In this document: positions 1 through 64,000 of the stretch, in pieces
Position numbering within the stretch: the first letter of the stretch is position 1
Layout: the number at the start of each line of letters is the position of its first letter
Assembly (NCBI GenBank): GCA_965140585.1
Contig: OZ223267.1
Coordinates: forward strand, 32,001-96,000
Reading direction: 5' to 3'
Source of the DNA: Spirochaetia bacterium
GTDB taxonomy: Bacteria; Spirochaetota; Spirochaetia; UBA9216
Length of the DNA stretch: 64,000 bases
Made by a program: the position numbers and the translations under genes
The notes under the pieces: generated by a model
Told to the model about the DNA's origin: nothing
What the model saw: the letters and a program-made list of their open reading frames with translations, nothing else
The model's database searches: none

Positions 1-2150
1 AGCTCATCTTAAAATTAATAGCCGTAATGGCTCTATTTTCGTTTTTATCATGTGATGATGGAATCCTTGAAAAATTGAAAGAAGATGTTGAGATTGCCAC
101 GGCAAGGCTTCTTGAGCTTACTGTGACAGCCTCTGATCATGGAACTGTTGAGCCTTCCGGAAGCGTATATGTAGCTAAGAGCAGTCCATATGAAATTGCT
201 GCAATTCCCGATGACGGCTATCGCTTTTCCGGATGGGAAGCCTCAGGCGGAGAGGGTATAACATTCGGGAATGCTGCAGATGCATCCACAACAGTTACAC
301 TGTCCTCTGGCAATGCATCAGTCTCGGCAAATTTTGAAATCTACAAGATAGGCGATGTTACTTTTTCACCTGAACCGGGAACTTTTTATGAAACAACGAC
401 CATATATCTGTCAACCGATATATCCGATGCTGATATCTATTACACGCTTGATGAAACAGAGCCTACAGAGACTTCAGGTACATTATACGATTTAGAAAGC
501 GGGATAACGCTGTCTAATACAGATACCACAACGGTTATCACCGCTGCTGCTTATAAGAGCGGTCTGACCTCAAGCAGTCCTTCTGCCGGTACATATTCAA
601 TTTACGGAACAGTAAACGCCCCGGTTATAACATCAACCCCGGATTCTTCTGAAGTATCTGATTATTTTACAGTAACAATGTCTTCGGATACTTCAGGTGT
701 TGACATTTACTACACCATTGATGGTTCGGTTCCCGATAGCGGAAGCACCCTGTATTCAGGTTCATTCGATGTAACCGAAAATACAACAGTCCGAGCTGTC
801 GCTCAAAAGAATAACTGGCTGGATTCTGCCATAGCTTCTGAAGCATTTATAACGGGATGGGCAAAGGCGTCAGGTACAAGTTCATATACAGAGACTGGTA
901 TGAGTGCAGTGCAGGGAACAGACGGTTATATCTATGTAACAGCAAAGAGCTCAGTAAATACCAACCGTCGTCTTTATAAATATACCTCTTCTGGCAATAG
1001 AGTCTGGGGGCGTGTACTCGACCAGGCTGTAGTAGATACCGGAAAACCCATTACACTTGCTGCAGACGGCAGAATAGTCAGCTGTGGTTCCTCTCAAGTT
1101 GGAACAGGTTATACGCGTACAGTAAAAACAAATACTACAGGTACTAATGTCTTTGCCTCTCAGGTAACACCTTACAGTGGTGAGAGTGCTGATAAAATGC
1201 GACATGAAAGCGTTGCGCTGATGAATGATGGAAAGTTTGTTTTTTCAGGGTCCTATTACGGTGATATGGCCGGTTACTCTTTCATACTCCTTTCTGTATC
1301 GGATTCATCCGGAAATATGTCTTACGGAAAATATTTCGGAGGCTCGGACATCGTTCGAACCCCGGGGCTGGATGTTTATCCCTCATCCGGTACAACTACC
1401 GGATTTATCATGTCAGGATATTACCAGGGGACAGGAGGAATAGATGGGTTTTTTATAATTACCGGAATAGATGGAAGCATAATTTCCCAAAAAAAATATT
1501 ATTCTTCTCAGGGTACAAATAAAGATGACAAATTTTATAGTGCAAGGTCAGTTGGTTCATCAGGGTTTATAATTGCCGGTGAATCCAATGGTGTTAATCT
1601 GTATGGAACAAATCTTGATGCTGTACTAATCAGTCTTGACAGTTCAGGAAATCAAAAATGGCTCAAATGCCTTGGAAACGTCAGCTATGATGACGGTTTT
1701 TATGATGCTGTACCTACTTCTGATGGAGGTTATCTTGCTGCCGGGTACACTGAAGCTGCAGGTGCAGGCGGGAAGGATATCTGGATAGTCAAATTCACTT
1801 CATCCGGGACAGTCAGCTGGCAGAGAGTTTACGGCGGAACAAGTGATGATTTTGCGAATGATATCCTCCTCCTTAACGACGGTTCTTATCTGATAACCGG
1901 AACAACTGCATCATTTGGAACCGGAACAAATATCTGGCTTCTTAAAATTGATGAAGCCGGTAATATGTTTGTTAATACATCGGAGCTTGTGTTAGCTCAA
2001 TCTGCTTCAATACCGTATTCCGGATTTACTCTATCGAGTACTAATTTAACATGGTCTGATTCACAGAATATTGCACCTAATTCTTCAGCCTGTGCCGACT
2101 ACTCATCATCAGCAGAAACGCCCACAGTATGGGAACAGTTCCCTCAGTAA
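1..2150 (+). CDS. Surface lipoprotein: InlB-B-like/Ig repeat, two chitobiase/Fn3-associated domains, C-terminal beta-propeller (5' end outside window)
   Basis: Frame is open from the window start (LILKLIAVMALFSFLSC, lipobox-like LSC). Two 'IYYT[LI]DG/E..P' motifs typical of CHB_HEX_C/Fn3_assoc. Repeated 'W.RVYGG..DD.A..I....DG.YLITG.T' propeller blades. Confidence 0.75.
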   Translation, partial: LILKLIAVMALFSFLSCDDGILEKLKEDVEIATARLLELTVTASDHGTVEPSGSVYVAKSSPYEIAAIPDDGYRFSGWEASGGEGITFGNAADASTTVTLSSGNASVSANFEIYKIGDVTFSPEPGTFYETTTIYLSTDISDADIYYTLDETEPTETSGTLYDLESGITLSNTDTTTVITAAAYKSGLTSSSPSAGTYSIYGTVNAPVITSTPDSSEVSDYFTVTMSSDTSGVDIYYTIDGSVPDSGSTLYSGSFDVTENTTVRAVAQKNNWLDSAIASEAFITGWAKASGTSSYTETGMSAVQGTDGYIYVTAKSSVNTNRRLYKYTSSGNRVWGRVLDQAVVDTGKPITLAADGRIVSCGSSQVGTGYTRTVKTNTTGTNVFASQVTPYSGESADKMRHESVALMNDGKFVFSGSYYGDMAGYSFILLSVSDSSGNMSYGKYFGGSDIVRTPGLDVYPSSGTTTGFIMSGYYQGTGGIDGFFIITGIDGSIISQKKYYSSQGTNKDDKFYSARSVGSSGFIIAGESNGVNLYGTNLDAVLISLDSSGNQKWLKCLGNVSYDDGFYDAVPTSDGGYLAAGYTEAAGAGGKDIWIVKFTSSGTVSWQRVYGGTSDDFANDILLLNDGSYLITGTTASFGTGTNIWLLKIDEAGNMFVNTSELVLAQSASIPYSGFTLSSTNLTWSDSQNIAPNSSACADYSSSAETPTVWEQFPQ

Positions 2151-2165
2151 GTAAAGGAAAAAGTA

Positions 2166-4196
2166 ATGAAAAATAAGTGTATATCAATATTGATAATTTT
2201 TATTTCAGGTTTTTCTGCATTTTCAGATAACTTGGAATTTAAGGCAGCTCCTTATGTATCTCTGCCGGTCGCTGAAAGTGCAGATTATTATAATGTAGGC
2301 TATGGTGCAAATCTGGATCTTTTCTGGAGTCCCTTTGAAAACGGAATTTTCGGAGTTTCCGGAGGACTTGGATATTCTGCGCTCCCGACACAGGCCGAAA
2401 CTCTTTTATCTGCTTTCAGGCTGCAGTTAGGCGGCGGTGTTCGATGGCAGTTTCTTCCCCGCCTTACTCTCGGTGCAGATTTACAGGCCGGGTTATATTA
2501 TGGAATTTATGAAACCCTTGATGCTCTGAATACAGCTGCAAGGGGAGCAATACAGCTGGATTTTACTGTTACAGATGCATTCAGCTTCGGCGCCGGCGTC
2601 GATTATTCAAGATTTTTTACATCTGAAACCTCACTATATGATGGTGTCGGTGTTAGTATAATGGGAACTGTAAAGCCCTCCGGAGTAGGAGCTTCCCCAA
2701 AGATAGATTTAAAATATATTGAGAGCCAGCCTGTATTTCCGGTGTTCTATAAATGGTATGATACTAACACATTCGGTAACGGGACTTTAAAAAACTCCAG
2801 TACCTCAACTTTGAAGAATATCAATGTACAGGTTTTTATTAATGAATTTATGGATACACCCAAAGACTGTATAAGTATAGCTCAGGTGAAACCCGGTGAT
2901 ACAGTTGATTTTCCAGTCTATGCTCTTTTTAAAGACAGTATTCTTACCGTGACCGAAAAAACTAAGGTTGCTGGTGAAATTGTTATTGAGTATGAAGCAC
3001 TTGGGAACACTTACAGAACAAAAAAGAATTTCACTCTGGATGTCTATGACCGGAATGCAATTACCTGGTCTGATGATCGACGTGCGGCTTCCTTTGTGAC
3101 TGCAAAGGATCCGGCAGTGTTGCAGTTTGCCAAGGAAATTGCCGGAGGGGCAAGGGATTATCATCTAAAAGCAGGAGATAAAAACTTCCGTTCTGCAATG
3201 GCTTTATTTCTTGCTATGCAGGAATTTGGAATGAAGTATATTGTTGACCCGGTTTCTTCATATGAATCCATTTCAGGTGATGATTCCGCAGTAGATTATT
3301 TGCAGTTTCCAAGACAAACACTTCAGTATAGATCCGGAGACTGTGATGATCTGACAATACTTTACTGTGCGCTTCTTGAATCTGTCGGAATCAAGACCGC
3401 ATTTATCACTGTTCCTGGGCATATATATCCGGCTTTTGCGTTATCCATTTCTTCGGATGAAGCTGGAAAGACATTCAGAAATGAGCAGGAGAATTTAATT
3501 TTTGATAACGAACAGGTGTGGGTCCCTGTTGAAATTACAATGCTTAATTCCGGTTTTGTCGATGCCTGGCAGAAAGGAGCCGGGGAATGGATGGAGAATA
3601 CCGAGAATGCTTCAATCTATTCAGTACATGATGCATGGAAGACTTATGAAAGTGTAGGTATCCGTGAGGAGCTTAAGGAAATCAAGGTGCCGTTATGGAA
3701 TGAAGTAAAAGTATCGTATGCCAGGGAGATAGATAGATATATTACATCAGAGCTTGATCCCCAGATTAAGCAGATAGAATCCAGAATGGCATCTATAGGT
3801 TCTTCACCAAGACTGGAAAACAGGATCGGAACCCTTTACGCTAGATATGGAAAGCTTGATGAAGCAGGAAGAATATTTAAAAAAATTATTGAAAAGGATA
3901 ATTTTCTGCCGTCTTACAATAATCTTGCCAATGTTTATTACCTTCAGGAGGATTATTCTTCGGCTCTCTTTTATTTTAACAAAGCTGAGAGCATTTCACC
4001 CGATCAGAGATATATAATTGCCGGTAGAATAAAAGCACTGAAAGCCTTAAATCGGTTCACTGAAGCTGACGAACAGTACAACAGGCTTATAGCTCTTTAT
4101 CCTGAATACGAAAAGGAATATTCCATTTTATCGGGGAATTCTACAAATACCGACAGAGCAGGTGAAACTGAACTGCCGGTGGAATGGGATGATTAA
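2166..4196 (+). CDS. Outer-membrane beta-barrel + Ig-like + transglutaminase-like + TPR protein (paralog A)
   Basis: Signal peptide; amphipathic beta-strands aa ~20-170 (LQLGGGVRWQF, FSFGAGVDYSRF); SGDCDDL at 3333-3353, TVPGHIY, WVPVEIT; TPR repeats (YNNLANVYYLQEDYSSALFYFNKA). Confidence 0.8.
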   Translation: MKNKCISILIIFISGFSAFSDNLEFKAAPYVSLPVAESADYYNVGYGANLDLFWSPFENGIFGVSGGLGYSALPTQAETLLSAFRLQLGGGVRWQFLPRLTLGADLQAGLYYGIYETLDALNTAARGAIQLDFTVTDAFSFGAGVDYSRFFTSETSLYDGVGVSIMGTVKPSGVGASPKIDLKYIESQPVFPVFYKWYDTNTFGNGTLKNSSTSTLKNINVQVFINEFMDTPKDCISIAQVKPGDTVDFPVYALFKDSILTVTEKTKVAGEIVIEYEALGNTYRTKKNFTLDVYDRNAITWSDDRRAASFVTAKDPAVLQFAKEIAGGARDYHLKAGDKNFRSAMALFLAMQEFGMKYIVDPVSSYESISGDDSAVDYLQFPRQTLQYRSGDCDDLTILYCALLESVGIKTAFITVPGHIYPAFALSISSDEAGKTFRNEQENLIFDNEQVWVPVEITMLNSGFVDAWQKGAGEWMENTENASIYSVHDAWKTYESVGIREELKEIKVPLWNEVKVSYAREIDRYITSELDPQIKQIESRMASIGSSPRLENRIGTLYARYGKLDEAGRIFKKIIEKDNFLPSYNNLANVYYLQEDYSSALFYFNKAESISPDQRYIIAGRIKALKALNRFTEADEQYNRLIALYPEYEKEYSILSGNSTNTDRAGETELPVEWDD

Positions 4197-4198
4197 AA

Positions 4199-5407
4199 TT
4201 ATTCCGGAAGTGCAGCTTTCTCTGACACCCTGTTTCTGAGGAGCAGGGTCGTCAGAAAAGTTATAGATAGTAGTATCGTAAAGAATACAAGAATATAATC
4301 AAGTGAAAGATTAATTGAAATAAAGCTGCCAAGTACGGGTGATATAAACCATGCAGTCGAGCCTACCATGGTCTGAATTCCGAATAGAAATCCACGGTTC
4401 GCAGATGGAACCTTCTCGCTTGTGAGTGACATTACAAGAGGCTCAATGCCTCCTATGAAAAAATAAGTCAGCATCAGAGATATAAATAGACCTGATACAC
4501 CGCCCAAAACATTAGAGGAAAGTGAAACAACCGCACCGATACCGGAAAGAATATACAGCAGTTTTGAGCGGTCCATTGAATCTCCGAGTCTCGCAAGAGT
4601 GAGTCCGGAAAGAGCGGACACCAGCCCGATTCCTCCCGACAGCAGACCGGTTATGCTTGCACTTCCTTCGATGGTGCCACGGAGTTCCTGAATATACAGA
4701 GGCAGGAAGGGGGTAGGGAGTGTACGCGACATTCTCATAAAAAACAGGATGATAAACAATGCAATTATACTGGGTGTAATTAGTTTCAGTTTACGGTTTG
4801 CGGGGGCTTCCTGAGTTCTGTTTTTTCCTTCTATGTCCTGCTCAGGTTCCTTGATAATTAGGATTACAAGAAAGAATCCGGTAATTAGAATTGCCGAACC
4901 TATAAAAAAGCTCATTCTGTATCCGAAATATTCTGCAATAATTCCGCCTATTGCAGGTCCCAGGGAATATCCGATAAAGGTTGATAATGATAGAAATCCA
5001 AGCGCATAGGATAGTTTTTTTACCGGAGTCCCTGTTGCCACGAGGGCAGAGCTTGAGGTTACGGTTCCTGTAATGGCTCCCTGAAGTATTCTGAAGATGA
5101 AAACAGCATAGATGCTTCTTGAAAGACCGAGCCCGGCAAGCACAATTGCCGCACCCATCATTGCTCTTGCAAGCATAAGTTTTTTTCCGAATTTATCTGC
5201 AAGGTATCCCCATACGGGAGCCATAACAGCAAGAGCTACACCAGGCATCGCAGTCAGGAGTCCTGTCCAGAATTTCAGTGCAACCGGATCTGTTATACCC
5301 ATCTCTTGAATATAGAACGGAATAAAAGGCAGACCGAACCCGAATCCTATAAGTGAAAATAACTGAGTAAACCAAACTGCATAGAGATTTCTGCGCCATA
5401 ACTGCAT
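4199..5407 (-). CDS. MFS transporter (DHA1/MdtG-like)
   Basis: WRRNLYAVWFTQ..PFIPFYI N-terminus, motif A 'WGYLADKFGKK', about 12 hydrophobic segments. Confidence 0.9.
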   Translation of the reverse strand: MQLWRRNLYAVWFTQLFSLIGFGFGLPFIPFYIQEMGITDPVALKFWTGLLTAMPGVALAVMAPVWGYLADKFGKKLMLARAMMGAAIVLAGLGLSRSIYAVFIFRILQGAITGTVTSSSALVATGTPVKKLSYALGFLSLSTFIGYSLGPAIGGIIAEYFGYRMSFFIGSAILITGFFLVILIIKEPEQDIEGKNRTQEAPANRKLKLITPSIIALFIILFFMRMSRTLPTPFLPLYIQELRGTIEGSASITGLLSGGIGLVSALSGLTLARLGDSMDRSKLLYILSGIGAVVSLSSNVLGGVSGLFISLMLTYFFIGGIEPLVMSLTSEKVPSANRGFLFGIQTMVGSTAWFISPVLGSFISINLSLDYILVFFTILLSITFLTTLLLRNRVSEKAALPE

Positions 5408-5413
5408 GAGACT

Positions 5414-5442
5414 ATTTTACTTGAAAAGATGTGTTTGGTAAA
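5414..5442 (-). promoter_or_regulatory. sigma70-like promoter for the MFS gene, positioned for a leaderless mRNA
   Basis: TTTACC-N17-TAAAAT-N6-ATG; no Shine-Dalgarno. Confidence 0.55.
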
Positions 5443-5456
5443 CGAGGCCTAAAATT

Positions 5457-6389
5457 TCATTTGATATGTTTAAACTTAACCACAGCAAACTTACCCATTT
5501 TTATGAGTTTTGTTACCTCAGCATTTGCAAAACAGTTCTTAGTTACATCATTACTCAGGTAGATTCTTATATCTTCCTCCGCGTGAAGTTCATGTTCCTT
5601 TGTGTTTAGGAGTACTGCTGCATCCTGCGTTAGAAGGAGTATTTCTGATTCCTGATGGTCTTGAAAATCTTCATCTTCACTTTGAATAAATACCTTAAAC
5701 CGTACTTTTTTCTTTACCGGTTCAGATTCCATCTCATGGTTTACTTCAATCAAATTTTCTTTAACTTTGTTAACCTTTAACTGATAGAAAGCTATTCCTG
5801 AGTAAGAGCATGTAAAAAGTTCAATATTATCCTCCGATGAAACCTGATTCAGAGTTTCATCAGTTTTAATCAGCATATTCGCATCTGAAACTGAATAGAT
5901 ATCGGCATCAGCTGTTTCTCCGGAATTTAATGAGAGTTTAACTGCTGAATTGGCCTGAAGAGATCTAGTTGTATGATCCGGTATCTGATCTGTATTGTGG
6001 CTGAATCCCAGTTTTGCAGAAAGTGAATCAAGCAAATCAGTTCTGATTGTAGAGACAGCAGAGAGGTGTTCGGCTGCATGTCTGAATGTTCCGCGATTGG
6101 TAAGCAGAAGATACTTCTTATCGGAATCTTTCAGGTATACGGATAATTCATCAATTAAATCAAGTTCATTTATAGTAAGGTTTAGTTTTCGAATCAGCTT
6201 CTCGTAACGGTTTCTAACTGTAATTCTTGTCTTCCGTCTCTGAGTTCCCTTCAGTATCAACGCCAGAATACTGAATATTACTATGATAGATACAATAATT
6301 GTCAGAAATGTAAATTCTTCTGTTCTGGTAGTCGCGTTTAGTGCTTTTCTTATTGCATCAAGAACTGTTTGTGTTGTTTCATTATTCAT
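5457..6389 (-). CDS. Membrane-anchored hypothetical protein, possibly a degenerate PilZ/flagellar-brake-like protein
   Basis: Single N-terminal TM, helical region, then two beta-rich modules ending 'FANAEVTKL...AVVKFKHIK' (PilZ-like end); no RxxxR motif. Confidence 0.5.
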   Translation of the reverse strand: MNNETTQTVLDAIRKALNATTRTEEFTFLTIIVSIIVIFSILALILKGTQRRKTRITVRNRYEKLIRKLNLTINELDLIDELSVYLKDSDKKYLLLTNRGTFRHAAEHLSAVSTIRTDLLDSLSAKLGFSHNTDQIPDHTTRSLQANSAVKLSLNSGETADADIYSVSDANMLIKTDETLNQVSSEDNIELFTCSYSGIAFYQLKVNKVKENLIEVNHEMESEPVKKKVRFKVFIQSEDEDFQDHQESEILLLTQDAAVLLNTKEHELHAEEDIRIYLSNDVTKNCFANAEVTKLIKMGKFAVVKFKHIK

Positions 6390-6396
6390 GCTTATT

Positions 6397-6425
6397 ATTT
6401 TTAATCTTAGTTACGGATATGTCAA
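6397..6425 (-). promoter_or_regulatory. sigma70-like promoter, leaderless position
   Basis: TTGACA (6425-6420)-N17-AAAAAT-N7-ATG (6389); no SD. Confidence 0.45.
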
Positions 6426-6448
6426 TCATAATAAGTCTTGTACGGCTC

Positions 6449-7084
6449 TTAAAAAGGAACTGGAGTGCTGAACTCCATTCTATCACCTGTGACCGGGTGA
6501 TTAAATGCAATCTCTGAAGCGTGAAGCAGCAGCCGTTCTCCCGGTTTACGGCTGCCGTAAAGCCGATCTCCGCAGATGGGATGTCCAAGACCTAGCGGGT
6601 GGGCTGAATGAACCCTGAGCTGATGAGTTCTTCCGGTAAGCGGTGTAAACTCAATTCTTGTTTTTGAATCTTCTATAGACAATTTTTTCCAAAGTGTGAT
6701 GCCTTTTCTTCCATTTACAGGATCATGAACCTGGTATGGACGGTTATCAGGATCAAGCCTGAAGTAGAGTTCGATCCGGCCTTCATCACCTTCAGTGAGG
6801 CCATCAAGAACTGCGATGTATTTTTTAGATACAGTTCTCTGCTGAAACTGTATTGAGAGAGCGCGGAGAGCTTCTGCGGTTTTTGCATAAACCATTACCC
6901 CGCTTGTATCCATATCAAGCCTGTGTGCCGCCGGGTTATCAACTATACCCGGAAACTTCTCTTTGAGTATGCTCACAACGCAGTACTGCTTGTCCTCGCC
7001 CCTGCCGGGAACCGACAACAGTCCCTCCGGTTTATTGATAACTATAATACTCTCATCATCATAAATAATAAAATCATCTCTCAT
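6449..7084 (-). CDS. rluA: RluA-family pseudouridine synthase (catalytic part)
   Basis: INKPEGLLSVPG, HRLDMDTSG (catalytic Asp), TGRTHQLRVH, ICGDRLYG, LLLHA. The ATG at 7084 overlaps the upstream TGA (ATGA). Confidence 0.9.
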   Translation of the reverse strand: MRDDFIIYDDESIIVINKPEGLLSVPGRGEDKQYCVVSILKEKFPGIVDNPAAHRLDMDTSGVMVYAKTAEALRALSIQFQQRTVSKKYIAVLDGLTEGDEGRIELYFRLDPDNRPYQVHDPVNGRKGITLWKKLSIEDSKTRIEFTPLTGRTHQLRVHSAHPLGLGHPICGDRLYGSRKPGERLLLHASEIAFNHPVTGDRMEFSTPVPF

Positions 7085-7764
7085 AAAACCATCCCGCTGC
7101 CTTGCAGCATAAAACCCATAAGCGGTCCGCATTTTTCTTCACAGGGTGCATAGAACTTCCCATGTTTGCGCTTACCCGATTTATTCTCAGGGCCGTAAAA
7201 GAATTCGGTCAAACCAAGCGGTTTCAGATTATATAAAACCGCTGAATTAAGCAGTTTCGGTGCACAGCAGTCTCCTGTTCCCGACGGTATTCCCTTTCTG
7301 TTTTTGAAAAGTTCAAACAGTGATGTTGTATCACCTTTAAAGTTTCTGATATTGTACATTGCATGTATATCATGCATAAACTCTCTGGAAAGTTCCCTGC
7401 GTTTATTTTCAAGCCTTACCCGTTCCGGAGTGCCGGGGTTCATGGAGTTTATTTCTATGCCCAGATTTTTTATCACCGGGTCCCGCTGCTCCACCATCAA
7501 AGTGAATTCTTCAGTATCCAGAATAGGGTTTACCCATCCCGGAACATACCAGTGTCCATTGTACTGACCGCTGAATGCTTTAAGCACTTTATCAGCACCA
7601 TCAGCTGTTCTGCACAGGAGCACTCCGAACATCTGACCGCCTCCGGATCCAAACAGATAATCCGTGGATAACGCCGGATTGGGGATCTCATTTTCAAAAT
7701 CAATTCTTTTAAATGACTCCAGCTTATTTATTAGTTCTACAGCATACTCTTTTGCATTCTGCAT
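7081..7764 (-). CDS. Stand-alone N-terminal domain of long-form RluA proteins (Cys-rich, putative Zn-binding)
   Basis: GQMFGVLLC, LKAFSG, PSGTGDCCAPKLL, EFFYG, FYAPCEEKC match the N-terminal extension of long RluA proteins. Start taken at ATG 7764, after the ABC-2 permease stop. Confidence 0.75.
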   Translation of the reverse strand: MQNAKEYAVELINKLESFKRIDFENEIPNPALSTDYLFGSGGGQMFGVLLCRTADGADKVLKAFSGQYNGHWYVPGWVNPILDTEEFTLMVEQRDPVIKNLGIEINSMNPGTPERVRLENKRRELSREFMHDIHAMYNIRNFKGDTTSLFELFKNRKGIPSGTGDCCAPKLLNSAVLYNLKPLGLTEFFYGPENKSGKRKHGKFYAPCEEKCGPLMGFMLQGSGMVL

Positions 7765-7775
7765 TTTTTCTCTCT

Positions 7776-8456
7776 TTAGATAAACTCCCTTTGCCGGTAC
7801 CAGGATAATGAGAACCTGAAGGCCGCGAAGAGCATCAGACCGGATAAAACAGGCATTACTGTGTTGATGATATATCTGTGTAAACCTGTAAGGATACCAA
7901 TTGCATCCTGAAACGAGTCCGGTGTTTTTCCGGTAAGTTCCGGGCACAATTTCATTACTATCGTGTATATACCCAGTACCGCTATCATGGCAATATAATT
8001 AGCCCATCTACTTTTATGGTAGCCCATGCTGAAATATAAAGGAAAATAGATACTGAAGTAAACTGCGGGAAAGAATATAAACTGAATCAGCAGATCTGTA
8101 GAAAATACGGCTTCAATACTTATTTCAGCAATAAAGAATGACATAACGACAATGGACACGCTTCTGATGATATTAAATAAAAGAAGATATATACCTATGC
8201 TGATGAACTTCGCGGCAACTAATTCACCCCGGCTTACCGGCATTGCTGCGAATGCACGATCGGTCTGATATTTATCATCAAGCGCATTAGCATAAACAAT
8301 ATATATGTAAGCAGCTGCGATATACGGCAATATTATGAAAATTGAATCACTGCCGGAACTTACGGCAAATGCGCTCAGCACAGGCATCAGCAGCATGTAA
8401 ACAGCAGATTTTCCGCCTTTCTGTATTAAGAAATCCTTATAAACCAGACTGAGCAT
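7776..8456 (-). CDS. ABC-2 transporter permease
   Basis: MLSLVYKD start, 'AMPVSRGELVAAKF' motif, 6 TM segments; follows the ABC ATPase. Confidence 0.85.
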   Translation of the reverse strand: MLSLVYKDFLIQKGGKSAVYMLLMPVLSAFAVSSGSDSIFIILPYIAAAYIYIVYANALDDKYQTDRAFAAMPVSRGELVAAKFISIGIYLLLFNIIRSVSIVVMSFFIAEISIEAVFSTDLLIQFIFFPAVYFSIYFPLYFSMGYHKSRWANYIAMIAVLGIYTIVMKLCPELTGKTPDSFQDAIGILTGLHRYIINTVMPVLSGLMLFAAFRFSLSWYRQREFI

Positions 8457-9339
8457 TTTTTTCTCCTTTAAGCATGGTAAGCATCAATTCTTCAAGACTG
8501 GGCCTGCTGATTATCAGATCGCGGGAATCTATCTGCCGGCTGAAAATCTTTTTGGTGAGTTCCAAATCATCAGTTATTCCGGTAAAATGCGTGTCGCGCC
8601 TGTTTATATAGCCGATACTTCCCGAGGTGTCGCGGTCAAGAAGATCAATTCTGCCTTTCACAAGCCTGAACCGATCACTGAGAGTATCCATCGGCTCATT
8701 AAAGACTATTTTTCCGTCTTTTAAAAAGGCTATATAATCAGCAATCTTTTCCAAATCAGTTGTGATATGACTCGAGAATATAACCGAAATCTCTTCAGTG
8801 GCAATTCTCTGCTGCAGAAGTTCAAGGATTTCCGCCCGGAATAAAGGATCAAGGCCTGATGTGGGTTCATCCATGATAATTAATTCAGCCTGATGTGAAA
8901 GGGCAATGGCAAGAGAATATTTCATTTTCATTCCCTTTGAAAGAGTCTCGATCTTTCGTGACGGATCCAGTCCGAAATCACTTATGTAACCCTTATATGC
9001 AGCTGTATCCCAATTTTTGTAAAGTTTTGAGACTATCCCGGTCATTTCCTTTAGAGTCAGCTGCTGGTACCAGGGCGGTTCATCGAATACGAAACCTATG
9101 CGTTGTTTAATTTCTTTTTCTGCATTGTAAAGATCTTCACCGAATATCTTAATATCTCCGCTATCTTTGTTTATAAGATTGAGGATTAATTTAATCAGAG
9201 TTGTTTTACCGGCTCCATTAGGACCTATCAAGCCAAGAATATAGCCTTTTTCAAGCGAAATAGATATATTCTCAAGGCCGAAGGGGCTTGATTGATCATA
9301 TCGTTTTGATATGCCGTTTATTTCGATTACAGGTGGCAT
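8437..9339 (-). CDS. ABC transporter ATP-binding protein (YtrB-like)
   Basis: GPNGAGKTT, LSKGMKMK, IMDEPTSGLD, SSHI. Confidence 0.93.
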   Translation of the reverse strand: MPPVIEINGISKRYDQSSPFGLENISISLEKGYILGLIGPNGAGKTTLIKLILNLINKDSGDIKIFGEDLYNAEKEIKQRIGFVFDEPPWYQQLTLKEMTGIVSKLYKNWDTAAYKGYISDFGLDPSRKIETLSKGMKMKYSLAIALSHQAELIIMDEPTSGLDPLFRAEILELLQQRIATEEISVIFSSHITTDLEKIADYIAFLKDGKIVFNEPMDTLSDRFRLVKGRIDLLDRDTSGSIGYINRRDTHFTGITDDLELTKKIFSRQIDSRDLIISRPSLEELMLTMLKGEKNAQSGL

Positions 9340-9340
9340 T

Positions 9341-9715
9341 TCAGTTTTCCTCCTTTAAAATTTGAAGCATGTCTTTTATTTCATTAATATCAAGATTTAG
9401 GTAATCAGCCTGCTTGATTACTTCAGAAAGCAGCTCTTCCAGAAGTCTCAATCGTCTTTCTCTGAGCATTGAATTATTATCTGCTGCAAAGCAGCCTTTT
9501 CCAGGGATGGTAACTATAAGCCCTTCCTTTTCCAGCTCATCATAGGCTCTTTTGGTTGTAATTACGCTGATCGAAAGCTCTGCTGCCATACTCCGGATTG
9601 AAGGCAGGGATTCACCTCCCTCAATTTCTCCATTCATGATCGACTTTCGAAGCTGAGAGACTATCTGTTCGTACAAGGGTAAATCTGAACTGTTTGATAT
9701 GACAATATTTAACAT
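9341..9715 (-). CDS. GntR-family regulator, YtrA subfamily
   Basis: PLYEQI...LPSIRSMAAELSISVITTKRAYDELEKEGLI..PGKG with a short C-terminus; start at ATG 9715 after AGAGG. Confidence 0.92.
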   Translation of the reverse strand: MLNIVISNSSDLPLYEQIVSQLRKSIMNGEIEGGESLPSIRSMAAELSISVITTKRAYDELEKEGLIVTIPGKGCFAADNNSMLRERRLRLLEELLSEVIKQADYLNLDINEIKDMLQILKEEN

Positions 9716-9722
9716 ACTTCCT

Positions 9723-9772
9723 CTGTTACAACTGTATATGTTAAAATATACACAGTTGTAACAGTATGTCAA
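9723..9772 (-). promoter_or_regulatory. YtrA-type operator palindrome overlapping a sigma70 promoter
   Basis: Perfect 13-bp inverted repeat CTGTTACAACTGT (9723-9735)/ACAGTTGTAACAG (9752-9764) with a 16-nt spacer; TTGACA (9772-9767)-N16-TATATT. Confidence 0.8.
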
Positions 9773-9781
9773 GCAAGGAAT

Positions 9782-10282
9782 CTAATAATCAGTGATTTTT
9801 ATAAATGAAGATATGTATTTAATAAACTCATCAATTTCTTCGGGGGCCAGAAGGTAGGTTTTGTCGGCAGTTATGAAGACGGCTGCTGTATCATTCTGCA
9901 TGGTTATAAGCTTGACGTTTTCACCGCCGGCTATCCTGAATGTTCCGGCCCTGAAACCTGCCATTGCTATTCCATTCAGTTTTACCGATGGTTTCCATTC
10001 GGTATCGGTGTAGTCAGGGACATAAAGTGCCTGTTGAACCTCATCCCAGCTGAATTCTATCTTTCCATAACTTGTGGAGCTGATGCCATTTTCATCAGCA
10101 ATGATTTTAGCAGGTCTGCCGAAACTGAAAAAAACAAAACCGAATACAACAACTACAATACCAAGCGCTATCAGTTTTTTATTCCAGTCACCTTTTTTTA
10201 AAAACATGCTGGCAGTGACCGCGATAAGGGTAATAATTAATAAGATTAGAATGAAACCTGAAGAATTAACTGTAATTTCCAT
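9782..10282 (-). CDS. Membrane protein with bacterial PH domain
   Basis: Two N-terminal TMs, then 'VKLNGIAMAGFRAGTFRI' typical of bacterial PH (bPH_5-like) domains. Confidence 0.7.
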   Translation of the reverse strand: MEITVNSSGFILILLIITLIAVTASMFLKKGDWNKKLIALGIVVVVFGFVFFSFGRPAKIIADENGISSTSYGKIEFSWDEVQQALYVPDYTDTEWKPSVKLNGIAMAGFRAGTFRIAGGENVKLITMQNDTAAVFITADKTYLLAPEEIDEFIKYISSFIKITDY

Positions 10283-10331
10283 ATTGGCACCTCGTATTAA
10301 ATATACAGGCTGTGAGGAAAATTATTCAGTA

Positions 10332-10784
10332 TCAGCTGTTTTCTTCTTCACTGTTAAATAGATACATGAACTCTTCCTGTGAAACCAGTTCTTCGTTTTC
10401 TCCTGATTCCTGAAGTTCAGCAAGGCTTTCTTCAAGTGATGAAGATGCTTTTCGATAATCTGCAGAAATAGTCATGAAGTCATTTTTATATGTCATTATA
10501 TGTTCAGAGAAGGGCAGTTTACCGGTTGTCAGTTCATCTATAAGATCAGTAAAAAACCCGGTAACCCGTATCATTTCCTTAAGATTTTCAGGCTGTTTCA
10601 GCATGCTTGCTTCAGTTATTGATGTATAAAGATCTTTCAAGGCTTTATTTATAAAAAGAACCTGGTTGACTACGTACTCCAGAAATATTGAGGAATCTAT
10701 ATTTATCGAACAGCCTTTTCGCAGTGTTCGAAGCATATCATTGAGCAGGAAAAGGTTTTCTTCATAATGTATCATACTTGCCAT
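10332..10784 (-). CDS. Hypothetical helical protein, divergent from rpsF
   Basis: 150-aa ORF with SD-like GAAGG and an acidic C-terminus 'LVSQEEFMYLF'. Confidence 0.7.
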   Translation of the reverse strand: MASMIHYEENLFLLNDMLRTLRKGCSINIDSSIFLEYVVNQVLFINKALKDLYTSITEASMLKQPENLKEMIRVTGFFTDLIDELTTGKLPFSEHIMTYKNDFMTISADYRKASSSLEESLAELQESGENEELVSQEEFMYLFNSEEENS

Positions 10785-10818
10785 AATACCTTCATTTTCG
10801 GCTGAAATCTTCCCATAC

Positions 10819-10847
10819 TTGACATTGAAAAAGCACTATGATAGGCT
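10819..10847 (+). promoter_or_regulatory. sigma70 promoter of the rpsF operon
   Basis: TTGACA-N17-TAGGCT with extended -10 TG. Confidence 0.7.
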
Positions 10848-10853
10848 CAATCG

Positions 10854-10905
10854 ACCTCTTTATCCGCCTCGGTATGAGATGCGGATCATTAAGACCATAG
10901 GGAGG
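10854..10905 (+). ncRNA. S6:S18 ribosomal protein leader (autoregulatory RNA)
   Basis: CCTCTT...ATCCGC[ctcggtatgagat]GCGGAT...AAGACCATAGGGAGG: inner hairpin, CCR motif just before the SD, and a 5' pyrimidine tract able to pair with the SD; lies upstream of rpsF. Confidence 0.7.
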
Positions 10906-10909
10906 AAAA

Positions 10910-11191
10910 ATGAGAAACTACGAAGTTGTTTTTATTTTCCGAACAGATGCTGACAATTACAAAGTCGGGCTGGAAAAAGTTAAAGAAGAATTAGCAAAAG
11001 CCGGTGCAAATATCCTTAAAGAAGAGGATATGGGTGACCGGGAACTGGCCTACCAGATCAAAAAGGAAGCAAGAGGGCATTATGTCCTTCTGGACATTGA
11101 AGTTGCTCCTGACAAAATTGTTTCCATCGAAAAGGATATCAAGCTTTTTAACGAAGTTCTCAAATTCTTATTCATAAAAAAAGAACAATAA
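10910..11191 (+). CDS. rpsF: 30S ribosomal protein S6
   Basis: MRNYEVVFIF...MGDRELAYQIKK..RGHY; operon context. Confidence 0.96.
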   Translation: MRNYEVVFIFRTDADNYKVGLEKVKEELAKAGANILKEEDMGDRELAYQIKKEARGHYVLLDIEVAPDKIVSIEKDIKLFNEVLKFLFIKKEQ

Positions 11192-11216
11192 ATTTCGTAT
11201 AAGGAGCTGACTGCAT

Positions 11217-11684
11217 ATGGAAGATGTAAATTATGTAATCATGATAGGACGGCTTACCCGTGACGCGGAACTGAAATATACAAATTCCGGTCTTGCTGTA
11301 AGCAGCTTTTCTCTCGCTGTCAATCGAAGAAAGAGGTCAGGCGACAGTTGGGAAGATGAAGTATCGTTCTTTGATCTTGCACTTTTTGGAAAGCGTGCCG
11401 AATCCCTTAACCAGTACCTTACAAAGGGTCAGCAGGTTGCTGTAGAAGGTTCACTTCAGCAGGACCGGTGGGAACAGGACGGAAAATCAAGAAGCAAGGT
11501 CAGGATTATTGCAAATAATATTCAGCTCCTGGGCGGCCGCGGCGGACAAGGCGGCGGTTTTCAGAAGGGCGGAGGAGCTCCGGGTGGAAGAAACAATTCC
11601 GGAAACGGTTTTGGTGAAGAAGATAAATTCTATCCCGATAACAACAATTACTCCGCAGATTTTGAAGATGATATTCCATTCTAG
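11217..11684 (+). CDS. ssb: Single-stranded DNA-binding protein
   Basis: IGRLTRDAELKYT, Gly-rich linker, C-terminal DDIPF. Confidence 0.98.
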   Translation: MEDVNYVIMIGRLTRDAELKYTNSGLAVSSFSLAVNRRKRSGDSWEDEVSFFDLALFGKRAESLNQYLTKGQQVAVEGSLQQDRWEQDGKSRSKVRIIANNIQLLGGRGGQGGGFQKGGGAPGGRNNSGNGFGEEDKFYPDNNNYSADFEDDIPF

Positions 11685-11699
11685 ACAGGAGATTTAGAC

Positions 11700-11984
11700 A
11701 TGAGTGATGATAATAGAAAGAACGATTCTATGGATAAGGGTGATGACAAAGGCGGATACAAAGGCCGCAATAAGACCTTCTTCAAGAAGAAAGTTTGTCG
11801 TTTCTGCACCCAGAAAGTAGTGATGGATTATAAAAATCCTGAAGTACTCAGAAGATTTGTTACAGAAAGCGGTAAAATACTGCCAAGAAGAATTACAGGA
11901 ACATGTGCCAAACACCAGAGACAGCTTGCGACTGAAATCAAAAGAGCAAGAGTGTTGGCTCTTCTTCCGTTCATGAAGAGATAA
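11700..11984 (+). CDS. rpsR: 30S ribosomal protein S18 (Zn-binding form)
   Basis: [29 protein letters not shown]. Confidence 0.98.
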
Positions 11985-11987
11985 GGG

Positions 11988-12980
11988 ATGCTTCAGGTCA
12001 GAGACATAGGCAGCTGGAAAGATATAGGTGCTGCAGTGCTGATATCAGCGATATTCAGCCAGTTTGGAATGCTTATTTTTTTCATGACTTTGCCTCTATA
12101 TGTTCTGTCGGCCAGAAGAAATTCCAGAGTCGTCATGACGGCGGCTTTATCCGTACTGGTGATTAATCTTTTAATCGATGTATGGAACATGAGAGCGGTT
12201 ACTGATACCGGTCTAAAGTGGGCGGTAATCGTCCTGGATATGATGATTCCGGTGCTTTTAACACTGGGTTTGTTCTTTGTCATAAATATTTTTCCTGGAA
12301 TGACGGGAAAAAGAAAACTGTATAAACTGTTCGCTGCTACTGTTTTTTCAATAGTTATAAGCCTGCCGGTATTCTTTTTATTAAAGAATAACGAATTGTT
12401 TATTTCTGCAATAGAAGAACAGTTTACTGCAATGGGCAGTATGTTTTTCAACAGTGAAAACAGAAATTTTGAAACAGAACTGATGCAGACGTATTTCGAT
12501 GGTGAAACCTTTTTGGAATATCTGAAAGGATTTTATCTGAGATCAATAGTATTTATTTACTTTGCGCTGCTTGCAGGGCTTACCAGAATGGGCGATGTTC
12601 TTCTGGCAAGATTCAGCAGGCGGAAGCTGCTAAATATCAGAGATTTTAAACTTCCGGAGTTTTTACTCTGGCCGTTTCTTATTTCTGTAGCATTGCTTGC
12701 TGTAGAAGTTTTTGAGCTGTTCAGCTTTTCTTATTTCTCTCCGGTTATCTGGAACGTGGGCTTTATTCTACTTCTGCTTTACGGATTGCAGGGACTTGCA
12801 ATTATGAGAAGCCTGTACGTCAGAATTCGCATTCCCCCCGGACTTCAGCTTATGACTGAATTTATTTTCATTCTGCTGCTGTTTATGCCCGGCGTGAATT
12901 ATATTGTGATAATAGGAATACCGCTGCTTGGAGTATCGGAAACCTGGATCAACTTACGAAAACCTATGAAGGAGTATTAA
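11988..12980 (+). CDS. DUF2232/YybS-like membrane protein
   Basis: Polytopic; 'FKLPEFLLWPF' and 'YGLQGLAI' motifs; sits between rpsR and rplI. Confidence 0.75.
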   Translation: MLQVRDIGSWKDIGAAVLISAIFSQFGMLIFFMTLPLYVLSARRNSRVVMTAALSVLVINLLIDVWNMRAVTDTGLKWAVIVLDMMIPVLLTLGLFFVINIFPGMTGKRKLYKLFAATVFSIVISLPVFFLLKNNELFISAIEEQFTAMGSMFFNSENRNFETELMQTYFDGETFLEYLKGFYLRSIVFIYFALLAGLTRMGDVLLARFSRRKLLNIRDFKLPEFLLWPFLISVALLAVEVFELFSFSYFSPVIWNVGFILLLLYGLQGLAIMRSLYVRIRIPPGLQLMTEFIFILLLFMPGVNYIVIIGIPLLGVSETWINLRKPMKEY

Positions 12981-12983
12981 ACC

Positions 12984-13619
12984 GTGAAGATAATACTTAA
13001 CGAAGATGTATATAACCTCGGAGAAGAGGGCGATGTATGTGTCGTTGCAGACGGTTATGCAAGAAACTACCTGATTCCTCAGGGACTTGCTGTTCTATGC
13101 AACAAACAGTCGTTATCTATGTTCGAGCATAAAAAAGAAGCTATTGAGAAAAGAAAAGAAGAGAAGAGAAAAGAAGCTCTCGGCCTTAAGGAGAAACTTG
13201 AAGGTCTTTCTCTTACCATAAAAATGCCTGCCGGTGAGACAGGTAAACTTTTCGGTTCTGTAACCAATGCAGTTATTGCTGATGCTCTTGAGAAAGAGGG
13301 TGTTACAGTCGAAAAGAAGAAAATTGATGTACCTACATCGAACATCAAGATGATTGGAAAGTACACAGTTCTTGTTAAGCTTTACAGCGGTGAGCTCGCA
13401 AAATTTGAGATCATTGTAGAGAGTATTGACGGAAAAGCTGAAGTTGCTCTTGCTAAGAAGCAGGAAGCCATGGCTGCAAAAGCTGCCAGGAAGGAAGCTT
13501 CTGCCGGAGCTGAAGAAACCGTAGAAGCAGAAGAAGTTGAAGCTTCTGAAGAAGTGGAAACCGAAGACGAGGTTGAAGCGGAAACTGAAGATGATTCTGC
13601 TGAATCAGACGAAGAGTAA
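12984..13619 (+). CDS. rplI: 50S ribosomal protein L9 with acidic C-terminal extension
   Basis: KIILNEDVYNLGEEGD..VADGYARNYLIPQGLA, GKLFGSVT; GTG start after AAGGAG. Confidence 0.97.
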   Translation: MKIILNEDVYNLGEEGDVCVVADGYARNYLIPQGLAVLCNKQSLSMFEHKKEAIEKRKEEKRKEALGLKEKLEGLSLTIKMPAGETGKLFGSVTNAVIADALEKEGVTVEKKKIDVPTSNIKMIGKYTVLVKLYSGELAKFEIIVESIDGKAEVALAKKQEAMAAKAARKEASAGAEETVEAEEVEASEEVETEDEVEAETEDDSAESDEE

Positions 13620-13627
13620 CAGGAGTT

Positions 13628-14965
13628 ATGACTCCTGAAGTCCTGAAGGATAAAGTTCCGCCTCATAACGATGATGCCGAAAAGGCTTCAATTGGGGCGA
13701 TGCTTCTTGATCAGGATGCAATAGATTCGGTCCTCAGATATCTGAGGGCTGATGATTTCTATCGAACCGCACATAAAAAAATATTTCAGGCAATTATTGA
13801 TCTCACAAACGCATCACAACCGGTTGATCTTATTACCCTTGCGGAAAAACTTCGTGAAAAAGGTGAAATAGAACAGTGCGGGGGACCTGCGTATATCAGT
13901 ACTCTGTCGGATTTTGTTCCTACAGCTGCCAACGTTGAATATTATGCAAAAATTGTACGTGACTGCAGTGTCAGAAGGCTTCTGATTAAAACTGCCTCTG
14001 AGATGATAGCATCGGCGCACGATGAAACGCTTGACGGAAGTGAGATTATCGAGGAATCTGAAAAGAAGATTTTCGAAATTGCTGACGGAAGTACCTCCAG
14101 TACTTATAAAAATGCCGGCGATGTTGTTTCCAGAACAATTGAAGCGATTGAGAAGCTTTATCATACAAAGGATGCGTATACCGGAGTTCCTTCCGGATTT
14201 TCTGATCTTGATCATATGACCAGCGGTTTTCAGAAATCAGAGTTTATAATTATCGGTGCACGTCCGTCTATCGGTAAAACAGCTCTGGCTCTTACTATGG
14301 CTTCGAATATTGCCGTTAAGCAGAAAATTAGCGTCGGCTTTTTCTCTCTTGAAATGTCAGACATGGCGCTTATGCAGCGTCTTGTTTCTTCAGAGGCAAG
14401 AATAAACTCAGGTGCCTTACGGTCGGGTATGTTCAAGATGTCCGATTTTTCGAAACTGACTGAGGCCGCATCAAGAATCTATGAAGCGCCGTTATTTATA
14501 GATGATACACCCAATATGAAGCTACTGCAGATCAGATCAACCGCAAGACGCCTCAAGGCTCAGGAAGATGTTCAGATCATCTTTATTGACTATATTGGTC
14601 TTATCGAACCTGAGAACAAGGGGAGAACACCCAGACATGAACAGGTAGGTGAAATTTCAAGGTCATTAAAAGCTCTGGCCAGAGAGCTGGAAGTTCCGGT
14701 AATTGTTCTCTCGCAGGTTGGCCGGCAATCTGAGGGTGAACCTCCAAAACTTTCAGACCTGAGGGAATCAGGCTCCATTGAGCAGGATGCCGATGTTGTA
14801 ATGTTTCTGCATAGAGACCGAGGTATTGAGGGTGAAGATCAGGATGCAGGGCGAAAAACCGAACTGATAGTTGCCAAGCAGCGAAACGGTCCTGTCGGAA
14901 AGGTTGATCTTGCCTTTATTCCGCAATACACTAGATTTGAATCATTCAGCAGAGAATATAACTGA
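13628..14965 (+). CDS. dnaB: Replicative DNA helicase
   Basis: PPHNDDAE, GARPSIGKT, FSLEM, IDYIGL, DLRESGSIEQDAD, KQRNGP; no intein. Confidence 0.98.
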   Translation: MTPEVLKDKVPPHNDDAEKASIGAMLLDQDAIDSVLRYLRADDFYRTAHKKIFQAIIDLTNASQPVDLITLAEKLREKGEIEQCGGPAYISTLSDFVPTAANVEYYAKIVRDCSVRRLLIKTASEMIASAHDETLDGSEIIEESEKKIFEIADGSTSSTYKNAGDVVSRTIEAIEKLYHTKDAYTGVPSGFSDLDHMTSGFQKSEFIIIGARPSIGKTALALTMASNIAVKQKISVGFFSLEMSDMALMQRLVSSEARINSGALRSGMFKMSDFSKLTEAASRIYEAPLFIDDTPNMKLLQIRSTARRLKAQEDVQIIFIDYIGLIEPENKGRTPRHEQVGEISRSLKALARELEVPVIVLSQVGRQSEGEPPKLSDLRESGSIEQDADVVMFLHRDRGIEGEDQDAGRKTELIVAKQRNGPVGKVDLAFIPQYTRFESFSREYN

Positions 14966-14969
14966 TAAA

Positions 14970-14997
14970 TAAAGAAGTTTTCTCCGCTGTCCGATAA
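14970..14997 (+). promoter_or_regulatory. Putative sigma28 (FliA) promoter upstream of the ComFB-family gene
   Basis: TAAA-N16-TCCGATAA between the dnaB stop and the ComFB SD. Confidence 0.5.
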
Positions 14998-15028
14998 TTA
15001 ATCCATCGAACACTTAAAGGGGATACTT

Positions 15029-15322
15029 ATGGGCTTTAAAGAAGAATATGAGCTAGAAATGCTTATAAATGAGGCAGAAAATCTTGTATTCGAGGAGCTT
15101 GAACATCAGCTGTCTGAGTCCTGGGCCGAAGATTTCTGTAAATGCCAGGATTGTGTTCAGGATATGGCTGCTCTTGCCCTAAATTCCGTAAAACCATTTT
15201 ACCGGGCGTCACTTCTTGGGCGGGTTTACGCCGAGTCATTATCAAATACTGATTTTGAAGAAGATATTATTAAAGCCGTAAAAGACGCAATTGTAAAAAT
15301 TTCCAGTAATCCTTCACATTAA
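15029..15322 (+). CDS. ComFB-family protein (cyclic di-nucleotide receptor family)
   Basis: NEAENLV, CKCQDCVQDMAALALNSVKPFY, C-terminal NPSH. Confidence 0.88.
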   Translation: MGFKEEYELEMLINEAENLVFEELEHQLSESWAEDFCKCQDCVQDMAALALNSVKPFYRASLLGRVYAESLSNTDFEEDIIKAVKDAIVKISSNPSH

Positions 15323-15382
15323 ACAGATCAAGAACAAAGAATGTGTTAAATTAATATATATACTTACCACGGAAGGAAATAT

Positions 15383-16282
15383 ATGAAGAAATCCATTACT
15401 TTATTATTAATAGTTATTTTGTCTGTAACTGCCTTGATGGCAGAAGATGTCTATGTTGATTATGTAGACGGTTATCTTGAACTTAAAGACGGCAGCAGCT
15501 GGATGGAATTATGGATAGGTGATGAGATAGGCGATAGCGATATCCTTAAACTAGGTCGGGGCTCATACGCTGAATTGTCCTACGGTTCAGACAGGATTAA
15601 GCTTTCACGGCCTGGTGTTTATGAACTAAGCTCTCTGCTTGGTGCAAGGAAAAATATGAACAGCAGCGGTGTAGGCGCCCTTTTAGCTGGAAAATTCAAA
15701 ACTCTGCTTATAGATGATTCAACCAAAACAGAAGCCGCAGTCGGTGGTGTCAGGGCGGCGGAAGCAGAGACTGTTTCTGTTGACTGGATGACAAGCGAGA
15801 CAGCAGAAATTATCAGGCAAGGAAGAAATTCTCTGCAGCTTGGCGTTGTCGATAAGGCTCTGGATCTGTTTAATGAAGCGCTTGATCTATCAGCTGACGA
15901 ATATGAAGAGTCTGAAGCCTATTATTATATTGGACTTGCACATGCAATGTCTGGAAACTATGGGGCTGCTCTTGAGAATCTTGATTTTGCAGATTTCGAT
16001 ACTGATTCTGAATATTATAGTGAACTGTATATTCTTAAAGGTCAGCTTCTCGTTGAAAGCTCAGCCTATGAAGAAGCAGTTAAATGGCTTAACAGTTTTA
16101 AGTTTTCCAATGCCAGGGCTGCTACTACAGATGATAAACAGCAGCTTTATCTGATGCTGGCAGTTGCTCAGAGCAATTCCGGGATGAAGGCGGATGCACT
16201 AAAAACCCTTGATAAGCTTATTTCACTCGATAGAAATTCAGAGGCAGCCAGGGCTGCTGTAGATTTTAAAAACAGTCTGTAA
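15383..16282 (+). CDS. Secreted protein: FecR-like N-terminal beta region plus TPR repeats
   Basis: Signal peptide; 'VDYVDGYLELKDGSSWMELWIGDEI..SDILKLG..SYAEL' FecR-like start; AAVGGVRA; TPRs (AYYYIGLAHAMSGNYGAALENL). Confidence 0.7.
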   Translation: MKKSITLLLIVILSVTALMAEDVYVDYVDGYLELKDGSSWMELWIGDEIGDSDILKLGRGSYAELSYGSDRIKLSRPGVYELSSLLGARKNMNSSGVGALLAGKFKTLLIDDSTKTEAAVGGVRAAEAETVSVDWMTSETAEIIRQGRNSLQLGVVDKALDLFNEALDLSADEYEESEAYYYIGLAHAMSGNYGAALENLDFADFDTDSEYYSELYILKGQLLVESSAYEEAVKWLNSFKFSNARAATTDDKQQLYLMLAVAQSNSGMKADALKTLDKLISLDRNSEAARAAVDFKNSL

Positions 16283-16305
16283 CGGATATACAGTTGTTAA
16301 TACAG

Positions 16306-16337
16306 AAAGCTGCTGAGTTAAATCAGCGGCTTTTTTT
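16306..16337 (+). terminator. Intrinsic terminator between the convergent TPR and LVIVD-lipoprotein genes
   Basis: AAAGCTGCTGA-gttaaa-TCAGCGGCTTT followed by TTTT; overlaps the stop codon of the opposite gene. Confidence 0.7.
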
Positions 16338-19300
16338 CTGCATCCATGATGGAATAAATATTTTTACATAGTTAATTCCGGTAATGTCTGCGATAAGAGC
16401 GAAGTCTCCATATACTTCAATATCAGCTGCATAAACTGTATCGCAGACACTTAGTATAACAGGCGTTGCCGGATTGCTTGTATCGTAAACGCTAAGTCCT
16501 TTATATCCCTCAGCAATGTATAATGTCTCGTTGCTTACAAATATATCTTCAGCATAATTTGTTTTAATAAACCCTACCTCTTCAGGTTTCTGTTCAATTT
16601 CAATGTCGAAAATATGAATGCCGGATTTATCACCAGTATACAGGGTATTTCCGGATATTGAGACGAACTTCGGAGAATTAAGTTCTTTTGCTGTATATAG
16701 ACCGATATTCTCAAAGTCAGTGACATCGTATACTAATAATCCGTCTCTTCGGTCCGCAATATATGCAGTTGTGGTTTGAGGAGTTTTTCTGATTACTGTG
16801 CAGTCTCTGGCATCAGTTGTGGAAATGTGTCCAATGAGCTCCTCGCCTGTAAAGAAATATACTCCTGCAGTCCCGCAGGATGCGATAGCGGTATTTTGTG
16901 AAGCGGATAATTTCAAAATCGGTGAAGTAGGGGAGACGCTTAACGGCATAGTATTAATTGTATTGTTAAGAGACAGATTGGATCCGTCTGTTTTTAATAC
17001 TGCCAATTCTTCAATTCCGGAACTGAAATATATACTGTTATCCAAAATAACTGCAGGCCCTCCGTAATCAGCTATCTTAATTGATTGGTGCTCCTGTACG
17101 GATGGAGAAGATATATCAAGTAGATACAGTCCACCATCTTTTGCTGAAACAAGTGCATTAGTTCTGCTGAGATGAATTGAACTTACTTTTCCTGGAAAGG
17201 AATCTTTTCCGGTTGAAAAGGATACTCCCTTCAGATAGGTCTGTATGGCTGTTAGACCGTTACTGCCGGCAACTACAAGATTGTCTCCGGCCGGTTTTAA
17301 ATCTACAGCAGGTTCTGAAGTATATGAATCAAAAATTACAGGTTTAACCGGGTTTGAAACATTAATTATTTTAAGACCTGAATTGCCGTCGGCTATATAT
17401 GCAAAGTTATCTTTTACACTTACAGCTAAAGGTGAATTGAGTTTAAATGATGATAGTCTGAAAGGATTTGTAATATCTGTGATATCGGTAATGATAAACC
17501 CCTCATCCGATGAAACTGTGTACAGTCTGGTATCTATGATCTCAAGGTCTCGGATGCCGCCTATAGGATATGTTTTGATATTTTGAAGATTTCTGCTATC
17601 GGAGCGGTCAAAAACGTTCAGAGCGTTTGTATCAGCAGAAAAAAGTTGGTTTCCGGACATGTACAGAGCGTATGAGCCTGAGTCACTCAGACTGGCTATG
17701 CGGTCTGGGAAGCGGGCGTCTGATACATCCATAATTTTTAGTCCGCTGTCGCCATCAGCAACATAGAGAGTATTACGATCGACAGCCAGATCAAGAGCGT
17801 TCCCTGTCAGTTTTGTTCCGGCCAGAAAGGGAGATACCGGATCTAATATATTAACAACAGCAATTCCATTTTCACGGCAGGCTACATATACATAATCTCC
17901 AGAGACTATGAGATTTTCTGCAGATTTTAGTTCAAGACTGCCGGTTACCGACATATTACTAACATCTGATATATCAACAATTCTTAAACCGCTGTCACCG
18001 GCTGCAACATAAGCATAGTTTCCTGAAATGCTTATGCTGTTTGGCTTGAAACTGGTAAGAGTATCGAGTGATTTTACTCTTTCCTCAGGAGCTTTAAGAA
18101 TTGTTGCAGAACTGCTTTTACTGCCTGGTTCAGGGTATCCAGAGGGGCTTATACGGTAAAAATATTCTATCCCAAAGTTTACATTTCTATCTGTATATTT
18201 CAGATCATTTATAACCTGTGAGATAAGAACATAATCACCATCGGTAGATTCAGATCGATAAACATCGAATGAGTCAGATCCCGGAATTGAATTCCATGAA
18301 AGGGATATCTGTCTGAATTCACCGGAGGCGTTCAGTTTTATGGTATTGGCCTCAATAGGTAGAATTTCAGCAATATCAGATTTCAGATTTCCATAAGGTG
18401 TGTCGGCGGTGACTTTTGCCCTGTAGAGCAGACCAGGCTGAATGCCGGATAGTACAATTTGGGCATCTGAAGATGTTAGTTTAACGGAACCTGGGTTGTC
18501 GGGATCACTGCGGTCATCTGAAAGGTAGAAAGTATATGAGGTGGCTTCATTAATTGAATCCCAACTTGCAGTTATTCTGTTGCCTGAATACTTAAGTGAA
18601 AGACCTCCTATGCCTGTATCTCCTCTTTCTATATTGATAATCTTACTAGTTGAATTTCCATTCATGGATTCAGTATCAAGTTTAAGCTGGTACTTACCAT
18701 TAAGGCTGTACGCAGGAATATATCCGGCGAAAGTCCCGTTATCATTGATCTGCAAAGTTCCGGTAATCGCCTGTTCGGAATAGTTCTCTATTGAAGTAAG
18801 TTCATAATTCAGAAATTGTATACCTTCAAGTGATGTTCCGATGTAAGGGTCCTTGACTGTTCCGGCTATGTTTATTGCGGCGCCGAATTTGGTATTATCT
18901 GAAGGTGATGATATATTGATGTCGGGAGGGATATTTCCGTCTGATAGAATAAAGATTTTTCTGCCTGTATTTCCATTAAAGTCTTCTCCGAAAATTTCAA
19001 GCGGCAGTAATCCATTGTATTTTCTAATAGGTATTTCAAATTCAAATCCGCCGTTCTCGTCGAAAAAAACAGAGCCGGTCATTCCGGTATTACCGGGAAT
19101 ATTCCAGTTTAATGCTTTTACCGATTCTATTCCGCTGATTGAGTTCTGCGGAGCGGACAGAATACCTTTGACATGTATACCGGATTTATAAAATCCACCC
19201 TGTACAGGCTGCTGAATATTGATAAGAGGACCGGACAGGCTGTTGTATATTTTCAGGAAACGTTCTGAAATCTCAGTTCCTGATTCGGCACTAAGCTTAA

Positions 19301-20687
19301 TAAGGGCTGTATCACCAAGGCCGCTGGTTCTTACATCAAAAGAGTAAAGTCCGGATACGACATCAGCTGTTCCGGAAAGACCTGTGCCTACTATATTCCA
19401 GCTTATTTTTTGAACCTTTTCAGTCTTGCCTGAAACCGAAATAGAATCGGTGAAGGTGGTTCCGTTTCCGGGACTTGTTATATCAAAGAGGATGCTGTTT
19501 TTTGATGTGTATAAAGTTAGATAATCACTGCTGATATTATTATTAAAATCTTCTGCTGTGAACTGAAGCAATACTGAAGGGGACAATGAGAAATTGCCTG
19601 ATAAACGGTTAAGCGGAAAATTAAAAAAACCTTCATCAGTAAAGTCGATGGTAAATATTTCAGATGTGTTGAGACAGGTCATTTTAAAAGTTTTAACTTC
19701 ATTAAAAGATGAAGATTCGGCAGAATCCTTTATTCTTCCGCTGATTATGACGTCCCTGCTGAATTCAGTCTGGTCCGGGGTTAAAAATTCTATATAGGGA
19801 CCTCTGTTGTCATCTACCAGTACAAGAAGATCTTCAGCCAGTATTTTATCATCTATGTAAGCTGCTACCCTGCAAACTTGTGTTCCTTCAATATTTGTAA
19901 GATCAATAACAGCTTTAAAACTATCCTGCCCGGTTCTCTCAAGTTCTCCTGCTAATTCAGTTTCAGGAATATTCCAGTTTAACTCTGCACCTGAAGGTAT
20001 GCCTGAGAGACTTCCTGTAATATTTAGTTCAGAGCGGTAATAAAAGGGTGTCGCAGGTGTTGTTATGCTTATGTCGGCTGTTTTACCAAGTATAACCGCT
20101 TTGTCTACAGCAGGTTCTTCAGTGGGTATCAACTCAGGCCGGTTCACAGCCTCAGCGCTCTGTAAGTCAGGAGGGGGGGGAGCAGGGAGGGGCGGTTCAA
20201 CCGCTTCTTCAGCTATATTTGAAACCGACAGCTTTGGAAGCTCCTCAGTTATCTGAATCTCAGCTTCTTTTTTGTCAGGTACAGGCTCAGTCTGTTCAAT
20301 TTGAGCAGGTGACTCAGCTTCCGGTTCGATTTCAACAGGAACAGGCTTGTCGGTTTCAATTGATACCGGCGGAATTATCGGATCCTGTTCCTCGGTTACG
20401 GTGTCAGGGTTTACAGGATTACTTTCAATAACTTTTTCAGCTGTTTCCTTTTCTGGAAGAGATAACGCAAGTGATTCAGGTTCTGCTTTCGGAGCTGCTG
20501 TATCAGTTGAGCTGTCCTGAATCTCGGGCTGCCTTTGTGGCTCAGAATGCTGTATGCCGGTAACAGTTTTCTGTACTGCGGTATCTTGGGTCTTCTTAGT
20601 ACAGCCTGCAAAATTAAATATCAGAAATCCTGTCAGGAGAAGGATGAGGATTTTTTTTAATTTCCACTTTTTTACCTTATGCTTCAT
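16323..20687 (-). CDS. Large surface lipoprotein: Pro/Glu-rich stalk, about 5 Ig-like repeats, FN3 domains, LVIVD beta-propeller repeats
   Basis: FAGC lipobox; PEIQ/PVPVE/PPPP linker; 'P.I.I..P..G..[FY]....I.G...[AG]EDFNGN' repeats; 'ISLSWNSIPGSDSFDVYRS' FN3; many 'YAYVA.GDSGL.I.DVS' LVIVD blades. Confidence 0.85.
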   Translation of the reverse strand: MKHKVKKWKLKKILILLLTGFLIFNFAGCTKKTQDTAVQKTVTGIQHSEPQRQPEIQDSSTDTAAPKAEPESLALSLPEKETAEKVIESNPVNPDTVTEEQDPIIPPVSIETDKPVPVEIEPEAESPAQIEQTEPVPDKKEAEIQITEELPKLSVSNIAEEAVEPPLPAPPPPDLQSAEAVNRPELIPTEEPAVDKAVILGKTADISITTPATPFYYRSELNITGSLSGIPSGAELNWNIPETELAGELERTGQDSFKAVIDLTNIEGTQVCRVAAYIDDKILAEDLLVLVDDNRGPYIEFLTPDQTEFSRDVIISGRIKDSAESSSFNEVKTFKMTCLNTSEIFTIDFTDEGFFNFPLNRLSGNFSLSPSVLLQFTAEDFNNNISSDYLTLYTSKNSILFDITSPGNGTTFTDSISVSGKTEKVQKISWNIVGTGLSGTADVVSGLYSFDVRTSGLGDTALIKLSAESGTEISERFLKIYNSLSGPLINIQQPVQGGFYKSGIHVKGILSAPQNSISGIESVKALNWNIPGNTGMTGSVFFDENGGFEFEIPIRKYNGLLPLEIFGEDFNGNTGRKIFILSDGNIPPDINISSPSDNTKFGAAINIAGTVKDPYIGTSLEGIQFLNYELTSIENYSEQAITGTLQINDNGTFAGYIPAYSLNGKYQLKLDTESMNGNSTSKIINIERGDTGIGGLSLKYSGNRITASWDSINEATSYTFYLSDDRSDPDNPGSVKLTSSDAQIVLSGIQPGLLYRAKVTADTPYGNLKSDIAEILPIEANTIKLNASGEFRQISLSWNSIPGSDSFDVYRSESTDGDYVLISQVINDLKYTDRNVNFGIEYFYRISPSGYPEPGSKSSSATILKAPEERVKSLDTLTSFKPNSISISGNYAYVAAGDSGLRIVDISDVSNMSVTGSLELKSAENLIVSGDYVYVACRENGIAVVNILDPVSPFLAGTKLTGNALDLAVDRNTLYVADGDSGLKIMDVSDARFPDRIASLSDSGSYALYMSGNQLFSADTNALNVFDRSDSRNLQNIKTYPIGGIRDLEIIDTRLYTVSSDEGFIITDITDITNPFRLSSFKLNSPLAVSVKDNFAYIADGNSGLKIINVSNPVKPVIFDSYTSEPAVDLKPAGDNLVVAGSNGLTAIQTYLKGVSFSTGKDSFPGKVSSIHLSRTNALVSAKDGGLYLLDISSPSVQEHQSIKIADYGGPAVILDNSIYFSSGIEELAVLKTDGSNLSLNNTINTMPLSVSPTSPILKLSASQNTAIASCGTAGVYFFTGEELIGHISTTDARDCTVIRKTPQTTTAYIADRRDGLLVYDVTDFENIGLYTAKELNSPKFVSISGNTLYTGDKSGIHIFDIEIEQKPEEVGFIKTNYAEDIFVSNETLYIAEGYKGLSVYDTSNPATPVILSVCDTVYAADIEVYGDFALIADITGINYVKIFIPSWMQKKSR
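20173..20180. repeat. G8 homopolymer (C8 on the coding strand) in the stalk of the 1454-aa lipoprotein
   Basis: ...CCT GCT CCC CCC CCT CCT... encoding PAPPPP; currently in frame. Confidence 0.85.
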
Positions 20688-20702
20688 TAAATATTATCCA
20701 TA

Positions 20703-23700
20703 TCAGGGAATCGTCCAGATAAGTGTGAATGATTCGGTTGTACTGTTACTGTGAATATCATCTGCAGTAAAATAGACTGTATATGTACCTGAAGTTGTCA
20801 ATTCAATATCATCGGAAGCCCCGGTAGCTGCATTAACAAGCGTCAGTGTTGTTCCGGAAAGTGTTCCCATAAGATTCGGGGTTGCCGCTGTATCATAAAC
20901 ATTCCACTCATAACTCGAAGTATCAACACCGGAAATTGTGTCGGTTACCTCATTGGTTATGGTGTAAATATAGGTTGCAGAGCCTCCGGTAGGTGGACAG
21001 GAAGTCAGGTCTATAACGGGGTTAGTGTTATCATAGTCATAATAAACGTTAAAAAGCTCTTCGGCAGGATTTCCTGCGGCGTCAGTAACAGTAAGGGTTA
21101 CACTGTAAATACCTGCACCGTCAGTGAGATCTGCTACATGAAGGCTAAAAGTTGCATCTGTATCGTATGCGGCATCCGAATAAGCTGTAGGCCCTGTGAT
21201 GCTCCAGTTATAAGTCAGTGAGTCTGATCCGTTTGTTTCATCAGAAGCAGATGAATCAAGATTATTGTTGCCTGTAATATAGTAATCGTCAATTGCAGTA
21301 ATTGTAGGTGCATTAGGATCCCATTTGAATGTGTCAGATACGATTTTTGGATTCCCTGCATCATCGGTTACGGTTAATTCAGCGGTATAGGTCCCTGAGT
21401 TAGGCAGTACTGTGGCTGAAATATATAGATCTTCAGACTGCAGAAGGCTTGCCGCTCCGGTAAAACTTCCGGGGCCTGTCAGGTTCCAGGAGTAGGTTAG
21501 GCTGGAATCAAGGCTGTCTGATGCAGTCGCATCTATGGTAAAATCTGTATTGTACCAGGCGGTTCCTAATTCCGTAATACTGGCTGTTGGTAAACTTGTA
21601 TCTATATCAAAGTCAAAGCTTGAAGAACCGGAGTTGCCAAGCTGATCCTCAACGGTGGCGGTTACTGTGTAGCTGCCGTCAGTTGAGAAATTCGTATCAT
21701 TAAGAGTTATCGTTGTCCCGGTAGTCGTATAAACTTCAGTACTGGTGCCGGATGCTACAACTGACCATGTGTAAGTGCCTGTATTAACACCTGAGCCGGC
21801 GTCAGTTCCTGTTGCTGTAACGGTAACATCACTGCTTACCGCATTTATCCAGCCGGAAGGCTCGCCTGAGAATGATACAGTCGGATCTGCTGTATCCCAT
21901 ACAAAGTTAAAACTTGGGTTCTCTGAATTACCGGCTCCGTCTGTAACTGTCATTGTTGCTGTATAAGTGTTGTCGGAGGCTCCTGTTATATTTACATTCA
22001 GCGCTGTGTCGTCTGCCATAGTGGCACCGGAAGGAGTAATAGCCCACAAAACGGTATATCCATTATCATCTGCGGCAGTTGCCGTTGTCTGGGTGAAAGC
22101 CGCCTCCTTTGACGAGGAGCCTGAGTAGCTGCTACCTGCATTGTAGGAGTCAACGACGGTATCCTTTTCGAGGGTGGCAACCTCGCTGTCAGGTCCAAAG
22201 TTTCCTGCCGAGTCTGATATTTTTGCAACAAAGCTCCGATCTCCATCTGCACCGGCCAAAGGTATTGCAGCAGAAAAGGTAAGCGGAGTGGGATTAACAC
22301 TGCTGTTATATGTTGTCTGTACCAGCTGAGTTCCTGTATCAGAATCTGAACCAAGATACAGTCTTATCACATCACCATCAATAGCACCGCTGGTTGATGC
22401 ATCAACAGTCATTGTAACAGAACCCGACATATCGGAAGCATTGATGTATATTGGATAGCTGCCGGTTTTTACCGGTGCAGCAGGTGTTCCTGTAGGAGCG
22501 GAGTTATCATAGTAAAGATTCGTTGTTATTATATCTGAGCTTGAGGGGTTTCCGGCTGCATCTGTTAATTCAATCTCAATAGTAAGCTGGCTTTGATCTG
22601 TGAGATCGTCATCCTGCATTACATAATCTGCTTCCCACCTGCTGTTAGATTCAGAGTAAACAATATCTGAGGATGGTATTTCAAAACTTCCGCCGGTTGA
22701 GCCTGAAACTGTAATAACTGGTTTACCATTAAGAACACGGTCGACAGTGAAGTAGATTTTAAGAGTATCGTATTCAGGTGATCCTGTAGCTCTGAGCCAT
22801 GTTGAAGCTCCGGATACATCATTCGATGAAGAAGGAGTTGAAGCTTGAAGTGTATAGATATCTGAGGCAGTGAAGGGGCTGTAGAAATACAGTCCGCTGT
22901 CGGTTTCAGTTTTTGTATTTCCGGCATTATCCGAGATTGTAATCTCATAATCAATGGAATTGCCTGCATCAGCAGAAGCCGGGACGGTGTCGAAATCAAA
23001 TGTAGCTGTATAAGTTGATCCGGATGCATTAAGAGTTTTGGGATACTGGTTGTAAATTTTTAGATTTTCAATTTGATTGAATCCTGAATTATCATCATTA
23101 ACTGTGAAGACCAACGTTGCTGTGTCATTGGGATTGAGATAATTTCCATTAGAGCCGGTGAAGCCGGTAACTGAAACAGTCGGTTCCACGCTGTCGTTTA
23201 TCAGTGTGACATATTTTGTATTTATGGTATCACCTTGATCATCTGTAATAAGCAGTGTCGCATTTAAATTTACGTTAAACGCGGTCATTGAGGTGGTATT
23301 CAGAGTGAATGTAAAATTATCATCACCATCCAGGGCAAAGTCGGTAATTGTATAATCCGATGGCGGGGTCACCCCGACTACTTTGGATGAAAATGTAAGT
23401 ACAGCCGATGAAATTTCGGTATCTACAACGTCTCCGTCATTAGGATCAAGAAGTGAACCAGTGAAAGGTATATCTATTACATTATCAGAATAATACGGGC
23501 TGACACTATCGAATGAAAGTAGCATGAGATTTGACGGCGGAGTAAGGAGCTGCTGCTCTTCCGTAATATGTCCGTACTTATCTTCCGCAGTGACCTTAAA
23601 GTATGCACCATCCCCTATATCGATCGATGTAACGGTACTGAACTGACGTAACTCCGGATCAAAAAAGAAGCTCTCTGCCGGATCAAGTTTATTGGGGTGC

Positions 23701-24443
23701 GAATAAACTCCCTGGTCTGCATCCCAATCCTCAGTTGTTTCTCTCAGGTCCAGTGTTCCGCTTAAGCTTGTACCAACAACGCTCCAGGTCAGCTCAACTA
23801 TTTCATCAGCAGAATCGGTATCTTCTTCTGAATCTGAATCCGAAACCCAACCGGCTATGTAAACTTCATTACCGGATAATGAATAAAGTTTTGAAGCTGA
23901 AGAATAATCATCATGTGATTCAGCATAAAATCCGAAGTTAATGACCGGTCCGTCATTTTCAACAAGTGAAAGTTCCGATTTTATTGAATTACCATTTTTA
24001 TCTTCTGCTGTGATTGTAAGTGTGATTCTGTCACGTAAATACGGATCTGTAGTAGGAAACTCAAAGGAGAACTCTTTTGAGCTGAGATCATATGCAATAT
24101 TAATATCCCCGAAGGTTGTGTCTGCTGTAAATGAATCATCGGCATTGAAATTTATTTTACCCCGCCTAGTCTCATCATTTGCGATAGTGAAATATATGCT
24201 TGATAAACTTCCTGCTTCATCTCCCTCATCCATGACGTCATCATAAATTATTCCCCTGACTGTAACGGTAGAATAGAAGTAATCGCCACCTAAAGGAGAT
24301 TCTATGACGATTTTAGGTTCCATGGTGTCTTCTGCAAGAGCAACCTTTATAGGGGTTATGTCCTGTGGGCAGGAGGTTAAAAGCAATACAGCAGCTGATG
24401 CTGTTGTGAATAATATTTTTTTCAACGTGGTTCTTTGTTTCAT
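20703..24443 (-). CDS. Large surface lipoprotein with about 11 Ig-like (Big/PKD-like) repeats
   Basis: LLTSC lipobox after the ATG at 24443; recurring 'T.TD.AGN', 'YTW', 'W/YD...P' motifs; Thr/Ser/Asp-rich. Confidence 0.85.
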   Translation of the reverse strand: MKQRTTLKKILFTTASAAVLLLTSCPQDITPIKVALAEDTMEPKIVIESPLGGDYFYSTVTVRGIIYDDVMDEGDEAGSLSSIYFTIANDETRRGKINFNADDSFTADTTFGDINIAYDLSSKEFSFEFPTTDPYLRDRITLTITAEDKNGNSIKSELSLVENDGPVINFGFYAESHDDYSSASKLYSLSGNEVYIAGWVSDSDSEEDTDSADEIVELTWSVVGTSLSGTLDLRETTEDWDADQGVYSHPNKLDPAESFFFDPELRQFSTVTSIDIGDGAYFKVTAEDKYGHITEEQQLLTPPSNLMLLSFDSVSPYYSDNVIDIPFTGSLLDPNDGDVVDTEISSAVLTFSSKVVGVTPPSDYTITDFALDGDDNFTFTLNTTSMTAFNVNLNATLLITDDQGDTINTKYVTLINDSVEPTVSVTGFTGSNGNYLNPNDTATLVFTVNDDNSGFNQIENLKIYNQYPKTLNASGSTYTATFDFDTVPASADAGNSIDYEITISDNAGNTKTETDSGLYFYSPFTASDIYTLQASTPSSSNDVSGASTWLRATGSPEYDTLKIYFTVDRVLNGKPVITVSGSTGGSFEIPSSDIVYSESNSRWEADYVMQDDDLTDQSQLTIEIELTDAAGNPSSSDIITTNLYYDNSAPTGTPAAPVKTGSYPIYINASDMSGSVTMTVDASTSGAIDGDVIRLYLGSDSDTGTQLVQTTYNSSVNPTPLTFSAAIPLAGADGDRSFVAKISDSAGNFGPDSEVATLEKDTVVDSYNAGSSYSGSSSKEAAFTQTTATAADDNGYTVLWAITPSGATMADDTALNVNITGASDNTYTATMTVTDGAGNSENPSFNFVWDTADPTVSFSGEPSGWINAVSSDVTVTATGTDAGSGVNTGTYTWSVVASGTSTEVYTTTGTTITLNDTNFSTDGSYTVTATVEDQLGNSGSSSFDFDIDTSLPTASITELGTAWYNTDFTIDATASDSLDSSLTYSWNLTGPGSFTGAASLLQSEDLYISATVLPNSGTYTAELTVTDDAGNPKIVSDTFKWDPNAPTITAIDDYYITGNNNLDSSASDETNGSDSLTYNWSITGPTAYSDAAYDTDATFSLHVADLTDGAGIYSVTLTVTDAAGNPAEELFNVYYDYDNTNPVIDLTSCPPTGGSATYIYTITNEVTDTISGVDTSSYEWNVYDTAATPNLMGTLSGTTLTLVNAATGASDDIELTTSGTYTVYFTADDIHSNSTTESFTLIWTIP

Positions 24444-24462
24444 ATCAGTAACCTGTAAATTC

Positions 24463-26652
24463 CTATTCCTCTGCAAAGGATATATTTATTCTTGAGGACC
24501 TGTCTGCGGCCCTCTGACCCTCACCACCTGTTGTGAGATAGGAATTCTCTCCGGCAATTTGAGGATCCACTTCGTATAGTTTTGTAATATAATCATTTGC
24601 TTTATCAAAATTTTCAAGTTCATAATAACATTTGGAAATAGAAAGAAGTATATATGAATAGGAGGATGAGCTCTCCTTATTACCTTCTATTACTGTTTTT
24701 TCGGCACCATGCAGAAGCCGTAATGCATTCTGATATTCACCCTTCATGTAGTATACGTTGCCTAGGTTAATTCTGGGAGAAAGGTAGTTTCGATCAAGCG
24801 AAAGGGCTGAATTAAAGGCCTGTTCAGCCTTGCTGTATTGCCCCATCATGGCACAGGTTATACCAAGTTTATTGTAACTGCCCTTACTACCACGTGCTAT
24901 TGCATCGTTTTCGAAGTCTTCTATAATCAGATTTACTATTTTATCAAGATTTCCGCTGAAATCACTGACTATCTTTGTCCTGTCACCGTACTGCAGACCG
25001 AGGTCTTTTTCAGTAAGAACTACCGGTCTGTAAACTTCCTGTGATTTTCTGGAGATATACAGCTGGCGTTTAGATGGATCATCATCGTATGCAGTGAATT
25101 CCTCAATTCCTGTTCTCCAGGCAGAGAGAAAATCGGTTTCACCAATAAGTGTAATTTCAACCGGAACCCAGAGTTCTCCGTCAATGTTGATTGTCATATT
25201 CTTATCCGGGTGAAGCAGATTGTAATTCTTTGATGGAACAGATGTTTTAAAAGCTGCATAGATATGTCCCGGAACAGTTATAAACCCTGTTTCAATACCG
25301 ACAGATTCAAGAAGGCTGCAGAACAGTACTGTAAGGTCGTCACAGTCTCCGGTAGCCCGTGTAAGAGTGTTTCTGGGCAGACTGATTGCGTCTACAATCA
25401 TCGGATTTCCCTGAGCTGATTCAAAGGGTGATGTAGGGTCTTTTTGATATAGTACACCGAGTTCTTCAAGGGCGTAATACAGCTGCATTGCAGTCTGGAG
25501 CTCCTGAGAAAAACCATCAATCGTATAGTCCTTGCAGGTTTGTCGTACAAAACTTGAATAGTTTCGCAGTGCACTGTCTGCAGGTGTTATGAAAGCTCCT
25601 ACCTTATTGTCGTCATCCCAGGTAAGTGATTCCTTGTCGTATAAATCATAGGATACAGGAAATGACTGCTTGGCCGGCCGGCCGTTATAACTGTATGAAA
25701 TCTGAATTTCACCGGTAAGGGGAGTAATTCCTTCAGTTGAAAAGATCTGTGTATTAAAAATGGCAGGTATATCAACGGTGACTGCTTCTGCAGGTTTCAG
25801 TTCATCAACTTTTGCAGCCAAAGTAGGACTGTCCATAAATCCGGCCTGAAAGAATGCTACTGAGATATTGCTCACCTTCTGTTTTTCAATATTTTCAATT
25901 GTAACAGAGGTTAGCGGGTTTTTGGCATAGTAGCTCTGCATCGGCGCAAAGACGGCCGGAAACTCGAGTTTATCAATTTTCAAACTTCTGATTTCAGCCT
26001 GCGGGGCATCAGGATCCTCACCGAGTCTATATGAACCGCTGATCCCAAGTCCGTAAGTGAAGCCGTCGAATGAATCAAGAGTATTATTCAGGCTTAAAGT
26101 ATATCTGAGCATTGGGTTGAAATTGATATTTATATTATAAGAAAGATTAAAACCGACTCTTATTCCGGCTTCTGTTATAAAATTTTTCTGCCCTACGTTT
26201 TCAGAGCTCTGTCCGCTTGGATCGGTGTTATAATAAACCTGTACTATTCCGGTGCTGATATCAGCACCTATTTCAAGCTGTTTCGACAGCATGTTTCGGT
26301 AGGCTGCTCCAGCTTCTATATACAGCTGTCTGCTGTCAAAGCGGTCTTCATTTGTAAGTATATCATCCCCGTAGCCGAAGATTCCAACGCCTATTTTGCC
26401 GAATGGCTGCACCGTAGGGAATGCAGGAAGCGGATAAAAAGCTGAGAAGCTGAAATCATTAAAAAGGTAACTGTCTCCGTAATCTGTTCCCAGCTGTACA
26501 ACCGGACTGAAGGATTTATAGTCCAGTCCGAATGCGAACGGGTATTTATATTTCTTGTTAATATCAACATTATTCCCGACCTGGGCATGTCCGGATTGCG
26601 GTACCGATAGTACTAAACCCGCGATCAGGAACAGAGATTGGACGATTTTCAT
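24463..26652 (-). CDS. Outer-membrane beta-barrel + Ig-like + transglutaminase-like + TPR protein (paralog B)
   Basis: Signal peptide (GHA-Q); barrel strands ending 'FTYGLGISGSYRLG'; TGDCDDL (GDCDD at 25336-25350), TVPGHIY, WVPVEIT; TPRs; SD GGAGG. Confidence 0.8.
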   Translation of the reverse strand: MKIVQSLFLIAGLVLSVPQSGHAQVGNNVDINKKYKYPFAFGLDYKSFSPVVQLGTDYGDSYLFNDFSFSAFYPLPAFPTVQPFGKIGVGIFGYGDDILTNEDRFDSRQLYIEAGAAYRNMLSKQLEIGADISTGIVQVYYNTDPSGQSSENVGQKNFITEAGIRVGFNLSYNININFNPMLRYTLSLNNTLDSFDGFTYGLGISGSYRLGEDPDAPQAEIRSLKIDKLEFPAVFAPMQSYYAKNPLTSVTIENIEKQKVSNISVAFFQAGFMDSPTLAAKVDELKPAEAVTVDIPAIFNTQIFSTEGITPLTGEIQISYSYNGRPAKQSFPVSYDLYDKESLTWDDDNKVGAFITPADSALRNYSSFVRQTCKDYTIDGFSQELQTAMQLYYALEELGVLYQKDPTSPFESAQGNPMIVDAISLPRNTLTRATGDCDDLTVLFCSLLESVGIETGFITVPGHIYAAFKTSVPSKNYNLLHPDKNMTINIDGELWVPVEITLIGETDFLSAWRTGIEEFTAYDDDPSKRQLYISRKSQEVYRPVVLTEKDLGLQYGDRTKIVSDFSGNLDKIVNLIIEDFENDAIARGSKGSYNKLGITCAMMGQYSKAEQAFNSALSLDRNYLSPRINLGNVYYMKGEYQNALRLLHGAEKTVIEGNKESSSSYSYILLSISKCYYELENFDKANDYITKLYEVDPQIAGENSYLTTGGEGQRAADRSSRINISFAEE

Positions 26653-26679
26653 GAAAAAGCCTCCGGGTATCTATACAAA

Positions 26680-26708
26680 ATGATATCACGGAGTATAAAT
26701 ATTTTAAA
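26680..26708 (-). promoter_or_regulatory. sigma70-like promoter for the transglutaminase-B/lipoprotein operon
   Basis: TTTAAA-N17-TATCAT with extended TG. Confidence 0.45.
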
Positions 26709-26745
26709 GCGATCTATTGTAAACTATACTTGTAATGATTAAAAA

Positions 26746-28791
26746 TCAGCTTTTTATTCGAAATTTTGCCTTATTAAGGGTTTTTGTGCTGGTTCCGTCG
26801 TATATGCTGATGTATTTTTCAGCCCCCTCGGAAGCGTAATACTTATTGTCTGCAAGAGACGCCGCCCAGCTAAGATCATCAAATATAAACAGGTCCATGA
26901 TCCGGTTTCCGTTTGACGGGTTCCATATGGTAAAAGAATTGTCCTGATTGAGCGAAATAAGTATGTTTCCGAAAAGTCTGATATCACGGGGAATACCGGA
27001 GATATTGTCAAGTTCCGTGAAACCGCCCCAGTAAAGAAGTTTGACCCCGCTGAACCCGAGGGTTGTAAAAATCTTTGAACTGTGGGGATCGGATGCAAAT
27101 GTTGCTCCGATATCCTCACCCGGGAATGCAATGATTGTATCTGCTTTATCATGATTTCTACCCGTATATTCTTTCAGTACTGTTTTGATTACTCCATTAC
27201 GTTCTTCAAAACCCAGGGTATACAGTTTCTTTGAAATATCATCATAATCAAGATCGAAAACCAGTAGACTTGAATCTTCAACCGGGACCGTTTCGCCGGT
27301 TTTGGTGTTGATATGAAGTAGCGGGGTGGTCAAGGTTGAGGTGCTGCTTCTTCCGGCAATAATATTATTGTCTTCAATAAATTCAACGGCACGCAGGCCG
27401 AAGGCTGTATATTTAAACTCGGTTTCACCTGTATCGGGGTTTATAATCCTGCATTCGCCGGTTTTATCAAGAGTGAGAATCTTCCCGTTGGTATACTCAG
27501 CCGAAACAAGAGGTGCACTGAGCTGGGAAATTAAGCGGACCGGACCGTCTTCGGAATTGAAAAGAACCAGCCTCCCGGCCTTAGAGCTCTCACTAGTCCA
27601 GAGAAGGTAATCTCCGTCACCCATGCTGCTGAGGCCGAAGGAACTATCTTTCTCAAGTGAATATACCTTTGAACCAACTTCCGGGTTGATGGAGCTGTTC
27701 TGATTTTTTATAAAAAAGTCAGATGATATCCTCAACAGCCTGCCGGGAGCTGATATTGCCATAGTTTCACCGCTCACCGAAAATCCGCTGATCTTTAGCA
27801 GTTTGTTTGCTGCAAATTCGCTTACTTCAGCACTGTTAATGGGATTTCTGCATATATTTCCGTTCTCATATGAGGTGTATACGGTACCGTTAACCGAAAT
27901 AACGGATGCAGGATTTGTTCTGTTTCTGAGGGTATAGGATTCAGACTGGTCTATCCTCTGGGTCGAAAAGTCTGAAACGTTCATTATTATGTCTGTTCCG
28001 GAATCTCTGAAATATACGAGTTTGTCGGACTTCGAATCTATAACAGAACAGATATATTTATCGGCTGCTACCGATGAAACTTTCCTGCCTGTTATGAGAT
28101 CGACTAATACCAGGTTTCTGCCGTCGTAGGCCGTCATATATCTGGCGCTGGCAGAGAAGGATATATCCTCAAGGTTGGTTACAGTCTGAACTTTCTGCTT
28201 CATTGTTGAAGTACTGAGATCCCAGTACTGAAGGTTTCCAGAGGGGCCGTATGTAAGAATTGTTTTTTCACTGTCTGAAATAAAAATAGAAGAAACAATA
28301 CCGAAGCCTTCAGTGAGGTAGGGCAGCTGTCTTCCTGTTTCGGCATCAAGGAAAACCAGACTTTGCCATTCTGTTCTACCGTACACAATGAAGTTTCCCT
28401 GAGGAGAAAATTTCAGAAACAGGGGGATCTCGGTAAGTCTTTGACGGAAGAGCCTTTCTCCTGTTTCCCAATTCCATACTGATAAGTTTACAGAATTGAT
28501 TCCGTCACTTTCAATGGACGCAATGTAGGGTTTGGAAGTTGAGGCGGAAATCCTTCGGATAGGAAGGTGTGATATCTGCAGTCTGTATAGAAGCTGTGCA
28601 TTTGATGAATTCCAGACTCTTACAGTTCCGTCATCCCCACCTGAAAAGATAAGTTTGCCGTCAGCAGAAAAATCAGTATCTGATACCGTTCCGGAATGTC
28701 CGCTATTAATGAGAAATCTGGCATCTTCTGCGGAGACGCAAAGAATTGGGAGTATGAATAATATAAGTACAGCGTAATAAAGTTTTCTCAT
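26746..28791 (-). CDS. Secreted WD40-repeat beta-propeller protein
   Basis: Signal peptide MRKLYY..., GHSGTV..FSADGKLIFSGGDDGTVRVWN. Confidence 0.85.
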   Translation of the reverse strand: MRKLYYAVLILFILPILCVSAEDARFLINSGHSGTVSDTDFSADGKLIFSGGDDGTVRVWNSSNAQLLYRLQISHLPIRRISASTSKPYIASIESDGINSVNLSVWNWETGERLFRQRLTEIPLFLKFSPQGNFIVYGRTEWQSLVFLDAETGRQLPYLTEGFGIVSSIFISDSEKTILTYGPSGNLQYWDLSTSTMKQKVQTVTNLEDISFSASARYMTAYDGRNLVLVDLITGRKVSSVAADKYICSVIDSKSDKLVYFRDSGTDIIMNVSDFSTQRIDQSESYTLRNRTNPASVISVNGTVYTSYENGNICRNPINSAEVSEFAANKLLKISGFSVSGETMAISAPGRLLRISSDFFIKNQNSSINPEVGSKVYSLEKDSSFGLSSMGDGDYLLWTSESSKAGRLVLFNSEDGPVRLISQLSAPLVSAEYTNGKILTLDKTGECRIINPDTGETEFKYTAFGLRAVEFIEDNNIIAGRSSTSTLTTPLLHINTKTGETVPVEDSSLLVFDLDYDDISKKLYTLGFEERNGVIKTVLKEYTGRNHDKADTIIAFPGEDIGATFASDPHSSKIFTTLGFSGVKLLYWGGFTELDNISGIPRDIRLFGNILISLNQDNSFTIWNPSNGNRIMDLFIFDDLSWAASLADNKYYASEGAEKYISIYDGTSTKTLNKAKFRIKS

Positions 28792-28795
28792 TAAA

Positions 28796-29386
28796 TTAAT
28801 CCTCCAGGGATATTTTTGACACGGAGATATAGGGCCCCTCAATGATCATTCTGACATCTTCATCTTCAGAAAGGGAAGCGATATTCTGAAGAATGTCATC
28901 ATGTGCGCTGCGGGGGATTTTAGTTATTCCTGTTTCATTTTCCTTGAGTCCGAGGACATGGAAAATCAGGTTGTTGTTTTCTATTGATTTGAAGACAATA
29001 TTTATTCCGGTAGACGGGGCCTTAAGCAGAAGTCTGAATTTAATTATTTCAATGGCTCTTTCATCAAGACCCTCTCCTGCTATAAGGATCTTTTCTACGA
29101 GTTCAGGATATCCGATTGCTACAGAATCCGCCTCCGAATCAATCTTTCCGGTGATAAAATTAATTCTTTCAAGTTCAGGCAGAAAAAGGAGATTAAGACC
29201 TGACTCGGGATCTTTGAGAACGGTTTTCAGTTCAGTCCTGATTACATTACCGCAGGATGGACATTCGAAGCTCATAAAGCTGCCTTCAAGGATATCCCGA
29301 TAAACCTGTTTGGATGCTGAGAGATCTATTTCAGAAGAAAAGTCAGTCTCAATATTTTTACCGCAATGACATGGTATATTTATCAT
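28796..29386 (-). CDS. CpXC-domain protein
   Basis: CHCG...ILEGSFMSFECPSCG, 'GYPELVEKI..GLDERAIEIIK'. Confidence 0.8.
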   Translation of the reverse strand: MINIPCHCGKNIETDFSSEIDLSASKQVYRDILEGSFMSFECPSCGNVIRTELKTVLKDPESGLNLLFLPELERINFITGKIDSEADSVAIGYPELVEKILIAGEGLDERAIEIIKFRLLLKAPSTGINIVFKSIENNNLIFHVLGLKENETGITKIPRSAHDDILQNIASLSEDEDVRMIIEGPYISVSKISLED

Positions 29387-29404
29387 AAAGAACCCCTGCG
29401 TGAA

Positions 29405-30760
29405 TTAACCAAAAAGAAAGTTCACGTCGCTGAAAACTGCAAGTAATAGTAACAGAAGTATAAGGAAAGATCCAATCATTTGGTACCTGTACAAAGATTT
29501 AGTTTTAGGCGGTCTTCCGATTATTATTTCAGCAATATTGAAAACAATCATACCGCCGTCTATTACCGGAATGGGCAGCAGGTTCATAAAACCAAGTGCT
29601 ATGCTTATAAGTGACAGAAACCTGAAGAAGCTTGTAAAACCTTCTCCTATGCTTTCGCGGAAACCGGAAGATGCCGCTTCACCCATGTAATAGGTCAATT
29701 TAACCGGTCCTGCTACTGCCTGACCGACATTGATCCCCTTGAAAAACAAACTTATGCTTTTTATGCTGAGTATAAATGTTGAGAAAGTTTCTTCTGTACC
29801 TCTTGCAAAAGCCTGAAAAATATTGAGTTTCGGTGATTTTATTTCAATACCGGCAAAGCCTACTCCGATTAGCAGTCTTCCTGTTTCATCGGGAATTGGA
29901 ATTATTTTTACTGATTTTATGTTTCCTTCATGTTCATATTCAATTTGCAGGCCTGAAGGATTCTGATTTATCAGATATGACAGCTCCACCTGATTTTCAA
30001 TCTTTTCTCCGGCAGCGGTAAGAATTATATCTCCCGCCTGCAGGCCTGCTATTGCTGCTGCTGAATCGGGAATTACATTTTCTATGACAGGATCAATCCA
30101 TGCAGAAATTCCGGCATATCCGGCTCCTGACTGTTTGTCGAGTTCGGGTGTAAGTACGGTATGAATCTCTGCCCCGTCTCTAAGGAGAATGATATCAAGT
30201 GATTTATCAGGATTCTGGCCTATTATGTTCTGAAAATCATAAAAGCTGGAGGTTTTCTTACCGTCAATTTCAATTATACGGTCGCCGGTCTGAATTCCAG
30301 CAGTATCTGCCGGATACTCGCGAGCTTCCTTTGAATAATCAGAAAGAAGTATAACCTTGTTGTCAAAGGTATATGTAGTGAATCCGGCCAGCCAGATGAC
30401 TGTAAGAACCAGAATTGAAAATATCAGGTTGAAACCAGGTCCGGCAAGGTATGTGAGTATCCTCTTGAAAGGATGGGCTGCAAATAAAGAGCCCGCATCG
30501 TCGGGAATGGTTTCCCTGCCAGTCTCAAGGGCTTTCTGAAACATTTCTTCGCCCTTCATTTTACAGTATCCGCCTACTGGAAAAACACAGAGACGGAATT
30601 CAGTTGTTTTGAATTTATGTCTGTAAAAGGGTTTTCCCCATCCAAGTGCAAAGGCTTCTACCTCTATTCCGGTAAGTTTTGCAAGAACAAAATGGCCGAA
30701 CTCATGAACAGTAACTACTATTCCAAGTCCGATAACGCCTATAAGTATATTTAAAACCAT
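29405..30760 (-). CDS. rseP: RIP metalloprotease RseP
   Basis: HEFGH, GGYCKM, two PDZ domains, [11 protein letters not shown]. Confidence 0.95.
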
Positions 30761-31899
30761 TATTTCAGCCTGATTTTCTCAATAATTTTTGAAGTCAGCT
30801 TTCTGGCTTCTGTATCAAGTTCAAAAACATGATCAAAAGACTCAAGCCTGGAAGGCCAGTTATGATTCAGAGCCTTTTTAGTAATATCGGCAATTTGAAG
30901 AAAGCCTGTTTTTCCATCAATAAAAGACTGAACAGCAATCTCATTTGCAGCGTTATAAACTAGCGGGTAGGCGCCTTTCTTTTTAAGCGTTTCATACGCC
31001 ATAGGCACCATGGGATATTTATCGCTGTCAAGGAGAGAAAATTCAAATGTGGCATTAAGCAGATTAAGTTCAGCAAAGTCGGCAGGAAGAATCTCCGGCC
31101 AGGAAAGGGCATTCTGGATTGGTATTGCCATATCAGGCCTGCTTATCTGCGGATATAGACAGCCGTCGATGGTTTTAATAAAGGAGTGAACATAACTCTT
31201 GGGGTGAATTACAATCTTGATTTTTTCACTTGGTATGTCAAACAGGAAACGCGCTTCAATTACTTCAAGTCCCTTATTGGCCATGGTTGCACTGTCTATG
31301 GTAATTTTGGGTCCCATATTCCATGTGGGATGTGCAAGTGCCGATTCAACGGTTACATTTTTCAGTTCCTCGACAGTTCTGTCCCTGAAGGCACCTCCGG
31401 AGGCGGTAAGGATGATTTCTGAAATCTCCTCGGTTCTCCTGCCTTTCAGAAGCTGCCAGATAGCAGAATGCTCGGAATCAACCGGCAGGATGTTACGCCC
31501 TTTTTCTTTGGCGAAATCCATTATCAGTTTACCTGTCATAACGACAGTTTCTTTATTGGCAAGTGCAAGATCCTTGCCTGAATTAAGGGCTGCGATTGAG
31601 GAGGAAAGACCAGCCGCTCCGGCAATACCGTTGAGTACAATATCTGCCTCACAGTCGTTGATCATCTCAATAAGACCCTCAGCTCCTGCATATTTGATAT
31701 CTGTGGAATGGGGAGTCCGGCCTGAGAGGCACATGTTTTTAACGTTATATGTTGAAGCCCATTCAAGAAGTCCGTTTTCACTTTTGTGGGCGGAAACGGC
31801 TACCACTGAAAATTTATCCGGATTACGTTTAAGTACTGTGGCAGCGGTGCGTCCAATTGAACCGGTGCAGCCAAGTATTATCAGTTTTTTTCTGTTCAT
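30760..31899 (-). CDS. dxr: 1-deoxy-D-xylulose-5-phosphate reductoisomerase
   Basis: [45 protein letters not shown]. Confidence 0.97.
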
Positions 31900-31914
31900 G
31901 AGATATTTTTACCT

Positions 31915-32763
31915 TTAAGCAAGATTTAGACGAAGAATTATATAGAAAAACAATGGAGCACTGAAGAGTATTGAATCGATTGAATCAAGTACTCCTCCGC
32001 GGCCCTGCATGATAGTTCCTGAATCTTTTTCCTTTACAGATCTTTTCATTGCAGACTCTATGAGATCTCCCACTACGGAAGTTGCTGCCATGGCTACTCC
32101 TGTAAGCAAGGCGAAAATGAGTTTGTTGCTGAATATTTCAGGATAGAACTGGAAATAAACTGCTCCTGCAGCAGCAGAGCCTGTAATACCACCGAAAAGA
32201 CCGGCAATGCTTTTGTTAGGACTTACTGCGAATATACCGCGGTTGTTTTTTCCGAATGCCATTCCAAGAAAATATGCAAATGTGTCATTTGCAAAAACCA
32301 TTGTGAGAAAAATGAGTATAAGAACCGATGAGTTCGGGAAAATATTGAGCATGATTATATAGGCCATAAAAAAGCCCGGGTAAAAAAGACTGAAAAGATA
32401 TGCAGGCATCCTTTCCATGACAGTGGAAATGTGCTCTTCCTTCTTTCTGAAAGCTTCTGCAGCTATGACCGCGCTCAGGAATACTGTAAAAACAGGGGCG
32501 ACACTGTGAGCAGGGTAGAGTCCTGTGAGTGATATCATTCTGAAAACTGGAAATGCCAGTGCCGTTACCAGAATTACCGATTTATTCTGCTTAACGCCCT
32601 TACGTGCAAACATGTTTCTTGTTTCAAAGGCCCCGATGACCGTGAGAGCACAAATTAATATGTTCATAATAAGATGATTATAGAATGGAAGAAATACTAT
32701 AATCACAATGAGCAGCGGAACTGCTATAACACCTAGTAATAGCCTTTTAATCAGATTATTCAT
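31915..32763 (-). CDS. cdsA: Phosphatidate cytidylyltransferase
   Basis: NDTFAY, VSPNKS, GDLIESAMKRSVKEKDSG..GRGGVLDSIDS. Confidence 0.95.
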   Translation of the reverse strand: MNNLIKRLLLGVIAVPLLIVIIVFLPFYNHLIMNILICALTVIGAFETRNMFARKGVKQNKSVILVTALAFPVFRMISLTGLYPAHSVAPVFTVFLSAVIAAEAFRKKEEHISTVMERMPAYLFSLFYPGFFMAYIIMLNIFPNSSVLILIFLTMVFANDTFAYFLGMAFGKNNRGIFAVSPNKSIAGLFGGITGSAAAGAVYFQFYPEIFSNKLIFALLTGVAMAATSVVGDLIESAMKRSVKEKDSGTIMQGRGGVLDSIDSILFSAPLFFYIILRLNLA

Positions 32764-32764
32764 T

Positions 32765-33487
32765 TTAAGCACCGTATTTTCTATGCCTGTGCTGATAACT
32801 TTTTATTGCCTCATAAAGGTCATCAGCTTCCCAGTCCGGCCATAGTTTTTCGCTGAAATACAGCTCTGAATAAGCACATTGCCAGACGAGAAAGTTACTC
32901 AGCCGTTTTTCTCCGGCTGACCTTATTATTAAATCAGGATCAGGGATTGACGGCTGATCCATGTATTCTACTAAAGTTTCTTCGCTCAGCATAGTGCCTT
33001 CATCGGCACATTTTTCGGGATGACTGTCGCACCATTTCCTTACGGCTCTGATTATTTCATCTCTTCCGCCGTAATTGATTGCCAGATTGACTGTCGTATG
33101 TTCAAACGCAGCAGTTTCGTTTACTACCGACATTATTTCATTCTGAAGATAATCCGGGAGTCCTGCAAGATCCCCAGTGTGAACGACCCTGATTCCGTTC
33201 TGAATATAGAATTCCATCTCTTTTTTCAGGTGTTTACTTATCAGCCTCATCAGAAAAGAGACCTCTTCTTCGGCACGTTTCCAGTTTTCAGTTGAGAATG
33301 TGTAAAGTGTTATGTATTTTACGCCCAGATCTGATGCGGCTTTAACGATACGTTTGGCAGAGACCAGGCCTTCACTGTGTCCCACAGTACGCTTTTTACC
33401 CTGCTGCTTTGCCCAACGCCCGTTCCCATCCATAATTATACCGATGTGAACGGGAATATTTTCTTTATCTATGGGGAAATTTTCCAT
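32765..33487 (-). CDS. uppS: Undecaprenyl diphosphate synthase
   Basis: HIGIIMDGNGRWA, FSTENWKR, NYGGRDEI, RLSNFLVWQ. Confidence 0.97.
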   Translation of the reverse strand: MENFPIDKENIPVHIGIIMDGNGRWAKQQGKKRTVGHSEGLVSAKRIVKAASDLGVKYITLYTFSTENWKRAEEEVSFLMRLISKHLKKEMEFYIQNGIRVVHTGDLAGLPDYLQNEIMSVVNETAAFEHTTVNLAINYGGRDEIIRAVRKWCDSHPEKCADEGTMLSEETLVEYMDQPSIPDPDLIIRSAGEKRLSNFLVWQCAYSELYFSEKLWPDWEADDLYEAIKSYQHRHRKYGA

Positions 33488-33493
33488 TGGTTA

Positions 33494-34048
33494 TTAAATT
33501 TCCATTATTTCCTTTTCTTTTTTATCAAGGATTTCATTAATATCTTTGATGAAACTGTCGGTAAGCTTCTGGATTTCATCGGCTCCCTTCTTTTCATCAT
33601 CTTCAGTGATTTCACTGCCTTTCTGCTTCTTTTTCAGTGTATCATTGGCATCACGTCTGATATTTCTTATAGCTACACGGCTCTGTTCAGCCATGTTTTT
33701 AGCAATTTTCACAAATTCCTTTCTTCGATCTTCAGTCAGCGGTGGAATACTTATTCTAATAACTTTTCCGTCATTGCTGGGGTTAACCGAAAGCTCGGAT
33801 TTCTGAATTGCTCTTTCAATCTCTGATAAAAGACCTTTATCCCAGGGCTGAATTACGACGAGTCTTGCTTCTGGAACTGAAACTGTGGCAACCTGACTTA
33901 AGGGGGTAGGGGTCCCGTATGCTTCAACTTTAACCTGATCAAAAAGGGCTGCTGAAGCTCTTCCTGTTCTTATAGTTTTAAACTCATCTTCCAAAGCAAC
34001 GATTGATTTTTTCATTCTGCTTTCAGCACTTGAAATTGTCTCTTTCAT
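33494..34048 (-). CDS. frr: Ribosome recycling factor
   Basis: IRTGRAS, PPLTEDRRKE, RVAIRNIRRDAN; ATG 34048 after AGGGAG. Confidence 0.97.
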   Translation of the reverse strand: MKETISSAESRMKKSIVALEDEFKTIRTGRASAALFDQVKVEAYGTPTPLSQVATVSVPEARLVVIQPWDKGLLSEIERAIQKSELSVNPSNDGKVIRISIPPLTEDRRKEFVKIAKNMAEQSRVAIRNIRRDANDTLKKKQKGSEITEDDEKKGADEIQKLTDSFIKDINEILDKKEKEIMEI

Positions 34049-34068
34049 GATTATCTCCCTTTGTAAAT

Positions 34069-34101
34069 AAAAAAAGGACATCCCCGCATTAACGGGGATG
34101 C
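34069..34101 (-). terminator. Intrinsic terminator/attenuator after tsf
   Basis: CATCCCCG-ttaatg-CGGGGATG followed by TCCTTTTTTT on the minus strand. Confidence 0.8.
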
Positions 34102-34110
34102 TTTAAATTT

Positions 34111-34956
34111 CTATTCTTCTTCACCGACTCTGAAATAAACAAAATCAACAAGAGTAAGCTTGCTGCCGATTTCTTTGGCAAGTGCATTCATTACTTTCTC
34201 AACACTGTTTTTGTCATCCTTAACGAAGGGCTGATCAAGCAGACAGATCTGTGAGTAGAGCTTATTGATCTTACCCTTTACAATACCCTGAAGAACATTT
34301 GCAGGTTTATCAAGGTTCTCAGCCTGTTTTGTGAAGATCTCTTCCTGCTCTTTAAGGTAATCGGCACCGACAGTCTCTCTTGAGAGGAACATCGGGCTGT
34401 ATGCTGCAATGTGCAGGGCACAGTCGAAGGCAAATTCCTTCACTTTCGGGTTTTCTGCAGCTTCTTTGGAATCAGCAGAAATCTTAACGAGAACTCCGAT
34501 TCCGCCTTCTCCGTGAATATAATCTACACAAACATCGTTTTCCGCTACATCAAGAACCTTGAATCTCTTGATTGAGATATTTTCCTTGATTTTGCTGATA
34601 ACGAGTTTAACTTTTTCATCAAGTTCAGGTGTGATTTCACTGAGGTTGTCAGCAACGATTGCATCGAGAAGTTCATTACCTGAATTAACAAAGTTTTCAT
34701 TTCTTGCAACGAAGTCGGTTTCGCATGAAAGCTCAAGAGCTCCTGCTTTTCCGTCTGTAATTTTTGTGAAAACTCTTCCTTCGTTTGTAGCACGGTCGCT
34801 TCTCTTTGCAGCAGCTGCAAGTCCCTGTTCTTTAAGGAGCTTTTCAGCTTTTGCGAAGTCTCCGCCTGCATCTACAAGCGCTTTTTTACAGTCCATCATT
34901 CCGGCACCGGTTTTGTCCCGGAGTTTTTTAACGTCAGCTGGTTTAATATCTGCCAT
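34111..34956 (-). CDS. tsf: Elongation factor Ts
   Basis: VKKLRDKTGAGMMDCKKAL, CETDFVA. Confidence 0.98.
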   Translation of the reverse strand: MADIKPADVKKLRDKTGAGMMDCKKALVDAGGDFAKAEKLLKEQGLAAAAKRSDRATNEGRVFTKITDGKAGALELSCETDFVARNENFVNSGNELLDAIVADNLSEITPELDEKVKLVISKIKENISIKRFKVLDVAENDVCVDYIHGEGGIGVLVKISADSKEAAENPKVKEFAFDCALHIAAYSPMFLSRETVGADYLKEQEEIFTKQAENLDKPANVLQGIVKGKINKLYSQICLLDQPFVKDDKNSVEKVMNALAKEIGSKLTLVDFVYFRVGEEE

Positions 34957-34976
34957 TTGAGTACTCCTGTCTATTA

Positions 34977-35789
34977 TTATTCGTCTTCGCCGGCTGCTTC
35001 ATCATCAGAGCTGTCATCGTCTGACTCATTTGAAGCTTCGGGAGTGTTGTCTGCAGCAGGAGCCTCTTCATCATCATCCTGGAGAGTTTCAATTACTTCA
35101 AGTCCGATTTCGTTGTCTGCTTCAACTACTGCATTTGCAATTATCTGAGTAAAAAGAGTTATTGCTCTGATAGCATCATCATTACCGGGAATAGGGAAGT
35201 CAATGTCTGTAGGATCACAGTTTGTATCTACGATTGCTATTACCGGAATACCCATTCTTTTTGCTTCAGCAACTGCTATAGCTTCCTTGCGGGTATCGAT
35301 AACAAAGAGAACGCCTGGAAGGTCTTTCATCTCTTTAATTCCGCCGAGGTTCTTTTCAAGTTTAGCTTTTTCTCTGTTGAGTTTGGCTACCTCTTTTTTT
35401 GTGAGGCTTTCGAAAGTACCGTCAACTTCCATTTTCTCAATTTTTTTGAGTCTGAGAATTGATTTTTTGATGGTGGTAAAGTTTGTGAGCATACCACCAA
35501 GCCAGCGGTTGTTTACATAGTACATTCCGCATCTTTCGGCTTCGCGCTGTATTGCTACCTGTGCCTGTTTTTTAGTTCCTACAAAAAGAACTGTCTGTCC
35601 TTCATGAACCAGACCTCGGACAACTTCATAAGCTTCCTTGATAGATGTGATGGTTTTCTGAAGATCGATAATGTGGATCCCGTTTCTTTCTGCGAAGATG
35701 AATTTCTTCATTCTCGGGTCCCAGCGTTTAGTCTGATGTCCGAAATGAACACCTGACTCCAGCAGGTTTTTCATTGTTACTACTGCCAA
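34977..35789 (-). CDS. rpsB: 30S ribosomal protein S2
   Basis: [29 protein letters not shown]; TTG start at 35789 after GGAGG. Confidence 0.97.
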
Positions 35790-35806
35790 GATTTCCTCCA
35801 TTGAAT

Positions 35807-35845
35807 TGACAGATCGAAATCTGTCAGACAGATAAATATCTGTCT
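35807..35845 (-). repeat. Tandem twin hairpin in the rpsB leader
   Basis: mRNA sense: GACAGAT-attt-ATCTGTC-T-GACAGAT-ttcg-ATCTGTC; two identical 7-bp stems, the second capped by UUCG. Confidence 0.85.
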
Positions 35846-35865
35846 CCTTCTCTTTTTCTCACCCA

Positions 35866-36447
35866 TTACGGATGGAAGTTAAAATTATTTGCAATGAGCA
35901 TGCCATAAAAAGTATTAATAGGCAACCCCATGACATTCGAGTAAGATCCTTTCACAGAAGCAATAAAGCATGCTCCCTTCTCCTGAATACGGTATGAAGC
36001 GGCCACTCCCTGCCACTCATTCTGCTCAAGATACCAGTCGATTTCGGCTTCGCTCATCGGGCTGAATGTTACTTCGGTTTCACAGATTTCAGTCTGAATT
36101 TCTTTTGCGGGAGCTTTAAGAGCAAGCCCTGTAATGACGGTATGAGTCTGTCCCTGAAGACTCTGAAGCATCTCTTCGGCCCCGGCCCGATCTGCGGGTT
36201 TACCGATAAAGCGGTCGCCCAGAACAACAAAGGTATCTGCACCAAGTATCCACTGCTCAGACGAATAACTGCGGCTTCTGATGTATGAATCAACTTTGCG
36301 CGAAGCAATTATTACAGCCTCTTCAGCTGCGGATTTACCGGTGAATGTCTCGTCCGCATCCTGCGGAGCAGTCGTGAAGCTGAGCCCCATCTGTTTAAGA
36401 AGTTCAATTCTCCGGGGAGAAGCTGATGCCAGTATTAATTTTTCCAT
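35866..36447 (-). CDS. maf: Maf-family nucleotide pyrophosphatase
   Basis: LILASASPRRIELL, GADTFV, GKP, GSYSNVMGLP. Confidence 0.93.
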   Translation of the reverse strand: MEKLILASASPRRIELLKQMGLSFTTAPQDADETFTGKSAAEEAVIIASRKVDSYIRSRSYSSEQWILGADTFVVLGDRFIGKPADRAGAEEMLQSLQGQTHTVITGLALKAPAKEIQTEICETEVTFSPMSEAEIDWYLEQNEWQGVAASYRIQEKGACFIASVKGSYSNVMGLPINTFYGMLIANNFNFHP

Positions 36448-36456
36448 GTGTACGGT

Positions 36457-36693
36457 TTATATCCTTTTAAAAAGAAGATAGCCGGCTGCGGCTCCTGCAG
36501 GGCTACCCGGGTTGAGCATTATATATACCGATAGAACCCTGATATCGAATCCGACTGGCCCGACTGCCAGATGAATGCCGAATCCGGCGTATGAAAGCAG
36601 CAGTTCAAATATTTCCCACACGAGTGTGCCAATAATTATAAAAAGAACCAGGAAGCTGATGAATGCTTCCAGGTTTTTCTGAGTTATTTTCAA
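36457..36693 (-). CDS. Small membrane protein
   Basis: TTG start after GGAGG; two hydrophobic segments. Confidence 0.6.
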   Translation of the reverse strand: MKITQKNLEAFISFLVLFIIIGTLVWEIFELLLSYAGFGIHLAVGPVGFDIRVLSVYIMLNPGSPAGAAAGYLLFKRI

Positions 36694-36706
36694 TTTGCCT
36701 CCGGGG

Positions 36707-37468
36707 TCAGTCTGTTGTAATCTCAACCGGGCAGTGATCGGAGCCCATCACGGAATCAAGAATTGCAGCGCTTTTAAGCCTGTCCGAAAAGCTGTTGTTT
36801 ACGCAGAAATAGTCGATTCTCCACCCTACGTTTCTTTCACGAGCTTTGATCCTGTAGGACCACCATGAGTATTTTTCCGGTTCATCACAGAATTTTCTGA
36901 ATGTATCGGTATAACCGGCGGCGATGAACTTGTCCATCCATTCCCGCTCTTCAGGCAGGTAGCCGGGGTTCTTTTCATTTTGTTTCGGGTTAGCCAGATC
37001 TATCGGTTTATGAGCTACATTGTAGTCGCCGCAGAGGATGATGTTTTTTCCTTCTTCAACGGTTTTATTGCAGTATTCGAGTACTGCATTGTTGAAGCGG
37101 AGTTTATAGTCCAGCCTTTTTCCCGCCTCCTGACTGTTGGGAAAGTAGCAGTTGATAAGCTTGAAATCGGGATATTCAAGGATAATGCTTCTTCCTTCAG
37201 CATCAAATTCATCAATACCCAGCGTCTCTACTGCAATCGGATCTTCCTTTGCGTAGGTTACAACACCGCTGTAGCCTTTTTTCTCGGCTGATGCGAACCA
37301 TGAACGGTAACCTGCCGGCGACATGAATTTATCGTCAAGCTGTTCAGGCTGGGCTTTTGTTTCCTGAAGGCAGACAAAGTCTGCGTTCTTTTCTGCTATC
37401 CAGTCAAAAAGACCTTTCTTTTCGATTGCCCGTATTCCGTTAACATTCCATGATACAAATGTCTTCAA
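36707..37468 (-). CDS. xth: Exodeoxyribonuclease III (AP endonuclease)
   Basis: SWNVNGIRA, CLQETK, GDYNVAH, GWRIDYF, GSDHCP. Confidence 0.96.
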   Translation of the reverse strand: MKTFVSWNVNGIRAIEKKGLFDWIAEKNADFVCLQETKAQPEQLDDKFMSPAGYRSWFASAEKKGYSGVVTYAKEDPIAVETLGIDEFDAEGRSIILEYPDFKLINCYFPNSQEAGKRLDYKLRFNNAVLEYCNKTVEEGKNIILCGDYNVAHKPIDLANPKQNEKNPGYLPEEREWMDKFIAAGYTDTFRKFCDEPEKYSWWSYRIKARERNVGWRIDYFCVNNSFSDRLKSAAILDSVMGSDHCPVEITTD

Positions 37469-37479
37469 ATAAATCCCCC

Positions 37480-38421
37480 TTAGTTCAGCGGAAAAAGAAT
37501 CCTGGCCATATAAATAACAAATATAAGTGTAAAAACACAGGCCAGAGTAGAGTACATCACTGTTTTAGCAGCGAATTCCGCTTCACCCTTCTGTTCAACT
37601 GCTATTATAACAGTATTTACTGCGGTTGGAAGCCCTCCGGAAATGAACAGGGTTTGAGCCAGAGCGCCCTCAAGATGCATAATTCTAATCAGTATGTACG
37701 ATAGGACCGGTGCCCCGATAAGCTTCATTGCAACAGCCAGCATCGCTGCCCTGTCCACTTTTGCGACCTCTGTTGATGCAAGCTGAACTCCGAGTGTTAC
37801 CAGAATGAAACCAATCATTGCATCCTTGATATATTCAAAAGCCGGCCAGACAAATGTGGTTTCAAGTCTGAAATCAAAGATTTTCAAAAGCAGAGCCAGA
37901 ATAATTGCATAGATTGCCGGAAGTTTCAGAAGGTTGAGCAGGGAGTCTTTCCAATGCATGGTATGTCTTCCTGCATTATAGAATCCTATTGTATTGATAG
38001 CCATGGACTGAATGAGCATGATTGTTATCTGGACTATAAGTGCATCCTGCACATAGGGGGTGCCATCGAACACGAGCAATATCAGCGGTATTCCTATATT
38101 TCCCGAATTGAAGAAAAAACTTGCACTTACAAAGGCATATTTTTTTTTCATTTCGTATTTTCGTAAGGTTGCTGTCAGATAGGCTACAAGGTACATCAGA
38201 CTCAGAAACAGCATTGAATATATAAGAACACTGGCTATACTTCCGGACAGATCGTTGGTATAAATAACAACAAAAGTAAAGATCGGCATGAATGCATAAA
38301 GATGCATTTTTGCCAGTGTTTTCATATCAAGTTTGAAATTTTTACCGAGGATAAATCCGACTGTGATAAGTATGAAAATAGGTACAATGTTGTGAGTTAA
38401 TATATGAATGAATACCTGCAT
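37480..38421 (-). CDS. AEC-family (auxin efflux carrier-like) transporter
   Basis: NSGNIGIPL, PAIYA, LPTAVNT; about 10 TMs. Confidence 0.88.
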   Translation of the reverse strand: MQVFIHILTHNIVPIFILITVGFILGKNFKLDMKTLAKMHLYAFMPIFTFVVIYTNDLSGSIASVLIYSMLFLSLMYLVAYLTATLRKYEMKKKYAFVSASFFFNSGNIGIPLILLVFDGTPYVQDALIVQITIMLIQSMAINTIGFYNAGRHTMHWKDSLLNLLKLPAIYAIILALLLKIFDFRLETTFVWPAFEYIKDAMIGFILVTLGVQLASTEVAKVDRAAMLAVAMKLIGAPVLSYILIRIMHLEGALAQTLFISGGLPTAVNTVIIAVEQKGEAEFAAKTVMYSTLACVFTLIFVIYMARILFPLN

Positions 38422-38534
38422 CTGTTACTGCCTTGAGTTAATAAGTTACCGGTATTATACAGAAAAAAATTAAAATAATCAGATGCTTCTCTGGTATAAT
38501 AAGTTTGATAATTATTAGTGAACGAGGATTATTT

Positions 38535-38909
38535 ATGAAAAAAATATCAACAGATAAGGCTCCCGGTGCGATAGGGCCGTATTCCCAGGCAATTGAGCAC
38601 ATGGGGCTGGTATACACAAGCGGTCAGATAGCCATCAATCCTGCATCCGGTGAGGTGATTGACGGCGGAATAAAAGAACAAGCCGCGCAGGTCATTGAAA
38701 ATCTTGCAGCCGTACTTGAGGCATCCGGCAGCTCTCTGGAAAATGTCATTAAAACTACCTGCTTTTTAGAGGATATGAATGATTTTGCGGCTTTTAATGA
38801 GGTCTATGCTTCCTACATTAAACATGCCCCGGCACGAAGCTGTGTGGCTGTTAAACAGCTGCCTAAGAGCGTAAAAGTTGAGATTGAAGTAATCGCGGCA
38901 GTTAAATAA
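38535..38909 (+). CDS. ridA: RidA-family imine deaminase
   Basis: APGAIGPYSQA, SGQI, PARSCVAVKQLPK..VEIE. Confidence 0.93.
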   Translation: MKKISTDKAPGAIGPYSQAIEHMGLVYTSGQIAINPASGEVIDGGIKEQAAQVIENLAAVLEASGSSLENVIKTTCFLEDMNDFAAFNEVYASYIKHAPARSCVAVKQLPKSVKVEIEVIAAVK

Positions 38910-38942
38910 TCTGCCTGAGCAATGCTTTTCTGAGATATGCTA

Positions 38943-40874
38943 TCAGCATATCTCCAGTTTTAATTGTTCAAGTTCATCCCAGCGCTCAAGCATTGATGCC
39001 AGCTCTTCTTCCTTCTGCTCAATGGAGTCCTGAACTGATTTCGCTTTCTGCGGATCGGAGTAAACCTCTTCCTTATGAAGTTTGCTGTTTAAACCGGCAA
39101 TCTGACCTTCAATCTCTTCCATCTCGAGCATTAGCTGCTCTTCTTCACGCTCGTACTTGCGTCTGAGGTTTTTCAGGCGCTTTTCTTCCTGATGATCGAG
39201 TTTTGCTTCGCTGATCTGGGCTGACTGCCCGGATTCATCATATTGGGCGGCTGCCTCTTCCAGTTCGTTCTCTTTACGCCAGAGGTAGTACTTATAGTCG
39301 CCGGGAAACATCCGGTGCTGACCGTCCTCCAGTTCAAGAACCTTTGTTGCCAGATTTTCAATGAAATACCTGTCGTGCGAAACAAATACCAGGGTGCCTG
39401 TATATGAGTTGAGAGCATCAAGCAGCACCTGTTTTGACTGCAGATCGAGATGGTTTGTCGGTTCGTCGAGTATAAGCAGATTCGCCGGATGCAGAAGCAG
39501 TTTTAGAAGTGAAAGCCTGTTCTTTTCTCCGCCGCTGAGTACTGATGCGGATTTGTAAATATCATCACTCCTGAACAGGAAGGCTCCCAGCATTCCGCGT
39601 ATTTCGGGAATCAGATGGGTGGGCGCATCAGCTTCTGCTTCTTCAAGGACTGTTCTGCTTGTATCAATTGCAGATTCAATATCCTGTGAAAAATATCCCG
39701 GTGCGACTCCGCTGCCGTAGTTGATTACTCCGCTGTAATCGCTGTCCACTCCGGCAATTATGCGCATCAGTGTAGATTTTCCCGCTCCGTTGCGTCCTGC
39801 AATTACCAGTTTCTCGCCAGCCTCAAGCTGAAGTTCCATATCATTAATTACTTTAAGATCTCCGTAAGCCTTGTTAAGCCCTTCTATCCGCAGAACCTGT
39901 CTGCCGGAGTGGGGCGGCTGTGGAAATTTAAAGTGTATTTTCTTCATGCTTTCGGGGATCTGAATACGCTCAATTTTATCAAGCTGTTTGATCCGGCTCT
40001 GAACCATATTTGCTTTTGAAGCATTGTAGCGGAAGCGGTTTATAAACTCTTCAAGCTTTGCAATTTCTTCCTGCTGCCTGCTGAACTGTTTAACCAGAAG
40101 TTCAATTTCTATCTCACGCTTCTTTTCATAAGAGCTGTAATTACCCTTGTAAATCTTGAGTTTGCCGGTAAACAGCTCGGCTACCTCATTGACCGTGGCG
40201 TCAAGAAAAAATCTGTCGTGCGAGACAATCAGGAAGCCGCCCTGAAATGAGTTGAGGTAGTTTTCCAGCCAGTTTCTTGCCTCAAGATCGAGGTAGTTTG
40301 TAGGTTCGTCAAGCAGGATTACATCGGGTGTCGAGAGCAGAAGTCTTGCAAGTGCTATTCTCATCTGCCAGCCGCCTGAAAACTCGTCGGTGTTCCGGTT
40401 GAAGTCGGAAACGGAGAAACCCAGACCGGTTAAAATAGCTGATGCCGACTCTCTTCGTGAGTAGTATCCGCTTTTTTCTATGCTTTCCTGAAGCTCATGA
40501 AGCTTTTCAAGCAGTCCGGCTGTTTCAGGTGAGTCTGCATTTACTCCGCTGAGTCTGTGTTCTATATCTTCTTTCTCAGCAATGACAGGTGATATGTATT
40601 CAAAGGCGGTTTCTGCTTCCTCTATAAGCGGTCTGCCCGACATTACAATTCCGGACTGGGGAAGATAGGCTACCCTGGATTTTTTATCCTTGATGATATC
40701 ACCGCTGTCTGCGGCTGAAATTCCTGCAATGATTTTCATCAGGGTGGACTTACCGCTTCCATTTCCGCCGGAGAGGGCAGTTTTGCTTTTATCCGAGAGA
40801 TTAAGGTTGATTCCGTCAAGGATTCTTCTTTCCCCGAAATTTAGAGTTATATCAGTTAGTTGAACATGTGCCAT
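38943..40874 (-). CDS. ABC-F family ATPase
   Basis: Two NBDs (GNGSGKST, FSGGWQMR, DEPTN; GRNGAGKST, LSGGEKNR), linker, C-terminal coiled coil, no TMs. Confidence 0.95.
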   Translation of the reverse strand: MAHVQLTDITLNFGERRILDGINLNLSDKSKTALSGGNGSGKSTLMKIIAGISAADSGDIIKDKKSRVAYLPQSGIVMSGRPLIEEAETAFEYISPVIAEKEDIEHRLSGVNADSPETAGLLEKLHELQESIEKSGYYSRRESASAILTGLGFSVSDFNRNTDEFSGGWQMRIALARLLLSTPDVILLDEPTNYLDLEARNWLENYLNSFQGGFLIVSHDRFFLDATVNEVAELFTGKLKIYKGNYSSYEKKREIEIELLVKQFSRQQEEIAKLEEFINRFRYNASKANMVQSRIKQLDKIERIQIPESMKKIHFKFPQPPHSGRQVLRIEGLNKAYGDLKVINDMELQLEAGEKLVIAGRNGAGKSTLMRIIAGVDSDYSGVINYGSGVAPGYFSQDIESAIDTSRTVLEEAEADAPTHLIPEIRGMLGAFLFRSDDIYKSASVLSGGEKNRLSLLKLLLHPANLLILDEPTNHLDLQSKQVLLDALNSYTGTLVFVSHDRYFIENLATKVLELEDGQHRMFPGDYKYYLWRKENELEEAAAQYDESGQSAQISEAKLDHQEEKRLKNLRRKYEREEEQLMLEMEEIEGQIAGLNSKLHKEEVYSDPQKAKSVQDSIEQKEEELASMLERWDELEQLKLEIC

Positions 40875-40881
40875 TTTTTAT

Positions 40882-42171
40882 TTATTCACCGGCTCCGGAC
40901 ATGAAAATGACTAGTGGTGAACTGCTTTCCCTTTCTACAATATTCCTGTCAATATCTGCAGGCGGAACGTATACCAGCTTTATTCCCAGGTCTGAAAGTT
41001 CAAAGAGAAAGTTAACCAGTCCGCCGGCGGGAATACCGTCAAATGAAAATGAAATTACACCGTCGTATTCTGAAGCAATGGCAGATCCGGGGAAGTAGTT
41101 CAGCAGGATTATTCCTGTGTTTCCGGATTTCTCGGGTATCGCATTGGGGACCAGCCTTCCGAAGTCGGTCCAGGTAAATGCTTCATCTTCTTCAAAGGAT
41201 ATTCTACCATATGCGGAGCTTGAAACGGTTCCGAGATCTGCAAGTGCCTGATAGAGCAGCTCTCTTCTTTCAATTTCCGAGTCAATTCTTTCTTCGATGT
41301 TGTCTATGTATATCATTGCCTCGGCATATTCACGGTTATTATGTGTGTAATATGCTGCTATTCTGTCTTCAGAGCGTACCTCAATCTGCAGTGAAGTTCC
41401 CTCAAAGATGAACCTGCCGCTGTTGTTCATAGTTATCCGTGAATAATTGAACTCTGTTGAAAAATCTTCAGTTACAAGTTCAATCCGCTTTTCTTCGGGA
41501 AATGAAAAAATTCCTGTGGTTGTCCGGAATCTGGAAAGATCGATAGTATTTTTCCTTATCATATCGAGAAAAAAGTCAGGCCGGTATACCTTTGACATAA
41601 AGATATCGAGCATAGGATCTTTTACGCTGTCTGAATCTTCTGTGGTCTGGGTCTTGATATTAAAAAGTCTGAGATTCAGATCAAAGCAGTAGCCGGTTGT
41701 TCCGTCTTCTGTAAGTACTGTATACCAGTAACCCTCTGACCCTGCAATGGTTTCAGGTTCAGGAACTCTGCTGATGATTTTTAAAAGTTGCTGTTCACGC
41801 AGTTTGTATACACGTTCAGACTGAATATCAGGTTCCTGTCTGATTGAAAGTCCGTTTTTCAAAGTTTCAGCATAAATGTCTTTGTACTCTGAATATTCTG
41901 AAGCGAAGGCAAGGGCATCGCTTTCTTTTTCAAAAAAATTTATCTTCCATCTGCTGACTGCGGCTTTACTGCCGTCAGCGGTTTCAAGGATGTATTCGTC
42001 TCTGATTTCAGATTCTTCGGTAACAGGCAGTACAGATCCGGCTTCCAGTTTGTTTTTATCATCATCCATATAAACAACACCATAGCCGATGGAGCCTGAG
42101 CCGCAGGAGTAAAGTGTTAAAAGTATAGCAACAATAGAAAAAAGCCGGAGTCGGCGTTTAGGGTCTAGCAT
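40882..42171 (-). CDS. SH3-domain lipoprotein
   Basis: LYSC lipobox; 'GLSIRQEPDIQSERVYKL..WYTVLTEDGTTGYCF' SH3b-like. Confidence 0.8.
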   Translation of the reverse strand: MLDPKRRLRLFSIVAILLTLYSCGSGSIGYGVVYMDDDKNKLEAGSVLPVTEESEIRDEYILETADGSKAAVSRWKINFFEKESDALAFASEYSEYKDIYAETLKNGLSIRQEPDIQSERVYKLREQQLLKIISRVPEPETIAGSEGYWYTVLTEDGTTGYCFDLNLRLFNIKTQTTEDSDSVKDPMLDIFMSKVYRPDFFLDMIRKNTIDLSRFRTTTGIFSFPEEKRIELVTEDFSTEFNYSRITMNNSGRFIFEGTSLQIEVRSEDRIAAYYTHNNREYAEAMIYIDNIEERIDSEIERRELLYQALADLGTVSSSAYGRISFEEDEAFTWTDFGRLVPNAIPEKSGNTGIILLNYFPGSAIASEYDGVISFSFDGIPAGGLVNFLFELSDLGIKLVYVPPADIDRNIVERESSSPLVIFMSGAGE

Positions 42172-42243
42172 TAAAGCCTCCGTTTGCGTGTTATAACGCT
42201 ATTTTGTACTTTATTTACTGTTTACGCAAGTCTTTATAGCTGT

Positions 42244-43104
42244 CTACATTCTGCAGATGATGAGAATACGGCCCTCTTTGATGAGCCTGCTGTTAAGTCC
42301 GCTGTAAAGAATTTTCCGGGCAGATTCATCCCTGATAATCAGGTCGGTATGGTTGTTTCCGAATATCTGAACAGCTGTAGTCCGGTAGGGATACTGTCCT
42401 ATTCTGTTTTCAAAATCAGATTCATCTGTTGTTTCCGAATACATCACGAATCCCCACCTTTTAAGGTATTCGGGATCAGCCATATCTGCGGAAGCAACAA
42501 TTTCCATATCCTGATTGTAAATAACCGGAAAGAGCGCCGGCTGGAGTTCACCCTTCGTTTCCCCTTCGCCGTAGAAGGGCAGGGTATCATAGGCGTAAAT
42601 GATGATTCCGGAAAAAGCTGCGGTTGGTTCATAGTTGAGTTCCACCGGTGCGGGGGTTCTTTTTCCCTGTATATCCAGAAGAAGCGGAATTATATCCTTG
42701 TAGATGTTGTATTCATATACGTTTTTTATAGTACTTAGATCCATGCTCATGTTGCTTGAGATTCTGGTCATTGAAAAATTAAGTTCTTCGAAACTGCTGA
42801 GTCTGTCATGATCCATTTGAAGCCATCCGCCGACACTGTAAAGTGAATCAAGGTACATGCCGTGAAGTGCATCTGTAGCAATTCCGGAAAGCTTGCGATC
42901 GATGATTTCAGAAATTCTGAATCTTTCTGATGTTATATTGCCAGATTTTCCGGTTATTGGTGCTTCAGCGGTAATTCTGATGATGCCGGTAGTCCAGCTT
43001 ATATCAATATCACTGGTAATTTGATCCTGACCGGATGCTGAAAAAGCAGCTGAAAAAAATAAAATGCAGAGTAAAATATATCTGAAAGTTCGTGACTGTA
43101 TCAC
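42244..43104 (-). CDS. Secreted hypothetical protein (spirochete periplasmic family)
   Basis: Signal peptide; 'FSGIIIYA..LP..GE...LQPALFPVIY', 'RIGQYP', 'EGRILII'. Confidence 0.7.
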   Translation of the reverse strand: MIQSRTFRYILLCILFFSAAFSASGQDQITSDIDISWTTGIIRITAEAPITGKSGNITSERFRISEIIDRKLSGIATDALHGMYLDSLYSVGGWLQMDHDRLSSFEELNFSMTRISSNMSMDLSTIKNVYEYNIYKDIIPLLLDIQGKRTPAPVELNYEPTAAFSGIIIYAYDTLPFYGEGETKGELQPALFPVIYNQDMEIVASADMADPEYLKRWGFVMYSETTDESDFENRIGQYPYRTTAVQIFGNNHTDLIIRDESARKILYSGLNSRLIKEGRILIICRM

Positions 43105-44338
43105 TGCTGGTTTCCTCCAGGTACCTGAATGACAGTACCGGCTTTAATGATTCCGTCAGCGGGAATACCGTTGTTTGCAGCAAGCGTTTCAGCGCTGGTA
43201 TCGTGTTTCATTGCTATACTCCACAGTGTATCTCCTGAGATAACCGTGTATGGAACGGTTTGAGCCCAGGATTCAGTTTCCCTGCTTTCTATCCGGTAGG
43301 GGCCTGTGTCGTTTATCACCGGAATGATTATGTTCTGACCGCTTCTGAGCGTCTGCGGATTAGCACCCGGATTATAACTCTGAATCATGGACACAGGTAT
43401 CCCGAAATGTTTTGAAAGCGCATAGAATGTGTCACCGCTCTGAATTACATGAATGTAGAAACGAAGCAGCTTTTCATCATCATTTTCAAGCACATTGATT
43501 ATATTATCGGTGAATTCATACGGAACCTTCAGATAATACCCCGATCCTGCAGGCGGTGTGATACCGTAGCGCAGTTCCGCATTTCCCTGTTCAAGTACGG
43601 ATAGCGGCACCCCCGATTCTTTTGCGAGCATATCGAGGTCTACAGCCTGCTTAAGTTCTATTCTTTTCCAGTAGCCTGAAAGCGAAGCCTCATCTTTTTC
43701 TGTGTATAAGCCGTAACGGCCGCGATGTACCGCGATATGGATGAATGCCAGAAACTTCGGCACATAATTCCTTGTCTCTTTGGGAATAAGACCCTGCTCA
43801 TAAAGTTCGATATAATCAGTACTGCCGGAAGCTTCAACAGCACGCTGAACCCTTCCCAGTCCGCAGTTGTATGCGGCTACGGCCAGAAACCAGTTGTCTA
43901 GTTTGCTGTAATTGTACTGAAGCTTGGACAAGGCCGCCTCGGTGGACTTCCAGAAATCACGGCGGTCGTCCTGCCATTCATTGACCTCTATATCATAGGG
44001 CGAAATGCTGTTCATCATAAACTGCCATAGGCCCGAAGCGCCGGATCGTGAAACAGCCCAGGGTTTGTAGCCTGATTCGATTGCCGGCAGATACATAATT
44101 TCGGGCGGCATCCCCCTTTCAAGTAGAAGATCATAAATAAAGCCGGCATAGGGTTCTGATCTTTTAAGAATGCTTGCTACGGTTTTGCGTCCGTGTTCAG
44201 TGAGGTATTCGCTTATATAATAATCAATAAGTGGATCATCCGGCGGAGTGATGGAATAAATAGCCGGTCCTCCGATATCGGACGAAAATACCGGAAAGGC
44301 GAGTATACTCAAAATTATAAAAAAAAAACTTTATTCAT
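43101..44338 (-). CDS. mltD: MltD-like lytic transglycosylase with two LysM domains; signal peptide frameshifted at a T10 tract
   Basis: LPAIESGY, AVSRSGASGLWQFM, AAYNCG, ETRNYVPK, two LysM repeats. The ATG at 44338 is out of frame by 1 nt; the in-frame ORF starts at TTG 44312. Confidence 0.85.
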
Positions 44339-45470
44339 CCCTGTTTCCGGAGAAGGGCTTTTCACCAAGATAGATTCCGGCCCATTCCCATTTTCCGTTT
44401 ATTTCAGGATCGGCAGGAAATGATATTTTCCTGAAGTATAAATACCATGTAGGTATACGGAATGACCATCCCCATGTTTCTAAATAGGCTTCCTGAAGGT
44501 TTGAGTCCGAGTTCAGCTCAGAGGCGCATCGTAATCTGGAAGTCATGAAAATGCCTATATCCGAATAAAATCCTTCAATATCATCAATTGTATTTTCTTT
44601 GCTGTCCTCTTCCCAGGCCTGCGTAAAGAAGTTGACCTTTGCCATGTATCTGTTAAGCCTTGAAGGGTTTCTTCCCCATATTGCCCACTGAACATACTTT
44701 GTAAGATCTTCCAGGCTGTCCATAATCCAGCCCTTGTCCCGGTAATCATAGAAGGCAATCATATCGGCTATTTCGGTATGAGCCTGGGGTTCTCCGGGGA
44801 TTTTACTGTCCGGATAAAGCAGGAAGTTGCGGTATGCCTGTACCGCAAGAGCCCATTCTCCAAGTTCCTCATATGTTTTGCCCATGTAGTAGTAAACCGG
44901 CCCCTTATCGATAAGTTCCAGATCCGGGTAAAGTTCATCAGGCTCGCTGAATCTTGCAATCAGCTCCTTGTAGTAGTTTACCCTGACTGCAGGTTCTTCT
45001 ATCATCTGAATGAGGTTCTTGAGACATATATAATGAACTGATCTACCCTGAACCAGAAGGTCGGGATAGTTTTTAAGAATTCGTTCGTAGTAATGAGTAG
45101 CAAAGGGGTAAGCCCCGTTGTTGTAATAGTTTTCAGCTACTATAAGCAGGTAGTAGGCATTGAAAGGATTATCGGGATGATTTTCCACGTATGCGGTGAG
45201 AAAAAGGTTCAGCTTTTCGGCCTGATCAGCCTGATGCAGAAGTTTTATAATCTGCTGAATAAGAGCAAGAGCACTCTCGTATTCGCCCTCGTTTTCCTTC
45301 ACACCCTCAAAGAGGATTCTAAGCTGCTTTTTTTCTTCGGAAGATCCGGCAATGTAGTAGTTTACCGGATCAAAGAATCTTGAATATACCCAGTCTTTCG
45401 GGTTTCTGCAGCCTGTTAATGAGAACAGAATCAGTATTGCCGCGATTGAAGTAAATATTATCCTGCGCAT
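44331..45470 (-). CDS. TPR lipoprotein
   Basis: MRRIIF...LTGC lipobox; TPRs (YYYMGKTYEELGEWALAVQAYRNFL); C-terminal 'WEWAGIYLGEK'. Confidence 0.8.
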   Translation of the reverse strand: MRRIIFTSIAAILILFSLTGCRNPKDWVYSRFFDPVNYYIAGSSEEKKQLRILFEGVKENEGEYESALALIQQIIKLLHQADQAEKLNLFLTAYVENHPDNPFNAYYLLIVAENYYNNGAYPFATHYYERILKNYPDLLVQGRSVHYICLKNLIQMIEEPAVRVNYYKELIARFSEPDELYPDLELIDKGPVYYYMGKTYEELGEWALAVQAYRNFLLYPDSKIPGEPQAHTEIADMIAFYDYRDKGWIMDSLEDLTKYVQWAIWGRNPSRLNRYMAKVNFFTQAWEEDSKENTIDDIEGFYSDIGIFMTSRLRCASELNSDSNLQEAYLETWGWSFRIPTWYLYFRKISFPADPEINGKWEWAGIYLGEKPFSGNRDE

Positions 45471-45481
45471 ATCAGATTGAG

Positions 45482-45533
45482 ATTCTATCACAATCACATG
45501 CTTATTGAAAGGGGCCATGTGATCTGATAAAAT
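45482..45533. promoter_or_regulatory. Back-to-back sigma70 promoters sharing one -35 hexamer (TPR operon and icd)
   Basis: Plus strand: TTGAAA (45505-45510)-N17-TAAAAT with TG. Minus strand: TTTCAA (same 6 bp)-N17-TAGAAT with TG. Confidence 0.55.
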
Positions 45534-45567
45534 CAGGTTTAACGTACCACAGAGGAGTATTTCAATT

Positions 45568-46776
45568 ATGGAACAGAAAATATCCATGAAAGACGGGAGA
45601 CTTCAGGTTCCCGATTCCCCGGTAATCCCCTACATCGAGGGTGACGGGATTGGGCCTGATATCTGGGCTGCAGCAGTAAAAGTTTTCGACGCAGCAGTTA
45701 AAACCGCCTATGGTGATAATAAAAAAATAGTATGGAAAGAAATTTTTGCCGGTCAGAAGGCTTTTGATTCTGTTGGAAGCTGGCTTCCGGAAGAGACTGA
45801 AGCAGCCTTCAAGGAATACCTTGTCGGTATAAAAGGACCTCTTACTACTCCGGTAGGCGGCGGAATCCGCAGTCTCAATGTTGCTTTAAGGCAGAGGCTT
45901 GATCTTTACGTATGTCAGAGACCTGTAAAGCATTATCCGGGTATCCCCGGCCCGGTAAAGAATCCGGATGCAATTGATATGGTTGTATTCAGGGAGAATA
46001 CCGAGGATGTATATGCAGGATATGAACTTAAGGCCGGTGATCCTAAGACTGCTGAACTGATTAAGGCTCTCAAGGATATCATGGGCTGGGAAATCAAGCC
46101 TGATTCAGGACTTGGAATTAAACCTATGAGTAAATCAGGTACTGATCGTCTTGTACGTGCTGCAATTGAATACGCAATCAAGCATGACCGTAAGTCTGTT
46201 ACCCTCGTTCATAAGGGCAACATAATGAAGTTTACTGAGGGTGCATTCAGGGAATGGGGATATGAACTTGCAAAGAAGGAATTCCCCGGAAAGGTAGTCA
46301 GCTGGGATGAATGCGGCGGAAATCCGCCGGAAGGCACCATTCTTATCAAAGATGTTATTGCGGATGCTTTTCTACAGCAGATTTTGACCAGACCTGCCGA
46401 ATATGATGTTGTAGCTACTATGAATTTAAACGGTGATTACATCTCTGATGCTCTTGCCGCTCAGGTAGGCGGAATCGGTATTGCACCGGGTGCAAATATC
46501 AACTACACCACCGGTGCAGCAATATTTGAAGCAACCCACGGTACTGCTCCCAAATACGCAGGCTTGAACAAGGTAAACCCCAGTTCAGTTATCCTTTCCG
46601 GAGCAATGATGCTGGAATACCTCGGCTGGACTGAGGCTGCGGATCTGATAGAGAAGGGAATCACAGCTGCAATTTCTAAGAAAATAGTAACATATGATTT
46701 TGCCAGACTGATGGACAATGCCACAGAGGTATCAACCTCCGACTTTGGGCAGGCTATCATCGACAACATGTGTTAG
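45568..46776 (+). CDS. icd: Isocitrate dehydrogenase (homodimeric, NADP-type)
   Basis: [56 protein letters not shown]. Confidence 0.97.
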
Positions 46777-48488
46777 AAAGGGAAAGAACACTGTGTAGGG
46801 AACGGTCGTTAAGGACTCATTCCGTCAGAACAAAACTAATAGTCTCGATATTTGCTCTGTGCACAGTGCTTCCGTTCATATTGACATGCACATCACAGGC
46901 TGATGTTCATGAAAGCAGTGAATTAAGCGTACAAAGCGAAGAGCTTGATATACTCGAAACCTGCCGGCGTAATATCGGTATAGCCTCGCCGGATACACTT
47001 CGGGCCGCAATGCAGATGCTCTCAGAGAGTGAAGCAGGGCGGTCTGAGGCCGGCCGGGAGTATTACTATATCGCCGCACGGCTGATGGAACTGGTATATC
47101 CTATTGTTTCCTCAGAGCAGGCTTCTCCCGATGCGCCGGCAGGCAGTATTTACCCCGGTATTTTTGAATCGGTAAAAAACGGCAGGTACCCCGAAGTTCA
47201 GAATGATAAAATCTCTTTTTTCAGTGTTCTCATTTCTCCCGTAACTGTTCTGTTTTCCCAGGACAAAACCGTTGAAATCCTCAGTTCGGATAATCTGGAG
47301 CAGGCAATATCGATGAACTCAAGGTCTGTTCTTCCGGTTTTTCTTAGCGGCTATATTTCTGAACGCAACAACCTTTATGATGAGGCCATTCTGTCGTACA
47401 GCAGGGCTCTTGAAATGGACCCCAGCTGTTATCCTGCCGAGCTGGGAACCGCAAGGGTTTATATGGCTACCGGCAGGGAGGATCTCGCTGCAGATTTAAT
47501 GGATATGCTGACGGCACAGTATCCGTATTCAGCTGTTATTCTTAAAACCGCTGCTGAAACCAGGTTCGCTATCGGTGATTACACAGGAGCCCTTGATTTT
47601 TCATCAGATGTTCTCCGGCTGCTTCCGGATAATCCCGAGATTCTCCTTCTGCGCGCGGAAATTTTTCAGAAGCAGAAGAATACCCAGCAGGCTCTCCGCC
47701 TGATTGAGGTCCTTCAGCGTATGCGTTACACACCGGCTGAATTCTATACAGTTAAATCAGAAGTTGAAAAAACCCAGGGGGCTCTTCAGTCGGCGATAAA
47801 CACACTTCAGGAGGGGCTTAAAAAATACCCCGAAAGCAAGGAACTTAAAGCAGGTTACGGCACAGCACTGATTCTGGCCGGCCGAAAGGATGAGGCCAGG
47901 GAACTCCTCGGCGGGACGGATGAAACAACTGATACCGAGAGTCTGATTGTTCTCATCGATGATGCGGTTAAATCACGGGACTGGGATGCTGCCTTCGGAT
48001 ATGCCGAACAGCTTGAGACACAGAAGATGGATGTTCGCTCCGGCCGTGCTGCATGGAATGCCTGGTACCGCGGAGGGAATACCGAGAAAGCCCTGAACAT
48101 TTCCCAGCAGCTGTACAGCGAATACCCTGCTGATATAGATGCATCAATTATGTATATTCGCAGCCTCCTTTCTTTGAACAGAAGGCTGCAGGCAGAGCGT
48201 ATCCTTGAAACGGCGCTTCCGGCTGTTACTGATTCTGCACGAAAAAGTGAGCTTCTTTACCTGCAGAGTCTGACGCTTGATAATGAGGATGAAAAGCTGC
48301 AGTCCCTTCGTGCTGCACTTTTTGAGGACCTGCAGAATACTGATGCCCTTGTTGAGATAGCCGATCTCTATGTAGAGATGGGCGATGTCAGGAAGGGCTA
48401 CCGCTATATCAAGCAGGCTGCTGCAATTCTTCCGGATGATCCCGATATTGCCGCGGAGCTTCAGCGGATAGAGGGACTGCTTCAGTGA
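46770..48488 (+). CDS. TPR-repeat lipoprotein (start uncertain)
   Basis: Hydrophobic stretch ending ILTC; many TPRs ([17 protein letters not shown]). Confidence 0.8.
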
Positions 48489-48964
48489 GAAGACCCAGGC
48501 ATTTCCCTGATGTATCAGCAGTATTTTTTACTGCTATTTTATTTTTTACCGGAGCGGCGGCTTACTCTCAGTCTGCAGAAACATCCAACGAGTGGGTGGG
48601 GGTTCTTAAAATGCCTGAGGGCGAGGTTCTTTCACAGCTCGCAGACAACTTTCAAATCTTCAGCGGAAGTGAGCTCGGCAGCATTGCGGATCGGGTTGTT
48701 GTCTGCAATGACGGTACTTCCTACTGGTTTGATTCGGGAAAAACCATTCAGATTAGATTCAGTCCTGAGTTCACAGGAAGCTCCGGCGGACTGTATATCG
48801 GAATGCAGCGTCTTGAGGTTATATCCATACTCGGGAGACCCTGGAAAATACAGGATGAATCAATGTTTTACAATCTGCCCTGGGCAGGATTTCCGGTCCG
48901 GGCAAGGCTTGTTTTTGACGGCGATGCTTTAGCCCAACTTTACCTCTACAGGAGTGATTTTTAA
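48485..48964 (+). CDS. Secreted hypothetical protein
   Basis: Signal peptide (AYS-Q); 'LYIGMQRLEVISILGRP' SmpA/BLIP-like segment; GTGA overlap with the upstream gene. Confidence 0.6.
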   Translation: MRRPRHFPDVSAVFFTAILFFTGAAAYSQSAETSNEWVGVLKMPEGEVLSQLADNFQIFSGSELGSIADRVVVCNDGTSYWFDSGKTIQIRFSPEFTGSSGGLYIGMQRLEVISILGRPWKIQDESMFYNLPWAGFPVRARLVFDGDALAQLYLYRSDF

Positions 48965-48965
48965 T

Positions 48966-50453
48966 ATGGCGCTTATTTGTCTGAACTGTGGTGAAAGCAC
49001 ACTGGCTTTGAACCTGAAAATAACTGAAAAATATAAATATGATATAGATCTTGCGGAAATAAACGCAGCTTGTCTCAATACAGAAGAACCGGATGAGCTT
49101 GAGCTGCTTTCTGCCGTAAAGGGATTAATTTTATCCTTCAGCGGCGGCTCTGTATCAGAGACTGTGCTTATAAAAGCACTGAATGATGATTCCCGTCTGA
49201 GCCGAAAGCTTTTTAAATACTGCATGTATATAAGTTTAGATATCGATATGCTGCCTAATTATTCAGATCTTCTTATCAGCCGTGCAGAGGCCTTCGGAGT
49301 TTCGGTTATAAAAACTGTTTATTCCGACGGACCGTATAGTGAGACCTTTACAGACAGAATCATTGCTCTGTCCGAAAACGGAAGGTTCGCTGTCAGGGCG
49401 GTTGTAAGCCCGAAGAATACTGAAGAACAGCTGCAGCTTTTCGAGGCGGCATCAAGGCTTTCAGCTCTGGAAAATGAAAAAGGTCATGCCCCTTCCTTTG
49501 TTTTTGAAGCTATCGGCGATTACGGTGTTGCAGTGAATCTTCTTTCCGGAAAGTTCGGCGGTCTGTTTATGAAGGCCTTCTGTGAGGACTGCATTTCAAG
49601 TTACTGGCAGTTCTCACCGGAGCAGCTGAATGATATTTACAGGTTTAAGAAGATATCTGAAACTACATCTGTTTACGGAATAATCGGAAACCCCGTAATG
49701 CACAGCAAATCACCCTTTCTTCATAACGGCGGATACGAGTATTCGGGTATGGATGCTGTATACATACCTTTTCAGACAGATGATCCCGGATTGTTTCTTG
49801 AAAAAGGTCCGGAGCTCTGCGGTGTCAGGGGCCTTTCGGTAACAGTACCCCATAAGCAGGCAGTTATCCCGGTTCTCAATGCCGCCGATGATTCGGTTGA
49901 GCGGATAGGAGCCTGCAATACGGTTGTTTACGATGAAAAGTCAGGCGGCTGGACTGGATATAATACCGACTGGCACGGCTTTCTTTATCCACTGAATGAT
50001 ATAGAACTGAAAGGAAAAACAGCTCTGGTCCTTGGAGCAGGCGGCGCTTCGAGATCTGTAGTATATGCTCTGACCCGAAGAGGGATGGATATTACGATAG
50101 TAAACCGCAGTGTGGACAAGGCCAGGAATATTGCTTCTGAATTCGGTGCCGGTTTTGATGAGATTAAAAATGCAGGGCAGTACTGTAATTCTTTTCTGGT
50201 AGTTCAAACCACGAGTGTAGGCATGAGTCCTGATGTTACTTCATCGCCGGTGGCTGAATATATTTTTGATTCCGCCGGAATAGCCTACGATATAATTTAT
50301 ATTCCAGAAAAGACTAAATTCCTTCAGATGGCTGAGGCCTCGGGGGTTCGTATCATGAATGGTTCGTCGATGCTTGCTTCACAGGGCCTTGAGCAGTTCA
50401 GACTTTTTACAGGAGTGAGTCTTCCTCCTTCTGTATTCGGTCTGCAGAATTAA
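48966..50453 (+). CDS. aroE: Shikimate dehydrogenase fused to a degenerate type I 3-dehydroquinase domain
   Basis: C-terminal half: GNPVMHSKSP, SVTVPHK, IGACNT, GYNTD, GAGGAS. N-terminal half aligns by eye to AroD but lacks its active-site residues. Confidence 0.88.
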   Translation: MALICLNCGESTLALNLKITEKYKYDIDLAEINAACLNTEEPDELELLSAVKGLILSFSGGSVSETVLIKALNDDSRLSRKLFKYCMYISLDIDMLPNYSDLLISRAEAFGVSVIKTVYSDGPYSETFTDRIIALSENGRFAVRAVVSPKNTEEQLQLFEAASRLSALENEKGHAPSFVFEAIGDYGVAVNLLSGKFGGLFMKAFCEDCISSYWQFSPEQLNDIYRFKKISETTSVYGIIGNPVMHSKSPFLHNGGYEYSGMDAVYIPFQTDDPGLFLEKGPELCGVRGLSVTVPHKQAVIPVLNAADDSVERIGACNTVVYDEKSGGWTGYNTDWHGFLYPLNDIELKGKTALVLGAGGASRSVVYALTRRGMDITIVNRSVDKARNIASEFGAGFDEIKNAGQYCNSFLVVQTTSVGMSPDVTSSPVAEYIFDSAGIAYDIIYIPEKTKFLQMAEASGVRIMNGSSMLASQGLEQFRLFTGVSLPPSVFGLQN

Positions 50454-50454
50454 A

Positions 50455-52503
50455 TCAGGGAGTAAAGAGCGAGCTTTTCAGCATTTTAAGAAAACTGATC
50501 CGGTTTACCGGAATTTCTGTTTCTTTCTCTGAAGGCAGTTCAAGTCCTATGAGTATATTGACCACTGGTTTGGATATATCGGTCTGTTCCAGTTTTGCAA
50601 GTCTTAATGGTTTAATCAGCTTTTTTTCAATTTCAAAATCTTTCGGTGTTGAAACCTCGAGCAGGTTGTCAAGCTCAAGTGCCCGTTCTACAAGTCTCAG
50701 TTTCCCTCTGTGATCCATGGCCCCGGCTTCACCTTTTTCCTCGGGTCTTGTTGAAGTGGTAAGCTGTGATTGATCCAGAATAAGCTTTTTCTGAATGCGG
50801 GCTTCAAGATTCTGTTTCTGGGCTGGAGCCATTTTTCGGGCTGCCAGATTTTTCATCTGTTCTTCAATTACAGCCGCGGCATCCTCACTGTGTTCAGTTT
50901 TATAGGCTTTAAATCCGGAAGACTCTTTGAGCTTGCTGAATCCTGGGCTTGGTATTGTTTCAGTGTTCTTCCCCTGACTGTGTATTCTGACATCGGGCAG
51001 CATTTCAAATCCTGCATTTATAAAAGCCCGTCTCCATTCATTTTCTCTATCAGGGTCCAGTATGAAAACGCCCGGAGCCGGTACAGAAAGAAAAAATTCC
51101 TTCAGATTCGGTGAATGCTCGATAAGCGGAAGTCTTTCTTTAGCGACAGTCAGGACTACACCATAGTTGAGATCCATGCTTCTGTACTCTTTTTCCCATG
51201 TCGAAAGCGTAAATGAAAGGTTCTGAGGTAGAGGCCGTCCTGAATATTTTTCAAGATCAGCGATTAGCTCTTCAGATGTGAAGTCAGCATTTCTGAAAGT
51301 GGAAAAGCTCGTCTTCTCAAGAATATATGTGCTCACCAGATCATATCGAATCAGTCTCGAACATAAGGCTGCTGTAAGTTCAGCTTCCATTGTGATTCCC
51401 GGCGGAACTGAAATTTCAAAATTTGGTTCAACTCTGATTACCGTGTCTTTGTATAAAGGGGGGAATTCGTTTAGGCAGTATCTGCTGCCGCAATGACTTA
51501 TGAACCCGAAACTTATCAGCGATTTTACTGCGGAAGAGACCTTAACAGAAGGCAGCGGGTTTGCCCTCCCGTATATTTTACGGCAGCTGAACATGATACC
51601 TTCAAGGATATTTTTCTTATACTGCTGTCCGGGTTCAAGCATACTGAAAAAGGAAGAGTTTAGTTCCGCTGCTGCCGCAAGTTCGCCCTGCAGGGCCTCG
51701 GTGTCCTTTAGAGTGCCTGACCCGGGTGCATGGAAAACCGCCGCGGCAGAGAGAAAAAGCTGCTGTTTTTCAAGTGTCATCCGGGCAAAGTCTTTTACAG
51801 CAGTAATATTGAGTCTCTGGTACCCTGATTCTTCCTTTAAAAAGCCGAAGGTTTTAATTGTACTGTACAGGCTGATGATTAATTCTTCTGGCGAGAGTCC
51901 GCTTTGTTTAACTGCAGCATCAAAGGTATCTTCAAATTTTTCTACTATTTTTTTTCTTGCATTGCCGTCAAGGCGGCTGATAAGAGGGTTATCCGAAACA
52001 AAGGAAAGAAAAGCCGTGATGAGCCTGGTATTGAACCACCTTTGTTCCGTTTTAATATCGGGACCAGGCTCATTAGGGAATAAAAGAGATGTATCAAGCA
52101 CCCTCTCTTTAAGTTCTTTTTGGAACAGTATATTAAGGCTGAGTTTTCGGGAACTGTGCTGCTTTTGATCTCTGTAATCAACTTCTACAAGCAGCCGCTC
52201 CTGGAGATTTGCTACACGGTTGTGAAGTTCAATGAAGCTGTAGTTTTTACCGAAAAAACTGCTTAACTCATCTATTGAAACGGGAGACAGAAGTTCGACT
52301 GCGGTTAGAATCTTTCTGTCTTCATCATCAATCAGCTTAAAAAGATTTTTCCTGACCGAAGGTCTGTTAAGCATATTTTCAAGCGAACGGAGGAGATCAT
52401 GCTTATTGAAAGGAGTTTTCAAATCACCCAGATAATTCCGCATCAGTTCAAAGAAGATGGAATCGGGAAGGGTAAGCATGTTATTCTTCCATTCGTCAGT
52501 CAA
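50455..52503 (-). CDS. XPB partner protein with Helicase_C_3 (helicase-associated) domain and WYL-like C-terminus
   Basis: 'IRVEPNFEISV...YILEKTSF....SEELIADLEKYSGRPLPQNLSFTLSTW'; overlaps the XPB stop. Confidence 0.75.
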   Translation of the reverse strand: MTDEWKNNMLTLPDSIFFELMRNYLGDLKTPFNKHDLLRSLENMLNRPSVRKNLFKLIDDEDRKILTAVELLSPVSIDELSSFFGKNYSFIELHNRVANLQERLLVEVDYRDQKQHSSRKLSLNILFQKELKERVLDTSLLFPNEPGPDIKTEQRWFNTRLITAFLSFVSDNPLISRLDGNARKKIVEKFEDTFDAAVKQSGLSPEELIISLYSTIKTFGFLKEESGYQRLNITAVKDFARMTLEKQQLFLSAAAVFHAPGSGTLKDTEALQGELAAAAELNSSFFSMLEPGQQYKKNILEGIMFSCRKIYGRANPLPSVKVSSAVKSLISFGFISHCGSRYCLNEFPPLYKDTVIRVEPNFEISVPPGITMEAELTAALCSRLIRYDLVSTYILEKTSFSTFRNADFTSEELIADLEKYSGRPLPQNLSFTLSTWEKEYRSMDLNYGVVLTVAKERLPLIEHSPNLKEFFLSVPAPGVFILDPDRENEWRRAFINAGFEMLPDVRIHSQGKNTETIPSPGFSKLKESSGFKAYKTEHSEDAAAVIEEQMKNLAARKMAPAQKQNLEARIQKKLILDQSQLTTSTRPEEKGEAGAMDHRGKLRLVERALELDNLLEVSTPKDFEIEKKLIKPLRLAKLEQTDISKPVVNILIGLELPSEKETEIPVNRISFLKMLKSSLFTP

Positions 52504-54172
52504 CTATATCATCCCATATTTCTATTGAGTATTTATAACCCTGCTCAGTGAGAAATTTCTGCCTGTTTGCTGAAAATGTTTCTTCGGTAGTGTAGTTGGA
52601 AACAATCGAATAGAAATATGAATTCCTTTCCTTCGGCCTGAGAATCCTTCCCAGGCGCTGGGCTTCCTCCTGGCGCGAACCGAAGGTTCCCGATACCTGA
52701 ATTGCTACCGAGGCATCAGGCAGATCTATTGCAAAGTTGGCTACCTTTGAAACTACTATGACGCGTTCCTCTCCTTCACGGAATTTCTGGTAGATTACCT
52801 CACGTTCACTGTTCGGTGTCTTTCCGGTGATAAGGGGAGCCTTGAGTCTTTTTGCAAGAAGATGCAGCTGGTCCAGATACTGGCCGATGACAATCACCGC
52901 ATCCTCCGGGTGGTTATCGATAAGCTGGGTTGTAATCTGAATCTTACGCGGATTTTCACTGGCTATCCTGAACTTCTGTCTTTTATCGGATGCCGCGTAT
53001 TCAATCATCATTCTTTCAGGCATATCCACCCTGATTTCACAGCAGCTTGCTTCGGCTATCCAGCCCTTTGATTCAAGCTCTTTCCAGGGTACATCAAAGC
53101 GTTTCGGTCCTATTAGTGAGAACACGTCGGATTCTCTTCCGTCTTCACGAAGCAGGGTAGCTGTAAGTCCGAGACGCCTCATGGCCTGTATTTCCGCGGT
53201 TACCCTGAATACGGGCGCCGGCAGAAGATGAACTTCGTCATATATGATCAGACCCCATCCGCCTTCAGAAAATATTCTGAAATGGGGAAACTCGCTTTCC
53301 TTATCAGGGCGCCATGTAAGAATCTGGTATGTCGCGATCGTAACCGGCTTTATTTCTTTCCTTGCTCCTGTATATTCACCGATTTCATCGGCTGTAAGTG
53401 AGGTCTTGTCCAGCAATTCTCTCATCCACTGGTGGACCGCTGCGACATTGGTTGTAATTATTAGTGTGTTTGTTCTGCACAGATCCATTGTCTTTATACC
53501 GACGATGGTTTTTCCTGAGCCGCAGGGAAGTACTATTGTGCCGAATCCGTAGCCTCTTTCTCCACCGCCGTGGAAGGCGTTTGCTGCATTGTCCTGATAG
53601 TCTCGTGTATTGAAGCTGCTGCCGGATGCGGCAATCTCCCGCAGGCTGAAGTCAAGCGGTTTACCGTCCTTGAGCGGTGCCGTATCTTTTACCGGCCATC
53701 CAAGCTTGATCAGTTCAACCTTGACTGTCCCGCGGTCGACCAGTTTTACGAGAAAGCCGTCACCCTCTCTAATCAGGTATTTTGCCAGGCCCTTTCTTGC
53801 TTCAAGTTCCGCTACTATGTAGCTGTTCTCGGCTTCAAGATAGAGAAAGTCCGGATTCTCGGTTTCCTTCAGAACGAGCTGTCCGAACCTGTCCACAGTC
53901 TGTCTGATAGTAAAACTGACATTTTCGGGAACAGAAAATTTAGACCACTTTGAAAGTCTTTTAAGAATGTTGTCTGCTGAAATTCCGGCGGATGCTGCAT
54001 TCCACAGAGACAGTGGTGATATTCTGAATGTATGAATATGTTCAGGTGACTTTTCAAGTTCGGCAAAAGCGGCAATATCGGTACGTGCCTCATCGGCAAA
54101 AGGATGATGCACATCCAGCATCAGTGAGCTGTCGCTTTGTACTATAAGAGGTGTTTTATCATCCTTTACCAT
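52496..54172 (-). CDS. Bacterial XPB/Ssl2-like SF2 DNA helicase
   Basis: PLIVQSD, AELEKSPEHIHT, LPCGSGKT, DEVHLLPA, GLTAT, SRQEEAQRLGRILRPK. Confidence 0.95.
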   Translation of the reverse strand: MVKDDKTPLIVQSDSSLMLDVHHPFADEARTDIAAFAELEKSPEHIHTFRISPLSLWNAASAGISADNILKRLSKWSKFSVPENVSFTIRQTVDRFGQLVLKETENPDFLYLEAENSYIVAELEARKGLAKYLIREGDGFLVKLVDRGTVKVELIKLGWPVKDTAPLKDGKPLDFSLREIAASGSSFNTRDYQDNAANAFHGGGERGYGFGTIVLPCGSGKTIVGIKTMDLCRTNTLIITTNVAAVHQWMRELLDKTSLTADEIGEYTGARKEIKPVTIATYQILTWRPDKESEFPHFRIFSEGGWGLIIYDEVHLLPAPVFRVTAEIQAMRRLGLTATLLREDGRESDVFSLIGPKRFDVPWKELESKGWIAEASCCEIRVDMPERMMIEYAASDKRQKFRIASENPRKIQITTQLIDNHPEDAVIVIGQYLDQLHLLAKRLKAPLITGKTPNSEREVIYQKFREGEERVIVVSKVANFAIDLPDASVAIQVSGTFGSRQEEAQRLGRILRPKERNSYFYSIVSNYTTEETFSANRQKFLTEQGYKYSIEIWDDIVD

Positions 54173-54180
54173 AACTGATG

Positions 54181-54209
54181 AGCTTATCAGAGAAAATATT
54201 TAGAATCAA
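54181..54209 (-). promoter_or_regulatory. sigma70-like promoter for XPB, (near-)leaderless
   Basis: TTGATT-N17-TAAGCT with extended TG, 8 nt from the ATG; no SD. Confidence 0.55.
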
Positions 54210-54222
54210 TACGAACTGGAAA

Positions 54223-54951
54223 TTAAACCGGCGATGCCGATTTTCCGGCCTTGATTTTTGATGTTATTGCAGTAAATTTCAGTTCCGCATTTTTCATCTG
54301 AGGTTCTTTCATACTTCCTGATGATGTAAGCCGCTCATTGAAAAGCTTGCCGGCTTCGTTGCTTAAATTTGTATAAACCTTGCAGAGAACGGCATCTGTT
54401 TCTTCGGCAAGAAGTATAATAAGTGATTCCCAGTCAATGGCCTTAAGAAGAAAGGAGATTTCGTAGTCTTCAGCATCGAGAAGCCACTGCCCTGAAGGCG
54501 TGTGTGCGGCCTTATCAGCAGTACAAAGTTCCTTCACGTAGGCCTGATAATCAGTGTTTCTGCCTGTTTTGTAAAGTTCGAACTCATCTTCACCCAGAAA
54601 TGAAAGCAGGACTTCCTCTGTAAGACTTTGCGGGTCTCCGCGCATGATCGAAAGAATTCCTTCTTTAATCATCGTCATCTCAAGCAGCTTAGCTCCTGAT
54701 CCGCCTCTTACTGCAAGCCTGATATCAAGGATTCTTTCAATAACTGTATATTCGTAGCCTTTTCCGAGAAGGTTGATGCATTCCCGTAAAAAGAGATTGT
54801 TTATGCCTTCGGAATCCTGACTCAAAGCAAGAAGCCCGTCTGTTCTAGCCTTCTTGGACTGGTTGAGGATTTCCTTCAACAGAAATACTGATGCTTTTTT
54901 TTCTTCGGGAGTACATTTTATAAATTGACTGAATTCTGCGTTGTATACCAT
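54223..54951 (-). CDS. Soluble MotA-cytoplasmic-like + FliG C-terminal-like fusion protein
   Basis: 'SKKARTDGLLAL...FLRECINLL' and 'MIKEGILSIMRGDP...EEVLLSFL' (MotA-like); 'ISFLLKAIDWESLIILL....LCKVYTNLS..AGKLF.ERL...G.MK.....AE' (FliG_C-like); no TM; SD GGGAGG. Confidence 0.7.
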   Translation of the reverse strand: MVYNAEFSQFIKCTPEEKKASVFLLKEILNQSKKARTDGLLALSQDSEGINNLFLRECINLLGKGYEYTVIERILDIRLAVRGGSGAKLLEMTMIKEGILSIMRGDPQSLTEEVLLSFLGEDEFELYKTGRNTDYQAYVKELCTADKAAHTPSGQWLLDAEDYEISFLLKAIDWESLIILLAEETDAVLCKVYTNLSNEAGKLFNERLTSSGSMKEPQMKNAELKFTAITSKIKAGKSASPV

Positions 54952-55106
54952 TTTTTCCTCCCATCAATGGATTTAATTAATCTTTCTGAAGCTATCACGC
55001 AATGACTGTGATATCCGGGAAAAATGGTAATTTGAGATAAAATCAGTAATTAGTACTATGAAATGATTAGTAGTAGTAAGCCTGTTCTAATACTCTGCTA
55101 TGGCGG

Positions 55107-55135
55107 TTCACATTGTAATGTTTTATTAATATAAT
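55107..55135 (+). promoter_or_regulatory. sigma70 promoter of the ECF operon, leaderless position
   Basis: TTCACA-N17-TATAAT-N7-ATG (55143); no SD. Confidence 0.7.
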
Positions 55136-55142
55136 CACACTC

Positions 55143-56645
55143 ATGCTGAAAATTCTTGCTGTTACGCAAATTTTTTTTAAATATCCCGATTATCCCGGTT
55201 TAAAAGGCAGAGAGGTTCTTGAAGATGTTTCATTGGAGGTCAGGCCCGGGGAGATTTGTGTTATTGCGGGAGGATCAGAATCCGGAAAATCAACGCTGGC
55301 AGGAATTACCGCAGGGCTTATTCCGCTTCACACAGGCGGAAAGTTAACCGGGCAGGTTTTTCTTGATGATACCGATGTTTTGAGCAGAGCCCCGGCAAAG
55401 CTTGTCGGCGAACGGGGGATTGTCTTTCAGGATCCCGAGAAGCAAATCATTACGACAGTCTGCGGCGCAGAAACTGCTTTTCCTCTGGAATCCATGGGTA
55501 TGGAGAGGTCTCTGATGCAGACTGCCGTGAAAGCGGCTCTTGAATCTGCCGGGCTTGCCGGTTATGAGCAGGTTTCCACTTCTGCGCTCTCGGGCGGAGA
55601 GAAGAAAAAACTGGGGCTTGCCGGGCTGTTTGCAGTAAGCCCCGGTCTCTGGATTCTTGATGAGACTATTGAGGAGCTTGATAAACCCACCCGGCACCGG
55701 ATAATGAAAAGCCTGCGCGATTCGGGAGCTGCAGTAATACTTTTTACCTCCAAGTTTCTTGAAACCTTCGATGAATACGCTGATTCGCTGTATATCCTTA
55801 AGGACCGCCGTATTTCGGTAAAGCACCGGCTTCCTGCTTCGTCTGAGCTGAAGGAACTGCTACAGGATAATGATCTTCTATATAAAGCGGTTATTCAGGA
55901 AAAGTTATCATCTGACAAAAGTGCAGCAGAATCTGCAGAAAAACTGAGTCTGCCGGTAATAGAAGCGTCAAATATCGGCTATCAATATCCTAACGCCGAT
56001 TTTGCGGTTTCTAATATAGATCTAAAACTAACTGAAGGTGAGGTGCTTGCGCTGGCCGGCAGAAACGGCTGCGGAAAGAGCACTCTGGCCAGAGTGCTCT
56101 GCGGGCTGCTTGAGCCGGGGCAGGGGACAATAAAAATTGATGCTGAAACTGCAGATTCCAGGCTTCTGAATCGTTGTGTTGCCTATATGTTTCAGAATCC
56201 TGATTATCAGATTTTTCTGCCAACGGTTGAGCAGGAGCTTTCATGGGGACTCAGAGCGGCCGGATTTTCGTCTGCGGAAATCCATGAGAAGGTCAATGAG
56301 GCTGCAGACCTGTTCAAGCTTCCTGCCATGGAGACTCCACCTGCGATGATGAGCTTCAGCGCCCGTAAACGCCTTCAAGCCGCTGTGTATTATCTGCTGA
56401 AGCGACGGGTTTTTATACTCGATGAAGCTGATACCGGACTTTCTTTCCGGGAGTTTACAAGCCTTCTAGAGCTCCTAAAAAAAGAATGCGGCGGGGTAAT
56501 TCTGATTACCCACAATATTGAAGTAATTCCTGATACCTGTAACAGAGTTATCTGTATGGCTAAGGGAAGAATATCCTGTGAATTTGGAAAACCGGAACTT
56601 TCAGCTATATCTGAATGGTTCAGCGAAAGCGGCGGTAAGAAATGA
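55143..56645 (+). CDS. ECF transporter duplicated ATPase (A-A' fusion)
   Basis: GGSESGKST, FQDPEKQ, LSGGEKKK; GRNGCGKST, FQNPDYQ, degenerate signature MSFSARKR. Confidence 0.9.
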   Translation: MLKILAVTQIFFKYPDYPGLKGREVLEDVSLEVRPGEICVIAGGSESGKSTLAGITAGLIPLHTGGKLTGQVFLDDTDVLSRAPAKLVGERGIVFQDPEKQIITTVCGAETAFPLESMGMERSLMQTAVKAALESAGLAGYEQVSTSALSGGEKKKLGLAGLFAVSPGLWILDETIEELDKPTRHRIMKSLRDSGAAVILFTSKFLETFDEYADSLYILKDRRISVKHRLPASSELKELLQDNDLLYKAVIQEKLSSDKSAAESAEKLSLPVIEASNIGYQYPNADFAVSNIDLKLTEGEVLALAGRNGCGKSTLARVLCGLLEPGQGTIKIDAETADSRLLNRCVAYMFQNPDYQIFLPTVEQELSWGLRAAGFSSAEIHEKVNEAADLFKLPAMETPPAMMSFSARKRLQAAVYYLLKRRVFILDEADTGLSFREFTSLLELLKKECGGVILITHNIEVIPDTCNRVICMAKGRISCEFGKPELSAISEWFSESGGKK

Positions 56646-57430
56646 TAGCAGATAATTATCTGGAGCGGGACAGTCTCCTGCACCGTTTTGATCCCAGACT
56701 GAAACTGCTGCTGACTCTTGCCTCTGTTGCATTTTTCTTTGCAGAGAAGAATGTTCTTATTCAGGGCGGATTTTTTCTGCTGATTTTTCTGATTTCAGTA
56801 ATCACCGCCGGCTTAAGAAACTCATTTCACCCGCTGAAGCTGATTTTTCCTATTCTGCTTCTAACCGCTTTTCTTACACCTGCATTTCATCGAACTGGCG
56901 AGGCCGTTATTACTGTCGGTAATACAGCTGTCCTTACAGCGGACGGAATGATTCTGGCAGTCTCTCTCCTGCTCAGGTTTTCCGGCATAACAACAATTTT
57001 CTATGTCTTTTTCAGTTCTACCAGGACTATGGATTTTATACTTGCCCTTGGATTTTTCGGTCTGCCGCATAAGGCTGCGCTTACTACGGAAATTTCATTG
57101 AGGTTTATTCCATATATGTTCAGGATTCACTCCAATATCAATGATGCTCATAAACTGCGCAGGGCAGGACTAAGTTCTTCTGAAAAAGAGAAAAGCTTTT
57201 TAGGATTTCTGCACCGGCTGAGAAATATGTTTCCTGTTCTTACCTCCGTCCTTATTCAGGCTGTAAAGAGCATCCCCTCACTTTCAATGGCTCTTGATTC
57301 GAAAGGCTTCGGTATAAGTGCCGGGCGTACAAGTTACCGGGCGCTGCCATTGATGAAAAAAGCTGCCGGACAGATACTAATTACGCTTCTTTTTATTGCC
57401 GCTCTTGTCATCATTCTTGTCATTGTTTAA
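56642..57430 (+). CDS. ECF transporter T component
   Basis: LHRFDPRLK, SLRFIP, AHKLR, ALDSKGF. Confidence 0.9.
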   Translation: MIADNYLERDSLLHRFDPRLKLLLTLASVAFFFAEKNVLIQGGFFLLIFLISVITAGLRNSFHPLKLIFPILLLTAFLTPAFHRTGEAVITVGNTAVLTADGMILAVSLLLRFSGITTIFYVFFSSTRTMDFILALGFFGLPHKAALTTEISLRFIPYMFRIHSNINDAHKLRRAGLSSSEKEKSFLGFLHRLRNMFPVLTSVLIQAVKSIPSLSMALDSKGFGISAGRTSYRALPLMKKAAGQILITLLFIAALVIILVIV

Positions 57431-57439
57431 TATTCCTGC

Positions 57440-57970
57440 ATGAATGATAAAGCACATAAAAGTGGATTTACATCAGGCAGGATTGCTGCTGTTGCTGTAA
57501 TGACAGCTGTTACCATGGTATTTACTTATATAGTCAGGGTTCCTGTAGCGCCGACAAGGGGATACATAAACCTCGGAGATGTAGCTGTAATGTTCACAGC
57601 CTTTACTTTTGGCCCCCTGACGGCACTGATATCAGGAGGGCTTGGTCCTGCTATTGCTGATATAGTATCGGGTTACGCGCAGTGGGCCCCCCTGACTTTT
57701 GTAGCACACGGACTTCAGGGCCTGGCTGCCGCTCTTATTTTCAGAGCAGTGAAGAAGGAAATTTTTGGGGTTATTCTTGGAGGCCTGTCCGGAATGATTA
57801 TAATGGCCGGACTGTATCTGGTGGGCGGCGGTTTTATGGTTGGCTTTGAAGCGGCGGCTGTTGAAGCACCGATGAACCTTCTCCAGAGCGGTGTGGGGCT
57901 TGTCGGCGGATTTGTTCTGTCAAAGGCCGTCCGCAAAGCATATCCTCCGGTATCCCGACTGGCCTGGTAA
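57440..57970 (+). CDS. ECF transporter S component (HmpT/PdxU-like)
   Basis: RVPVAPTRGYINLGD, GLGPAIADIVSGYAQWAPLTFVAHGLQG. Confidence 0.88.
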   Translation: MNDKAHKSGFTSGRIAAVAVMTAVTMVFTYIVRVPVAPTRGYINLGDVAVMFTAFTFGPLTALISGGLGPAIADIVSGYAQWAPLTFVAHGLQGLAAALIFRAVKKEIFGVILGGLSGMIIMAGLYLVGGGFMVGFEAAAVEAPMNLLQSGVGLVGGFVLSKAVRKAYPPVSRLAW

Positions 57971-57980
57971 TTCCCTATCA

Positions 57981-58838
57981 ATGAAATATAACGGAAGAAT
58001 CATAGATTTTCATACTCATATTCAGCCTGCGGCTGTTATTTTGGACAGGACTCCCTATGTCGGGACTGAGCCGGATTTCAGCCTCCTGTATTCTGATCCG
58101 GCGACAAAGTTGTCAGGACCTGAAGATAATCTGGTCATGATGGATAAGTACGGAATTAGTTCTTCGGTTATTCTGGGGTTTGCCTGGAGGAATGAGCATA
58201 CCCTGCAGCTGCATAATGATGCAATTATTGAAGCTGTAAAAAAATATCCCGGGCGGTTTCACGGACTATGCTGTGTCTATCCCTTCAGTGCTTATACAGC
58301 ATCTGAAGCTGTACGCTGCCTTGCGGCCGGTGCTGCCGGGATAGGTGAAATCGGATTGTACGACAGGGATCTTGATAGGGAATATATTGAGGCCATGGCG
58401 CCGGTGATGAAGGTCTGCCGTGATTTCGACCGCCCTGTGATGATGCATGTGAATGAGCCTGTCGGTCACATTTATGACGGTAAGGCTCCTATGTCTATAA
58501 AGGGCATCTATGAGTTTGTTCGTGAATATCCTGATAACCGGATCGTTTTGGCTCACTGGGGCGGGGGCCTTTTCTTTTTTAATTCACTTAAAAAAGAGGT
58601 AGGTGATGTACTTAAAAACGTCTGGTATGACAGCGCAGCATCGCCATATCTTTTCAAACCCTCAGTCTGGAAACTTGCTGCAGAAACAGTCGGTATTGAG
58701 AAAATTCTATTCGGTACAGATTTCCCTCTGCTCACAGCAAAACGCTTCTTCGAAGAACTTGAGACCTGCGGTTTCAGTAACGAAGAGCTTGAGATGATAC
58801 TTTTCCGGAATGCTCTGAAGCTGCTTACTGCGCAGTAA
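57981..58838 (+). CDS. Amidohydrolase_2-family metallohydrolase
   Basis: IIDFHTH, GIGEI, MMHVNE, LAHWGGG, YDSAA, ILFGTDFP. Confidence 0.88.
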   Translation: MKYNGRIIDFHTHIQPAAVILDRTPYVGTEPDFSLLYSDPATKLSGPEDNLVMMDKYGISSSVILGFAWRNEHTLQLHNDAIIEAVKKYPGRFHGLCCVYPFSAYTASEAVRCLAAGAAGIGEIGLYDRDLDREYIEAMAPVMKVCRDFDRPVMMHVNEPVGHIYDGKAPMSIKGIYEFVREYPDNRIVLAHWGGGLFFFNSLKKEVGDVLKNVWYDSAASPYLFKPSVWKLAAETVGIEKILFGTDFPLLTAKRFFEELETCGFSNEELEMILFRNALKLLTAQ

Positions 58839-60936
58839 CTACCTTTGCATCCAGCACCAGCCATCCCTGCTTTGTCCAAACTATAGGGTTGATATCAATA
58901 TGGCCTCCGTCTTCGGCTACAACCGAAGCCAGAACAGACATTCTGCTGATTATAGAAGACAGCGCTGATTTATCCATTTCACTTCCGCGGTATCCGGAAA
59001 GGACCGGGGCTATTTCTAGTTCGTCAAGCATGCTTTCTGCTGTCAGTTTTCCGCAGGGAGCCAGCCTGAATGAAGTATCGCGGTAAAGTTCGGTCAGTAT
59101 ACCGCCTGCACCCGCCATAACTGCCGGTCCGAAGGTTGCATCATTGAGTGAACCAAGAATCACTTCCGGTGCCGTGTATTTGACCATCGGGGTCACAAGA
59201 AAGTTTTCGCCTGGGAATTTTTTCCGCATTTCATCAATTACTGATTCTATCTCGGGCTGCAGTACGTTTAATACAACTCCGCCGGCATCTGTTTTGTGTA
59301 TTACTTCAGCGGAGCAGAGTTTTACCGCTGCCGGAAAGGATGATACTGGAATTGATTCAACCGGAGTATCAGGCTGTAAAAGGAAATCCGCTGGAACAGG
59401 AAGCCCTGCTTTTTTAAGAAGCTGTTTTGCCTCAAACTCATCAGCTTTTCCGGGGATTCTTAGCGAGTTTTTCCAGCCGCTAAATACAGCTTTTATCTCA
59501 TTTTCGGAAAGGCATCCGTCATCAATGCAGTCATCGCTGCAGTCTTTTATCTGTTTTAGAATATTACCTCTTTCAACAAGAAATCTTGCAGCCCTTACAA
59601 CTCTGCTTATTGAGGAGAATCCGGCTACGCCGTGCCTGTAGAAATCAAGGAGGTTCTTTTCGGTATATGGGCCGAATTCGCTGAAAACAAGAATTGGTTT
59701 ACTTGCCTTTCTGACTACTTCAGCTATCATTTCAATAAGTTCATCGGTTATAGAGGGAGGCGAGAATAGGGCAATGCAGATTATTATGTCTACCCCTTTG
59801 TCATCGAGCAGGGCGTTAAGAGTTTCGACATACATCCTGTTATCAGCGCTGGCGGTAAAGTCTATCGGGTTCGTGCATGAAGCGAACGGGAAGGTTTTCT
59901 TCTTGATACGTTCGACGGTTTCCGGCGCCAGCTTTGCCATCTTAAGATCCGCCCTGGTTCCTGCGGTGTCTACATAGTCTGTACACATTACTCCGAAGCC
60001 TCCGGCGGAAGTGACAACAGCTATACGGTTGCCTTCAGCATGGTTCAGCATTGAAAGAACCTTCGAGCTGTCGCAGAGTTCTTCATCATCCATTGCCCGC
60101 TGGATTCCATACTGTTTAAGGGCTCCGTTGATTACGCTGTCAGAACCCGCAAGCCGTCCTGTATGGGACCCGGCCGCTGCTGCTCCGGCTGCAGTTCTTC
60201 CGGCCTTCAGCACAACCACCGGTTTATCCATGGTAATATCTTCTGCCGTATCAAGGAAATTCCGGCCGCCTTCGATGCTTTCAAGATATAGTGCAATACA
60301 GTTTGTTTCAGGATCTTCGGCAAACCACGGCATAAAATCCATTTCACTGAGATCTGTCTTGTTTCCCGTACCTATAAAGGCCTTCATTCCGTAACCTGTA
60401 TTGCTTGCAAGCCCCAGGGATTCAACTCCTACAGAACCGCTTTGTGAAATAAAAGCTATACTGCCTCCGGCTGCCAGGGCCTTATCGCCGTGTTCTACAA
60501 AGATTGTATCCAAATCCATATCAGGTATAAATATGCCAAGCGAGTTTGGGCCGAGTATTCTTGTGTTATACTTTTCCGCTATCTGCTTGAGTCTGAGTTC
60601 GTGCTGTTTCCCATCAGAGCCTGTTTCACCGAATCCTCCTGCAACAATTATTACGAATGCAGTTCCCTTTTTGGCACACTGCTCAGCTGATTCTACAGCA
60701 AGGGCCGCCGCCACTGTGACTACAGCTATATCGGGGCTGCAGGGCAGATCTGCCACAGAATTATATGTCGGTATATGAAAAATGGTTTCGTATTTCGGGT
60801 TTACCGGATAGAGCCGGGCGCTGCTTCTAAGCAGATTCTTCATTATTATCGCACCAGCCTTGCCCTCGGCTTCGGATGCACCTATTACGGCTATACATTT
60901 TGGGTTAACCAGTCTGCTGATATCGAGTTTATTCAT
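58825..60936 (-). CDS. ADP-forming acetate/acyl-CoA ligase (fused alpha-beta)
   Basis: IAVIGAS, YPVNP, ILGPNSLG, SQSG, SHTG (alpha His), NPID, IHKTDAGGV (beta His), DINP; no GNAT domain. Confidence 0.92.
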   Translation of the reverse strand: MNKLDISRLVNPKCIAVIGASEAEGKAGAIIMKNLLRSSARLYPVNPKYETIFHIPTYNSVADLPCSPDIAVVTVAAALAVESAEQCAKKGTAFVIIVAGGFGETGSDGKQHELRLKQIAEKYNTRILGPNSLGIFIPDMDLDTIFVEHGDKALAAGGSIAFISQSGSVGVESLGLASNTGYGMKAFIGTGNKTDLSEMDFMPWFAEDPETNCIALYLESIEGGRNFLDTAEDITMDKPVVVLKAGRTAAGAAAAGSHTGRLAGSDSVINGALKQYGIQRAMDDEELCDSSKVLSMLNHAEGNRIAVVTSAGGFGVMCTDYVDTAGTRADLKMAKLAPETVERIKKKTFPFASCTNPIDFTASADNRMYVETLNALLDDKGVDIIICIALFSPPSITDELIEMIAEVVRKASKPILVFSEFGPYTEKNLLDFYRHGVAGFSSISRVVRAARFLVERGNILKQIKDCSDDCIDDGCLSENEIKAVFSGWKNSLRIPGKADEFEAKQLLKKAGLPVPADFLLQPDTPVESIPVSSFPAAVKLCSAEVIHKTDAGGVVLNVLQPEIESVIDEMRKKFPGENFLVTPMVKYTAPEVILGSLNDATFGPAVMAGAGGILTELYRDTSFRLAPCGKLTAESMLDELEIAPVLSGYRGSEMDKSALSSIISRMSVLASVVAEDGGHIDINPIVWTKQGWLVLDAKVVTAQ

Positions 60937-60942
60937 ACTATA

Positions 60943-60971
60943 AAAATAAGCTATAGAAATTGTACGGTCAA
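60943..60971 (-). promoter_or_regulatory. sigma70-like promoter, leaderless position
   Basis: TTGACC-N17-TATTTT-N6-ATG (60936); no SD. Confidence 0.55.
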
Positions 60972-61096
60972 CAGGCAGAATGGGAATAAAAAAGTACTTA
61001 TTAATTAGCTAATGAGGATCTAATTTTCTAAAATATAACTATGGCAGTTTAAAGCTATTGCCGAAAAAATAAGAACTAATATTAGAGGAGAGATAA

Positions 61097-62020
61097 ATGA
61101 AAATGACATTGAGAGTTCTTGGAGCTTTCATGGTACTTCTGATGTTTACTGCATGTCCCAATGGAACTACCACGGATGATGAGAATGAAACCGGTTCGGG
61201 TGATGAGACTGAGACAGTTGCTGATACTGATACCATTGTTGATATCGCAGCAATCAGCGGTCTTACCATTCCTGTACTAGGTGAAACACCTGTCTCATCT
61301 ATAGCTGATACTGCAGAATATACCGGAACCGTAACCTGGGACGGCGGATGGGATTGGTCTTCTTATTTTGGCGGTGAAAAGGCATATACTGCAACAATCA
61401 CACTTACAGCAAAATCAGGATATACTTTTACTGGTGTTGTAGCAGATTTCTTCACCGTAGCGGGAGCTTCAACTGTATCAAATGCTGCCGGTTCTGGAGT
61501 TATTACTGCTGTATTTCCAGCTACTGCAACCCTTGCTCTTGGTGATTCGTCCTGCGGAGGATATGTAGCTTATATTCTTCAGTCTGGTGATACCGGATAT
61601 GTTGCAGGCGAACAGCGTGGTTTGATTGCATCATCGGCAGATATGAGTTCAGGTATTATCTGGGCAACTGCGTCTTACCAGACGACATCAGTAACAGAAA
61701 CCTTGACTGCTTTTGGTACAGGATCAGTAAATACTGATCTTATCATAGCCCAGAACGGAGCTGGAACCACCTATGCAGCAGGCCTGGCCCGTTCATGTAC
61801 GGATGGAGGCTATTCCGACTGGTTTCTTCCATCATGGGAGGAGGTATATCAACTTTATTTAAATAAAGCGTTTATAGGCAGCTTTGCAGGTGAACTCTAC
61901 TGGAGTTCGTCAGAGGTAAGCGCTACCTCAGTTGCTACTTTAAATTCTGGCAACGGTAACCAGCATAATCAAGCAAAGAGCGAAAACACCTGGGATGTTC
62001 GACCGGTAAGGTATTTTTAA
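61097..62020 (+). CDS. Lipoprotein with Ig-like domain and C-terminal DUF1566 (C-type-lectin-like) domain
   Basis: FTAC lipobox; 'YTATITLTAKSGYTF' Ig-like; GYSDWFLPSWEEV, YWSSSE, VRPVRYF terminus. Confidence 0.85.
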   Translation: MKMTLRVLGAFMVLLMFTACPNGTTTDDENETGSGDETETVADTDTIVDIAAISGLTIPVLGETPVSSIADTAEYTGTVTWDGGWDWSSYFGGEKAYTATITLTAKSGYTFTGVVADFFTVAGASTVSNAAGSGVITAVFPATATLALGDSSCGGYVAYILQSGDTGYVAGEQRGLIASSADMSSGIIWATASYQTTSVTETLTAFGTGSVNTDLIIAQNGAGTTYAAGLARSCTDGGYSDWFLPSWEEVYQLYLNKAFIGSFAGELYWSSSEVSATSVATLNSGNGNQHNQAKSENTWDVRPVRYF

Positions 62021-62052
62021 CATACACGAATATCCGGAAAGTCTTGCCATGT

Positions 62053-62111
62053 AAAAGGCCGCCGTTTGATTGTTTATATAGCATAAGCAACAGTTAATTC
62101 GGCGGCTTTTT
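62053..62111 (+). terminator. Long hairpin/terminator after the DUF1566 gene
   Basis: AAAAG-GCCGCCG (62058-64)...CGGCGGC (62100-06)-TTTTT, with an inner imperfect stem ttgattgtt/aacagttaa. Confidence 0.65.
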
Positions 62112-62205
62112 GTATTTAAACTTTCTTTTTTTCTTGTATGTATCGTTGTAAGTATATATAAAAATATATTTTATAATACTGAAGTTTAATGAAACAGGAG
62201 AGACC

Positions 62206-62760
62206 ATGCCTATAAGCGAACCAAGATATTTTTCACCTTTCCAGTTTAACAGGATTCTTTTTGATATGGCTTATATGGCTGTTAAGCATAAAAAGCAACT
62301 GAAGCTTATTTCAAAGAAATTCCGTTCGGATATTATGCTGGCTGTTACCTGGGTGAACGGCTGCAGAGTCTGCTCCTATTATCATACACAGGTATTGCTG
62401 AAAGAAGGGATAAGCTCAGATGAACTTAAACTGCTTCTTGAAGGTACCTTCGGTGATTTTGATAGTGAAGAGACAACTGCTCTTCTTTTTGCCCAGTATT
62501 ACGCGGATACCGGGGGGACCTATGAGGCAGAGGCTTTTGAGCAGTTGAAAAAGCAGTACGGGGAAGAAAAAGCAATAGGGATTCTTGCAACTGTGAAGAT
62601 GATTATGTTTGGAAATGTGAATGGTATTGCGCTTGGAAACCTCTGGGACAGGATGAGGTTCAGGAAGGTGAAGCATGGCAGTTTTTTTACGGATTTGTAC
62701 AATGCCTTTTCGCCTGTGGTGCTGCTGCCGGTATTTTTAGTGATAAGCGTGTTTCGCTAA
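62206..62760 (+). CDS. Carboxymuconolactone decarboxylase/AhpD-family protein
   Basis: IMLAVTWVNGCRVCSYYH (CxxC..H), ALLFAQYYA. Confidence 0.85.
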   Translation: MPISEPRYFSPFQFNRILFDMAYMAVKHKKQLKLISKKFRSDIMLAVTWVNGCRVCSYYHTQVLLKEGISSDELKLLLEGTFGDFDSEETTALLFAQYYADTGGTYEAEAFEQLKKQYGEEKAIGILATVKMIMFGNVNGIALGNLWDRMRFRKVKHGSFFTDLYNAFSPVVLLPVFLVISVFR

Positions 62761-63453
62761 TTTAAACAGCAGGCGCCTGCCGTCTTTGCCGGCGTCCTCA
62801 ATCAGCCCGGTTTTTCGAAGAAGCCAGGTTATCTGTCCCGCCAGCTTTAATTTGCCTTTTGTACCTGTTCCGGTTGACGGTAGCTTATCCGCTACTTCAC
62901 GGTTGCTGAATGTCGGAGGCAGTTCCATAGGGAGAAGCTTAAGATAGTCTGTAGGGCTGTTAAAAGTAATTGTTTCAATAATCTCATCAAGCTGTCGATC
63001 TTCTATTGATACACCGTGTCTTCTCCATGCTCCCTTTCCATCATCAAGGCGAATTTCCTCCTGTCTGATTAAAACGGTTTCTATTGTAAGTTTAGGCTCT
63101 GATAAAAGATCGGCTATGTATAAAAGCTCTGATGCGCAGGAGTATACGGAGCCGCGTTTTGGAGAACGCCGCTGTGATTTAAGCAGCCCGTTTTCGCTGT
63201 ACACACTGATAAGTGTTTCCGCCGCCACAGGATATACCAGGCGGATACTGTGGTCCGGGAGCAGTGAGCGGAGCTTTTTTTTCATGCCGGAAAAGTTCCC
63301 GGTCTGTATTTCGATAAGCCCTTCAGGATTTACTATATCAATAATATAACCATCAACCTTTTCTTCAACCAGCGAGTCCTCAGACGAATAATGTTCTTTA
63401 AGCTGTCTGTGCAGGCTTCTTTCATTGAGTCCGCCGATTATAGGGCCACTCAT
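62737..63453 (-). CDS. Hypothetical protein with PD-(D/E)XK-nuclease-like N-terminus and winged-helix-like C-terminus
   Basis: 'ERSLHRQLKEHY...EEKVDGYIIDIV....LIEIQT' resembles CoiA-like restriction-endonuclease folds. Confidence 0.6.
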   Translation of the reverse strand: MSGPIIGGLNERSLHRQLKEHYSSEDSLVEEKVDGYIIDIVNPEGLIEIQTGNFSGMKKKLRSLLPDHSIRLVYPVAAETLISVYSENGLLKSQRRSPKRGSVYSCASELLYIADLLSEPKLTIETVLIRQEEIRLDDGKGAWRRHGVSIEDRQLDEIIETITFNSPTDYLKLLPMELPPTFSNREVADKLPSTGTGTKGKLKLAGQITWLLRKTGLIEDAGKDGRRLLFKLAKHAYH

Positions 63454-64000
63454 TTTTTGTTGTTCCTTCGTTCAAAAATAAACTCACCATACTCAGCACA
63501 AATCGAGAATCCGGTTTTTCTGTAACAGGCTATGGCAGCCTGATTATTCTGCTTTACATTAAGTCCTATATGGATATTCTGATTTAACAGTGCTCTGCAT
63601 AAAGCAGCTGTTACTGATGCCCCGTATCCACGACCGCGGTACTCCGGCAGGGTTGTAATATTTCCAAGTGCGGCTGCCCTGTATTCGGGAGAGTAGACGT
63701 GGGTGCCGGCGGTGCAGAGGAGTTTTTTACTACGGTCATTGTCCTTATAAATGCCGTAATAAAGATTAAGTCCAAGCATTTCTGGTTCAAACCAGTTGCC
63801 CGGATAGCTGTTTTCATAGAGTTCAAGCAGTGCCGGTATATCTGATACACTAAGCTGCAGGGGCTGTTCTGTTCCATTTACATCAGCAGGTATTCGACCG
63901 GGCATGTCAGTATCGGAAAGCGCCATTTTATAGTGCATGTGATCTGATATAATTGTGTAATAATCGATAAACAGTTTTTCAAGCCCCGGACTCAGATGGG
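63450..64000 (-). CDS. GNAT acetyltransferase (FR47-like), 5' end outside window
   Basis: LGNITTLPEYRGRGYG, NQAAIACYRKTGF; frame open to the window end. Confidence 0.88.
   Translation of the reverse strand, partial: HLSPGLEKLFIDYYTIISDHMHYKMALSDTDMPGRIPADVNGTEQPLQLSVSDIPALLELYENSYPGNWFEPEMLGLNLYYGIYKDNDRSKKLLCTAGTHVYSPEYRAAALGNITTLPEYRGRGYGASVTAALCRALLNQNIHIGLNVKQNNQAAIACYRKTGFSICAEYGEFIFERRNNKK

Follow-up and report, generated by a model that had tools for sequence, protein, structure and literature searches.

A soluble protein joining a MotA-like cytoplasmic domain to a FliG-like torque domain in a spirochaete, and the family to which it belongs

In the 64,000-nucleotide stretch of Spirochaetia DNA analysed here (the window), we find a gene whose product carries both faces of the stator-rotor contact in a single soluble chain. 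The product is, with near certainty, a membrane-free derivative of MotA, in which the rotor-facing cytoplasmic domain is followed by a long helix and by the torque-receiving bundle of FliG. The contact between MotA and FliG is where the flagellar motor converts ion flow to torque, and its two faces ordinarily belong to separate assemblies, one a membrane complex and the other a large rotor ring. Our preferred reading, to which we give a probability of about 0.4 and which leans on structure prediction, is that the protein is a self-contained copy of this contact that would associate with itself and serve as an interaction module or scaffold, shielded from the canonical motor. The reading frame opens with an ATG at 54951, closes with a stop at 54223-54225 and is uninterrupted over 242 amino acids (aa). 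Its features, in window coordinates and with the evidence for each, are as follows.

54223-54951, reverse strand: the whole gene, 242 aa, encoding the soluble fusion of a MotA head with a FliG torque domain (open reading frame, relatives, AlphaFold2 model, no transmembrane segment)
54957-54962, reverse strand: ribosome-binding site GGGAGG, 5 nt ahead of the ATG (the sequence itself)
54913-54951, reverse strand: aa 1-13, a family-specific N-terminal segment with a short helix at aa 5-10 and without a MotA counterpart (MotA alignments start at aa 14-24)
54592-54912, reverse strand: aa 14-120, the cytoplasmic domain of MotA that generates torque, lacking the TM3-TM4 hairpin (phmmer, VIA-align)
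54499-54591, reverse strand: aa 121-151, a long linker helix (aa 121-143) plus a loop (DSSP on the AlphaFold2 model; outside the MotA and FliG alignments)
54232-54498, reverse strand: aa 152-240, the helical bundle from the C-terminus of FliG, with the torque helix LSNEAGKLFNER at aa 196-207 (Pfam FliG_C, VIA-align)

The MotA-like half is recognised by both sequence and fold. The whole fusion sequence retrieves the solved MotA chain 9lu9_A at E 2.4e-7 in a phmmer search of 177,635 PDB sequences; the alignment begins past TM2, places aa 24-81 on MotA 77-134 and aa 75-119 on MotA 201-245, and leaves out MotA 135-200, the loop half (about aa 14-81) running straight into the C-tail half (about aa 85-120). 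When a genuine MotA (P0129) is aligned to the N-domain profile of the family described below, its residues 72-146 fall on profile positions 17-91 and its residues 214-252 on positions 86-124. Six NCBIfam models of MotA, PomA and MotP match aa 10-81 (best E 3.9e-9), all far under their full-length cut-offs, as expected because this segment is a fragment. By VIA-align, aa 14-120 superpose on MotA/PomA residues 68-246 with Z scores of 15.4-15.5, the next unrelated folds scoring about 5; the individual matches include 9luc_B (Z 15.4, rmsd 2.2 Å over 105 residues, 30% identity) and 8ucs_C (Z 14.6). For aa 14-128, the six solved MotA/PomA entries (PF01618; PDB 9LU9/9LUC, 8UCS, 8BRD, 6YKM, 8GQY) share this cytoplasmic domain at Z 14.2-15.5, with 23-30% identity and rmsd 1.6-2.6 Å over 103-108 residues.

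The fusion protein keeps the KAR..GLLAL motif of MotA, including its conserved Arg, and differs from MotA/PomA by a Ser or Gly in place of a Glu, by the attached FliG domain and by the extra N-terminal segment, in which Y3, F7, K12 and C13 are invariant across its clade. Whereas MotA and PomA have four transmembrane helices that form an ion-conducting ring round MotB, the fusion protein has none, TM1-2 being dropped and TM3-4 excised, and it therefore has no ion channel and no MotB site. Hydropathy gives no transmembrane segment anywhere in the protein, the maximal 19-residue Kyte-Doolittle mean being 1.39, compared with 2.1 in the host MotA. The preliminary description of this DNA, made from the letters alone, had placed a MotA cytoplasmic loop at aa ~20-60 and a MotA C-tail at aa ~85-118 and had them joined without the intervening transmembrane helices, and each of these points is borne out. 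In the text available of Puente-Lelievre et al. (mBio 2025, PMC12505986), the torque-generating interface, or expanded cytoplasmic domain, of MotA is a flagellar-specific element of membrane stators, and the N-domain of the fusion protein corresponds to that element plus the MotA C-terminal domain; a soluble homologue of the interface is not mentioned in that text.

The second half is equally recognisable. Pfam FliG_C spans aa 157-233 (E 2.5e-6, 28.1 bits against a cut-off of 23.3), and aa 152-238/240 superpose on FliG 235-332 at Z 13.4-14.1, with unrelated folds again at about 5 and with Helicobacter pylori FliG 247-332 (3usw) at Z 14.1 and rmsd 1.6 Å over 86 residues. The earlier assignment of FliG_C to aa ~155-232 thus stands, and the check that it had proposed, a comparison of both halves with MotA and FliG profiles and folds, returns a match for each. 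What the protein has in common with FliG (PF01706; PDB 3USW, 1QC7, 3HJL, 8UMD) is the C-terminal torque-helix bundle, and the structural match is limited to FliG residues of about 235-332; Pfam finds neither FliG_N nor FliG_M at E up to 1, and the ARM_C part that precedes the bundle is missing too, so that there is no region for binding FliF or FliM. Within the torque helix itself, the Arg of FliG is replaced by Glu and the second acidic residue by Arg.

The AlphaFold2 model is globular and helical (pLDDT 92.6, pTM 0.81); the sequence that was folded is the cluster representative P0001, which has R at aa 150 where the window protein has H. A pTM of 0.81 for a two-domain chain suggests that the two domains are held in a fixed arrangement. 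In the host genome, the fusion protein is the only one of its kind: among 23,307 six-frame open reading frames, the family N-domain profile matches this gene and the host MotA (E 4.1e-29) and nothing else. The genome's own reading frame scores E 7.5e-42 with the N-profile and E 4.6e-24 with the C-profile, values that are partly circular in that the profiles include this clade.

The family, which we defined by profiles of aa 1-128 and 148-238 of an alignment (A2), comprises 358 cluster representatives, of which the window protein is one divergent member. Among the 161 family proteins examined, 102 have the architecture of the window protein, with one N-domain followed by one C-domain; the others have the MotA-like domain alone, tandem copies of it, or fusions to AraC HTH, TPR, LRR, REC or FapA beta-solenoid domains. 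A scan of 150 representatives found an AraC-type HTH N-terminal to both domains in 10, HicB in two (one also with Trans_reg_C), a receiver domain in one, and TPR, LRR or Sel1 repeats in further ones, while the FapA beta-solenoid is joined to the MotA-like domain in one relative. On plasmid pTS2 of Treponema saccharophilum, at least three paralogs consisting of the N-domain alone sit in a group of small genes that has LRR proteins on its flanks. Members are seen in Spirochaetota only, plus Bacillota according to a few labelled Atlas members. The two-domain profile matches in 300 of the 301 sampled Spirochaetota genomes, nearly all through ordinary FliG, and this tally is therefore uninformative about the family; the five low-match Spirochaetota genomes that we inspected singly hold only a divergent FliG or nothing. 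As for phages, the window protein matches no PHROG, two relatives weakly match phrog_21194, and a tblastn search of phage records with an N-domain-only relative returned two unannotated Listeria 'phage' fragments at 47% query coverage, which is uninformative. In the literature on FliG- and MotA-like proteins, the torque interface and LIC10244, supplements aside, we found no functional or structural description of these proteins, and the family is apparently undescribed in the literature searched.

The window gene belongs to a clade of two genera, a fast-evolving branch of this large undescribed family of soluble MotA heads. The clade is monophyletic in the N-domain tree, with support of 1.0 and a long branch; this tree, whose root is arbitrary and in which only the loop half of the MotA sequences is aligned, has no bearing on origin. 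Ten relatives of the window protein are 49-54% identical to it and 242-259 aa long, and an alignment of 11 sequences, 48-54% identical to the first, has a mean column identity of 68% with many invariant columns. The frame is intact, with no internal stops, in all eight genomes that carry the gene. The pattern of conservation within the clade suggests that the sequence is under selection.

At the residues that carry the torque contact, this clade departs from the rest of the family. In FliG, the torque-helix charges are an Arg and then an acidic pair seven and eight residues further. The window protein has the MotA-type Arg (R36), with Ser (S44) in place of the Glu eight residues on, a position occupied by Gly in 10 of the 12 clade members, and its torque helix, LSNEAGKLFNER, presents E199, E206 and R207. 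This agrees in full with the preliminary reading, in which the Arg was kept, the Glu had become Ser and the FliG helix was altered. Compared with the 90 other two-domain representatives, the 12 clade members differ in the MotA-like domain by E to G/S at 44, E to K at 33, K to D at 57 and R/K to E at 72 and 112, and in the FliG-like domain by R to E/D at 199, D to R at 207 and R to D/E at 215. Outside the clade, the canonical charges prevail: the MotA-type Arg is present in 77 of the 90 and the Glu or Asp in 80, the FliG-type Arg or Lys in 62, and the two acidic residues in 68 and 60 (the latter being D or E at position 207). Because these charges are kept on both faces family-wide, family members could also engage the real motor. 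The corresponding pair by which MotA meets FliG in Borrelia is Arg89/Asp97, according to the Fig. 5 legend of a preprint (10.64898/2026.10.14.759253).

The host's own motor proteins are canonical at these sites, MotA reading KARRDGLLALED and the main FliG (FliG_a) reading MSKRASQLLKEE, with R, E and E at the torque-helix positions. In a third, divergent FliG paralog of the host, the torque helix shows the same reversal as in the clade, Glu standing in for the Arg and Lys for the Asp. We saw no correlation between positions 44 and 199 outside the clade; the recoding is one lineage event, which gives no statistical sign of co-variation. R36 and E206 are retained in the clade, and some canonical pairing with the motor therefore remains available to it.

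The MotA-like domains are predicted to bind each other head-to-tail. For four copies of aa 1-132, complex prediction gave an ipSAE of 0.74 (runs of 0.88, 0.74 and 0.66) against 0.00 for the best control, with at least 92% of contacts shared between runs and a partner pLDDT of at least 82; when the tool was calibrated, 20 of 30 proteins with solved structures as same-chain pairs attained the mark for a pass, as did 1 of 23 whose structures are single chains. In the predicted interface, residues 66-89 meet residues 97-121 and 1-11 of the next copy, and one copy uses both faces. The prediction covered four copies, not the five of MotA, and in the best run one copy is barely in contact with the others; the predicted oligomer may also be the model's memory of solved MotA pentamers, which are 25-30% identical. 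Five complete tandem MotA-like domains occur in 5 family proteins, and more than five in none of the 161 examined, five being the copy number of MotA in the stator. The AlphaFold2 model of one five-repeat protein, built from only 8 sequences, has a moderate pTM of 0.60 over 894 residues.

In the reading that we prefer, the MotA-like domains would associate head-to-tail, as the cytoplasmic MotA bases do in the MotA5 ring, and each copy would bear a FliG-like domain fixed in position against the MotA-like part. The recoded charges on the two domains would form a private interface, maintained by reciprocal swaps and kept apart from the host's unchanged MotA and main FliG. Such a module would probably still be linked to motility control and would not be a plain competitor for the canonical stator-rotor contact. 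We favour an insulated, self-associating module of this kind over a simple clutch or brake.

A clutch or brake acting directly on the motor is a real but minor possibility. Here, the MotA-like domain would occupy the FliG of the C-ring, or the FliG-like domain would cap the MotA5B2 base, or both, and the motor would be disengaged or locked. That each half represents one side of the torque interface speaks for such a decoy, as do the charges kept family-wide on both domains, the R36 and E206 retained in the clade, the relative with a FapA beta-solenoid, a domain that masks the MotA base in Borrelia (preprint 10.64898/2026.10.14.759253, as far as its accessible text goes), and the genes found within two genes of a member at ten distant family loci, where an MCP gene occurs in 2 and a FliM paralog in 1. 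In this clade, however, the Glu is missing (G/S44) and the torque helix is reversed (E199, R207) beside a canonical host MotA and FliG_a, and the canonical pairs would therefore be neutral or repulsive. The FliG-like domain also lacks the FliG N and M domains required for a seat in the C-ring, and the gene is missing from most of the spirochaetes searched, all of which have a FliG-type match, and is therefore not a general motor part. A wider version, which we hold to be rather unlikely, casts the family as 'dummy stators', in which five heads, as subunits or tandem repeats, form a soluble replica of the MotA5 base that docks on the FliG of the C-ring while the FliG-like domains cap real stators; in this genome the recoded copy would form an orthogonal stator-rotor-like pair, for which the third FliG paralog, reversed in the same way, could be the natural partner. 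If true, this would be a new and widespread class of flagellar clutch or brake made from the motor's own parts. The proposal in the preliminary description of a rotor/stator interface mimic finds support at the level of the family, in the conserved charges, the FapA fusion and the five tandem domains. The action suggested for it, as a clutch, brake or assembly chaperone on the motor, is weakened for the window clade by its recoded charges, its restriction to two genera and the DNA-binding and repeat fusions of its relatives; the fallback offered there, a repurposed module, suits this clade's copy at least as well.

A generic regulatory or partner-switch module unrelated to torque, here as a stand-alone adaptor, is quite unlikely. 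It would fit the relatives fused to AraC HTH, HicB, receiver and TPR, LRR or Sel1 domains, the paralogs on pTS2 beside LRR genes, and the neighbourhoods of the ten distant members, which are otherwise mutually unrelated. It leaves unexplained, however, that the family conserves precisely the torque residues of MotA and of FliG and that tandem copies reach a maximum of five, and the sighting of the family only in Spirochaetota and, per the few labelled members, Bacillota also counts against it. That the gene is a functionless, decaying remnant of a MotA/FliG rearrangement is scarcely credible: the lineage restriction, the long branch and the loss of torque charges are what decay might leave, but the intact frame in 8 of 8 genomes, the strong ribosome-binding site, the many invariant columns at about 50% overall identity and the very confident fold argue against it.

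The genomic setting is non-flagellar, the neighbours encoding an ECF transporter, an XPB helicase, shikimate dehydrogenase and the like. The main fliG and motA of the host (C4:285665-294494) lie on the same contig about 200 kb from the gene (C4:86226-86963), so its earlier placement outside any flagellar operon is correct. Promoter and terminator scans around the gene gave results at chance level. Two genes on its downstream side are listed as context only.

52496-54172, reverse strand: XPB-type DNA repair helicase, the downstream neighbour (NCBIfam NF045503, E 1.2e-254, 846 bits against a cut-off of 610)
50455-52503, reverse strand: 682-aa partner of XPB, its start overlapping the XPB stop by 8 nt (Helicase_C_3, E 1.5e-6, under the cut-off)

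An accessory role for the fusion protein in this XPB operon, in DNA repair or transcription, is very improbable. The gene precedes XPB on the same strand, the 50 nt between them hold nothing that resembles a terminator, and XPB follows the gene in all 7 ortholog loci with downstream DNA; these orthologs, however, all belong to two genera that are syntenic over the whole block. The 682-aa protein accompanies XPB in every locus checked, and in 3 of 3 relatives examined the pair (XPB 65-68% identical) is present without any N- or C-domain gene, on which ground we dropped the idea. In one of these three, a genome of the same family, XPB directly adjoins the same ECF ATPase gene, and no XPB lies near a family member at any of the ten distant loci. 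PADLOC at E up to 0.01 gave no match for the gene or for the 682-aa protein and only partial helicase matches for XPB, and no Zorya chain is among the listed structural matches of the fusion protein.

Proteins that regulate stator-rotor engagement include FapA of Borrelia, YcgR and EpsE, and the fusion protein is not known to be related to YcgR or EpsE in sequence or fold. FapA offers a closer parallel through the family: its beta-solenoid, which binds the MotA base in Borrelia according to the accessible text of the preprint (10.64898/2026.10.14.759253), is of the type found in one relative, whereas the fusion protein itself is unrelated to it in sequence and fold. Like these regulators, among which FapA binds the motor, the fusion protein may act by covering one of the two faces where MotA and FliG meet.

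A natural, soluble single chain with both faces is a small and tractable model of the interface for work on structure, binding and charge swaps; among the relatives there are also forms with five tandem copies and fusions to a domain known for masking stators. The window clade is a natural experiment in which the torque charges were recoded on both sides together, and, as the family shows, the cytoplasmic head that is specific to flagellar MotA is able to fold with no membrane part attached. The fusion protein also points to a layer of proteins, associated with the motor or derived from it, that has gone unstudied in spirochaetes and Bacillota.

The LIC10244 family of Leptospira (NF047717) is of the same length class as the fusion protein, which scores only 17.1 bits against it (E 0.0028, N-domain only; cut-off 475) and is not a member. 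The LIC10244 family owes its name solely to PerRA/PerRB-dependent expression, and the papers found on it mention it only in expression tables. Proteins of Leptospira-like genomes match the profile of the soluble MotA-head family over both domains at E 1e-35 to 1e-40, and Leptospira genes of this type have already been picked out in host-adaptation transcriptomes.

The gene starts at an ATG, with a ribosome-binding site (GGGAGG) 5 nt upstream, and runs for 242 codons.

54223-54951, minus strand: the gene, a MotA-head/FliG_C fusion ORF
55143-57970, plus strand: ECF-type transporter module, upstream of the gene and divergent from it
50455-54172, minus strand: XPB helicase (NF045503, 846 bits) and a 682-aa partner, downstream; metabolic genes lie beyond

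The top PDB matches of its product, among all PDB sequences, are MotA chains (best 9lu9_A, E 2.4e-7). The alignment to 9lu9_A falls into two stretches, residues 24-81 on MotA 77-134 and residues 75-119 on MotA 201-245, and skips MotA 135-200, which holds TM3 and TM4. FliG chains rank after MotA, with residues 161-232 aligned to FliG 247-318 of 3hjl_A (E 0.0039, PDB sequences). Six NCBIfam models for MotA, PomA or MotP match residues 10-81 (best E 3.9e-9) and the FliG model TIGR00207 matches residues 159-233; Pfam FliG_C scores 28.1 bits against a gathering score of 23.3, and up to E 1 no Pfam family covers the N-terminal half. The protein lacks any stretch hydrophobic enough to span a membrane. 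The preliminary description had read the N-terminal half as the MotA cytoplasmic loop and C-terminal tail without transmembrane helices, which the two-stretch alignment bears out, and the C-terminal half as FliG_C, on which Pfam, TIGR00207 and 3hjl_A agree; each match it described was reproduced, far beyond chance. A search of 5.8 billion clustered proteins yielded ten relatives, 242-259 aa long and 49-54% identical.

The AlphaFold2 model (pLDDT 92.6, pTM 0.81, 58 family sequences) depicts the cluster representative, whose residue 150 is not that of the window protein. In the Foldseek comparison that had been proposed as a check, only FliG and MotA chains hold the top ranks in the PDB, and VIA-align separates the two domains. 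Residues 14-120 superpose on MotA/PomA residues 68-246 (Z 15.5 to 8brd_D; Z 15.4 to 9luc_B, rmsd 2.2 Å over 105 residues, 30% identity; Z 14.6 to 8ucs_C), and residues 152-238/240 on FliG residues 235-332 (3usw, Z 14.1, rmsd 1.6 Å over 86 residues). TolQ comes next among the folds, with a Z of about 5. By this two-domain superposition, the modelled protein is a complete MotA cytoplasmic head with the TM3-TM4 hairpin removed, which a 23-residue helix joins to a FliG bundle with the torque helix. We infer that the soluble head derived from flagellar MotA through loss of the membrane helices, because it resembles MotA far more than TolQ and the two hairpin ends come together on the cytoplasmic side.

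Searching 1.84 billion cluster representatives exhaustively, without a profile, returned 358 family proteins at E up to 0.001. Architectures were counted in 161 proteins scored with profiles of the N-domain (residues 1-128) and the C-domain (residues 148-238), and Pfam was run on the best 150 of the 358.

Domain architectures (of 161 scored) and fusions (of 150 scanned)
N then C: 102/161
N alone, 123-250 aa: 42/161
Two N matches: 4/161, one a genuine MotA
Five complete tandem N-domains: 5/161 (three N5-C2, one N5-C, one N5)
N4-C: 2/161
N3-C: 1/161
N2-C: 3/161
AraC-type HTH fusion: 10/150
HicB fusion: 2/150, one also with Trans_reg_C
TPR fusion: 2/150
LRR fusion: 2/150
Sel1 fusion: 1/150
Receiver domain fusion: 1/150
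FapA beta-solenoid fusion: 1/150 (P0112, 299 aa, PF03961, E 1.5e-11)

In the genuine MotA, the two N matches are the loop and the tail, each aligned to one half of the profile, with the hairpin between them. More than five tandem N-domains were found in none of the 161 proteins. The five-repeat proteins (P0015, P0041, P0132, P0043 and P0035) keep the motif FSEKAR.EGLLALE in each repeat, and most end in one or two canonical FliG_C domains. FliG_M is additionally present in several of the 150 scanned proteins. Bacillota is the commonest phylum among the few labelled members, and Spirochaetota in the case of a cluster of N-only size. Leptospira-like genomes carry a two-domain member (E 1e-35 to 1e-40 to the profile) that belongs to the NCBIfam family LIC10244, whereas the window protein falls outside that family (17 bits against a cut-off of 475).

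The established torque contact, in E. coli numbering, joins an Arg of MotA, and the Glu eight positions after it, to an Arg and an Asp-Asp pair on the torque helix of FliG. The residues at these positions in the window's own clade, a narrow two-genus branch, and in the other two-domain members are listed below.

Torque-interface residues in other two-domain members (n=90) and in the window's clade (n=12)
Position 36 (MotA Arg): others Arg 77/90; clade R 11, K 1
Position 44 (MotA Glu): others Glu/Asp 80/90; clade G 10, S 1, A 1
Position 199 (FliG Arg): others Arg/Lys 62/90; clade E 8, D 4
Position 206 (FliG first acidic): others Glu/Asp 68/90; clade E 11, D 1
Position 207 (FliG second acidic): others Asp/Glu 60/90; clade R 10, K 1, Q 1

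Thus both sides of the torque interface are kept in the family at large. Further charge reversals of the clade lie in the N-domain (K33, D57, E72, E112) and in the C-domain (K202, R205, D215). The earlier observation that the charges are altered was right, and the alteration is a clade-specific recoding within an otherwise canonical family, in a host whose MotA (KARRDGLLALED) and main FliG (MSKRASQLLKEE) are canonical in their torque charges. In the part of a Borrelia preprint available to us, MotA Arg89 and Asp97 are given as conserved C-ring-interacting residues (10.64898/2026.10.14.759253).

The host is a Spirochaetia metagenome-assembled genome of 4.85 Mb (98.5% complete) that encodes a single flagellar MotA and three FliG paralogs of full length; among its 23,307 six-frame ORFs the N-domain profile matches only the gene and MotA. 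The third FliG paralog (G000:C6:113461-114603; L003:694-1833; 379-381 aa; torque helix DFSTEEQHLMIQK) has Glu at the conserved FliG Arg and Lys at the second Asp; it shares the polarity reversal of the window protein, yet the sole host MotA is canonical. The gene lies outside any flagellar operon, as had been noted, with non-flagellar neighbours and the main fliG and motA about 200 kb away.

XPB follows the gene in all seven ortholog loci with downstream DNA (the window's genome, L013-L016, L058, which is partial, and L059; L057 ends too early), and the 50-nt gap between them holds no terminator-like site. Orthologs occur in 8 of 41 relatives searched, the window's genome included, all in two genera of one family; with the window query, three further genera of the family (81, 86 and 97% complete) gave no ortholog, and neither did 30 other families of the class. 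The XPB/682-aa pair is intact in three relatives without an adjoining N- or C-domain gene, one of them a same-family genome in which XPB abuts the same ECF ATPase gene. We therefore reject the gene as an XPB partner; it is a lineage-specific insertion beside XPB and independent of it. The 682-aa protein, whose match to Helicase_C_3 is below threshold, shares 8 nt with XPB, and the two occur together in every relative checked (XPB 65-80% identical, the partner only 26-43%). The ECF module (a fused double ATPase, a CbiQ/EcfT component and a riboflavin-type S component) is syntenic in six of seven further ortholog loci, the exception being L013. XPB was absent nearby in ten loci of distant family members from other Spirochaetota; an MCP gene lies within two genes of the family member at two of the ten loci and a FliM paralog at one, and the neighbours of the remainder have nothing in common.

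Four copies of residues 1-132 were predicted to associate with an ipSAE of 0.74 (runs 0.88, 0.74 and 0.66); the highest-scoring of three controls gave 0.00. In calibration, the mark was passed by 20 of 30 proteins whose solved structure is a pair of one chain, and by 1 of 23 whose solved structure is a single chain; these counts apply only roughly here. At least 92% of contacts are common to the runs, and partner pLDDT is at least 82. In the predicted head-to-tail contact, residues 66-89 of a copy face residues 97-121 and 1-11 of its neighbour. One copy engages both faces, as a ring or arc would require. In the best run, contact between one copy and the others is minimal. Because MotA pentamers 25-30% identical to the protein have already been solved, the score may reflect likeness to MotA rather than binding. 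The model of an 894-aa five-repeat relative (pLDDT 77.4, pTM 0.60, only 8 sequences) is compatible with a defined multi-domain body.

The MotA-like heads may thus associate as the MotA5 base does, and the concerted charge changes on both domains suggest a private contact between N- and C-domains, mismatched to the canonical motor of the host. Because of these two features, our preferred reading, ahead of a simple competitive clutch, is a self-contained interface module that associates with itself. The mechanism proposed in the preliminary description, a mimic of the rotor/stator interface acting as a clutch, brake or assembly chaperone, is a live rival, and it is better supported for the relatives with canonical charges than for the window's recoded copy. 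Conclusions drawn from the window alone are tempered by the divergence and narrow distribution of this copy; the protein itself is real, conserved and unusual, and combines known flagellar parts in a new way.

Our literature search found no published description of a soluble MotA-head protein or family, or of its fusion to FliG_C. In the portions available of two Leptospira transcriptome papers (PMC8638967, PMC13066512), LIC10244-type genes appear only as rows labelled 'hypothetical protein' or 'fliG paralog'. The torque-generating interface of MotA is treated as a flagellar-specific trait of membrane stators in PMC12505986, whose abstract and sections 7 and 12 mention no soluble relative. The 2026 Borrelia preprint, in its available part, has the FapA beta-solenoid masking and binding the MotA base (10.64898/2026.10.14.759253), which makes the N-domain/FapA fusion in P0112 notable.

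Three further loci carry minor observations. The XPB match of a same-family genome (L067, G305:C2:147404-149068) contains one in-frame TGA, which may reflect a sequencing error, pseudogene formation or recoding. The FliM paralog at L049:5702-6784 (G119; PF02154, E 2.4e-53) is found two genes away from a two-domain member and adjoins AAA ATPase and WYL/HTH genes. On plasmid pTS2 of Treponema saccharophilum (L060, 179610-189942), where no FliG_C-like gene was detected among the small genes of the cluster, a run of small hypothetical genes holds three complete paralogs of the MotA head alone (178-285 aa), together with one fragment, and has an LRR-domain protein on each flank.
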